The position numbers and the translations under genes were made by a program. A model generated the notes under the pieces. That model ran no database searches. It had not been told where the DNA came from and saw nothing but the letters and a program-made list of their open reading frames with translations. A DNA stretch of 62,915 bases, the filler included, from Platydemus manokwari (taxonomy: Eukaryota), in NCBI GenBank assembly GCA_037951405.1. It is 5 parts of 5 records of this genome, joined end to end, with 100 filler letters (N's around TTAATTAATTAA, not from the genome) between each part and the next. Parts side by side here need not be neighbours in the genome. Positions count along the whole stretch, not along the records: positions 1 to 16,274 come from JBBMOY011192543.1; 4 more parts are not named here. One strand, given 5' to 3'. This document shows positions 1 to 62,915 of the stretch, piece after piece. How positions within the stretch are numbered: position 1 is the first letter of the stretch; each line of letters starts with the position of its first letter.

Positions 1-786
1 ATACAGACACAAAATAAGATGTGGTTTTTTATTCGAATTAAATCTCGGAATTGTAATCCAATGTGATGAGTGATGAAATAGAGTGATTGAAAGGTGTCTT
101 AAACAAAACCAAAACCGCTTAATTTAAGGGTTCATGTATGGAAACAGATTGTTAAGATAGAATGCTTAATTAAATTAAATGTCGATTCTTGAATAATCTC
201 CTTAACTCTTTCATTCGGCTTTAACAATGGCAATAAAATTTCATTGGCATTGAAATGGTGTTCGACCAATTTCCAGATATGAACAAAATTATATTTATGT
301 TCGCAATTTGACATCTTTTTATCTTTTATATCATTGGTTGGCTATAAAATAGTTTTCATGGATACACATTGATCATCTCAATCATAAGAAAAATTGCCAA
401 TATCTAACCAGCTCAAATCAATATTTTGAGTGTATTCAAATGAAATATAATCATAAGTTTTTAATTATGTAGATTAATATAAGTTGAAGTGGAATTTATC
501 AGAACGGGAAATCTCGATTAGCTTATATCTCGATAAATAGACTGTCCGTAATTATACCGTTAATAAATATTATAATAATTCCATTATTTTTCCCTTTCAA
601 AATATTTATATATTCCAATTTTTAATAGTTTTTATTATATATTTTATCTATGTGATACTGTTGTTACGAAGATATCAATTTTGTTGCTTTTATCTATATT
701 TGATCATCTATGTCAACGTAAATATCAACGATGGCATTAGTGTTTGACATTAAAAATATACGATCAGTACAGCCTACATTATTTAC

Positions 787-984
787 ATGTCTTATATGGG
801 TGACAATTATTTTTGGCTTGTCCTCTTTTTATTGATCGTTATTTATTCGTTATCTGAACATGTGAATGGATTTCAGGGCGATTTCAAAAGGGCAAGTCTA
901 CCGGTCTATTTTCGATCAAAATCAGATATCAGTGAAGATATACTGCGTGCCAAAGCACCTTTATATCGATTGATGCCAGAATAA
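787..984 (+). CDS. Small secreted protein / candidate neuropeptide prohormone (65 aa, or first exon of a spliced gene)
   Basis: Hydrophobic signal-peptide-like stretch YFWLVLFLLIVIYSLS, plausible cleavage near VNG, then a dibasic KR and further basic sites (FRSK, RAK). More GC-rich than the flanks. A GC-type donor (AGG|GCAAGT) lies right after the KR codons at 891/892. Confidence 0.5.
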   Translation: MSYMGDNYFWLVLFLLIVIYSLSEHVNGFQGDFKRASLPVYFRSKSDISEDILRAKAPLYRLMPE

Positions 985-1681
985 GTAATATGCTAAGATG
1001 CATGCGTGTAGAATGCTAATATTTTTGTATATTAGTTTAACTAATTGTAGTATTTTTTGTGAAGCAGTGTTTAATACAACACATCTCGAGAACAGTTGTG
1101 TTGGTATATGCAGTGTTGAAAATGGTAGAAAGAAACATTTTTGCTTATAAAATATAGTTAAATCTATAATTTGATTCGTTTAATGTATTGAATGATTTCC
1201 AATTTATTTTGAATCTAGTTCGAATCCATAAATGATATTCTGATAAAATTTTGTGTGAAATTCTTATATTTTCCGTTCATTGATATTTTTGCAAGGAAAT
1301 TTTGGAAGAGTTAGCTTAGAACTGTTATCGCATTATTCCTGGAGTTTTCAGAATAATAGATTGTTTTAATATTATTTAGTAGAATATCAGGTGATAGAGA
1401 TTTAAAAATAATCACACATTAAAACTTTAAGCCATCCAATAAAAAAATACCAGACAATGTCTTTGATGAATTAAACGAGTGATGGAATCAGTAACAAAAT
1501 TACTTATAAACAGCATATTTGTCCTTAAGATCTTATTGTACAATCAATCTGTCATCGTTTGGACTTTGTGAAACTAATAATAGTTGAGTGAACGATTATT
1601 GATGGTGGTGCGAGTTGTGATATTATTTCTTTATTTTTACTATTTGTTTCAATAATAACTTGCATTCCTATTCGATCAACC

Positions 1682-1730
<49 letters not shown>
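1682..1730. repeat. (TAT)n microsatellite
   Basis: About 16 contiguous TAT units seen directly. Confidence 0.95.
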
Positions 1731-1736
<6 letters not shown>

Positions 1737-4700
1737 TATATGGGAACATATAAATATAAAATAAATAAATATCAAATTTCGTTTAGGAATGATTTTAGAA
1801 TAAACAAAAAAAATCGTTACATATTTTATCATCTACTTGCATTTGCAATTGGATACACACTGATTAAATTAATTTATTATTTTATTGGTTGCACATTTGT
1901 TTTATTGCATTTAAATCCAATAAAATACGAACGATCACATTCTCCGAAGTATACATCAAAGTTGTTTTAATAAAACTTAATTTGTAGAAATTTTCTTAGT
2001 AGTCTAACAGAACTTGTTGATCATACATTTTGTAATCACAATTCCATTCCATGAACAAATACTCCTGTTGGAATTATATCGTTAAATTGAATTTTTCTTT
2101 TAAATATCAAAAGAGATGGAAATTTTGTACCATTGGCATAACAGGTTAGAACTGTTGTATAGTGAGTCATTTTGTGGCCAGCGCTTTAAATTGAGGCCGT
2201 TTCAGACTCTCTGACAGCTACTGTCTTGTTCCATATATGGTCTGGTTGAAAACGAGTTGTCTATTTGTCCTCATAGACACTATAAAGGTTAGACCTCGGA
2301 AGGTTTCAACTTTACATATTAAAACCAAGACGATTTTTTGAGCCAAAAATTTGGTAAATTAGTGCGTCTTGTATGTCATCAAATACGGTAACGCTATGAA
2401 GAATGGTTGTACTCTTATAAATCTTTGATAACAATGAATTTTATTATAGCATTTGGAAACTCTAGATCGAATTAAAACATCATTTATTGTTTAGTTAATC
2501 TATGGAACATTATTCTTCTAGTCGTGATCTTGTTTCTTTTAGCTATGTTTTATTCATTTTTATATTTTCCGATTGTGCTCGGCTTAATTTATGCAGTAGT
2601 GGTCGACTATTATATGCCGACTGAACCATATTTGTAATAGAATATTTCAATAAGTCACCTAACTTACATTTACTGTAAATTGTAGATTGTTTTGAATTTT
2701 TTAAGGGAAAAATTTGTATTAAATAGATTTTCCTTGTAAGTTGTGCGGCATGTGGATGCACACAAGAGGATACCAGGTGCGCACAGTTGTAAAATGACTG
2801 TGCACACAAAAGGAAAACGTCAGTGCGCAAAAGTTTCTTACTGAGAACAAAGTACTGGCTCAATGTTCAAAACTTGGTTTAAATATCTGTTTTGAAAATG
2901 GGAGTTAATTTCTTTAGCAACGAAAAAAATTATTTAAGTATGGTTTTATGATTGTTGAAAACAAGGGCTACTTAAATCCGTGATAATCTTGCGTGGTGTT
3001 TTAAACTGCCCTTTCGTCTTTCAGCGTGTTTGATCTGTATTGTAGGCAAAATTTTATGCACATGGCACCAAGGATATTTATTTACTTAAAGTTGTGGATT
3101 TTCAGAAAGGTTGAATAATGACTTGAAACTTGCAAGACTAGTTTTATAAAAGTAGTGTAATATTAGCATCTGGCTTTTGTGTTTATATGAAAAAAAATTC
3201 ATTTGGGCATTGAAAATTTGAAAATCGTAACAGCTAAGTTCATCAACAAGGAAGATTTTGTTTTCAGTGTTCTTTCAGGAAGAATATTAGGGATTTAAAG
3301 ATTATCTATATTTAAAGGTTGTTTATCTGAGAAAAATTATCTGGAATTTGTAAATATTCGGTCTTTCTTACAGCACCAGAACGAGTTATAAGAGAACAGT
3401 ACAATAATTTCAAATTTTTTTGCTCATAGGGAACATTGGTTTGAAAGTGAATGTGTATCTGGATGTGGGGATTGGTCATTATGAAAATCCAAAACCCATA
3501 TCCATTTCCTAATGCAGTGTCTAACTTCAACATTAATGAACAATGAGCATGAAGCCGATTCGAATCAATTGCGGATTCAAAAAAAATATTCATGTTGACT
3601 TGATCCTTACATCTAATAGACTTTGTGCTCTTCGTGATTTTAATATTGCATCCAGTCTGCTAGCAGTTTAGAATATTACGCTACTTTGAACGATGAAATA
3701 ATTATGATTATTATGTTATGTTTGTCATTTGCATTTTTATAAAATTTTATCAAATCAATTGAACTTATCCGTGTAAATTTTGTGACAATTTTGGTAGCTT
3801 CAATCATAGTTATCAATCAATTTTGATTGATAAAGATGAGAGGAAAACTTATGAATGTTTTAATCAATCCTAACGCAGTATAATTATTCCAATAAACAAG
3901 GACAAAATCATTGAATAATAATGAAATAATTAAAATAATTTTTACCATAGCTATATCCTTTATATAAATACAATCAGAATAATTCAAAAAACGGTATAGA
4001 TATTCCAGTCATTCTGACAGCCACATTTCTAGTTCGCCTGGACACTGGGAACAAGTGAAACAGGGACTACTTTTACAATGACTACATGTATTTTGATACA
4101 ACGATTTGGTAGCAATAAATCAAATCATTTTGTAATAATTTTTGACAACGACTATAAATTGACGAAAAATTTGACAGCATTAAAACATTGACTTTAAGTC
4201 ATCATGTCGATTATTTATACTATTTAATTGATGCTTTGAAAGGGAGAACTAGTATTGTTATTCTACTCTTGTTATGTTATTTATGAATAAATAAATGTTA
4301 ATCAATCTGTGAGTGTTGTGAATAAATAATTGTGAAGTTGTGATGAGTTTAGTTTTAATTTTCCGAATTTTATTCTAAACCTAATTTTATTGATGTTGAT
4401 TGGAGGATATATCAAAGCGCAATTAAAATTTTGGATAATATCTTGAAAATCAATACAAACATATATTTTCTATTATATATCTGGATTTATATTTTATTTA
4501 CACTATCAGAATTTTCCTTTATATATATTTTGTTATTAGTGACCATGATAATTTTTCATGAATTTTTAATTTGTATTTAATAATAATATTATATGAAACA
4601 TGTTTTATTGATTCGTTTCATACTTTTTGTTTGTTTATCTGCAGTAATATTGCCGGTGAGGGTTGCGCGAACGAATAAATTAAAACTTTATTAGAATTCA

Positions 4701-4789
4701 AACATAATTTCGTTATTTATATTTCTTCATTCATTATGTTCTTACTATTTATTTTTTTCTTTCTTTTTTAGAGATTTCATGTGGGATGA

Positions 4790-4790
4790 A

Positions 4791-4822
<32 letters not shown>
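4790..4822. repeat. (AT)n(GT)n compound microsatellite
   Basis: atatatatatatatatgtgtgtgtgtgtgtgt seen directly. Confidence 0.9.
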
Positions 4823-7800
4823 ATTATCATCACTTTATTTAAAACTCCATATGTAAAGTTTAATACTAGCCAATTGAATCTTCGGATTTTTTTATCCACA
4901 TACCATTTTAAAAATGTTTGTTGAAGCACTTAATTTTCACTAAAGTTTGAAAGCATTTTATTGAAAATCTTATTAATAATTTTAACTGAATTGATCATTT
5001 TCATTTTACAGATCATGTTTTTCATTAGATTATTATCATCACTTTAATTATATTTCTTATCATTATTGCTATAAAGATACTAGATCTAAATATTGATATA
5101 TTGAAAATAAAATCTTTAATCCAATATTTATCATAATATATTTTTAATCCGTTATTTTAATTGGTTTTATAAATTTAATAATTATTAATTGACATTATAT
5201 CGAAAGATTATATTATAATTAATTTCGCTGATTTGATGGTTATGAAAATGCTATGTTAAGTATTTAGTTTATATTTAATATTAGCATTGCTGAGCATGGA
5301 TTTTGATGGTGATCATTGCAAATGAAGTTGTTATATCATATTAATATGGATAAAATGTCTTGAATACGGGAATGAGATTAATCTAGATATTGGTTTCATT
5401 GATATTTAATTGTATTTTATCATTTTCAGAATCCAAAACGAAACCAAAACCATCAACCTATCACTCGGTCCAAAACCTTTTCGAACTGATTTTATCAATC
5501 TTACGAATCTCAATCACGATATATTTAAAATTACTTTTCTACTTTCAATATCCATTTTCAAATGTTTTATTTTGATATTTTGTGCTTTGAACTGCAAACA
5601 TTAATCATTTCTGTTGATCTATGATTTGCACAAAAGTCAATCAGATATTGGTAATCGATCAGATTTGACAACATTAAATTGATTTTGCGGCTGTTTTGTA
5701 AAATTAAAATTTGTTTAATATTATTTTATCGAATACATTTTTTAGTGTTTGCCTCAAAGCAATTCCAAGAAAATTTTATGGAAAAATAATTTTAAGAAGT
5801 TCATTAATGGGTTTTGAGGTCATGTTAAAAATATGTTTCGTATTATTTGTATTAAAGGAATAATTGATTAAGCTTTACGATTCGTTAGCATTTTCACTCA
5901 TTATCAGATTGTGTAATCAATTTTTGAATTTTCACATGAGGACTCTTAATTTTTAAAATAATTGTTAAAATGTGACCTTGGATCACAATTAAAAGAACAA
6001 AGCATTTAATTTTAAATATACGATTTTCAAAGTATTATTTTATGATTCTAATGTGTTCAACGATCTTATTTGAAGCAAATATTGTATTATTTCTAAATTT
6101 AAAACAATGTTAAATAATTATGATGTAATTTTAATTTCTGAAAACAAATGATAGATTTGTTTCTATATTATAATAGATGGGAAACTTTATTAATATTTGA
6201 TTTTTAAATAAAATGTTTTATTTTACTTTTAGTTTTAAAATATCAATCTAAATAATAAAAATTTTCATGTAACAGAGTATATTTTAATTCAATGATTATA
6301 AAACTCTAAGAATTTCTTTACTTTTCAGATCAATTAATTTCTATGTTATATTTTTAGTTTTACCGACTAATTGAATTATAATTTGTAAATTTTGCTGCAT
6401 AAAGTTTTCAAAAATATTTTTATATATTTAAACATTCTTACTCAACTTAAAATTTTAAATTTCAGTCTTAATTTAATGAATTTGATATTATTTCACTTTG
6501 AGTGAAACAAAACATAGTATGTATTAATGAATTTTCTGACAAGAATTGATTCAACAAGAAATGGGTTAACGAAAGTGGCATAGAATATATGCAAATAATG
6601 CAGTTTATAGCTAAATAGACACCGAATTAAAACAATATGAAATGATAATCTTTATTTCATTACAACAATAAATTTAAAGCACGGAACCTATTTAAAAGGG
6701 GTAGCCTAGTGGCCTACTAACTTTGACATCCTAAAACATGAAAAAGGTGTTGTAAAATAAAATATTTCCAACGTACTTATTATATTATAAATTTAAACAA
6801 AGATTTTATGAAATTTTATCTAATGTTTTTCAATTATTTATACTAGTTGATAATATGAACTTTATATAATTATTATAATTAATTATAATATAATTGCTAT
6901 TTTTAATTAATTATCGCAGCTCAATCTGTAATTCTTTATGAATTGAATTTCTTTAAGTTTTCGTGCCCCAATGGGGTTTGTCTTAAAAATCCGTCAAAAT
7001 TTATTCCCTGTCAGCGCTTTATAATCCCATTGGGTTTTTAATTACTTGATGAATTGGTCTATAAATTAATATATAAGCAGATAGATACTTTTTAAATTTC
7101 TTTAGTCCTATTTGTCTCTGGTTCGAGGTGATGATTCGGCCCATGGAAGGCCGAAATAGGAATACTTTCAGTTTATTTTGTATTTACTTATTTTTATTTT
7201 GACCACTTAACAATACCGAAAATGTCATGCAAACCTGAAATTTAAGTAAGTCACAAAAAGAAAGGTCGTACAATAAAATAGATGAGGACAAAGAAGAAAT
7301 TTCCTATCATGTAGACACCAACTTCAATGACTGTTCCAAAGTGGACTAAATACGAAGATGGTGAAGAAAGCCCGCAAAGCTCAGAATCCATATTAGGGAC
7401 TTCATTGAGACTCGAAATAATGACTCAATCTCGGTTGATGTCAAATACTTGAATTTCTTCTCCTTTGAAATAAATAATGTTTTTTATAAAAAAATCTAAA
7501 TTCTATTGGTCATTTAATTAGAAATTTACGAAATTTACAAAATATTTTGATTATGATTAATATGATGATTATTTATTTTTCTCTATTATTATCAATAGAC
7601 GTAGAAATATAATTTTAAAAAGTATTAAAGACTATAAACCAGAAACATTTATTTATACATATTATTATAGATTATTTATTATTTTAATTATCATTATTAA
7701 TTATTATCGCTAATTACTTAATATTACTATTATTTTTATTTGCGGTTATGGTTTTTATTTATTATCAAATGATGATTTATTAACTTGAAAATAATTTAAG

Positions 7801-10019
7801 CTAAATGGTAAAAAAAATAGTAAAGCGTTTAATTACAAAGGTCACTAAGCAAAAATAACTGAAAACATCACTATTGATGTCAAAAAAAATTTTTGGAAAA
7901 ATTACAAGCCTAAATTCACCAAAAGCATTGTGATGGTTTTCATTTATTAGCAGTTTTTCATTAATTTTAGCAGTTGATGAGTTCTCTTTTTTAATATAGG
8001 TATCTGTTTTATTGGTATTAAAGTTTATTGTTAGAGTGGTATTGATGTTATGACTTTACTAGTCCTACAGAGCTTCGGTACAATTTATGGTGGCGGTGCT
8101 ACCTAGAAAATTTAGCTGAATTATCTAAGGGTTTAAAGTTTTATGAATTGATGGTGCAACAATGAATTTTTAGTACTGATGTTTAGCAAATTAGTTTAGT
8201 ACTGAATGTACACAATAATCAATAAATGTTTTTATTATATTACATTATTTCGATGATGAAAAGTTTAAATTTAATATTAATATCATTCATTTAATAAATC
8301 CGAAAGGTTTACAAGATCTAAAAGATGACAACATGTTAGCACACGTCTCAATCAGATAAGTGCTCAATATCCACACGATAGACATTAATAAAGCTAAAAT
8401 TTAATAGTATTACTAAATGATGCTATAATTTAACTTTAATAGTGCTGAAACTAAAAGCTAAAATGGTACTCAAATGAAATGAGGATTTTCTCTGCAAACA
8501 ATTATCTTTTCAGTAGAATTAAAAATCTTATCTTAAAATCAATCCCTATCTTCTAAAATTCAGATTCTTTCGAAATCTGTCTTCTGGAAATCTTCGCACT
8601 CTAGTAGATTTAAATTTGTTAAATGTGGGCGCATACCATAGACTTCTTTCTTTTTATATACTATTTTGCTTGATATGTGGTAGTATCGTTTATTATGTCT
8701 TTGTTAACAAGAAATTTCCTCAATATCTACATTGTATTTTTCGTTTTACATTTTTTACTATCAGACTTCTATCTTTATTTGTCCATAAACTCCATCAATT
8801 TTATTCTATTCACAATTCTGTCGTTTGAGTTATATTTTTCCTAGTTTGGATTATTTTTTATTTTTTTTTATTTTCCATGTTTTTTTATTTAAGCTCACAT
8901 AATTATTATTCTATTATTTATTTTATTGTTGGATTATTATTAATAATACAATTCCATCTTTTTCAATAATTTGTTTGCTATTCTACTTACTTATTTTACG
9001 TTTATTTACTGATTTCATTAATATCATTTTATTTTCAATATTATTTGACATTATTACAAAATGTTCTTCATGTTAATCAATATTACTTTAATTTTTCGAC
9101 ATCGGTTTAGCTTCATCATTTAAAAATTAATAAGACACTTATGAATGAGAAATTAAATGAATATCATCATTAATGAAATATTATAATTAAATAAGAATAA
9201 ATTGAAGCACAACATAATACTTATAAGTCAAAATGACAAAAGCTTACCTGTTAATAATGTTTTAAGTTGATCTCTTAACACAATAAATGATAAAAGTTTA
9301 GTTGTTAATTATTTGATTGGATTACTGTGTAAACCTTCTGGAAATGCTGGGGCAGTGAAGTTAATGCTGAGCTAATTAAATCGTATTCCATTATTGGAGC
9401 TGTTGTTCCGGTTGTTGTATAGGATTAAGATCAGAATTGGCCAATTTTATGATTAGATGTTTAAGAATGCTATTAGTTTGGGATAGAATATTGTTTGGAT
9501 GCTTATTGGAATGTGATAATGTTTAAAATATTGCTAATGCGCTAATTTTTGGTGTATGCTCCCACAAAATTTAAGACCATTTTTCTAGGCCTATACAAAA
9601 TTAGGTCAAAGATTTAAATACGCAATTTTTATGATGTACTTTAGTGCTTATATTACTGTTTATGGTAATATTCATAATAATTATAACTATTATATTTGAT
9701 TATTATTTTTAATAGTATAACATTAAGCTTGGTTCTAGAAAATTACAAAAATTAATAAATATTGTTGTCTCAGGAGATAATTTTGTTTCACCATCGCAAA
9801 TTAATATCAAGAGCTTACTCTATTTTGAGTCATTACCACTGTGGTTTACCCTTATTGATTGTTGTTATTCAGAAATACATGTATTTAAATAATTTTAAGT
9901 TTTTCCTTAGTGATAGCCTAGTGTTATGGATTAAGCCCATCATTTAATCCTATAAATAATATTTATTCATTTTCATTTATGTACATGGTTCTTTTAATGA
10001 TTGATTATTTTATTTGCAG

Positions 10020-10124
10020 TCCGGTGATGGCGACACTGGATCGGACATTGATGAGTCGTTGAAAAAGAACTCAGGAAAGTCCTACGAACGATGGTACGAT
10101 AGTGCTGCCAATGACATTGGCTGA
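10020..10124 (+). CDS. Orphan terminal coding exon (SGDGDTGSDIDESLKKNSGKSYERWYDSAANDIG*)
   Basis: Strong acceptor ttttatttgcag|, open in phase 0 to TGA at 10122-10124. 51 of 105 bases are G/C against a very AT-rich flank. Confidence 0.55.
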   Translation, partial: SGDGDTGSDIDESLKKNSGKSYERWYDSAANDIG

Positions 10125-11226
10125 ATAATTCGACGGAAAATATTGAAGAAAAGATATATTGAAAGAAATCTTGTGAATGATTAATAAGCAAAGATTAATA
10201 TTGTCTTTTACAAGCCTAGACGATATCAGTCCAAGATTTTTGCTAAATGATATTTATAATAATTATTATATTAAATTTTTTGTATCGATAAAACAAGATT
10301 TTCACGTTATCAATGAAGTATTCACTGCATTATTTTCATTTTTATTGTCTGAGTTAAAATTGTGTGAATGAATATATATATATCATTAATAGATCAATAT
10401 ATTACGTGATTTAATTTCACTGGATTATATAATTGCGAATATCGAAAAAGTTCCACAGAGCATCGAATCAGAATATATGGAATATTTGATTACCATATAT
10501 ACTTCAGTTGAAGACACAGTGTATAGACCGAAACACTGAGAAGCTCAAATTAGGAAGATGAAACTATAAAAAACCTAACAATTTTTCAAAGTCGGTGTGA
10601 GAGATTTTCCTACCGCTCCGTGAAGGTCTTATTTATATTGAGTGATAATAATTATTTTCTATCTGCAGTCCATATTCAATAACCCTATTTTAAATCACAA
10701 GAGTTAGTTATTTATGTTCTAACTGACAAAATGATATCACTCTGTTGGGCTTTTATATTTATTTAAATATTATAAAAACACAAAAAATTTTAATCACATT
10801 TTAGTGATGTAATATTTTATTTTATCAATTTTTTATTTTGTCTTATTTTTTCAGCTTTCCAAATATATCTAAATCTTTGATAAATAATTTATCTGAAAAA
10901 TACATCACAATAGTTTTTTGAATAATCGTTTTGTGTTTACGGTTAATGGGATCAATTCTAGATTGGAAAAATATAACCTTCTGGAACTTTTATTGCTTTC
11001 TTTTTTCTTGTTCGAGTTCAAATAAAAATTGTTTTAGAATTTTGTTCAGAAAAATTTAATTATATTGATAATATATTTCTTATAAATAAAACTGAGGAGT
11101 AATAGTAATAATCAGTTGTATACAAAATAATATGATAGTCATATATGATTTGATTCCAATTATTTAAGTACTATTTATAAGAATCGATCAATAATTCAAT
11201 AACTATATTATTTTTCTGATGATGCT

Positions 11227-12183
11227 ATGGGAAATTGTTTCTTTTGCTACAAGCCTATTAATATCAGCGAAAGTCGTACTGAGTCCTCTGAAGTTTCGGG
11301 GAAGAATTTTTTTGACAAAATGATGATTAAAGTACCCATCAGAAGGCAAACAACCAAATCTGTATCTAATGAAAAATCAACTACATCATCAGCCTCTGTT
11401 CCATTACCATTACCATATTCTCCGAGAAATTTTGCCGCTTCACCAGCAGAAAGGGAACGAAAAATTGATAACCAAATAATATCCAATTTTAAAGTTGGAA
11501 TGATCAAGAAAGACGATCGTTACACACTAACATTCTGGATGCCAGAATCGAAGATGTCAATGCAAGACTTCGTTGAAATACATAATATTCCACTTTACGA
11601 ATTACGTGATCCACATTCTTTCCGAATATACTGTGTCGGTCTAAAGTGGCACAACAGCGCTGAAAAATTCTATAACATTTGGGAAAGTATGAAGGGCGTC
11701 CGATCACGGATTACTAATGCCACTTTAAGTAAATTTGATATAAAAATCAATATTTCTGACTGTTTTCACGCAAGTAATGGCAACTATTGCCGTGCTTATC
11801 AGTTTATTGGTAAAGATAAAGCAAATTTACAACGGGCTTTTGCATGGTTCAGTAGTACTTTAAGGCCGACCGAGGCCAAGTATCTTGAACAGCATCACAG
11901 CAACTGGTTTTCAAAAGATTTATACGGTGATAAACAAAGATATCTCGATGAGTTTTTTCCAATGAAAACAGATGCTTGTGGAGATGTAATTGATCCATTA
12001 ACGGATGAAAAATTGAAAATATTGATATCTCAAACACAAAACCAACGTAATCTGTTAACCAATCAAAACAACAATAATAACACGACTATTGGGACAATTC
12101 GAACAAAAGATTATTCTCAATTAAATAACAATATCAATGCATATTTGAAAGACATCATTTATTCATTTTTATCCTACTTTTAA
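11227..12183 (+). CDS. Intronless 318-aa protein of unknown function with N-terminal myristoylation/palmitoylation-type motif
   Basis: 957-nt ORF in DNA where chance ORFs rarely exceed 100 aa. MGNCFFC start, Ser/Thr/Pro linker, globular-looking core and Asn-rich tail. Confidence 0.75.
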   Translation: MGNCFFCYKPINISESRTESSEVSGKNFFDKMMIKVPIRRQTTKSVSNEKSTTSSASVPLPLPYSPRNFAASPAERERKIDNQIISNFKVGMIKKDDRYTLTFWMPESKMSMQDFVEIHNIPLYELRDPHSFRIYCVGLKWHNSAEKFYNIWESMKGVRSRITNATLSKFDIKINISDCFHASNGNYCRAYQFIGKDKANLQRAFAWFSSTLRPTEAKYLEQHHSNWFSKDLYGDKQRYLDEFFPMKTDACGDVIDPLTDEKLKILISQTQNQRNLLTNQNNNNNTTIGTIRTKDYSQLNNNINAYLKDIIYSFLSYF

Positions 12184-14341
12184 ACTCGACTACACAAGTT
12201 TCATGCGAACAATTATGAATGATTTTGAAATCAACTTGAAAACCTTTCGAGTACAAACGAAAATTAAATTCCAAAACGAACTTTCACAAAACAGAAATGA
12301 TTTTCATTTTTAACAATTACTATTTTAGTGATTTAAAGATTTTTATTCTTTGATTTAATTCACTGGTGATGGTGAGTATAAACAATTATTAAACCAAATG
12401 GACTATTTGAAAAGTATTATCACAAGGTACTGGTTTCTAATCTATACATGGCTATAGATTCAATAGTTTTAAAATTATATAATTCATTGTAGAATGATTT
12501 AATCATTGAAACATTATCTTTTGATAATTTACTTATTATTAAACAATTTGAATCCTGGTTTTCATTTTGATATGAAGAATCATGATGACTCATTAAAGGT
12601 TTGACTTTTTGTGAAACCTGTTCTAAGTTTTTATCTATGTTAGAGAGGCTGTAACTACAACTTCTCCAGGAAGCTTCTAATTTTCCAATTAATATACAAT
12701 CGAAAACTTTGTAAAAGTCAACTACTTAAACTGTCTTATTTCTTGAGGAAATTCAATGAACTTTAAAAAGTTATATTATAAACCCATGTCTCGACGATAC
12801 ACGTTGAAATGTAAATAAAATTCAACTTATTTGGTTGTTTAATCTTAAAGTAAGTAAAAGAAATTTTAACTAAGGAAATATTTGGGAAATATACCAATGA
12901 ATATGTAATAAGAAAGAAATAAATAGTAAGAATATTAAACTGAAACCCTTGGTGAAGAAAGTAAACATTAAAGCCAATGAAATGATTGTAACGTGGTGAG
13001 TAGACTAATGTTGCATTGGATTAATCCTATTTGTTGATGTATGTATTACGAGGTTATTTATTTAAATTGTAGATCTAACAAAAAGTGTTCCTCAATGTAT
13101 ACAAGGGGTGAAACTAAATTATTAAGCATGTTACGAGTTAGTTTAACATTCATCTAATTTAATGACTATGGTACATGAATCAAGAAAAGCTTTTGCATGA
13201 GAGGAAGATAAGCTAAAATTCCGCCAGTTACCATTTTATATATTTTTCTTATTTTCAAAAAATCAAAACTCTGTTCTTTAAAAATTAGCTTATAGCTTGC
13301 TGAGATCCATTCGGTTGAATTTTTCGTTTCTCTTATATTGATGCAAGCACTTGTATTTGATAAATATGGTACATAGTTATTGTTGATCAAATCCTGACGG
13401 ATAAGTACTGTTATTTACTCATTGAATACATAGCTATAACCGTTTGAGCAATATATTTGACCACTTATGCTGGTTTACGCGCTGAGATAATTAATAGATT
13501 CATCTGGTGGTATTATTGCATCATAAAATTGTAATAGCTTTTTAAAACTTTGGCGACTCTTTTATAGTAAGCTTTTTATTAAGGTCATATTTATTATTAT
13601 TATTCTAATTTTTTATTCTTGCGTATGTCACTTATTATTTATAAATATTAAGTTTAGCACCCACACTACTCAGTTCCTAACGTGGCTCGTTCTCTTAGTC
13701 TGGCTCCTCTCTAGTTTGTATAAGCCATTAAGATAACATTAAGCAAGTTATATTTAAAAGTTATAACGCTGATAAATACAAGGACAAACCCATTAGACAA
13801 TATTTGTGTTTGTCAAATTATTAATTTGTTCCAGTAGTTGTGTTTCCATCACAGAATCAATTTCTGCCTACTAGGGCGACACTCTGTGCGCATGCGGCTA
13901 CTCGACAATTACTATTTATACATTCAGTACGATTATATGCATTGGAACCATTACATTTACGCTAGTACGTCACGTTTATAAAATATTTTAACTTTTTAAA
14001 GAAAATCTAAAGAATCCAAATAATGAAATTCACAAAATAAAGTATTGTGTAACACGAACAACATGAAGGGTGAAAAATTTGTCAGAAATTTATGTTAAAA
14101 GATTAACATAAAGAATAAATAATCAAGACAATATCAAATTTAACGTGACACAAGGATCAAACCATTTTGGATCAATAATAATCTATTTTTAAAATTTATA
14201 AATCAAACTCTCTAAGGTCATAGTTAAGTTCTTGCGATTTCACCAAGTTAACTGAACTTATTGTTACAAACCTGTAGTTTCTTTTGAAGTGTGACAATTT
14301 AATATTGAATAAAAATTTAAGAGTCATTCTTGTTAGTTAAT

Positions 14342-14459
14342 TAAAGAACTTTTATATAAATAACAGAACATAAGTTAATATTTAAAAACTTAAGTTGAGC
14401 TTCGCAAAATCTTTTAACACCTAAAACTAAAGAACTTTTATATAAATAACAGAACATAA
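14342..14459. repeat. 32-bp exact direct repeat (two copies)
   Basis: taaagaacttttatataaataacagaacataa at 14342-14373 and 14428-14459. Confidence 0.9.
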
Positions 14460-15070
14460 ATTTTCCATGTTGCCGCTAGTTCACTTATTAATTTATAAAA
14501 CTTCAAGATTTATCAGCATTTCGCAAATTAATTCTCACAACTATATCCATTTCTTATTCGGAATTTCAATTTCCTATGGTTTACTGCATACCCTACTGGT
14601 CACCTCAGTTTTAGAAAGTGCAGCTCTTTCTCCTTTTTCTTTAAATATTTATAAAATATTTATCACCTCTTGATCATCTCCAAGCTTTTTTTCCGTGGAA
14701 TTGGAGGTATTGTCCTTGACACTAGTCTCCTAACAGTATAGTGTGGTATAATTTAACCTCTCGACTAAATTATGATAGTTTATATGACAAATTTAGTATC
14801 GCAGCTTTAAATAACAGCAAGCAAATTAAAAATAAAATAAATTAGAATCGCAGAAAAACAAAGTTGAGTTAAATATTTAAATTAATTAAAATTTGATAAT
14901 TAAAATCTAATAACAGTAAAAAATTCAATTACAATAATTGAGAAAGAAGTTTATTTCATCATTAAAAAAAGATTTTTTATGTGTATATAGTTCTGTTGAA
15001 TTACTGAAAAGCATTTTTGTTTTAAAATACAATATTGTTCGAATCATTTACACATATTAAATTAAATTAT

Positions 15071-15500
15071 ATGTCGCTTAATCTTAGAAGAAGGAAAACA
15101 GGTTGAAAATTTATAATTATTTTTCCTATTAAACATTATTTTCTAGACGCTTTGAAATGTATGCTTAATTTCAATACACCAATAACCAAAGTAATCAACT
15201 TTGAGAAATTGTGGAAAGTATGATTTTAAAATTTCTTTTTCAATTTTCTTTTTGATTTTGAAATTCAATAAATCAGGTTTTAATTTGTGATAAGCATGGT
15301 TTGGATATAATTGCAACTCTTTTCACACAGAAAGGTTTGAGAGATCTTGGAGTTACTCTTACATTGTTAGTATTAGATGACTTATATGACACAATTTATT
15401 TATTGATAGGAATATTAATTCAGAACGGGAACCGTTGCCAGATGTTCCGTGTATTTATTTTGTCCTACCAACAAATGACAACATTACCAAAATTTGCAAA
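15071..15500 (+). CDS. SCFD1: Sec1-family protein SCFD1/Sly1, 5' exons (truncated by contig end)
   Basis: Exons 15071-15101, 15147-15217, 15277-15365, 15410-15500 with GT-AG introns and consistent phases give MSLNLRRRKTDALKCMLNFNTPITKVINFEKLWKVLICDKHGLDIIATLFTQKGLRDLGVTLTLNINSEREPLPDVPCIYFVLPTNDNITKICK. This matches the Sly1 N-terminal motifs (MLNFN..WKVLIYD..G.DII..LRD.G.TL..R.P.PDVP..YF..PT..NI). Confidence 0.92.
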
Positions 15501-16274
15501 GTATTTATTTAAAGTTAATTTTTAAAAATTAATCAAATAATTGCAACGAAATAAATTTGATATAATTAAATTATTTTTGATTTAGAAGTTTGATTTTGAT
15601 TTTTTGCTTTTTTTATTAATAATCTTGACTTATCGTTTATGAAATGTAAAATGTTTTGATATTATGTAATTGTGTAACTTTGATCTTAGCATTGGGCAAA
15701 GCAAACAGCTTGGGGATTGTTTGGTGTTTATTATACTGATTATTTCATGTTTTGAGTAAAATAACTTTTCAATATTGGTTAATTAGTCAATAATTATCAA
15801 TGAGTTTCCTAGGTCAAATTTGATTTATTATCCTGAATACTAGCATATTTATAATTATCCCCAAACAATCACTCTAGAAACCACCATTAATGGGTGATAT
15901 TTAAAGTACAAACCTATGACAAGAAACTTTCAACAAAACTAAGAATGTTTATTATGTCACCATCAATTGTCGAAAATTAATCATTATTTTTATAAGTTAT
16001 AAGGGTTTATTTACTTGAATCTTCGTCAAATACACCCTGGAATACACTGATATATTGGTTTTATAGTACTTTCTAGGATATTTGATAATTTGTCACTCAC
16101 ATTTGCTATCATTTACTGGTTGTATGTATGAGTTGTAATTGAATTTTGTCTTCACATTATATTCTTGCAATAATTATAAAAATAATATCATTATCCATAT
16201 TATTAATAGAGATTAATATTAATATTATTATAGATCGAATATATTGCTAATGAACCTGTTTATGATTACGTGGA

Positions 16275-16374
16275 NNNNNNNNNNNNNNNNNNNNNNNNNN
16301 NNNNNNNNNNNNNNNNNNTTAATTAATTAANNNNNNNNNNNNNNNNNNNNNNNNNNNNNNNNNNNNNNNNNNNN
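16275..16374. other. Artificial contig spacer (44N-TTAATTAATTAA-44N)
   Basis: Identical 100-nt structure occurs four times. The 12-mer puts stops in all six frames. Confidence 0.97.
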
Positions 16375-17005
16375 CTACAACTGCCGCGGATATTTTTGTT
16401 GATTATATCTTCATGTAATTTAATAACGATAATAATTTAATAATAATAATAATCGTTTTTCACCAAACTGAAAGAAATTTGTGAAATCTATTTTTATCGA
16501 TTTAAAAAGACCATTTATAATCTGAGGGAGACATAAATAGAAATTGTCAGTGATATTAATTTTATATGGATGGTTCAAAACATAAACAATAGATAAAATA
16601 ATACAGTCATCTCTTATGATTTCAGACCGGGTTAGATACAGAGAACAAAACATATTGATATAATTACACTGATATCTGTTTACAAAACAATGAATTGTTT
16701 AAAAAGCCACAAGAGTTAAATAATCAATATGAATCTTTCGTAAAGTATTCATTATATCAATATATTTCTCCGATTTTATATAATACGATTTATATAATCA
16801 GATTTTATCAATTTTTTTAATATAATAGAAAATTTTGTGATCCAACTCCACAAACGGTCGCCAAGAAGAAGAAACTGAAGGCATATCGTGAATATCCTGG
16901 TTTAAAAGAATTTAATAGCTAATTTAGTGTGAAAGACTTCATTCATTATAGGTAATGAGTAATAAATAAATAAAATAATAAATAAAATAAATAAAGTATA
17001 AAATA

Positions 17006-18020
17006 ATGCGTGTATTGTATATATACATTATATTTAGTATTACCTGTATGATTTTCTCGGGAATCAAAGGAAGCTTTTCTTGCATTTGTGAACAACAATT
17101 AACCAAGAATCTAATCATGTCCACGGATATTGTCGCAATTTCCAAATTTTCAAATCTAAGAAGACTCAGTAACAGTAAAATACAATGGCGAACATCGTTC
17201 AAATCCGAAGTAGACGTTTCTATGGTCAACAATTGAGAGTAGCAATGTAAACTAATACATATTATGCTAAGAATTCTTGAACCAAGTATTGGCTCACGTT
17301 TGGCCGAATAAATCAATATATTGATAATTTCGCTCTAATATGAATGATAATAGTAACAATAATAATATAAAGACATTTTCTTTGAATAGTAAAAACCTTA
17401 TAGGGCATAGAATCAATAATATTGATGTGTTTCACATCCGGATCAAACACTTTGAAAGTACCATTTAGTTCGTGCAATTTTAGCATTTGACATAATAAAG
17501 AGATCGCTTCCATTTTTGGAATCTGTTTGGAAGAAAATGCTAATGGCATACAACAATTAATTCATTTACTTCAGTGGAATTTATCTGAGATTCTTCATTT
17601 ATCTTCAAAACAATCTCACAGGCTTTTATCAAATCGAGAATGAGAATTTCCGATCCGGCTAAAGCCATTGAAAAGAAATGAAAACCCAAATTGCTAATCA
17701 AACTACAAATGTAAATCTAAACGAAACGTTTTTTCATCACATCACAAAAGGTTCAACGATAATCTCACTTTATCTTCACTCTGAACAATGGAATGGATTA
17801 GTTTATAAAATTGAGCCAAATGATCAACAGACGGTTCAATATCGAGTTTTCGAACAGTTATCTTACAAAGAATTTTCAATGCGATAAGTTTTATATTGTC
17901 ATACTCGGAATCGAATTTGAAAATCTGGGAGGAAAAAAATCAAAATTTGAAATTTTATATATGTTCATATCGATCAGTAATATATTTGATAAAAAAAATT
18001 TATGGCCATCTGAAAGATAA
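17006..18020 (+). pseudogene. Decayed secreted protein gene with TIMP/NTR(NtA)-like N-terminus
   Basis: Signal peptide MRVLYIYIIFSITCMIFSGIKGSFS followed by CICEQQLTKNLIMSTDIVAISKF, with the same spacing as TIMP C1-x-C3...D16-L/I-V...K22-F23. Downstream coding-like segments are broken by stops and frameshifts. Confidence 0.4.
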
Positions 18021-19144
18021 TAATGATTCACAAGACCTGAAAAATATTTATCAAAAAACGATAAAAATGATTTCTATGCCAAACTTTTAGTGGATTTAAA
18101 TTTGATTCGTGGGATTTCATAATTGGTGATTTTATCGATTATATTATATATTCGTTCATTAATATATCTGTTCATAAATATTGATCTAGGTTTATATTAA
18201 ATGAAATAGAAATTTCATGTTATCCATCAACTGAAAACTCAAATATTAAAAATCATGAAATTTCAAAATCTGTGCTTCCTTAACACTGATGAGATCTGAC
18301 AGATGACGAATATCAAAATTTTATTTTTTTTAACCTGATATATATATATACATATTGAAATTCAAAAAATTGTTTTGATCTGAAAATCAATTTATAACCT
18401 CCATTATTAACGAATTTTAAATATTTTCCAATAATGCTTGATATATTAATAAATTTCACATAATTATTACACTTAATATTCTGCTATTCTCTAATAAATC
18501 AAAAGAAAATCATTTGATAGAACTCAAGAGTAATTATGGATATATTCATATATTTCGATAAGGCCACATTTTCACTGCTAAATTCAACGATGCATTTCAA
18601 ATCGGATAAAAATCATATCATTATGAATTCTCTTATTATTAAGTAGACATTAATAAACTGTAATTTCATAGCCAAAGTAAAGAATTTTTTCCAAAACTGA
18701 CGAAAATAGCATAAAATAAATGCATTTATTTATTCATTTTAAAAAATTATATTCGATCATATTTTACATCATTCTATTATGTTTATAAGTTTATCGTTGG
18801 TAAAATGTGAGTTCTGTGAATCAAATTCAATATTTTTCTAGATCATTGGAATAAATTAATGAAACATCATTAGATCTTTACCAATGAGGGTTGAATTGGT
18901 TGGTTTGTATAAGCCTTATAGTTGGAAAACATAGCCATATAATTTTCACGTGAGTGAAGCTTTCTTTAAAATTAAGTGATATTTTATTTGAGGAAACAGG
19001 TTTTCAGAAAACAATGTTTCTATCACATAAAAATCTTATCCGTTTTTATATCCATTTTTAAATTTGTATATAAAGAACCTTTTATATATATATATGAATC
19101 CTGTCAAATTTCCTTTTTAGACGTATTATTTATTACCATATATA

Positions 19145-19473
19145 CAGTCGAACTGGATTAATATCAATAATACCAAAAGTATCATCACCGTTGAGTGAGG
19201 ATTTCTAGCAATTTGTTTCTTTTTCGAAAACTGTTTAACAAAAACTAGTTGTCTTTAATTTACAAAAAAAATTGATCACAATTTACAAAAAACTGTTACA
19301 AATAGATCGACATTTCTAGTTCGAGTAATTATTACTGGTGATGAAAATCGCTGGTAGTCATTGGTGACTCTAATTGTTTGTATCTAGTTTCCTACAAAGC
19401 TGATTTAATATAAATACTCAGTAATACGATATTTCCAAGAACAAGGGAAATGATAATGAACCGAATTAGACTG
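19145..19473. mobile_element. Tc1/pogo(Tigger)-type MITE, degenerate
   Basis: TA|CAGTCGAACTGGATTAAT left end and ATGAACCGAATTAGACTG right end form imperfect TIRs. A related element is at 58950-59378. Confidence 0.45.
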
Positions 19474-19624
19474 TTCTACAATACAATTTAATATTAATCA
19501 ATTATTCTTGTCAATATAATAAAATCCTTTGGAACATTCACATTAAAATTGATTAAAACCATTCACCCCAACATTACCAATCAAAAATATTCTAATAATT
19601 TTAATAGAAAAATATATGAAATAC

Positions 19625-22600
19625 TTGAAACATCCAGGGAACGATATATTCAATTGGAGGGATGTACGTAGGAGGTGTTGGAGTAACTTGATTGCCGTTT
19701 GGAATACACATATTTTCTCTCATTTTAATAAATGAATCGGTTAATTCGGAAAAATATTCAAAGATAGTCAATAGATTTTTCATATTTTTAATTTGTGTGA
19801 CATTTCCCAACAATCCAATACACCTTTTCCACAATAACACTGCCGATTCCGAATTCCAACCGATCACGGTGCCACCCAATAGTACGTGGTGATCATTTAG
19901 ATTATGCGATGTGAACTCTGAAGGCATGGAATTTAGAAAATTAAAATCACACTTAGACAAGAACCTTGATTGGATAAATCTTGAGTTTCACTAATAGCAT
20001 TAACTATATTATCATCTATATTCATGCTATTCCTATCCCCTCTTTTCGATTGTTGAGTTTTACGCCGACTCGTATGTTTAGTCGGAGTTCGGGAAGAATC
20101 CTCTATGGTGTCTTGTGCAGAAAATCTGCATAACTGTGTCGCAATATCCACATCACTTTCATCTCGTGTTAAAGTTGCTGATTTGCTCTCTCCATCGTAA
20201 TAAGGATTATCAATAATTTCACCTTCACTTTCATCATCTGCGTCAATATTAATATCTGCAAGTATTGATTAATTTCCAGACATCAATCATCTACTCACCT
20301 TCACTTTCTCCATTATACATGGGTTTAAGTGAAGCATCAAATGAACTGTTACCCTCAATGCTTGTATCACCACCAGATGAGGAGAGCGGAATGAACTCAC
20401 TATCAGACTGTATTCCAGCGCTTGTTTCAACATTTTTGTCTTTACACTACATTAAGGAAATCCAATTACATCAATATAATGGAATGAATGTACATTAGAA
20501 GCAAGCAATAGCATAATTTTCGGATGAAATATAGGTATATTTATCACATTAATTCGCAGATAATTTAATGAGACAAATCAAGTTACATCGAATAATTTCG
20601 CATAAATTAAACAGCATTCTAGAGCATAAAGTTAAAAAGATTTGATTTAAATAAAGCATAAATATTTCGACACATGCTAGCCTACCAACCAAATAACGGT
20701 TTCGATACGGTAGAGTAAGATATTTATTTCCGATAGAGTTACTTGGTGAATGATAACGAGAGCCAGATATATACTCCATAGCACTTTTGTATGACTGTTA
20801 TAATTTTATATGTAAAATATAAGCGATTGTTTTAACAAATGTCAATAGAGTAATCATACAGAGAAAGGTTTGTATAAATAATCATAGACGTATTATTATT
20901 TATTTTTAATTAATTAATATATCTATATTGATTAATAAATTTTGTAAATATTTAAAATTAACGTAAATATTTAAAAAGAACGTTTTGATTAAAAAAATAA
21001 TTTAATTCAATGAATCACAATGATTATGAAGGCTAGTTGTTAGAACATCTAGTACGCAAGATGTCATTTATCGATAATCTTTTGTACTCATCAATATCAA
21101 ATAAAATATCGAATCCATAATTAAACATAGCTATTCCCTCCCCTACTTCGTAATTACTAATCACATATAGTAACAGTAATTTTGGTTTCCAATCAGATAT
21201 TTGAACTATAAATTTAGCATATGTTTATAACATTAAATATTCTATTTTGAATTGAACGATGTGACTAATATGGCCAACATGAATATAATTTATTTTGAAA
21301 ATCAGTTAATGACAATGCTATTTAAAAATAGAACACACGTATTGTGAATAATTAAAAATTGGACTTCTTCGGTGAATAAGATATAGTTATCAAAATATTT
21401 TTGACATTTTTCGTATTTTCAAATGTATTCACTGGAATTCTTACCAGGCTATGTTTTCAAGTGTTTTCCACATCGGCAATTTGTTTGTAAAGATAAAAAA
21501 AATCATGCCTACTAAAATTTTCGTATTACCCAGGAAATTTTATAACAATTAACTTTCAAGAAGATTTGTCCAGAGACTATCGAACTTTTGTATGAAAATG
21601 GAATTATACTGTTTCACGCAAAACATTTTTTTATTTGTGAATCGAACCATTCTCGTTTAATATATGAGAATGTAAATTATTCGACTAGTGGTCTAAATGA
21701 AAGGCAATATGATAATAAATGAGGCCAAAAATTCCTCTTTTCTTGATTATTTGATAAAAACCTCAACATCAAAAACGGTTTGAGAAAGTTAATTAATATT
21801 CATCCTTATTCAAATTTTGAAAATCATATACATATTTGCTGCATTTAACTAAATTCATTTTACATTTCCGATAATTTATATAATATAGCCCCGAAATTTT
21901 CGAGGATATTCGTGACATTTTATTGGATCATTTACTTTCAATTCATGTATTCTCGCCATAAGAGTTTCATTTTATTCAGCATCTTTTATTTAAGCGACAA
22001 ATAATCATTTTCGAATTTCCATATAAATATTTTTGATCATATATATTTTATAATGCAATCATTGAAGAAAATTTTGAAGCGATTTATGGTAAATATATTA
22101 GTAACTTATTCAATTTTTTATATATAAAATAAAAACTGTGACAAATACGAAAATCAGTCTTATATTTTTAATTCTCAAATGTTCCTAATGAAGTTCAATA
22201 ATTTCTAGAAGAATAAGCAAAACATTATCAAATCGAAACCCAAATTTACGTGATAACAGATATTGATTTATAGTTGTTATCCTGGATAGAAAATCACATA
22301 GTGATAAAATAGTAATACAAATCATTATCATCAAAAATAATATTATTATCATCAAAATAATAAAGCACTAAGTGATTTCGATGCATTGAAACGAAAACCG
22401 GGTAATCATAATATTGTTTTAATTCATAAATAAAAGCAATTATTAGAGGCTTTTATTATATTTACAAAATAATTATGAGCTAACCTGAGGACTACTAGAA
22501 TCTTCGGCAGATAAGTAACTAGATGTTTCCTCATGACTAGAATAAGCAAAACTTCCAGTATCCATTTCAGTGGTCTCATAAGGACCAATTCTATTGGTTT

Positions 22601-25050
22601 CTGTGTGATTCTGAATTGGAAATTAAATGAAATAATATTAAAAGATATTTTCGATTTATGGTTTTAAAAAATCTCAAAATCTTAATTTCATGAAAAATGA
22701 AAAATTTCATTGGAAATCCATGTGTATTTTAGATCTTGTTTATTCTTATTATCTAACTTTTTTATATTTTTAAATCATGATTTTATTACAATTTATTACC
22801 ACTATAACAAATTTTTAGCTCATAAATCTAAATATTTTTATCATTTTGTATTTTGGTAAATAAATATGAAAATAATAAAAATAATCTTTAAAATATAAAT
22901 ACAAATTTATATCAATAGCTTGTGACAATAATTAATTTTGATCCAAAGTTGATTGATTCCATCATGGCAAAATTTTTCTTTTAAGGATTTCATAGATCAA
23001 TTCACATGCAATTTGAGGCAATCTTTACAACAGTAATCAATGTAATTGAATACAGATTTTAAAATCATTTTATATTTTATTTAATATGTCATTACAATTT
23101 TTATAACGAATACACAATATACACGTATTATCCAAATACAAATTCAGTCGTCAAGAATTAGAAAAAATAACATGTCGATTTAAAATTTTCATCATCAAAA
23201 TGCTGAAAAAATCTTCATATGATAATAAATGGCAAATTAAAGAAATAAGAATTTCAGAAATTGGTAATCATATTTATTATCGATTCATCGCATCTAATTA
23301 ATATTATTTTCAATATTATTATAAATATTGTTTTTATATCTTGGCATGGCAAAGTTTGATAACAAATATTGGTAACAAATGGTTTCAGTAATTATAACAA
23401 TCAGCGATAACGAATTATATACACGAATGAATGGATTTATTCTTGTGTGGAAGAAAGAAATATCCAAATCATAACGCCTATGATAAACTTTAAAATTATC
23501 TTTTAATAAACCTAGCAAATCTAGAAATGAAAATAAATCATAAAGTCAGAGAATTTATTGAAAATAATTAATCTCTCTCAATGTTCAATTGATGGAAACA
23601 TGATTCACGGAATCAATATTGAAAAAAATGTGATTTGTTTGCAAACATTTAGTTGTATTCTATGATGAGATCTCCATCTTTCGTTTTTGAGAAAAAATTG
23701 AAATAAAATTAAAACAAATTATCAAAAATTAATAATCACGAAAAATGTAATAACAAATTAAATATTAAGGTTGGTATAAGGCTTCAAATTATGATTCCAT
23801 TGTGAATAGAATATAATAAAACATTTATTTATTTAAATATTTATTTATTATTAATTTATATCTAAATAATAATAATAATAATAAATAACAAAAATAATAA
23901 TAATAGTAAAAATGAATATCATTAATAATTATTCTAACGTTGAAAACGCTTACTACTTCTTTAACATCTGTCTTGGTAAACGTATTATTCCGTTGTTCCT
24001 GGTTAGTAATTATAGCATCTTCTGAATTTTGATGTAAACCTTCAATAAATGTTATATTTGTCTGAAAATTCAGAAAGGCGTTCATTGTATTAGACTTATA
24101 CGAATGTGGAGCAGAATCATGACCATTGGTGACAGTTAAAATACTTTCTATGGTTTAATGAGTTACAATCAATAATTCAAATACAATATCTGTTAACCTT
24201 CATTTATAGATGGTTTCTTAATTGGTTTGGACATTGTGGTTTTCTTAGCTCGACGTCCACGTCTCTCTTTCTTATCTAATGGTAAATCACTCATATCTAC
24301 ACCATACAATATTTTGCCCAGCATCTTCAACAATAATTCCAATGTTTTCTGCCATTCTTTAATAACAGCAATCCAATCAGTCAGAGATGAATAGACTTTT
24401 AAATATCTTTCCCAAATTTCATCTGATATGTAAGACACTAAATTAGATTTCAACATCAAAACGTTCAACGTTTGGAAAAATTGCCCAATTGTCGCATCGA
24501 TACTGATCCAGTGATTATCTGGACGATTTGATGGAGAATAACAACTGAGAACATTAAAGCTAATATCCAATAAAACATTCATTAAATGCTCGTTTTCTAA
24601 ATTTGATATGTTATAAACAGCTCGACGATAAATAAGAAGAATGATTTTCTTAATTAATTCTGAATGAAGACATTTCGTACTGGATTGCTGTTTCTTTGTT
24701 GGTGACGATCTCATTATCATAAAATCATTTTTATATTTTTGTAAAAATACTGTAGCGATATTGGTAAAAATGACACGCTGCATAGTTACTGATATTTTCA
24801 CCTTGTGATTCACTTCGTTGATGGAATCGTTGAATGTTGTTATTCCTTTGATTTCCATTGGAGATGAACAATCCAGCATAAAAGGTGGATGTTTATTTTC
24901 AATGGAAAATAGCCATGATTTATAAACATAAATAACTGATAAATGAGTCTTGTAGAATTGTAATGGAAGATAAAACGCATGTTGAAACAACTGATTGATA
25001 ATATTTACATTATCCTCGTTTTTGAATAAAATCTCGTGCATCTGCTGAAG
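19625..25050 (-). CDS. RALGAPA: Ral GTPase-activating protein subunit alpha (RALGAPA1/2-like), internal exons only
   Basis: Phase-consistent exons (minus): 25050-24198, 24147-~23939, 22610-22485, [20794-20690 candidate], 20446-20299, 20255-19965, 19917-19625. Motifs NVNIINQLFQHAFYLP...VYKSW, SSLTDWIAVIKEWQKT..LYGVDMSDLPLDK and VLLGGTVIGWNSESAVLLWKRCIGLLGNV...KMRENMCIP....TPTPPTYIPPIEYIVPWMF match recalled RalGAP alpha conserved blocks. The N-terminus and GAP domain are not on this contig. Confidence 0.9.
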
Positions 25051-26922
25051 CTGAAAAAGAGATAATTTCGCAATAAAAAAACAATCTCATCCATCTTTAA
25101 CAGAAACAAAATGTTCCTTAATAAAATAAGTATTCGTGCTAGCTGTTAGATTGTTAAATAAATCTCTCGTTTTACTCATGTTAATCTATTAAGCCTTCAT
25201 ATCGAGAAATAAATTTTGTAAGAATATCCTTTAAAAAAATATTATAAATAGCTAATATAGTTTATATTTTCATTATCGACTTTTCAAGTACAATTTCTCG
25301 GACATAACAAACTACACTAACTGATTCTAATCAATACAATTCTTCAGACAAATCAATTTTAGCTCAAAATAACGTGTTAAAGAGTTTGTTTTACAGATAA
25401 ACATAAAATTGACATTTAAAGACCAATTGAAAAAATTAAAATACGTCTCAAAGTAACAACTTAAAAATTAACATTATTTATCGACCTGCTCATACCCAAA
25501 TTCAAGTTCCTGAATATGAATTATTCAGTATGTATATAGAATAATATTTACAGTGATAAAATGTGAACATGAAATGTTTGAAAACAATTAACTGAGCTAT
25601 CAAACTGAAATTTCAACGAATGGAAAATCTGATAGCTCTTAATCGATTGCAAATTGATCTTTTTATCTGTTGGGTATTGTTAAAATTGCTGTGAAAGAAA
25701 AACTTTGTATTTTTGACAATCAAACAATATAATATCAACATTATATATCAATTTTTATAAAAATTTGTCAATGAAATGCAAAACTAGAACTCAAAATAAT
25801 CATGAAGCGAGAGTCAAAATTTTTGATTATTTATTTTTTTTATTTTATAACTTTAATTTTTGAGATCAAATATTTATAATCAGGAAGCATTTATAGTTAT
25901 ATATTATTATAACATAATTTATATTTAAAATATAATTGAGATCCCACATATTAATGTCATGAATCAACTAATAATAACAATAATAATAATAATATTAAAA
26001 TATTAAAAGTAAAAACCTATATAAATTTATTAAAGCTTTGAACTGGCCTAATATTATCCCAATCTGGAAAACAAATAGTCAGATTATTTAATGATTTTGT
26101 TTATCAAAATTATTTTTAAAAATATATAGTACGAATTTACAGTGTTTTTTCTTCGACATTTATAAGGGTTTACTAATTAATGACTTCTCGCTACCAATAC
26201 AGATAAATACATCCATAAAATTACCAATATTAAAAAAAAACTTCAGATATTTTATTTTACAAATATCTCCTAATGGCTTTAATAAATAATTTTAATGCCT
26301 TTCGTATTTGTGCGACTCGTAAATAAATTTTACATGAAGTTGAGCTGTGATTAAAACGAGACAGAATTTATGGGAAAAAATATGTTCAGTCTAAGGAAAC
26401 AATGTATTGATAATGTTGAATTTCCTCTTGAAACTATTCGATTTGTCTTTTTCGTTTTTCAAAATTTCTGATAAACATATTGTTTTTTGAAATGATTAGA
26501 AGAAAATTATATTTTCAAGGAATTTTATGAGGTTGTTATAGCAATTTTGCTGCCGCTTTTTTCTCTTTGATTTTGAGTGTTAAAAAATATTTGTTTCGAA
26601 ATAATATTGAACGAACCGTGATTATAATTGATAATAAAATTCAAAAACAGTTGAGTTGCTTTCATTAATATATTGGTGTTTGTATTGAACGGGATTAAAT
26701 AATTAAATATTTTTCAATTGATATCAGTTTAGTGATTGATATTTATTGGCGATAATCACTATTCGATATAAGTTTTCGAAAATGTCGACTCAGGAGATAT
26801 CTGACTTTTAATAGGGTTGATTAATTTAAACTAGGTTTCAAGAAAGAAAAAATTAATCAATAAGAAATAAATTTCTGTATTATATGACAATAATGATTTA
26901 AATAGTGTGGTTGATAAGGATT

Positions 26923-27022
26923 NNNNNNNNNNNNNNNNNNNNNNNNNNNNNNNNNNNNNNNNNNNNTTAATTAATTAANNNNNNNNNNNNNNNNNNNNNN
27001 NNNNNNNNNNNNNNNNNNNNNN
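26923..27022. other. Artificial contig spacer
   Basis: 44N-TTAATTAATTAA-44N. Confidence 0.97.
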
Positions 27023-27190
27023 TAATATACAATATTATAAAACACATCTGATATTGAAAAGATAAAATAATATGCTTCAATTCAATATCATTTTTCAAAT
27101 ATACACTGAAAATGCCAACAATATTTAATATTAATATGCTATAATAATAGTTTAAATGAAAATATTTAAAAACGAAATTGTGTTTCTTTT

Positions 27191-29250
27191 TCATGAACTC
27201 TTTTTCTTTTTTTTGGCACCCGGTGCTAATTTATTTATTAATTCATATAAATCCTGATTCAGAATGTGACACATTCGAATACCAATTTGTGGAAATTTGT
27301 TCTGCTTTCTCTCAATCAGTCCTTCGAGAATCTGTCTGGCTGCTATATCACTGATGTCATTACCATAAATATCAATTTCTTCCAATTCTTTGCACGTTGA
27401 TATCAGTCTGATATTTGATTAAGATTGGATTTTGACTATGACAAAAGCTTACGTTTTCATCAGATTCATACAAATTACGGGAGTAAAGTTTTCCATCGTA
27501 CCATAACGGCCCATTTTGTTGTTAGCTATATTTAATTTAGCAATGAATGGCCCAGTATTTAATTGTGTTATCTTCGATGTTCTTCCTTTGTTTTTCTTCT
27601 TTTTCTCTGTAGTGTAAAAAAACAAATATCGACGGATGGGATACGATTGAGAAAAATTCACTTTTGATTGGAGTTTGAGGTTCTACGTTTTCCGTTTCAG
27701 TGGATTTATCAGCAGATTGGAATTGTTGATCATAGACTTTCACATCCACATCTTAAAACATTGGTTCAGTCACAAAAATGCTCAGTATGTCATTGAAAAA
27801 TAGAATATGATTTTTTTAATTTATGATCGATTTGTTGCTATGTCCAGTTATGGAAAAAATATTATTTTGTCTGTGCGAATTTTAAAATTTCAGTTTAAAA
27901 GATTTTATAAATTAATATCAAAGATATTGGTTTGTTTAAATAACTACATGTTTTTCAGTTAATTTTCAATGCGTTATTTATTAAATAATAGAGGCTTTAA
28001 TTCTCTATAATTATATTTATCAACCAGTCTAAACATCGGGACTCATTCCAATCGACAATAAAACGATAAAATTCAAATCCAAAATTAATTTTCATCAACG
28101 ATTTTAATAATTTATTGGTATTTTTAAAGAATTGCTATTAAATATTTTCCCTACATTCGAAAAATAATCATTTGACAAATGATTTTCTCTCAAATAAATG
28201 TTGACATTTTAAAATTATATTTTAGGGCGTTTGTGATGCATTTTATTTTCTCGTCTTTTGATTAGAAACACATTAATCATCATCAGAAATTGACGAGAGA
28301 AAATAACAACTAAATAAAACATTTCTCATTCTGCATGCTATCTCGAAACGTGAAAATAATTCATTCAAATCTTCTCACCAATATTTATCGATCGAAGACA
28401 TTGTGCAAGCAAATCTCACGTGCTATGATAAAATATGGATAAATGTAATAGAAATAATGTTTTGAAATGTTTCGTGATTAAGATCATACGTCATGTGATT
28501 TGTTTGAACAATCTGCAATTAATTATGAATCTGTTGTCAGATTTATTTCTTACCAACATTGATTAATATTGCCTAACAACAATCGTTATTTATTTGACAT
28601 ATATCGAACGTATTGATACAACGAATATTTTCCGAAATCAATGTTGAATATTTTTATTACCTACATTCGAACCAAATGACAACATTTTCTCTGATAACAG
28701 AATCTGACAGATTAAAAAATAATATTTATTTTACTCGATAAAACATTTCCAATTGTTTAACGAAATCTTTCTGGTATAGAAAAATTGATTCGTAAATATT
28801 TTTGTCAAGTAAATTTCAGAAATCAACAAACAATATATTAGAATGTCAAAGCAAAACAAATCGAAAGTACAACAATTATTTCAATAACCAATTTATTTTA
28901 TATGTGATGGAGAATGATTTTCTTGACCAAATTTGAAATTGTAAACATCATTATTATCAATAGAAATATATAAAATGATTTGGATTTTTACTAAATACAA
29001 GCCACTGTTAATTTGCTTGAATAGTAAAAGCTAGAAATTATATTTTAGAATTTCCGTTACTCACAATTTTAATAGATATACAGATAGATACAATGATTGG
29101 CAGAATATGATGATGAGCTTACTTATTTCCGGAAGAGAAAATTTCACTGGTTTATTGATTTCAATTTCGTCACATATTGCCTTTGTTAATATTTCTAAAA
29201 GAGTTAAAATACCCTCACTTTCCAAAACGTTACCTTCTATGAAGAGTTCT
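27191..29250 (-). CDS. RI-like leucine-rich-repeat protein, 3' exons (5' part not identified)
   Basis: Phase-consistent exons 29250-29123, 27751-27662, 27606-27453, 27407-27191. LRR units ELFIEGNVLESEGILTLLEIL, KLNIANNKMG and LEEIDIYGNDISDIAARQILEGL. Internal poly-Lys (KKKKKNK) and C-terminal GAKKKKKSS*. Confidence 0.75.
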
Positions 29251-30010
29251 CTTAAAATTAAATACAGAATTTAATCATCATTCGAAATAATAATGAAAAT
29301 CTTAGTAATGGCTTAATAATCAACTTAATATCAACAAAATTTATGTTAACTTTACATACATTCAAAGATTGATAGTACTGGTGTATTAGATTGCCTAGAC
29401 AAGTATGTAATATAACTGTTAAATTCACGGGATTAGGACGAAAAGAAAATCATACGAACAACATTATTTGAAGGTTCAATTTGAAGACCTAAGAGATAAG
29501 ACTTGCTAAATTTAATAACATTTTAAAAGATCTTAATGTTGAAGAGTCTGGAGCAATGAACGCAAACAATTATTTCAAAGAAAGTCAACTGTTTTCCTTG
29601 CAATTTGAAATAGAAGGCAAAGGAATTCATAAATTTTTAAATTCCCGATTAATGTTGTTAGTTGCTAAATCTTTTTCATTTTTTATATTTAAATCAAAAG
29701 ACATGATTTCAGCAGAACACAAAATATCGATTTATCGATTTATTTTATAAAATTTTTTTAAATATTATTGAAATTGTTTTCAACATTTTTTGAAAAAAAT
29801 AAAAAGCTCACATTTTTATTTTTAGATATTTATTTTATAAATAAAATTATTTTATATTTTTTTAAAGAGAGATTCTTTATTGAGAGATTCACAGTAATGT
29901 TTTGAGCAAGACCATTTGATAAATATCAATATTAAATATTTAAAATAATTATTGAAAATTATGTTTTAAATTTATCATTTTAATTTTATCTAAATTCGAA
30001 TTATGTATAG

Positions 30011-30115
30011 CAGAGGTGGCCAACTTTTGTGTACTTAAGATCGATTTTTCATTTGAATAACATCTCACGCGATAAACTAAAATTGGCTTCAAGATCGACC
30101 GGTTGGCCACCCCTG
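30011..30115. mobile_element. hAT-family MITE (105 bp)
   Basis: TIRs CAGAGGTGGCCAAC / GTTGGCCACCCCTG. 8-bp TSD ATGTATAG / ATTTATAG (1 mismatch). Confidence 0.85.
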
Positions 30116-32352
30116 ATTTATAGCATTATTAAATAAATCTCACCATCTCTGTATCAAATTCTCTAGATATGTATCTACATAAAGATTTCTATTTCTTCTC
30201 AATCTTAAATTATTTCCACATCTTCTTCATATCTTCACCTTTTCTTCTCTGCATCGTCTATACAACTTTGCTATATCTTCCTAACATATTTACGGTAAAT
30301 TCCTCCTTGTCTTCTATATTTTCATGTAATAGACATTCTCAGAATCAAATCCAAATACGTAATCACCATGGAAGCGCACATTGAAAACGAACTCAAAAGT
30401 CCTGACACCAAATTATATTTCCATTACAATTATCCAACAAAATAATATTTTATAAAAATCTCATTTCCCAAATCCCCACAATGGCAGAGCTAATTACAAA
30501 AGTTGCTGATCATGAAAGACTGACTGGTCATTGTTCTCGAATGTCCATTCATTTCATAAGTTGTCGTGTTGTCAGTGTTCATTTACCAGTTAAACTTTCA
30601 CTTTGTATTTATTTAAGTGTCAGATTTATGTCGACCTTCTGTTTCATTTTCGTATTCTGATGTTCGTAATTTTCTCAAACAATGAGGCAATTGAAAACTA
30701 AAATTCAATCGATGTGTGTATACACTTGCAGATCGCATTCCAAATTTTTGCTCTTGAACTTTGAGTAATTTCCGACGCATTCCACAAAAATCAATGACAC
30801 GATTCAAGCATAAGTTTCGATAAAATAAAATTTCAATATCTTACCAAATCAAAAAGTCACAAATTCATCCCATCGCATATTAATAAATACAATAAAAATA
30901 GATCAATATTTAAATCGAAAAGCTAAGATTTTTTAAAATGATCCTTTTGAAAATAAATAATTTCGAAGCCTATGGGAAAAGGAATTATAATTTATCGATT
31001 ATAAAATCAATAATTGATAATTAACGATTATTTATTTATAATCAATAAAATTTATCGAAATTAAGAACAGAATCGTCAGCATAAATAGCTAGACAGAATT
31101 TCACATTCATTAGCCTAATTATGTCGAGTGATCTTCGTGAGCCATTTAATGGAGATTGATGTATCTTTAAGTAACTGTGATTCTGTGATTCTGTGTTGTG
31201 TCGAAGAGTTTTGCCATGTTTCGTTTTGTATATTTTATTTGAATATACTTCAATTATTAGACGATCCATCACATTCTCTTAAGCTTATTGTTGAATCTTC
31301 CTGGTGTAGAGTACGACGATACTGGGTAACTTATTAATCTGACACCAAAAGACAATAATTTGCTCACTAAATTATATTTTATACTACAATGCAGCTCAAT
31401 GTACAAATGGCCGATTTCTTAAATAATTTCTGAGAAGAAAAAATGGATCAATTGTATTGAAAAATTTGAAATATTGGTCAAGGATCTACTCCTGCTCTTA
31501 CTACCTCGTTCGTAAATACTTTCCTATATTGATAAGTAATACCGGCGTTCGCAATGACTATTATGTTCGCCTTTTACTTTAATGCAAACTATTTTATCGG
31601 TATACGGAAAATACCATTTAGAACACCCTACAGCATCTATAATATATAATTAAAATCACTTGATAATTCTTCTATCGTGGCTTTCTTATTAAATGGTAGC
31701 CTGCAACCGACTGTCATGCCTTTTATATTATTTTGCTGGCATCACTGCCGCTATTTCTCCCATATTGGCTTGGTATTAATAAAATTTAAATTTATAAAAA
31801 GAACATTAATAAAAATTTCGAAAAATGGTTACATAAAACTTTTACAAGAACCTAAATCGAACTTTACTACAATAATTACAATGAATATGGTTGTGAACAA
31901 ATCCTAGTCGAGTAAGACAAAAATTGAAATAAATAACTAACACACCATACAGACATGGCAAATACGGCACAGAAATCAGTATAAATATTGATGCACAACT
32001 CATTCGCGAAGATTACATGTTATCAGTTATTTATGACATCTTCTTTCAAAATTATCTTGCTCATTTTATCAGATCGTTGAGATGCAATCAATCGAATTTT
32101 AAACAAGTGTTTCGGTTTCTCCCAAGGCCGTGCAAATGGTTTTGTGAAAAAGCATTAAGTCTCTCATCTTTCTAATTAAAAGCACCGTCTCTCAACCATT
32201 GTTTCGATTTTAAAGGCTATGTCCAAACATTTACGGGGCACGGTTGATATCCGAGTTTTTTGAGGTCTAAGTAACTGCACAATCGATAATTAAAATGGTA
32301 CTTATTTTTGCTCATTTTATAAATTTTGTGAATAAAGGTTTTCCTAATTGCT

Positions 32353-32499
32353 NNNNNNNNNNNNNNNNNNNNNNNNNNNNNNNNNNNNNNNNNNNNNNNN
32401 NNNNNNNNNNNNNNNNNNNNNNNNNNNNNNNNNNNNNNNNNNNNNNNNNNNNNNNNNNNNNNNNNNNNNNNNNNNNNNNNNNNNNNNNNNNNNNNNNNN
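32353..32499. other. Scaffold gap (147 N, no linker)
   Basis: Plain N run without the TTAATTAATTAA core. Confidence 0.95.
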
Positions 32500-35400
32500 T
32501 AGCTGCATATGGTCAAGTGTTAGTTGATAATGAATGTGAATTATATGGTTTTGGTATTGATTTATCGATTGATTTTGGTTTCAGTCCGATTGACGGCAGT
32601 AGAAAGCTGATGTAGCAGTTATTGAGTTATTATAAATCAATAATATTGATCATTAATATTGCTTGCAAAACAATAATAATGATATTAATCCACAATCAAT
32701 ACTAATTAATAAATCGTTACGTTTTTAGTTGTATTAAAATTGATAATAATTATTGATTAACGATAATAAACAAAATAATTTATTATCATTATTCAATAAT
32801 AAATATCAATTTATAGTTTATAATCACCAAAATATCAATATCTTAATGTCATTATGCTGCCAAGCAATTCTATTAATACCACTGGACGAAAGAAATAACA
32901 AGATTGCCTCGATGTTTTGCTATGCGTGTGTGTGTGTGCAAGTCTATAATTTTTTTTTCTGAGACCAGTCATTTGAAATCAGCATTGAAACCTATTGTTA
33001 AACTGATAGAAATTCTCTTTGTGAGAATTCTAAAGCGAGAATTATTTCCATGACGTGAACGATAAGATTGTGAACTGTGAAACTTATATCTGGAACAAGC
33101 AGAGGCGTCTTAGAAATAGTAAAGCGATATTTTTTCCCAAATAAAACAAAACCACCTCTATGTAACAAATGATTAAAGTCTAAGAAAAAATAAAATAATA
33201 ATTATTTGTTTAAATTTTTGGCGCATTCTTCTTTTATAGAACGGCGCTGCTAAATAAAGAAAACACACACATACACATGCCGGTTTGTGTAATATTTAAG
33301 GAAATCAATACCGCCCTGTATCGTGGCTAAACGTAAAATGTTGAAATCGATATTGTAATTTAATAAATCAATATATTGTTGCAAATTTCAAAAATTATTG
33401 AGCTTCCTTATTAACGAATCACTTTAAAAGTCAGTGTCGTGAGTGAGAGGTAAATCTTTGCCACAAGGTGAAAGAGAAAGAAAAATACAGTTCGATGGAG
33501 AAATTGTCTTATATTGATATAGTTGTCGGAACATTATTTCCATGACAAAAAGAGAAATCGATTTTTATTTTATACTGGTTTAAAATTTTATTTAAAACCG
33601 AATTTTTTCTGTCGTCACATTTATCAATCCAGTTTTAATGTCTATGGTTTCAGAATATTGTCTAAATATAATACATTAATGCCAAAAGTCGCAACGCTAA
33701 CCCATACCGCATAATAAATATCATTTTTATTGATTTTAATTCCACAATCGTTGACGACCATGTCTTAATAAAATCATTTTTCCATCATGAAATATTGTTT
33801 ATTGATAATATTAATAACAATCAAATAATCGATCACGATTAATTGATTTATTCACATGAATTATTGAATATTAAAATTATCACAAATATATCGATTAAAA
33901 ACTCATTGATAAAATTATCAGGTAGAAAATAAAATATTAACCACATAATTAACTGCGTATGTGTGCGTGAGGCTGTGTGTCAGTTGGCAATCAACAATAT
34001 CAGTTTCTCTTCGACCTTCGCTGATGCACACCGATACTTATGTTTAGTAAATGTGAGATGTATTATTCACACTTACCACGTGCATCATTGTTATGAATAA
34101 TTGTGGTATTATTAGGGCTATTAATCATTTTTAGAACTTGGTCTACCATTGATTATCGATTAAGTTCAATCAATTACAGATTTTCCAGTTAAAAATATCA
34201 ATAATTTATCGAATATTTGGAAATTAATCTGTATGAGATGGGCTTGAATTCAAATCCCCAATGATTAGTTTTTATAATAAAGTGAGTGTGTCATTGGACT
34301 GTTTGTTATGGAATTTCAATGTTTTGATTCGCAGGCCATATTATTTATACGATAATGATAATAATAATTATCATTATTATAATGAAATGAATAATAATAA
34401 AATTGATGAAAAATATATATAAATATTAGCTTGATATTATAATTTTAATAATATTTCAATGCTAACCAGCTACACACACATAATTGGATATAATTCATAA
34501 AAAATTATAATGACTCAATGACATTAATAATTCATTAAGATAAATATCATTGAATAATTAGAATTTTAATTTAAATAAATTATTTTCATTCTCAATAAAT
34601 TACAGAAAAATATTATCGATTTTGTGCAATCGACATTTTAAAAATACAACGTTGGAAATAGAATAAAAAATTTGCGAAATCTTTCCAGTTTATCTTAATA
34701 TGATTTGGTACGGTGTCTTCCCCACTGAAACGTCAACGAGGTTTATTTATCAAAGATTTCTGGTCAAGAATATGAGAAAAAAATGTTCTGCCAATCAGAT
34801 TCAACCACAATTGATACAACAAAAGTAAATGAAAAATTTTTGTCATTATTAAACAAAAATGTCGTGAATTAAATGATAATTTTTAATAGGTGGTGAATGG
34901 ATTGTCCGTTGTGGTGATATTAAGCTGATAATTACCGGCCTATACTTGTATTATACTGAATTACGAATAATTATATATTATATTTCTCATATCGATTAAT
35001 TTTCGCTTAGCAACGAGTTGTTTGCACTCAAAAATCCATATTTTTTCTTCTCAAAATATTATTAGAATAAGAGAGACAATATATTATAAATATTTAATAT
35101 CTCGGCTCGAATATTATTTTATCTGTAACTACAATCAATATCTCGAAAACAAAAAATACTATTGGTACTTTCTCGATACGTTGGGAAACAAATGTCAAGA
35201 TTATTTACGGGAATTTTCCTAAATTTAATTTTTTATAGCCAATAACAAATAAGCTTGTATTTGTAAACATTTATCACATTGATTATCGGGTGACCAAGGT
35301 TATTTATTTTCGATCACTACGCACAGTAAAAACACATGTTAGCTCGTAGTGATTTTGGAAAGTTTTTCACCTCCAACAAGAGTGGGCAGAAATCAATCAC

Positions 35401-36506
35401 AAATCCTATTTACACCACTCCAGAACATAATATATCTGACATCAATAATTTAAATAAAATCGATTTAAACCAGATATCTATTTAAAATAATTTGTATAAC
35501 ATTTCCATTCGTTAAAATGCTGTTCAAACAAACATGATTTAATAAATCTTTGAATTGGACGAATTTTTAATTATTGATACTACTTTCATTTATCAGTAGA
35601 ATATATAATTTAACGTAAAACCCTCAATGTGAAGTGAATAAAGTTATTGATGCTAATTTATTTTCATTCAAATTGATTCGTGGGAATTATTTATATTATC
35701 TCTAAACAGAGGCTCTAATAATTTATAGTCGACAAATCATATACATGTTTCATACTTTCAGCTACCGAAGCATTTTACAGATTTAACAATCACAATTTTA
35801 CCAAAAAATTTATAAAAATAAATTGATTTATCTCCACTACTTTGTTGTAAAAATATTGCAACTAGCGTGGATTATTTGAGGATTGTTTGGAAAAAAAATC
35901 TGATTTATCGAAAATAATTTATTGCAATATTGATTAAAAAAAATAGTGGCATTTGCAGAAACGGTCGAGTATCATCAATTAAAATTTATATTTCACAATA
36001 AAATATTTCATCATTCTAATAATTTAAACTCGACTGGAAGTGATTGCGATGATTTTTTGCAGGGATTTTATGAGAGATGGAAATTTTGTGTTCAGTAAAT
36101 ATCGGTAAGAAATTTCGATGGTTAATAACAATATGTTGGGATTCAAAACGAAATCGGCCAATCAGATCTCTTCAAATAAATCTGTACGATCTAAGATTTG
36201 TTTCTTATTGATTAAAATAGTAGTTCAGTAGTTTTGACTTTGAAAATTTTAAGAATTTTTTCTAATGTTTAATTAATTAATTTATTTTTTTTGAGTTGAT
36301 TTAAACAAATAGTAAGTAATTTACACCAAAAAGTGTAGAAATTCACGCAGAGTTTGAATGTCACCTTGAAAACATAACATATATAATTATTGCCTTGGTA
36401 GTGTTCAAGCTTTATAATACCGACAGCCAACAAGTGTCAGCAAATGCTCTTTTGTGCTTTTAAAAATAGAAATTAAAATTAGAAAAAAAATAAATCAATA
36501 AACCAA

Positions 36507-36606
36507 NNNNNNNNNNNNNNNNNNNNNNNNNNNNNNNNNNNNNNNNNNNNTTAATTAATTAANNNNNNNNNNNNNNNNNNNNNNNNNNNNNNNNNNNNNN
36601 NNNNNN
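36507..36606. other. Artificial contig spacer
   Basis: 44N-TTAATTAATTAA-44N. Confidence 0.97.
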
Positions 36607-39600
36607 ATAAATTAATTTCATAAAGAAGTTCTTTATCTATTAATTAAATAAATATAATTATTTTTTGATAAAAGGAAAATACTTTGTTAACTTCAAAAAT
36701 TATTTATCGTAGTTTTTCAGAGATATTTTCTCAAATCCTTCTCATATGGGATCAATACTCCTATTCAATCTTTTGTAAGAATACAATTTCCATAACCCGG
36801 AAATAAATTTAACTAGGGGTACAAAACTAAGTTCTTTTGAATTTAAAATTTTATCTACATCGTGTGAATATTCTTTTTCCACTTTTTTTATATTATTCAA
36901 GAAACCTTTCTTCAAGTGCGCAATTTCCAACTATCTCAATGTTATTCTGTTTAGCATTGTAATAGTCCCGAAAGCAATACCAATATATAATTTCAGTTGT
37001 TTAAAATAAAATATTAAATAGACTAGAACTTCAAAATCTCCTAAAAATTTACTTCACAGAAAATGCGGTACTTATTTCGACGCTGATATATTTTTCAAAA
37101 TTATTATTAGTGTGAGCTTTAAACAGTCAAAAAAAATAATCCTTTTACCGTTAACCTCTTACAATAATTTAAAAACAAAGAGTTGATAATATCGATGAAT
37201 TTGAGGGATTTCTTTCACGTTTAACTGAAAAAGTAACTAATTTTCTGGATTTCATTCGAAGAAATGTGAATCAAATCTATACTTTCTAGATGGCACGAAT
37301 CTAAGCTACTAGACCATTGTAATTTCATGGTTTTCATTCACAAATATCGGTTCATAATAAATTTTCGATATATTTTTCATAAATTAATAAAATTTTATTT
37401 CAATCTCCAAATATTTTTTCAAAGAGATGTATTTATATCAATTATTGAATATCGTTTTGATTCAAAATTATTTTTGTTGTGAATTTAATTTTGATTGGAT
37501 TATTTGTTTTCTGAATCAATTGAATCAACAATATACTTTTATACTTTTAATTTTCTTAATCAACAAGTAGAAATTGGTATCAATGGATGGATTCGGATAC
37601 CAAGAATAAAGCTCTGGAAAAATTCATTGTTAATACCTATTAATTTTATGTGTGCTTTATTATTGGTTTTATTAATTTCTTTTTAATCTATCAGATTGGA
37701 ATTCAGTAGCTGCAATTCACAAATCAGAACACGTTTAATGGAAATTCAGTTATTGAAGGCGTTATCAATAATTATAAATAAATCAACCTGATTAATTAAC
37801 TAATTAATTAATTAATTTAATAAGTCTAAACTGCTTGGAATAATTTTTTAAATAATTCTTGAAAATATTTTCCGAGTCTGATATCATTTGGAAAATTTTC
37901 AAAATAGAGTGCATTTAAACAAAAATAAATTATTTCCCTTGTGAAATATTAATTATTATTATCACAACTTTAGCGGAAATTAATGAATATCAAAATCGGA
38001 TATCCCGAATCTAATCTATCACTAATGAAACCGGAATCCGATAAGAAGGAAGTAGGGAATGTTTTCTGAATTATAATAATTGTTTTATTATGATTATAAT
38101 TTAATAAGTGCCTTTGATCAGATGCCCTTGCCAGATTCAACGTTTCTTGTCAACTTAAAAAGTTTTCTTAATATATAAAGATATGATTTTGCTAGAAAAG
38201 TTAACAACGTTATAGAGTTTGTAGCGATTAGTCAGTAAGATTTTGGTGGAATAATTTGAATATTTATTTCAAATGATATAATTGGCATCTTTATCCGCAT
38301 GAAGTCCGATATTTTATTTGTAAATGTTACTGTTAGTTGCTAACTTTTCTTTGTTTTTTAGGTTATATTCAAAAGCCAGAACTATTAACGTGCAAAATAA
38401 TATATTTCTATATTACATATTTTCCAAACAAATATTCTTTTTTTTAAAAATTCAAATTACCATAAATATAAAAAAAAATTTTAACAGATTTTTATTTTAT
38501 ATTTTATGACTAATTTTTTTTAAAGCTTTTGAGAGGTTACAGTAACGGTCTGAGGAAGATAAACATTAAATATCTTTAATATAATCAATTAAAAATATTC
38601 TTTTGTAAATTATTCAATTTAAATTATAAACCTCACAATAACAGTGCAATTGAATTTGCAAATGGCCTTCTTCAATATCCCATGTATGTTCCTGTATTCT
38701 CACCAGTTATTAAATATGGTGGTATCAGTACACTAATCAGATGTATGATCTTTCATGTACTTGAGAGTGAAGGTTGTTTTCATTATTTATAAGTGTATTT
38801 ATCTTCAAATATTTTCATGTATTTATGATTGTCAATGACCGTACTCAACAATCATTATAAATTAATTTTCAATACCTCGATATGATATTTCAATATTATA
38901 ATTTAGTGAATTGGATCCGGATTTTGCACTCGACAATTCAATGACAGGTGAGAAATAATTATACAAATAGCACTCGTTTTTATTATTGATTTTTGACTAG
39001 TGGATTTTTTGGTGTAAATCGAAATTTGTCGATACAATACTTTCAACCAAACAGCACATTGAAGGGTATACTTGGAAGAAAATTGTATCTGAAATAGCAA
39101 AACATATTTATTTACATTATTATTAAATAAGCTTTTTTTAATCCAAACGTTCCTAAACCAGAAAAGATTTTTGATTGGGTTAAATTTACACAAAAACGAT
39201 TATTTTTCGTGATTTATCCGAGTGTATAGTTTAATTATTTTTCTAAATAATATTGCATTCTGTTTGATAACATATAATGTTATAGAGCATGTGTCGTACT
39301 CACACGTAATAATGTCTGATAAATATTAAAAATACAGTGCCTATTCACCAATGATATATCGGTAATATATATATTCTGTTTATATTTATGATAAAAGCTA
39401 CCATCAATGTTAGATGTCATCACATAAAGAGTATCGAATTAAAAAATTGCGTTAATAAAAATAATTAGGTATTGCTTGATTGCATCAACGAAAAAATCGT
39501 CACAAACTGAACTATATTATCGAATAAAATTCTAAATCAAGTAGCTATTTTCTATTTTTATAAAACCGTTACAATTTTTATAATTATTCAGTTATAGGCA

Positions 39601-41486
39601 ATCCTTCTTCTCATCTAAAACATAAAAGGTTGTAAATATTTCAACATTTTTTGTAAACCTCATCATTTCTAGGTGAATGAGATATCATTGGATATCGAAG
39701 ATCACTCAATATCTTCTTTAATATTAGCATGTCACCGTGATCTGGCAATTTGTATCGTAGTATTCAATTTTTATTTTCAGGTAGTAATGTAACTCTGTTG
39801 AATTTCAGTGTTATTGCTTTATTTTTGCATTTCAAATAGCGCTGAGAATAATTTTACTATTATATTATTGTGGTTTTGTAAGTTAAATTAATATAAAACC
39901 ATTTCAGGTAAATTTATTACAACGTTCCATTAATTTGGTAAATAGTGTGCTCCTATATTAAGACAAAACTTAATATCAATTAATATGAATTATCAATATT
40001 GAACGGTAATTTCTTCACAGCTTTTACATTCAGAATCTGTGAAATCAAAATCAATGAATCATCCGAATAACGTTTAATTAATAAATTGATATTAATATTC
40101 CTGAGACAGTTTTGGTTTCTGTGTATTTAGGTGCTGTGCAATATACAATTACATAACAGAGAAAAATGCACCTCATTGAGATAACATCTGGAACATGAAG
40201 GAAACATGTTAGCGATAATATATTTAACAATAACTTTCTGTTAATAATGATATAATTAATTATAATAATTATAAAAATATTTATATATCAATTATTATTT
40301 CCCTTTTGACTAATATATGCTAAATACCAATTTGACAAAAAAAAATTTTGAAATTTACAAAAATTGAGAATTGGGAAAGCTCAATCAAAAGCCAGCCAGA
40401 AAGTTATAGTTTTGATAAAAACTTGATAGTAAAATTACCACAAGTTTAAAATAAAATGAGTTTCATCTTGAAAAGATGTGCTCTGTGGATGACAATGCAG
40501 AAAATATTAAAGATAGTGACATGATATATATTCGCTATCCACGATTGTAACTGAATAATAATTAAGTTTCTTAGCAGTAGACTTGAAGGTTCTACGAATC
40601 TGTCCTACCATTTCTTGGTCTTGTTGAACTGTTTTGGGTGGAAATTTAACCAAGAGCATTTTCAATTGAGCTAGTTGGTCCATTCTTTGCGACTGAATTT
40701 TTAAAATATTTAATTACAAAACTTATGACAAGAAGTTGTTGACAGGAAATCATAAAGAGTTCATGAACGATAGATTTGTCCAATATTTTTGATATTTTAT
40801 GGGATCTTAAAAGCAAAGACTTCCACATAAATACATTGTTGAAAATATTTTAATGAGGTTTATGAAATCTTAAGAATCGAAGAATTTTAAACATTTGATA
40901 AAAATTAAAAAAGAAAACTTCGAGACAAGCAGTAACAATTAAGAAAACTTGCTTATATCGATTTATAGTAATAATCTAAAAAAGATAATATCCATCACAT
41001 GAAATTATAAATCAAACTGATTATAAATTAATGTGATGTGTATTTTAAGACTTATTCAAATAATTCCTATTCAACACTGGGATTAATTGGAGACACCTGG
41101 GTTTAAATTTTCTGGAATTTTTATTAAAATGTATAGATACAAATACATCCTATAATATGGTGAGATAGAATGATATTGATAATTTAAACTACGATAAAGT
41201 AGGAACATTTATAAATTTAGAAACTTAAAAAATCTATAATCAATTTGTATATGAAGTTGATTTAGAATATCCAATCAAAAGATGTAATAAATATGATTGG
41301 ATGATAAATAAATAATATTTTAGATAAATTTCTGAATTTATTGAACCTGATGATTATTATTAAATTGTTTTAATGAATCGAAAACTGGAATTTACTTAAA
41401 CAGTTAAATTAAATCTAATTAAAAATAGAATAAACACACGATCGATATAAGATTATAGTAAATATCACAACTTCATAAATAAAAAT

Positions 41487-43057
41487 CTATTGATTGTCAA
41501 TAGGTCTGGGTGAGGCTCGTTTGATAAAACATTTGATAAAAATCTGATCACTCAAGCACAGCTTTGGATTGGCTGCTATTTCTTCCAGCTTTATAAATTG
41601 AGAAAATCCATACCCGATATTTTTCTCGCTTGTTGGCTTATCCCACCCGTTTATGTCGGGATAAAGCGAATTGTTCAATATTTTTGTGATATGAGCGAGA
41701 CCAGTTTGTTGATTGATAATCGATATATGAATATCATGACTAAAGGGCCATTCGAGAATATCATCGAATGGACCCCTCACGATGCGAACGTATACCGATA
41801 AATGAGTTCCTTTTCCATCCCCATAACCACATGGACACAGTTGAAGGCACATTTCGTATCCATTTTTATGAGAAAAAAAGCAACCGCTACAAATATCTTC
41901 GTTTTCGCCATTTTGTGCTTTGCTTATTTTCTCTTTCCATTTATCGATTTTCCAAATGTATTCCTCGCAATTAGTTCTGTCAAACATTTCCTGCAAATTG
42001 ATCGATTTTTCTGTTAAATTTTTGATCGATTTATCTATTAAATCTTTGATTTCCTTTTCCATTGCATTAGTTCGAGTTTTGATTCTATCGTTGTTCCTCG
42101 ACATTTCTTTTAATTCTACCTGATAAAAAAAACGACGTTCAAGTATTGATTAATGAATAAATTTACTTTTTGTTTTTCAAAGTTGGCTTCAATCGATGCA
42201 ATCTTTTGTTTCAATATATCGATTCCTTGTTTTCGCGCCTAGACAGAGACACAGTAAATTAATAATCGATTAACTATTTCGCTATTTTTATTACTTGTTC
42301 TCTCATTTTAATATTTACATTTATCAGCTCTGCTGTCAAGTTCCTGTTCAATATCCCCATTTCCCTTGAATTGTCCGCTTCGAGTTTTGCCAAATCTTGG
42401 ATAATTTTCTGAAATATTTTTTCATTTCCAAAATTAAATTCAGCTCAAAAATTTTACATTTGTTTTTTTTTCATTGATTTCCAATTTGGCTTTGAGCTCG
42501 ATATTTTCCGATTGTAATTTCTCCATATCACGCTTCATTGATTGATTATCGTTTTCCAATGTCATTATCGATTGCATCAATAATGTCGTATGAAAACAAT
42601 TCCTCGACATGAGATGTTCATCGATTCTATCGACCATTGATTCTTGATCGGTACATCCGATAGATTTATAAGGACAGTAATTGGGCTGTGTACCGCAAAT
42701 TCGCAAATGGCCAGAAATATTTTTCAATTCCACAATCATTCCGCAACCCGCTGTTGGACAATTTACTCTTAAGTGCGAAATTTGCACATTAATCGCTCGA
42801 TCAATCTGAACATCTTTCTCAAAATCAATCACGGAGCTCCTACAATCCCGTGAATTTTGATTACAATATTTATTTTCATTTTCTAAATGCATTTTAATGC
42901 ACTCCCTACAGTATCGGCACCCGCATGGTACATTACAGGCATTTCTCATTATCTGTCTACAGATGGTACACAATAATTCCGATTTTATTTTATCAACAAA
43001 TTCGAAATGCTTCTCTCTCATTATCAACCACATATTTTCATTTTCATTTTCGGCCAT
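41487..43057 (-). CDS. TRAF: TNF receptor-associated factor (RING - TRAF zinc finger - coiled coil - MATH), about 472 aa
   Basis: Exons 43057-42458, 42408-42295, 42238-42167, 42119-41487 with phase-0 GT-AG introns of 49, 56 and 47 nt. RING CTIC..PCGCRYC.EC, zinc finger CP..GC...HLRIC..CPYKSIGC...EHL, coiled coil, and MATH YIWKI...GYEMCL...GDGKGTHLSVYVRIVRGPFDDILEWPF...GYGFSQFI...DQIFIKC. Confidence 0.95.
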
Positions 43058-43359
43058 TGCAATAATAGATCTAAAATGCATCATCACAATTATTCCAATA
43101 ATTGAAAACTGTTCAAATCGATTAAGAAAATATAATCAAAATTGAACATGAAAAATTGGATTATTTTATTATGTAATGTTTGAACATCAAAATATGTAGA
43201 TTTCGTTAAAAATAGCAATAATAATAAAATAAGTTTCAACTAAAATTTAATTAAATTAGTTTAAAAGACAATTAAATGACAAATTAATTTTTCAATAAAT
43301 TGGAATAATTTGAAAATATGAAATTAGATAAATAAGTAATTGATCAGATTAAACAAATT

Positions 43360-43941
43360 GGCTAAAGTTAAAAAAAGGTCCTAAAATGAAATTTAAAAAT
43401 TGTTGAGCGCATTGCAAAATTCTATATAGTTTATTTAATTATATTCTTTAAAAATATTTTTTTATTGAAGTATTTAAGAAGAATTTTAAGTGTTTGAAAT
43501 CAAATATTAAATGGACTAGAGCTTCAAAATCTTCTGAAATTTGATTATTTGAAAAAATGACAAAAATTAGTCGAATTGCAATTTCTTGAAAATTAGCTAG
43601 GACCAATTTTTTAACATTAGAAACAAATTGAGAAATATTCTCAATTTTTACAATTATTTATTACAATGATATTATTAAATATGTCTGTAGTTAACTAACT
43701 CGATTTATAATTATAAAAATTTTAATTAAAAATATCAAATAATCAAATAAAAGTGTTGTGAATAGAATGGGAACTTAGTTTAAAAACAATTTTTTGTCAC
43801 TATTAGACATTAAAAATGAGATATTAAATGAATTACATGAATAAATCAAACATGATATATAAAATTAAGTTAAAAAATTATCTCATGCGCGAAAATTCAT
43901 TGTAACGATAGTAGGTCAAAGGACTCTTTTTAACTTGAGCC
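43360..43941. mobile_element. MITE (~580 bp), copy 1
   Basis: TIRs GGCTAAAGTTAAAAAAAGGTCC / GGACTCTTTTTAACTTGAGCC. Aligns along its length with 55965-56548. Confidence 0.85.
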
Positions 43942-45032
43942 AAATTTTTCAAAAAATTAGAATAATTTGAAAATATAAAGTTATAAAAATAAACAATTGA
44001 ACCGATTAAACAAATTGTTAAATAAACCTCGTTGTTAGACATTATTTAGAAATATTAAACATCGGTTGTTATTTTATTGCTTTGAAATTACTTTTATATC
44101 AAATAAAAAAGTCTGAAATTTATGATCAGAGATTTTAACTTGAGCAAAAAAAATTTAAAAATAATTTCGTTAAACTAAAGCTATTTGCGAAAAATCTTTA
44201 TAGATTAAATAATTATCTTGATTTTCTTTGCTTTTTTATAAATATTTAAGGAGGATAAGTTTTCATAATTTGATTTCGAAAATTAAATGCAGAAAAATGT
44301 TGAATTGATGAGATGAAATGAGATTAGTTTTGTTGGGATTCTGGCCCAAGATTTAATCTATAACAATTAACTCACGTTGGAAAAAATATTTGCATGACAA
44401 TACGTATGAAATGTGTATTAATTTTTTGTTGTAACAATTTTTATTTTAATAAGAATGTATTTTTATATTTTGCAATGTTGGGAATTTTTGAGCAACAACT
44501 ACTCTGAAATATTGATATTTATAACAATTACATATATATAACAGTGACAAATTAATTATCATCTGTTTTCTGCGCATGAAAATTCTACAGCGGCATAAAA
44601 TAATCACTCGATTAAATTTAATCTAGATATTTTCTCTGCCTAATAAATTTATTCAAAGAGAATTTCTCTCAACAGTGAATAAATTCACTGGCAATATCTG
44701 CGAGTAATTCACTGCCTATATAAAGCAGTGGTTTCAATCAACACGGACATTAATATTCGACACAATCTAAGGACATAATTTTTCGCTGTTAATTTTTCTC
44801 CACAAATTCTGTTATTGCCGTTACTCTCGCTGTCTGATGTTACATCAATTGGAGAAAAACCGTCGTTTAAATTCGGCGCACTCAAGAAGATCATCTGGTG
44901 CAGAAGACCAATTGTTCCTGTATATGCCCGGCATTTGCTGGAATACCCAAAGTAAGACCGTACCTGTAAAATACTAATCTATACTATATACTGTATCTTG
45001 TATTTCATATTCTAGAGTTTGTTGCTCAAGAT

Positions 45033-45140
45033 CTTGATGGTAATTGGTTCTGCTCCAAGAATGTGGAGTTTGTTAACCGTCTTAATTCTGGAAGTTGTAG
45101 GGTTTTTATTAGTGTAATTTAATGTATATTGTAGTTCTAA
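45033..45140. repeat. Dispersed repeat (LTR-like), homologous to ~47563-47680
   Basis: ggtaattggttctgctccaagaatgtggagtttgttaaccgt vs ggtaactggttttgctccaagagtaaggagtttattaaccgt on different contigs. Confidence 0.6.
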
Positions 45141-45479
45141 AGGCATTTGTAATTTTATTTTTAGTTCTCATTCATATAAGAATCACAAATTATTATTTGT
45201 AATTGTGGTAATCAACATAGTTAACAGTTTAAAATAAGATTTTGTAGTTTGAGACTGATAATTAGTATAAGTAAAATATATCACTACTGCCACACCTATT
45301 GTGATCACACAATAAAGCTGTGCGAGGTGAAGGAACAACAAGCCTAGCCTTAATCAAGAACTCTTAGAGACTGATTAAGGCAGTAGTGGTATCAAATAGG
45401 ATCAAGCTTATTAAAACAAATAAATCTATAAGGCCTGAACGTAACATTTTTACAAGCAGTGATGATAAAACAATTCATA

Positions 45480-45745
45480 AATTTATCGATTTTATTAGCG
45501 TATAAATAATCTAGCTCACGAATGCTTGTTCTTTTCTTAAGATTGATAGAATAATTCTGATTTGATTCCTCTAATTTGAGTCGGGGTTGAAAAATGTTGT
45601 GTCCAATTTTGGTTAGGATCCAAACAGATTTTTCAAAAATTTTCATTGGCGATTTGTTCCATGCAATGTGATTAAATAATATTTAGTGATTTACAATATT
45701 AAACGCTTACTGGAAAATGGTCTGTAAACTCGTATGGCATGAAAC
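45480..45745 (-). mobile_element. Decayed non-LTR retrotransposon RT fragment
   Basis: Minus strand reads VYRPFS, AFNIVNH*ILFNHI (cf. SKAFDTVNHxILL) and DYLYAN (cf. LYADD), with stops and frameshifts. Confidence 0.4.
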
Positions 45746-47027
45746 AAATGATCGTATATGATGTAAAATCTGTGCTTCTCAAAATGACAGAGTTCTTCAT
45801 TAGTATTTTCTCAAATTTATGGGTATAGATAATCGAATCTTCCACCTACTTATACAATTGTTCCGAGTGAGTGGTAAATCTTCCACGTTATTTTTAACAG
45901 GTAACGTTAAGATAAAATTATTCTCCTTTAATCTTATTGTTACAAAATCATATTCCTTTGAAACACATTTTATATCATTTAATTTATCCACCATCAAACC
46001 ATTCCTTGAGAATTATTTTTATAACGTTTATTATTATTATAAGTTATTCCTTTTAATTATCAATATTATTCCATTATATTTGTCAGGCTTCCGTCAATGG
46101 ATATATTGAAATAATTAATTACAAAATTGCCGTTACAGTAGGGCTAAAATTTCGTCACAATGTAAAATATAAAAATATAAAAATATAAAACATAAATATT
46201 GTCACGTAACAATTTTTAAATCAAATAAATATTACAATGCTACAATTGCTATCCATTTATCATAAAGATATTGTTGCACCTATATTTTTCATGCAAATAA
46301 ATGTTACAATTGTTGATAATTTAAAGTTCGATTTTCGATATCCACAACAAAACATTTTTACACTACTTACGACTTAATCAATATCTGGAAGACTGATGAC
46401 CCTCGAGTAGTAATTCGGTCTTAATTTAATTGATGTTCTTTGGTCCCAATTCGTTCTGAAACTTGTATGAGAGGGATACCTGTGCAATATAATGTATGTG
46501 GGGATTATAATATTTGCATTTAAAAGATTTTATAAATAAATATCTAAAGATATTAATATAATTGGATAATTATAGATAAGTATATCATTTTATATTATGA
46601 TTTTCCAGTCCTTCACAAAGTGTCCTTTATGAAATGGTAGCAGCTTAAAGTGAATATTTTAAACTCAACAGTATCGATATTAACAACAATCGTACCACTA
46701 AAAAGCGATGCCATGACAATAAAATTTCAGAAATATCAGAATTATGTGAAATCCAATGCTTGATCAAAAACGACAGTCTTAATGGCTTATATTGATTAAA
46801 TATTCCAATGGTTATAAAATACATAATTTTAATACTGTACAACATGGTGTCACCTGTAAAAAGACAGATAATTTTGGAAGTTATTGATTTATTAAACCTC
46901 TTCATTGAGACATCATTAAATAATGATTTTCCATTTTAATATTTATTAGGTATTTTATAAGTGAAAATTTTTTGCATTTCGTAGAGGATGGCCTATTTTT
47001 TATTGTCTTTTATTTTATTTATTTGAT

Positions 47028-47127
47028 NNNNNNNNNNNNNNNNNNNNNNNNNNNNNNNNNNNNNNNNNNNNTTAATTAATTAANNNNNNNNNNNNNNNNN
47101 NNNNNNNNNNNNNNNNNNNNNNNNNNN
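47028..47127. other. Artificial contig spacer
   Basis: 44N-TTAATTAATTAA-44N. Confidence 0.97.
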
Positions 47128-48929
47128 ATTTAATTGAAAAATATATCTTAATTTATATTTAAATTTTTATATGATTATACAAATACTTGGGTTTAATTGC
47201 AAATGGCCTTCCGTCAAATATTAATTATAAAACAATATTTTATAAAATCAGGGATTTAAAGGGGAATTGTGTCATATGAATTAAAGGGAATAAATGTAAT
47301 GTTACGATTTAAAAATAAATTCTAACGATTAAACCAGACAAATAGTAACGAATTTTAGAGAGCAATGAAAGGTATACAAGGAGTTTAAAATCACCACAAC
47401 ACCGCTCATTTATTATTCGAAACCTCTATTATAATCACCATATCATTCAGTTCAAGAACCATTTCTCTTCGACTTCAGCAGTGTTATATGCCAAGAAACC
47501 ATTTTGCAGTTAACGTAAGTTCGATATTGTGTAAAATATTGATCAATACTATCTACTCTCTTAAAGGTAACTGGTTTTGCTCCAAGAGTAAGGAGTTTAT
47601 TAACCGTGACATTAGTCCAGAATTTGTTAGGATAATCGTTTGAGTGTTATTTTTATTTAGTGTATACTTGTAGTGTAAAATCAATTTTATATATTTTTAT
47701 TTGGTGTCAATTGTAGTTGCAATAAAACTTAATGTATCCGAATTACGTTGTTGATCAAAGATAGTGAAAGTTTGAGAATACGAGTTAATAGTTTGAGATT
47801 GATAAGTTTGATGAATAGTAATAGTTTTGATAGATCATAGTTGCCGTATATATATTTTTCATATAATTTTATATGTAAGGCGAAGAGAATAAGAAATAAC
47901 AATAAGGTTTGAGCACCTTGGGTTTGTAATTGAACCACGTGAGATTGATAAGACTACTGTGATTTATACTCAAATATTGAAATAAGGTTGAACGAGACAG
48001 ATTGATAATTAAAACAAAAACATCAACAAACCCGTAACACGTCATCTATATTGATATTCTTAACCTTAAAATATTTTTACATCTTCTTCAAATGTTCCTC
48101 TAATCGCCGGGTTAAACATTAGACATTGGAGACCTGAATGTTATCTCTGATCTTCAATCATTATGATCATTGTCATTCCATCTAGAAAATTATTTTGACC
48201 AGCGAATCAGACACCGGCCTCAATTTGGAATAGTTATTACGTAATATTCGTATAGAAAGTAGCTTATGTATACTTGGGTTTCTGTGTTGTTAAGATAATT
48301 CTCACGTATTAAACGTCATTTTCATTACCATCTACCGGGTTAACTCTTAAATTTATTTCTAAACGGTGGCTTAACTCCGCAGCACAGTTTTTCAGTGACT
48401 GGAAGTCTGTCGATGCATGGAAATCAATATTTCATTCTCGATACCACATTTAAATTATAAACAGAAGTCATTAACAAAATATAAATCATATCCTCTCCAG
48501 ATGTTGCAAGCATTTTTAAATATTTCATCACACATTTTCAATCTAATATTTATTACAAAAACATTGCCCATTTTTATGTCTGTAAATATTTCACTAAAAA
48601 TTTCAAAATATTCAATATTCAAATTTCTGCTAGCGAAAATCAAATAAACAAAATGAATTCTTTCTCTTTTTATTTCAAATACTCACTTTTTATTCTTGTC
48701 TTATTATGTCACAAACATTCCAAGATTTGGTTGTAATTTTAGAATAACATTTTTATTATAATTTTTAGTTTTAGTTTTTTTTAATTAATTTATCTTAATG
48801 TAGTTATCTATCGATTTAGTTAGTTTATCTATCTTTAGTTAATTAATTTACCTTATCTTTTTATGTTAGATGCATTTCTATAATTGGAGCCATTCTAATT
48901 AAAATAAAATGATAAAAGTTTATCTTGTT

Positions 48930-48943
48930 GGTGTCATGGAAAC
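48930..48943. promoter_or_regulatory. RFX X-box-like motif upstream of CCDC169
   Basis: GGTGTCATGGAAAC is one mismatch from the GTHNYYATRRNAAC consensus and lies about 50 nt upstream of the ATG at 48995. Confidence 0.55.
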
Positions 48944-48994
48944 ACAAATAACCTTTAAGTTTTTATAATTCGAAATATATTTTATAACATTAAA

Positions 48995-51900
48995 ATGGCA
49001 AACATCACTGCAACCATGATACAAGATTTGAAAAACAATGCTTTGAAAGAAAAACAAATAAAGTAGAAACAATTTTTTTTGTTGATAAATGAGTTAAAAA
49101 ATTACTGTTTGATATCAGAGCATTGGTTGAAGATAGCTGTGATGAATTGTTGACAACGATATCGGAATATGAGAAACGATTGGATTCGGTGAATTATGAA
49201 AGTTTGACGATTTAGATTTCCGTGATTTGTAAATGATATCGATTTATCATCACCAGATAACGAATGGAAAACTCGATATGACATTCAGAAAGAAACCAAT
49301 GATCAAATTTCCAAACAGATTTTGATCATCCAAGATAAGATTCAACAATCGAAAGGTCAATTAAGAGATGGTAGGTGTGGCCAACACGTGTCGTTGTTGT
49401 CTTGTCTTATTTCTCGATAATGTTATGAAATGATTTTTTGTTTTATTAAACTGCGATTGATTCTGATATTCTTGATGACGTCATCTATTTAATATTGGCA
49501 GCAATGACCCTTCTTGTGTGACACAGCTTTTGATATTCATAAAGGGTTGATGAGGGGATATTGATTAGCTAAGATAGCATATTATCGACAGCTCTCATTG
49601 GATAATAATCAATATTAAGGCTATCAGTAGCTAGAAATTTTGATATATCGATTATTAGATTATTTGTTTTAATGACGTTAACTAACTTATAATAATTATT
49701 ATTATTATTAATGGAATTATTATTATTATTAATGTATGGATTTTTGTTTTATTATTCCTAATAAATGTTATTCCTACATTTGGTGATAGCTACAGTGATT
49801 CTGACCTCATAAATGTCCATCAGCTTATCTCTTGGAGTTGATTTGCATTATCTCTCATCATTATATTATTGATAACGTTCTGACATCATTATAATTGATT
49901 GTAATATTTATATATTTCTCACTGATAAAATCGATATAGAGTGAGCTCCTTTGATCGATAATTTGTATCTTATATGAATATTTATCAGCACTAATACTGA
50001 TAAACTTGATTTACAAACGATATTTTATCAGTATTGTGAGGATTTTCAAATCAGAACTTAATTTGTTCCAATAATCGTAATTTAAATATATCGTGATATT
50101 CCAGTTCGTTTTCAATGCGTGCTTTATAAAATAGTAGCGGATAACAAATATCAGACCCATTTGATTCGTTAAACATGGAATTTATTGCAATCATTTTCGG
50201 TGTGACATTTTATTTTGCCTTCTTCACAATTGAATAGAGTTGTTATCTACAGAAACGTTTCCTCCATACTGAGCTGTTGTTATCCTGATGATGTAGTTGA
50301 AGTAGCAGCTAAATATAACAATTCCAAGTAGCACCACAACAATTACCGTTGCTTATAAACATCAGCGAGTAGTATAAAACAATATTTGAATGAAGAATAT
50401 CTCGTGCAATGCTGGAATATGCTAAATAAATTTCTAATATTTTAAGCTATTTCCAAAAATAAATTCTGATGATAAAATTGGACTTTAAACTCGTAAAATT
50501 GTGTTTGAAAATGTTTGTATTGATTTATTTTCGATCTAAAAATAATCATTAAATCATTGATGACGTCAGTTATAATAATTTATATGTCAAGTCACTGTTA
50601 TAAATTGTAGTTCAGAAAGCAATGCGATCCAACGTTGCCCATGAATCTGAGCTGGGAGATATTTCCATGGCTCTGATAAAAACTCTTCAAGATGAAAAGA
50701 ACAAATTGCTCAGGCAGAAACAGGATCTTGATTGGAGAATCGATCAAGAATCCAAGGTAGAGTTTCAACCAATTTTTATTCTGATGGTGGTGATTTATTC
50801 TTGTTATTTCATGCTTATTCTGGAGAGATTGGAAATCCTTATGAATGTGTTTTATTGATTTTATTATTAAGCTCCAATAGAATTATGTCTTGAATATCTG
50901 TGACATCATGATCGAAATATAAAAATTATCAGTTGATTTACTGATGATGTTGGATAGAGTTGACAGTGATTAGGATGTTATGGATTTGAGAAAGTATTTC
51001 AGTGAGTGGAATATTTGTTGTGAGAAATACTCGAAAATCAACACGAGACTAAGTTGTCTGGAATATCGATCACACTGATGTCATTATTCTGTGACGAATT
51101 AAGCTAGAAATCACTGCATTGCATTTATAAAACTAATGGAATCTCTTCTCTTTTCATTCTAGCACATTATTCTTCGTTTTATAGAATTATTAAAATCGAA
51201 CATTTTTAGTTGTCTTTCAAACCTTTACCACAGAATTTGTAAATAAATTAATCGATTTCAGCTTCAAATTTATTCAGAATCTCACTAGTTTGTGCATAAC
51301 TCGATCTTCATCTTCTCGAAATGACCTTGTCAACATCACATTTTAATACCTATTGAATTGTTGGAGCACATTTGTTCCGAGATATTCGAATACAGGTTGT
51401 CATTCGATTTTTATTTATTTAAAATGGAATTGTACCAATCTTAAAGCTCTATGACTTCTTTTCAAAATTTATCAATACCAATTAGTCTGTGTGTACAAGT
51501 AGACCATTCATGATATCTATGCCAGTCATGCCAGCCGCAATGGATCTCTTCATATATTATAATGCTCCATTGAATTTATTATTATTCCATTAATCATCTA
51601 TATTTCAGCTACTATGGTAACACTATCCAAGGATGAGTAAGTCAACCATTACCTAACTTGTTTTGATTACTAACATGCTCATGGTGCAGGTATCGAATGA
51701 ACACAGTTGTTAATAATAACTTCGTGATTAATTCATTCATCCTCTCACCTTCCTGGTTGAATAGCTACGAAGTTTATCAGAAATTCATTAAAACCAAATC
51801 TCCCACGATTTCATCTCATCGTTCAGATGAAACCTCTTGTTATCTTTATCATTTCATGATAGAGACCGTTATTTGTTCTGACTACTTATGTAAATCTAAG

Positions 51901-54852
51901 TCCATACCAGTTTTATTTTCTAATAAACTCAGGGCATTCTAGATTTGAGTGAAGATACAGTGTCAACAGTCTGTTGTGTTTTCATTTTCAGTATTTCTGA
52001 AACTGTTTAAACCTAAACATATAAATTCAAAGATTTTAATAATGAGCTTAAATGATTCCCAAATCAAAAAACCAAAATCTGGCGGATTGACACATAAATG
52101 ATAATATGAAAATACTTGTTATGGATTCTGTCAAAGATATTGATGAAAATGAGTAACGTGTTACGGATACTGTGAGTCTGTTAATGAGTGGCTCCTTTTT
52201 TGTGTCGCATATTCAACGTAGCGCTGTCAGTTATTCCCAATCCGTGATAAGTTAATATGTTTGTGATAAAGTGGGTGAATGTATCATTAAATATGATGAA
52301 TCAAGTGCAGTCAGAACCTTTGGATTCAAGGCAGAATAAAGCAAAAGTTTGCTTTCATCGTCTGAACTATCTTGAATTTTTTTTTATTAAAGAGATTCTA
52401 TATATGCTAGTTGTTTTATCAGTCCTTCTTTTCACCTTGGATACATTTCAATATTACTTGGTAACATCACTGGTTATTTAACATTGTAGTGACATAATGT
52501 GACATCATGGAATCATTTTGTATTCAGTAGAATTAGTTCATCACCAATAATGTATTGTTTTCTCGAAAGCAATAAATGGAGAAATATTTTAAATATTGCT
52601 TGCTCTTTATCGTCATTGTTTCTGTTAGCAGGTTTTATGATTTTTGCTTCCACATAATGCTTTATTTTTAAAAAAACAATTTCAAATAATTATTTTGGAC
52701 ATTTCGGTTTTATGCCTTCTTCTGAAAGTTATCGGAGCTGGTGCAATGATATTGAAATCAACAATAAACACTTTGGGAACCACTGGTTTCAAAATATGCA
52801 ATTCGACAAAATAATCAGTTTCTTGTAGGGAGATTCAACAGTTATCTATCCTTTATGATATTGATTAACAGAATTTTATCAGAAAAGTTGTGGAGAAGTG
52901 CGAACGAATGTGATTGGTTGATAGCATTAAGCTATCGAATATTTTAAGAGCTCAATCGACAATTAAAGTAACTTGGTTTTCTGAAAATATTGATATTTGT
53001 ATCTCTGATAAGTGTTTTAATCAAGTCATGTTTTATCCAATCCACACTGCTTACAAAAATGCTTTTTGTAATTCAAAATTAAATTCGTGGCGCTACTATA
53101 TAATTTCTTATTGTCCGCAAATTTCCAAATTTATTCTGTAAAACTCGAGCTATGATTAGATAGGAAGAGTGCACCCTAAAAATTCATTGCAGACAAATCA
53201 TTGATAAAATTATACTGAAAATATTGTTGTATTCGATGGTGTTTTGAATAGTTTTTTTCAAATTTTTGGTCACCATAGCATTTTTTACGATCCTGCACCA
53301 TTGATTGGCAATTGCACGATTTTAAGATAATCATAACACACATGCTGATCGGTTTCTTATCAAATTGACATTATATTTGCTTCAAGGCATTCCACAAGGC
53401 CAATGAGCAGCGAAAAGCTATCAGCAATGAGATCGCATCAGCAACTGAGAATATTAATGAACTCAAATATATGACAGATCCAGGATCAAGCTCTCCCCCT
53501 CGAAGTCCAAAGCAATCTGCTTCAGGTCAACAACCAACAGTCCAGTAAGATCGATCAATCAATTTGCTATAATTTCATCAATTATTAATACAGACGTGTG
53601 CAGAAACAATCTGTTGTCAATCCTTTGGTAGCAGCCAGGTATTTACAGTGTGTTATAATTCTATTGTTGATCTCTTTCAGAGTGCCGAAATTATCAACTG
53701 CAGTGCCTTATAGGTAATAATTGCTGCTTATTTATCGCTTTTATTTCAATATTTGTTAATGAACAATCTCAAACAAATATTCTTTGCTCGCTAAATTTTA
53801 TACAGATATAGAACATGATCTCCATCTCTTACTGAAAAGGTTGTTCAAATAACAAAATGGAAGGGACCAATTAATCTCCAAAATATAACTGTGATCAATA
53901 GAAAATTATTTTTATTTTTAACGATACTGAATGGATTTTTTTAATTAATTTTTTCGAGAGAAATGCTGCCCAATGCAGCATATAATATAAGAAATATTTT
54001 CCAAAAATTTTCAAAATTAGGATTGCTTGCAGATATAGATTCTGATGGATTATTATTTCTGACAAGCCACTACTATACAGAGGAGTGATTCCCAAATTGG
54101 GCACTACCGCCTCTTGGTGGGCGCAGCAAGGATCCAGAGGGTCGGTGATGAATACAAGCTCATTTGGGGGCGATATAAGAAAATGGTTATTAAAAATTTT
54201 GATGTATCTCACTTGCTCAAAACGCTTAATTTGTCTTTAAACAATGTACTGTATGTCCTCACAAATTGTTATTGAAGTATGTATAATCGCGCTCACAATG
54301 CTACTGCTTGTGCGCTTTGTCGCTTGCAACGCCGAAGTCTGGTAGTAGAGCAGTAGTATATCTGGGATTCCCCGTAATGATTAACTGAAATAAAACTAAA
54401 AGAAAGGTTAGGTTGTTGCGATATTACGAGAAGTTAAAATTAAGTAACAAAAGATAGTAATATTAAGATTTTTTTATAAATTGCTACTAAAAATTTTTTT
54501 AAAAAAATTGGTGGGTTAGTTTGAAGGCGCTAAGTAATATTTATTCTGAAAAGGGGTGGTACAACCGAAATGTTTGGGAATCACTGATATAGAGCATTAT
54601 GCATTAAATTAAAAGGAATTTTTAGTCGAATTCCCAATTTATTATGCAATAATGATAATATTATCTAATATAGTTTATCTGGTGACAATCATGACCTATA
54701 TCATGATTATTACATAATTGCGTTGTATAATCAATATTTGAAAACATAATATAAATTATTTCAGAACTATTGCTCCTGATCAACGAATCATAGATCCAAA
54801 AATGGGGCCAATCAAGAAGGAATATGTTGCAAGAAATCTACCTCCAATCTAA
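48995..54852 (+). CDS. CCDC169: Coiled-coil domain-containing protein 169, 8 exons, 244 aa
   Basis: Exons 48995-49062, 49119-49201, 49257-49370, 50611-50756, 53387-53544, 53594-53638, 53681-53713, 54765-54852, all GT-AG and in phase. Motifs NEWKTRYDIQKETNDQISKQI, LIKTLQDEKNKL...WRIDQESKAFHKANEQRK and C-terminal QRIIDPKMGPIKK..RNLPPI* match recalled CCDC169 features. Confidence 0.87.
51690..51900 (-). mobile_element. Decayed LINE (RTE-like) endonuclease fragment in CCDC169 intron
   Basis: Minus strand GRFGFNE...NQEGERMNEL resembles the RTE APE motif GKFGLGERNEnGERL. Many stops. Confidence 0.3.
54083..54586. mobile_element. hAT (Charlie/MER5-like) MITE, ~504 bp, in last CCDC169 intron
   Basis: TIRs (G)AGTGATTCCCAAA / TTTGGGAATCACTG. 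8-bp TSD ATACAGAG / ATATAGAG. Confidence 0.85.
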
Positions 54853-55070
54853 TTGATCATTTGAGAAATATTATTCCATTTATTATGAACAAATTTTAAT
54901 AATTAATTAATCGATATAATTGTGTACAATAAAAATAATCAATAATAATAGATATTGATTGATAATAGATAATGATGCCATCAATACACATATATATATA
55001 TATTTCGAGCACCAATATCTGTGTGATATGAGCAGCTCTGATCGATAATCATTTCATTGATTTCATTCCG

Positions 55071-58000
55071 TTAAATCTGCTGTTGAAACACATCAATGTG
55101 ACCTGCTATCAACAATCTGTGTATCAATGATTCCACATATTTCTGTAAACTTCTCACAGCCTCTCTTTCCACTGTCAATGCTTGTTTGAGCTGAAATAAA
55201 ATCGATATTACATTTGATTACATTGTCCCATCAAATATAGATCATTATCACACCTCTTCAATATTTAATTGTTCCATTTCGGCAGCCACACTCAAACAAT
55301 TCGATGCTTCAAGCTTCTCTCTTTGATAATAAATCACCGTTTCTAGATGAGCAATTCGTTCAACTAGATTCCGATTTTCCATTGTCAATGAATGGACCAA
55401 TCGATTCGTATCAGATTCAATCGAACTACTTCGAGCTCGACTTACTTGGTTCTCCTTTCTCGTATTGTATTCACTAGATCGGTTATTTTTAATAGTCTTG
55501 GTTGGAGATTTATATTCTGATACAGATCGAGTTCGTAGAGTAACACCAGATTCAGTGACTGTTGGTAATTGTTGAGATGTATTTGATGATGAAAGATGTT
55601 TGATGGTTTGTATTTCATTATGGAGTTGCATATTCATCTGAATGCAAGATATTTTATCGGTAATCATGTGAGCCTTCAATAAGATATGTCAACAATATAA
55701 TAACAGATTAGTTTATCACCAACAGTTCATTGGTCAAGTGTGTTCTCGAGTTGAGATATCAAATTAATATTCGATCGACACGATTTGAAATACAAAACCT
55801 TTTCACAAATCAGTTCGAATAATTAATCTTCATGTAATGAATTGCGGATTAAAAATGGTGACATCATTTACACTTGTTTGAAAAGGTTGTCACAATAATA
55901 ATGAAATCACCTTTCCAAATGGAGATGAAAGGGCACAGTGAGGATTTGAAAATATAAATTTAAAGAGGCTAAAGTTAAAAAATAGGTCCTAAAATGAAAT
56001 TTTAAATTTGTTGAGTGTATTTCAAAATTCTATATAGTTTATTTAATCATTTTTCTTTAAAAACATTTTGAATTTCTTATTTAATAAGAATTTTAGTTGT
56101 TTGAGATCAGATATTAAATGCATTAAAGCTTAAAAATCTCCTAAAATTTGATTATTTGAAAAAATGAAAAAGTAGGTCGAATTTCAATTTATTGAAAATT
56201 AGCGAGAACCCCTTTTTTAACATTATAAGTAAATTGAGTGATATTCTCAATGTTTACAATTATTTTATATAAATAACCAATGATATTATTAAACATGTCT
56301 GTAATTAACTAACTCGATTTATAATTATAAAAATGTAAATTTAAAGACTCAAATAATCATATGTGTTGTGATTAGAATGGGAACTTGGTTTTAAAACTAT
56401 ATTTTGTCACTGTTAGACATCTTATAAAAATTATACGAATAAATCAAACAATACAGTTATATATAAAATTAAGTTATAAAATTATATCATGCGCGAAAAT
56501 TCATTATAACGAAAGTAGGCCAAAGGACTCTTTCTAAATTTAAGCCTCAAAAGATATTGATTTGAGTTCATTATAAAATAGAGGCACTCAGGAACCAAAT
56601 AATAATATCGTTATTTTGATATGATAAAATAATTATAAGATAAGGAACAAGACATAATTACCATTTATATGCCGTAATATATTATGAAATATAAAATAAT
56701 ATAAATAAAATATTTTATAGTTGTCAATGTTGCTAGATTTTGAAAAACAAAACAAGACATATCTCATGATATGAAACGTGTTTTCATTGTGTTTATATTT
56801 AATTGGTTATCGAATGAAATTGCTGTTAAATGGGATACAATCGAATTGCTAAATGCTTTCAGGAATAATTGAGTCATTCATTCCATTTTTGAAATGAGTC
56901 CAAGACAGAGGTTAAACTGGATTCTGACAAATATTGATATTTCCTGTGTATCATTTATCAAATATAATACAGTACTGAATATGGTTATCATCAGAACCTT
57001 ATATATCAATAATAAATCTTTAAAAATATATATTTTTAATTTTATTCACATTGACCAATCGATTGTACATGATAAGCAAAAGTATCGATTTTCGGATTTC
57101 AAGACTATTAATTTATAAATAATTATGATAATATATTATTTCAGACTTCATCTGGGAGTTATTGGATTGAAGATTTCGTCTGTTATTGATGAGCAAAACA
57201 AGAATTTATTAAATTGATATTGTTTATCACAGAAATAATTATTATTATCAATATCATGAAAATGTTATCATTTATCAATATTATTATTATTAATATTATT
57301 ATTATTATTATTAAATTGGAAACAATTAATTAATAAATATAAATAAATAATCAATAAAACCTTACTAGCTCTAATTGATCCCTCTCTGTCTGCAATTCTA
57401 TAACTTGTTGATTAGATACCTTCTTATAATCGATCATCATCTTTTCACTATCTTGAATTTTAGCGCGCAACATTTGTACATCTCTATTCAGATTTTCATT
57501 GTCCTACACATGAAAGAATATCATTATCTTTTACAATTCACCAATAAATCCAATTATCGAAATTCATTTCTTACATGATTTAACTGTTGACAGCACAAGA
57601 CAAGATTGTTATTATCTCGAGTGATTGTGGAGAGCTGTTTTTCAATGTCTGCATATCTGAATATATAAATCTATAATCGAATATTTATTCCGTGATTATC
57701 TCGCTCAATGATGCGAATAATGAAACCAATATCAATATTTAATGTTCATATTTATATCAATATATCCATAATATCCACAAATTAATCAATATATAATGGA
57801 GAATATTATTATTAATATAAATCTGAAATCCATATGATAACCTTGAATTATTCAATACATATTAATGTGAGATAATAACACAAATAATATGAAATATATT
57901 TCCAGAATTGATCTGATCACATATATTGATAACATTTGGATATTTCCTTAATAATATGACACAACACCAATTATCAACATGAATGATAGTGAGATAAATA

Positions 58001-61000
58001 CCTTGTTGAATATAATATTATGATTATATTTTCTATTCTTTTATAAAAAACAAGATATGCCAAATAAATCGCATCGATAATTATGATGTGGGTGACAACA
58101 TGTAGAATCGCATATTTCATTGCTGTCAAGAAATCCATAAGAATCAAATAAAAAAAATCAAGATCAGAATAGAGCTCACAATGTGATATGATGTTGTTCT
58201 CATTGAAATTGAACAAATGTTAAACAAGATTTGTAGAGAAATATTTCAAGAATCTGATGAGAAAATAATCCACAAAAATCAGTTTTAGAAACGATTAAGA
58301 AATCCCAACCATAATCATAAACAATTTTTAATTTTAAAGATATAAAATTAAAAATATTCTCGAGAACATTCTCAAATTGACATAACATAAAAATATGAGT
58401 TCATGTGGGTGAGTTTTATCTGTAATATTTCTAATTAATATTCAACATTTCGATGCATTTTTCACAAATATTATCGAAAATTCACAAAATCTAACTTTAA
58501 TAGTGACTTCAAAATGTTTATTGGTCACCAACTAATAAAAACTATCACAACAAATATATAATTAATGATCATATTCAATACTAATGACAAAACCTAGAAT
58601 CAATAATACCGAGCATGATATTAGGAAGAATGGTTGCGATCTTCCAATCCAGTTATAACTCGAGATGTACAGGATTGGAAATAAAAATAAGGTAACCAGA
58701 CCAAAAATGAACAAAAAGATATTTGAGAATTAAAATCGATTCATTAGATAATTTCTATCACTTGGTTCCATTTTCAGAATTAAACCATAATATACAATAT
58801 TTATGTCGAAAACAATGATTGTGTAAATGTTGGTCAAAACAATTGCAATTTTCGGCAACACAAATGTCGACACAGGCCATGTTAACATCATACGATTATC
58901 AAATCTCACGATGTGCACACTTGTTTTTTAAAAATAATTATTATTAATACAGTCGAGTTCGGTCGATAATATCTAGCTTATTATCAATGCGCGCCTTATA
59001 TCAATCATCATTGAAATCAATTCGTTACTCTTTTATTTTGTTTTAAATCACTAAAAATCTAAAAATTATTGTTGAAAATGTTGATATTATTTTAACAAAT
59101 GTGATTAAATTTGATTGGATGATATTAATGTTGTTTACAAATCATCTAATCACAATTTACAAGATACAACTAAAGCCATATTGGCAGTTCTAATTCACGT
59201 AAATGACTTTTAATATCACTCACACGACTGGCAACAAGATCACTCCTAGGTATTGGAAAATCTATGTGATCTAATTGCTTGTGTTTAAGCTTTATTATTC
59301 TAGACAATTGTAAATTAAATCGATGAATATGAATAATTTTCATTGAACAAATGAGGTGATATTAACCGAGTTCAATTGCTTTGTATAAACTTGGTGATCA
59401 CAATGGCATTCATTAGATATTCAATTGAAAATGATTGGGTAGTAAATGACAAGATAGTAAATAATTATTTATTATTCATTATCACTAAAACATTTGATCC
59501 GTTCGGGATGACAAACAAAAATGGCTGAGCGAAATTTTTAAAGGCTCCACAACGATATCATGATCAAACACATTTTGAAATCATGAATGATTTAGATCAA
59601 ATAAATAATGCAAATATATTATTATTATTATTATTGTAACAATTCAAACAATCGATACAAATATCAAGAGATAATCATGTCAATATCAATGGCACACTCC
59701 ATCACAGAACATTCTCAAATATTCACATGATTCGCTTTATATTTTTATGAACACCATAAAATATATTGATTTATTGATAAAGATCTCTATAATGTGGCAC
59801 TATTCAAATATATGACGTACGTTATGGTATATCGACAAATGTATCACTGTATCGATTGAATCGATAATTATATTATATGGTATTGATTGATTCGATAATT
59901 ATATTATATTATATCGATTGATTCAATAACAATATTATATGGTATTGATTGATTCGATAATTATATATGATATCGATTGATATATTGATATTCGATAAAG
60001 GTATTGCCAAGATATCGATATCACAATATCTTAGCAATACCCTAAAATTAAAACAAAACCACGATATTAAATGAAATAATTTAACCTGTTTTTCAATTCT
60101 TCTGCTGCTACATCGGCCGATTCCTGTACCGATACCTACACAATACCAATACAATATCGATCATTGAATAAATAATCACTACAAACGACTTCTTACCAAT
60201 TTATTTCTCCAATCTTCATTCATTTTCTTCAAATCGGCCTTGTATTTCATTTCAGAATCGTGAGCTGAGCTCTCCAACAGATAAATTCTTCCATTAGCAG
60301 CCTTATTGAGATCCTTCTCGGCCTGATATCGTCGCTCTTCTTCTCTTAATCTGCTCGTCAAATCTGCTATTTCTTCTTCCATTCTAGATTGTTTGACAAA
60401 CATTGTTTCAATCTCATTCTGATATCGAGCAGTATCAGTATCGGCAGTATCAATATTATTAATGGTTTCTGCCGAGAAAGAATTGTTTATCACCTTCTCA
60501 TAGGCTTCCCTGCTACTATTCAATAAGTCTCTCGCATGCCTGTTGGCACTATTGGGTGACATTAACAACGATTCAGAATTCGATGATGGGCTACTTTTAG
60601 ATATTCTCGCTGACTTGAGATTATCCGTGACATTATATTTATATGGAAGATCATCAATATCAGAAGATCCACTTGAACGAGAACCGTCATCACTATTTGT
60701 TATACAGTAAATGCATCTTTAACAAGTTACTGCATATCATTTACTTGTCATTATCAACAAGATCCATATTGTATTCCTCTGGAAATACATCGACAAAAGG
60801 ATCTAATTAAAGAAGCTTATTTGAATGAAAACTCTAACTTAGCCTTTGTACTTCCAAATAAATCTTTTTAAATTCATTTAAACCAATTTTCTTATATGGT
60901 TTCACGAGTTCTTTGATTTTAATGATATTCTAATGTCACATTTTAGCAGATGATCAATCAAATGCAAAACAAACTTTCTCATCGATTTCATCAGAGCTCG

Positions 61001-61106
61001 ACCAAAATTGAAATAGTTTTCCAAGAAAATCATTTTTATTTATAAAACCTTGGTTTTGAGAGTCGAGAGCAGAAAATATTTGCAAAACATCGTTTTGCAA
61101 AGACAT
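55071..61106 (-). CDS. RAB11FIP4: Rab11 family-interacting protein 3/4 (nuclear fallout-like): EF-hand, coiled coil, C-terminal FIP-RBD
   Basis: Exons (minus) 61106-60975, 60929-~60839, ~60802(or 60778)-60745, 60692-60197, 60123-60086, 57656-57575, 57503-57366, 55673-55254, 55190-55071. N-terminal EF-hand IFSALDSQNQGFIIKNDFL, long coiled coil, and C-terminus SVAAEMEQLNIEELKQALTVEREAVRSLQKYVESLIHRLL matching the FIP3/4 RBD pattern SLAAE....DEL..AL..QE..N.RL..Y.D.II..I. Confidence 0.82.
55965..56548. mobile_element. MITE (~580 bp), copy 2, in Rab11-FIP intron
   Basis: GAGGCTAAAGTTAAAAAATAGGTCC ... GGACTCTTTCTAAATTTAAGCCTC. Collinear with 43360-43941. Confidence 0.85.
58950..59378. mobile_element. 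Tc1/pogo(Tigger)-type MITE, degenerate
   Basis: TA|CAGTCGAGTTCGGTCGAT ... ATTAACCGAGTTCAATTG imperfect TIRs, related to 19145-19473. Confidence 0.45.
59850..59985. repeat. Minisatellite, ~31-bp unit, about 4 copies
   Basis: Recurrent ATYGATTGATTCGATAATTATATTATATGGT-like units in a Rab11-FIP intron. Confidence 0.8.
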
Positions 61107-62915
61107 AATTAATTAAATGGTTCCAATGAAATATATGAATAAGTTATTAATTATAACAAATCTTTTTGTTATTTTTATATTAATGTTTTTTATTCATTTT
61201 TTTAAAATTCGTTTTTAATTATCCCAATGAAGCACCTTGATTTTATGGCGAAATATTTGAATTCAATTAAAATGCTTTAAATAGCATAGTTAAGATTAGG
61301 TTAATAAGCCGAAAAAGTAATTACGCACCATTAGATCAACGAGATTGCTAATGTAATAAATTCAAATATCGATGGATTGACATTTCATAAGAATATGTTT
61401 TCTGTACTTGACATTTCTGTTACAATTAGCAAATTCAAGATCTATTAGAACATTGAAGTTTTTTTCAAAAATTCAAACAACTGTTGTGGTATTTACTATC
61501 TATTAGAATTTTAAAATAGACAATTCTAATTTAATTTTCTAACTTATTACTCATCATTTTTGGGATTGATATCATAATAATTTTGGACATTAAATCAAGA
61601 AATGTTTAAAAATAGAAATTATTAGGATTGAAATAATGTAAGCAAATTAAAACGTTATTATGATTGTATTGAACTTAAATCTGGAGACATAACCTTTAAC
61701 TTAAAGACTTATTGTGATATTTGGTTTTCAATAAATAAATAAAGCTAATGCATATATGTTTGTGTTGTGTCCTATATAATTAAAATTCTAATGATACATG
61801 TCTATTATGTTTTTCACAATGAGCAATATTATTCTTCAAGATTATTCTTGTCCATGAATTTTAATAATATTTATTTGAATTATGAATTTAATAATTAAAA
61901 AATATGCAAATTTGCATTAGATGTTGGGTTGACCTCACCGATAATGTGGGTATCATACAAGAATTTTATTATTTTCAAATAAATATATATATTTAAAATA
62001 GATACTACAATCAGAACGGCTAATTCGATAATTGATATGTCAATGATAGATAATTCGGATATTTTTCATTTCATTTATCATTTTTTAAAATTTTCTTTTA
62101 TTGCCCACAATCGACTGAAAATACCTTTGACTGATCGAATTGAAATTGAAATGACTAGTCTTGAAATGATAACTGAAGCACTTCAAATTTAGGATTTATA
62201 AAGGCATTTACTTTGCTCGTATAAATTGTTATGATTACTATGGATTGGTTGAAAGAGTTGTTTTAATTTTGTATAGTTACGTGTCTAATTGGTGCATTAG
62301 GTTTTCGATATTCCAACTCTCTCAATCTGTTATGATTTTTTTTCCTCTTATCCAAACATTGAAGTTCAGTTTCTTTTCTTGATTAGGAATCATTCTTATG
62401 ATTGTCTTTTCATTATCTCTTTTAAGGAGCTACTCTTCATTCTTTAATCTCAATTTTGTAAAATGTATTGTGTTAATATCAATAAATATATCTTGATTCA
62501 GCTAAGTAGGAACCAGAATTAGAAAAGGAGTCAAATAAAAAATAGTTTGTTGAGTTTGATCATCATCAAACTTAACAAATTTCTCATTTACGTTTATTTT
62601 TTCAAATTTCTAAAATATATAGAATATATTGAGATTCTAATATTCACCAAACCCGACAAATAAACTTGTATGTGTTTCCTTTGTGTGTAAGAGTGTTTAA
62701 AAGTATCGTATAACTATTTGTGTCTTTCAATTCTGTGTGAAATTAATTGTGTCGTGCATCTTACTATTGCTAAATTCATATTAGGCTGAGTCAAAAGTTA
62801 TTCATGTTTTTTAGTTGTTTAAAGTTTTTGTTTTACCGAATCATTTAAACATAACATAGCTACGCAACATTTGGTACCATTTAAAAGCTCTTGAAAAGGT
62901 GAATCTATCTACCCT

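What the first reader, a model, noticed from the sequence alone, without database searches (positions are those of the whole stretch)
787..10124. Candidate unannotated neuropeptide prohormone: signal-peptide exon plus distant exon ending in Gly-stop, joinable by a GC-AG intron
Seen: ORF 787 has a signal peptide and FQGDF-KR, with GCAAGT immediately after the R codon. An isolated GC-rich exon at 10020-10124 on the same contig is in the same phase (0). Joining them gives SP-FQGDF-KR-SGDGDTGSDIDESL-KK-NSGKSYERWYDSAANDI-G*. Established: dibasic sites, an acidic spacer and a terminal Gly are the hallmarks of prohormone-convertase processing and PAM amidation. Inference: the predicted 17-aa amide starts NSG and ends NDI-amide, echoing the ends and length of PDF/PDH/cerebrin peptides (NSELINS...NDA-amide), although the middle is dissimilar. 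The unspliced read-through would give a different peptide set (ASLPVYF...), so one locus might yield two precursors.
Basis: partly seen in the sequence, partly recalled or inferred. Interest (0 to 1): 0.72.

Follow-up and report, generated by a model that had tools for sequence, protein, structure and literature searches.

The report
Possible planarian peptide-hormone gene, unproven
A flatworm contig holds what looks like the last exon of a small secreted, amidated-peptide precursor and two competing signal-peptide first exons, but there is no RNA, peptide or cross-species evidence, so it remains an ordinary unconfirmed gene prediction.

Summary
ORF 787-984 starts with a signal-peptide-like stretch, FQGDF-KR is followed at once by GCAAGT (892), and 10020-10124 lies between a strong acceptor (ttatttgcag) and a Gly-stop. 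That piece is the most GC-rich and most coding-like stretch of the contig.

It is 4593-4655 (MKHVLLIRFILFVCLSAVILP), with a canonical phase-0 donor CCG|GTGAGG. This is the best-ranked donor-like site upstream of 10020, and it also joins in frame.

"Signal-peptide ORF plus strong phase-0 donor" is very rare in control DNA of this genome. It occurred 0 times in 319 kb and about 0.003 times per 10 kb in simulations, so two of them upstream of this exon is unlikely to be chance.

My best reading is a small orphan prohormone whose peptide exon is 10020-10124. I favour the GT-AG first exon.

The PDF/cerebrin resemblance is not supported. No homologue, paralogue, RNA run or published peptide was found. 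The genome is a triclad-type flatworm (eye53-type genes, flatworm mitochondrial code), but not S. mediterranea.

The parts
787..891 (+). Candidate first exon 1a: ATG, signal-peptide-like stretch (h-region FWLVLFLLIVIY, c-region SLS|E or VNG|F), then FQGDF-KR
   Evidence: Single copy in the genome.
892..897 (+). GC-type donor-like site AGG|GCAAGT, phase 0
   Evidence: Ranks 3rd of 672 GT/GC sites upstream of 10020 even with a 3-bit penalty for GC. Use in splicing not shown.
892..984 (+). Read-through tail ASLPVYFRSKSDISEDILRAKAPLYRLMPE plus stop. GC 0.387, falling to 0.27 after the stop
   Evidence: KR-ASLPVYF weakly recalls eye53 peptides (KR-LSVPTYF...) but lacks their D-[DEN]-W-E core.
4593..4655 (+). 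Rival first exon 1b: MKHVLLIRFILFVCLSAVILP (basic n-region, hydrophobic core)
   Evidence: Single copy. GC 0.286 against 0.15 upstream.
4656..4661 (+). Canonical GT donor CCG|GTGAGG, phase 0. Best-ranked donor-like site upstream of 10020
2727..3429 (.). Interspersed repeat inside the putative intron of model A (>40 scored copies, 77-89% identical). Other repeats lie at about 7020-7215, 8019-8377, 8510-9010 and 10524-10658
10005..10019 (+). Acceptor: T-rich tract and CAG (ttattttatttgcag), the only AG within the open frame before the exon
   Evidence: Resembles proven acceptors of this genome's eye53-like genes.
10020..10124 (+). Terminal coding exon: acidic spacer SGDGDTGSDIDESL (10020-10061), KK (10062-10067), NSGKSYERWYDSAANDI (10068-10118), Gly (10119-10121), TGA (10122-10124)
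   Evidence: Single copy.
10270..10275 (+). ATTAAA, a possible poly(A) signal 146 nt after the stop (common by chance in AT-rich DNA)

Best explanation
The + strand of this flatworm contig most likely carries a small orphan peptide-hormone (neuropeptide-type) precursor gene. Its last exon, 10020-10124, encodes an acidic spacer, a Lys-Lys cleavage site and a 17-residue peptide ending in Gly-stop. A prohormone convertase, a carboxypeptidase and the amidating enzyme would turn this into NSGKSYERWYDSAANDI-amide (monoisotopic mass 1973.887).

The signal peptide comes from an upstream first exon spliced in phase 0. The favoured one is 4593-4655 (MKHVLLIRFILFVCLSAVILP), through a canonical GT-AG intron of 5364 nt. 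Otherwise ORF 787-984 is a separate unspliced unit.

Shown: the sequence features, their rarity in control DNA, and the presence of convertase and amidating-enzyme-type genes in the genome. Inferred: transcription, both junctions, secretion, cleavage, amidation and any neural role.
For: Exon 2:
- It is the sharpest GC island of the contig, 0.23|0.486|0.26.
- It is the top coding-like open window (15.3 bits, G at codon position 1 = 0.44).
- In 319 kb of control strand, only about 5 clusters reach its score.
- It is bounded exactly by a strong acceptor and a stop.
- Only one frame is open, so it needs a phase-0 upstream exon.

First exons:
- Of 672 GT/GC sites upstream on that strand, ranks 1 and 3 (4656 and 892) both sit in phase 0 directly after ATG-initiated signal-peptide-like ORFs.
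- That combination was found 0 times in 319 kb of control strand. In simulations it was found 4 times in 12 Mb, and 2 (GT type) plus 1 (GC type) times in 8 Mb.
- None was found on the window's minus strand.
- No phase 0-0 internal exon candidate lies between them and exon 2.

Context:
- All three exons are single copy and outside the repeats.
- The genome encodes Cu2_monoox_C (PHM/DBH-type) and proprotein-convertase P domains.
- It has bona fide eye53-type prohormone genes whose splice sites look like these.
Against: - No RNA evidence. The one run that holds the stretch is of unknown kind and covers intron as well as exon, so it is probably DNA.
- No homologue in 5.8 billion clustered or 1.84 billion representative proteins. 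These collections do not seem to hold this organism at all, because the 318-aa neighbouring ORF does not even find itself.
- No paralogue in the genome.
- Absent from the 51 S. mediterranea prohormones and MS peptide tables and from full-text papers.
- The signal-peptide test is a home-made heuristic, the donor matrix is generic, and the thresholds were chosen after the fact.
- Exon 1b has an Arg inside its hydrophobic stretch and a poor -3/-1 cleavage context. Exon 1a has an acidic n-region.
- KK is a weaker convertase site than KR or RR.
Confidence: 0.5

Rival explanations
1. One reading: 787-891 spliced to 10020-10124 through a 9128-nt GC-AG intron, with 4593-4655 a chance look-alike.
For: AGG|GCAAGT has the perfect intron-side consensus that GC donors typically need, sits in phase 0 right after KR, and follows the better c-region (SLS|E) of the two signal peptides. 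A GC-type hit of this quality occurred once in 8 Mb of simulation and never in 319 kb of control.
Against: GC donors are about 1% of metazoan introns (established knowledge). A canonical, higher-ranked GT donor after another signal-peptide ORF lies 5.4 kb nearer to the acceptor and is just as improbable by chance. The GC island of ORF 787 continues to the stop at 984 instead of ending at 892.
Confidence: 0.1
2. ORF 787-984 is its own unspliced unit, a 65-residue secreted pre-protein (SP, FQGDF-KR, 30-residue tail), and GCAAGT is coincidental. This is compatible with 4593-4655 + 10020-10124 being a separate neighbouring gene.
For: GC content rises through the tail (0.333 then 0.387) and drops to 0.27 only after the stop at 984. 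KR-ASLPVYF recalls the start of eye53 peptides, KR-LSVPTYF, in S. mediterranea and in this genome. A weak hit on C364341 (E=0.44) aligns across the putative donor (F..A.LPV.F.S...ISE).
Against: The tail shows no frame preference on the codon-position model, and a second frame is also open there. It lacks the D-[DEN]-W-E core of eye53 peptides. The C364341 similarity is not significant and is weak at the DNA level. A 76-codon open frame is not unusual here: about 3 are expected by a rough count of my own, and 6 were seen.
Confidence: 0.3
3. 10020-10124 is the last exon of an ordinary, non-secreted gene whose upstream exons lie off the contig (before position 1) or were not recognised. The two signal-peptide ORFs are unrelated to it.
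For: An acidic Ser/Asp-rich C-terminal tail is common in many proteins. A terminal Gly and a KK are weak signals on their own. The contig starts only 10 kb upstream, and long introns are plausible in this genome.
Against: It requires two independently rare signal-peptide-plus-phase-0-donor sites on the right strand and in the right phase to be coincidence. No other phase-compatible exon was found in 892-10019.
Confidence: 0.2
4. Nothing here is a gene. An AT-rich genome yields hydrophobic ORFs and occasional GC-rich open stretches by chance.
For: About 6 signal-peptide-like ORFs occur per 16 kb by chance. A 39-codon open frame is unremarkable. There is no expression or conservation evidence of any kind.
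Against: Several things coincide: the sharpest GC island, a strong acceptor, a stop, codon periodicity, and two phase-matched strong donors after signal-peptide ORFs.
Confidence: 0.12

Closest known systems
Orphan planarian prohormones of S. mediterranea (npp/spp genes, 'miscellaneous amidated peptides'; Collins et al. 2010, PMC2953531)
   Same: A very short precursor (55-69 residues predicted) with a signal peptide, an acidic spacer, KK/KR sites and a Gly amidation donor. The sequence is lineage-restricted with no relatives outside flatworms. KK sites are used in known planarian precursors such as 1020HH.
   Different: No sequence match to any of the 51 listed precursors or the MS peptide tables. 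No cDNA, MS or in situ evidence. It comes from another species: two S. mediterranea primer sequences are absent from this genome.
eye53 prohormone family (Smed-eye53-1/-2, and eye53-like genes of this genome on C1224933 and C1595376)
   Same: The read-through of ORF 787 has KR-ASLPVYF, compared with KR-LSVPTYF / KR-LTVPTYF. The eye53-like genes show that prohormone exons of this genome end at basic sites with AAAAG|GT-type donors.
   Different: The defining core P-T-Y-[FW]-D-[DEN]-W-E is absent from both the tail and exon 2. The pattern search hit only the other two contigs. eye53 peptides are not amidated.
PDF / PDH / cerebrin peptides
   Same: Length of 17-18 residues, N-terminal Asn-Ser, an acidic residue near the C-terminus, and C-terminal amidation (Ile-amide as in cerebrin, from my own knowledge).
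   Different: The middle of the peptide has no similarity. No Pfam match at E<=10. A charged, Trp/Tyr-rich core replaces the Leu/Ile-rich helix. [quoted passage not shown]

Membership tests
Peptide-hormone / neuropeptide precursor (generic class) | N-terminal signal peptide | tested here: inconclusive
   Two candidate first exons pass a home-made hydrophobic-core test. No SignalP was available, and the joined proteins were not submitted to any tool.
Peptide-hormone / neuropeptide precursor (generic class) | Basic cleavage sites flanking the peptide, and a C-terminal Gly as amide donor | tested here: met
   KK at 10062-10067 and Gly-stop at 10119-10124. KR at 886-891 in exon 1a.
Peptide-hormone / neuropeptide precursor (generic class) | Processing machinery present in the organism | tested here: met
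   Cu2_monoox_C (15 exon matches) and proprotein-convertase P domain (9 matches) in the genome. Some short GC-rich contigs may come from prey DNA.
Peptide-hormone / neuropeptide precursor (generic class) | Transcribed and spliced as proposed, and expressed in neurons or secretory cells | not testable with these tools
Peptide-hormone / neuropeptide precursor (generic class) | Peptide conserved in related species or detected by mass spectrometry | tested here: inconclusive
   No hit in the protein collections, the metagenome scan, papers or S. mediterranea tables. No triclad genome or transcriptome was available to the tools.
PDF / PDH / cerebrin | Match to the family profile (NSE-L-INS-LL-x-LP core, about 18 residues, amidated) | tested here: not met
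   No Pfam family at E<=10 for exon 2. Only the end residues agree.
eye53 family | Repeated P-T-Y-[FW]-D-[DEN]-W-E peptides between basic sites | tested here: not met
   The back-translated pattern hits C1224933 and C1595376 only. The window has P-V-Y-F-R-S.
GC-AG intron | Donor with strong consensus (AG|GCAAGT) paired with a normal AG acceptor | tested here: met
   AGG|GCAAGT at 892 and ttatttgcag| at 10019. Sequence only.
GC-AG intron | The junction is actually used | not testable with these tools
   No RNA data.

The most novel reading that the evidence does not exclude
NSGKSYERWYDSAANDI-amide is a real, highly diverged PDF/cerebrin-type peptide of a freshwater triclad. It would be made from a gene with two alternative signal-peptide first exons, one of them removed through a GC-AG intron. 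That would place PDF-type signalling in a group where ancestral peptides have largely not been recovered. A more modest version is a new orphan amidated planarian neuropeptide with alternative first exons; I put that at about 0.3.
Probability: 0.03. Interest if true: 0.7.

Novelty: new member of a known kind. Interest (0 to 1): 0.3.

Why it matters
If it is transcribed as proposed, it adds one more lineage-restricted amidated peptide to the planarian peptide repertoire. It would also be an example of a tiny prohormone gene with two alternative signal-peptide exons, one using a rare GC-AG intron. Such short, fast-evolving precursors are missed by homology-based annotation, so a sequence-only route to them has some methodological value. 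As it stands, it is an unconfirmed prediction in an unnamed, fragmented and prey-contaminated assembly.

Tried and rejected
Searches for relatives that found nothing:
- Word-index protein search with ORF 787-981: no candidate.
- phmmer of exon 2 against 1.84 billion representatives: nothing.
- The 318-aa neighbouring ORF: no homologue and not even itself, so the collections lack this organism and the blanks mean little.
- Pfam on all pieces and on ten other open frames: nothing.
- ESM Atlas look-alikes: no usable hit.
- Metagenome scan with ORF 787-981: nothing; exon 2 was too short for that tool.
- Full-text paper searches for peptide strings: only irrelevant word matches.
- Substring searches of the Collins 2010 supplements: no match.

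RNA evidence:
- One holder of unknown kind, probably DNA and possibly the source sample.
Searches used 1-6800 and 6950-16274.

Gene-structure checks:
- A second peptide exon for 787-891 between 892 and 4592, and phase 0-0 internal exons: none convincing.
- 7315-7452 is open and has an acceptor, but it has no prohormone features and no phase-compatible donor.
- Duplication between the two first-exon regions: none.
- The bacterial promoter/terminator scan is irrelevant here.
- C364341 as a paralogue of ORF 787: not significant.

Other:
- Species test: two S. mediterranea primers and a 1020HH back-translated pattern are absent.
- One script call was lost.
- The joined (spliced) proteins were deliberately not typed or submitted to any tool. 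Each exon was searched by reference only.


Full report
**The observation**

The window is G000:C1192543:1-16274, a 27% GC contig of a 911-Mb assembly in 1.99 million contigs.
- ORF 787-984 reads MSYMGDNYFWLVLFLLIVIYSLSEHVNGFQGDFKR, then ASLPVYFRSKSDISEDILRAKAPLYRLMPE and a stop.
- GCAAGT starts at 892, right after the Arg codon.
- 10020-10124 follows ttattttatttgcag and reads SGDGDTGSDIDESLKKNSGKSYERWYDSAANDIG-stop.
- Only that frame is open, so the acceptor is phase 0 and any partner exon must end in phase 0.

**Is 10020-10124 an exon?**

- It is the sharpest GC island of the contig: 0.486, against 0.23 and 0.26 in the flanking 100 nt and a mean of 0.267.
- On a crude codon-position model trained on the neighbouring 318-codon ORF, it is the top open 34-codon window of both strands. 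It scores 15.3 bits in frame against 9.1 and 2.0 in the other frames, with G at codon position 1 = 0.44.
- In 319 kb of control strand from the same genome, only about 5 clusters reach its score, several of them clearly real coding or transposon ORFs.
- Its limits coincide exactly with a strong acceptor and a stop codon.
- It is single copy and outside the repeats that fill much of the contig.

I take it as a probable terminal coding exon (about 0.75).

**Which first exon?**

A signal-peptide-like ORF alone means little in this AT-rich DNA. A simple hydrophobic-core test finds about six in the contig.

I ranked all 672 GT/GC sites upstream of 10020 on the + strand with a generic metazoan donor matrix (from my own knowledge) and a 3-bit penalty for GC.
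- Rank 1 is 4656, CCG|GTGAGG.
- Rank 3 is 892, AGG|GCAAGT.
- Both lie in phase 0 directly after ATG-initiated signal-peptide-like ORFs.

It joins in frame to 10020 through a canonical GT-AG intron of 5364 nt.

The combination "signal-peptide ORF plus phase-0 donor of this strength" is very rare.

| Sequence tested | Hits |
|---|---|
| 319 kb of control strand, same genome | 0 |
| 12 Mb simulated, order-4 Markov model of this genome | 4 |
| 8 Mb simulated | 2 GT type, 1 GC type |
| Window minus strand | 0 |

That is about 0.001-0.003 per 10 kb. The thresholds were set after the fact. Even so, two such sites on the right strand and in the right phase within the 10 kb upstream of a probable phase-0 terminal exon are unlikely to be coincidence.

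No phase 0-0 internal exon candidate, and no convincing second peptide exon, lies between them. Both first exons are single copy.

**Weighing the two models**

GC donors are about 1% of metazoan introns (established knowledge). A GT donor of equal rarity sits 5.4 kb nearer to the acceptor.

GC donors are enriched among alternatively used sites, and a perfect GCAAGT exactly after KR is hard to dismiss. I give about 0.35 that 891/10020 is used at all, as an alternative first exon, and about 0.55-0.6 that 4655/10020 is used.

Against splicing at 892, the GC island of ORF 787 continues through the tail (0.333, then 0.387) and ends at the stop codon (0.27 afterwards). This fits an unspliced 65-residue unit. 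The tail shows no frame preference, however, and a second frame is open there too.

Neither signal peptide is textbook. Exon 1a has an acidic n-region but a canonical SLS|E site. Exon 1b has a basic n-region but an Arg inside the hydrophobic stretch and a poor -3/-1 context.

**The organism**

- The assembly holds several intact mitochondrial COX1 genes.
- One (C1440324) uses AAA at invariant Asn positions and ATA at Ile. This is the flatworm mitochondrial code.
- Others use the general invertebrate code and look like snails and a crustacean. They are presumably prey or contaminants.
- A back-translated P-T-Y-[FW]-D-D-W-E pattern found eye53-type prohormone exons on two contigs, with none in the reversed-pattern control. 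They read KR-LSVPTYFDEWET-KRR, KK-LVYPTYFDNWEPN-KR and KR-LTVPTYFDDWEN-KKR. These are nearly the S. mediterranea eye53-1 peptides.
- So the main organism is a triclad-type planarian, but not S. mediterranea.
- The window belongs to it. It has the same GC as the eye53 contigs. It also shares repeat families with contigs that in turn share repeats with a nuclear contig carrying a flatworm-code COX1 pseudogene.
- The genome also has PHM/DBH-type and proprotein-convertase domains.
- The eye53-like genes give proven local splice sites (AAG|GTAAGA, GAG|GTACGA, tttatag|, tttcag|; 61-nt intron). The candidate sites resemble them.

**Comparison with known families**

- PDF/cerebrin: the likeness is about four end residues, and no Pfam family matches at E<=10. 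I do not file it there.
- eye53: KR-ASLPVYF in the read-through recalls the start of eye53 peptides. The D-[DEN]-W-E core is absent, so this is not membership either.
- S. mediterranea: nothing in the 51 prohormones or MS tables matches.
- The closest known kind is the set of short, lineage-restricted 'miscellaneous amidated peptide' precursors of planarians (PMC2953531).

**What could not be done**

- No RNA run holds the stretch.
- The protein collections do not appear to contain this organism, so their blanks say little.
- No triclad genome or transcriptome was within reach.
- The spliced proteins were not typed or submitted anywhere. Exons were searched one by one, by reference.

**Verdict**

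Interest is modest until a junction read or a peptide ion is seen.

Noticed in passing
G000 contigs C1440324, C1514745, C1389203, C1344449, C43481 (L032-L036): The assembly holds at least five different intact mitochondrial COX1 genes. One uses the flatworm code (AAA=Asn, ATA=Ile). Three use the invertebrate code and look snail-like; the two compared in full (C1514745, C1389203) are 85% identical in protein. One looks crustacean-like. The 'genome' is therefore a wild flatworm plus prey or contaminant DNA, and short GC-rich contigs (0.50-0.55) with PHM-like exons probably belong to other organisms.
   Followed up: partly
L044 (C1224933) 1350-1540; L046 (C1595376) 256-318: eye53-type prohormone genes of this species. 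Each peptide copy sits on its own exon of about 57-66 nt. The introns are in phase 2 inside the basic cleavage site (AAAAG|GTAAGA, AAGAG|GTACGA, AGGAG|GTACAC), and one intron is only 61 nt long. The signal-peptide exon was not found within the fetched DNA.
   Followed up: partly
window 11227-12183 (+): An uninterrupted 318-codon ORF (326 open codons) starting MGNCFFC, which is a possible N-myristoylation/palmitoylation start, with an Asn-rich tail. It is very unlikely to be open by chance at 27% GC. It has no Pfam family, no homologue and no Atlas look-alike, so it is probably a lineage-restricted single-exon gene 1.1 kb downstream of the candidate exon.
   Followed up: partly
window 2727-3429; about 7020-7215; 8019-8377; 8510-9010; 10524-10658; 14132-14435: Interspersed repeat families. 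The first has more than 40 scored copies at 77-89% identity, out of 535 first-look candidates for that query. None carries a recognisable protein domain.
   Followed up: partly
window 998-1150 (+): A 50-codon ORF directly after ORF 787-984 with a hydrophobic start and six Cys (MHACRMLIFLYISLTNCSIFCEAV...). It may be chance; it was not tested.
   Followed up: no
L003 (C364341) 107-235 (-): A 253-nt contig with a weak protein-level likeness to ORF 787 that runs across the putative GC donor (F..A.LPV.F.S...ISE; E=0.44, one in-frame TGA). DNA similarity is poor. It is a lead only.
   Followed up: partly
L040 (C1120441) 1501-2364: A degraded nuclear copy of the flatworm-type COX1 (6 TGA, 3 TAG, 2 TAA in frame) on a contig that shares repeats with the window's repeat-bearing neighbours. 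It helps to tie these AT-rich contigs to the flatworm.
   Followed up: partly
   Followed up: no
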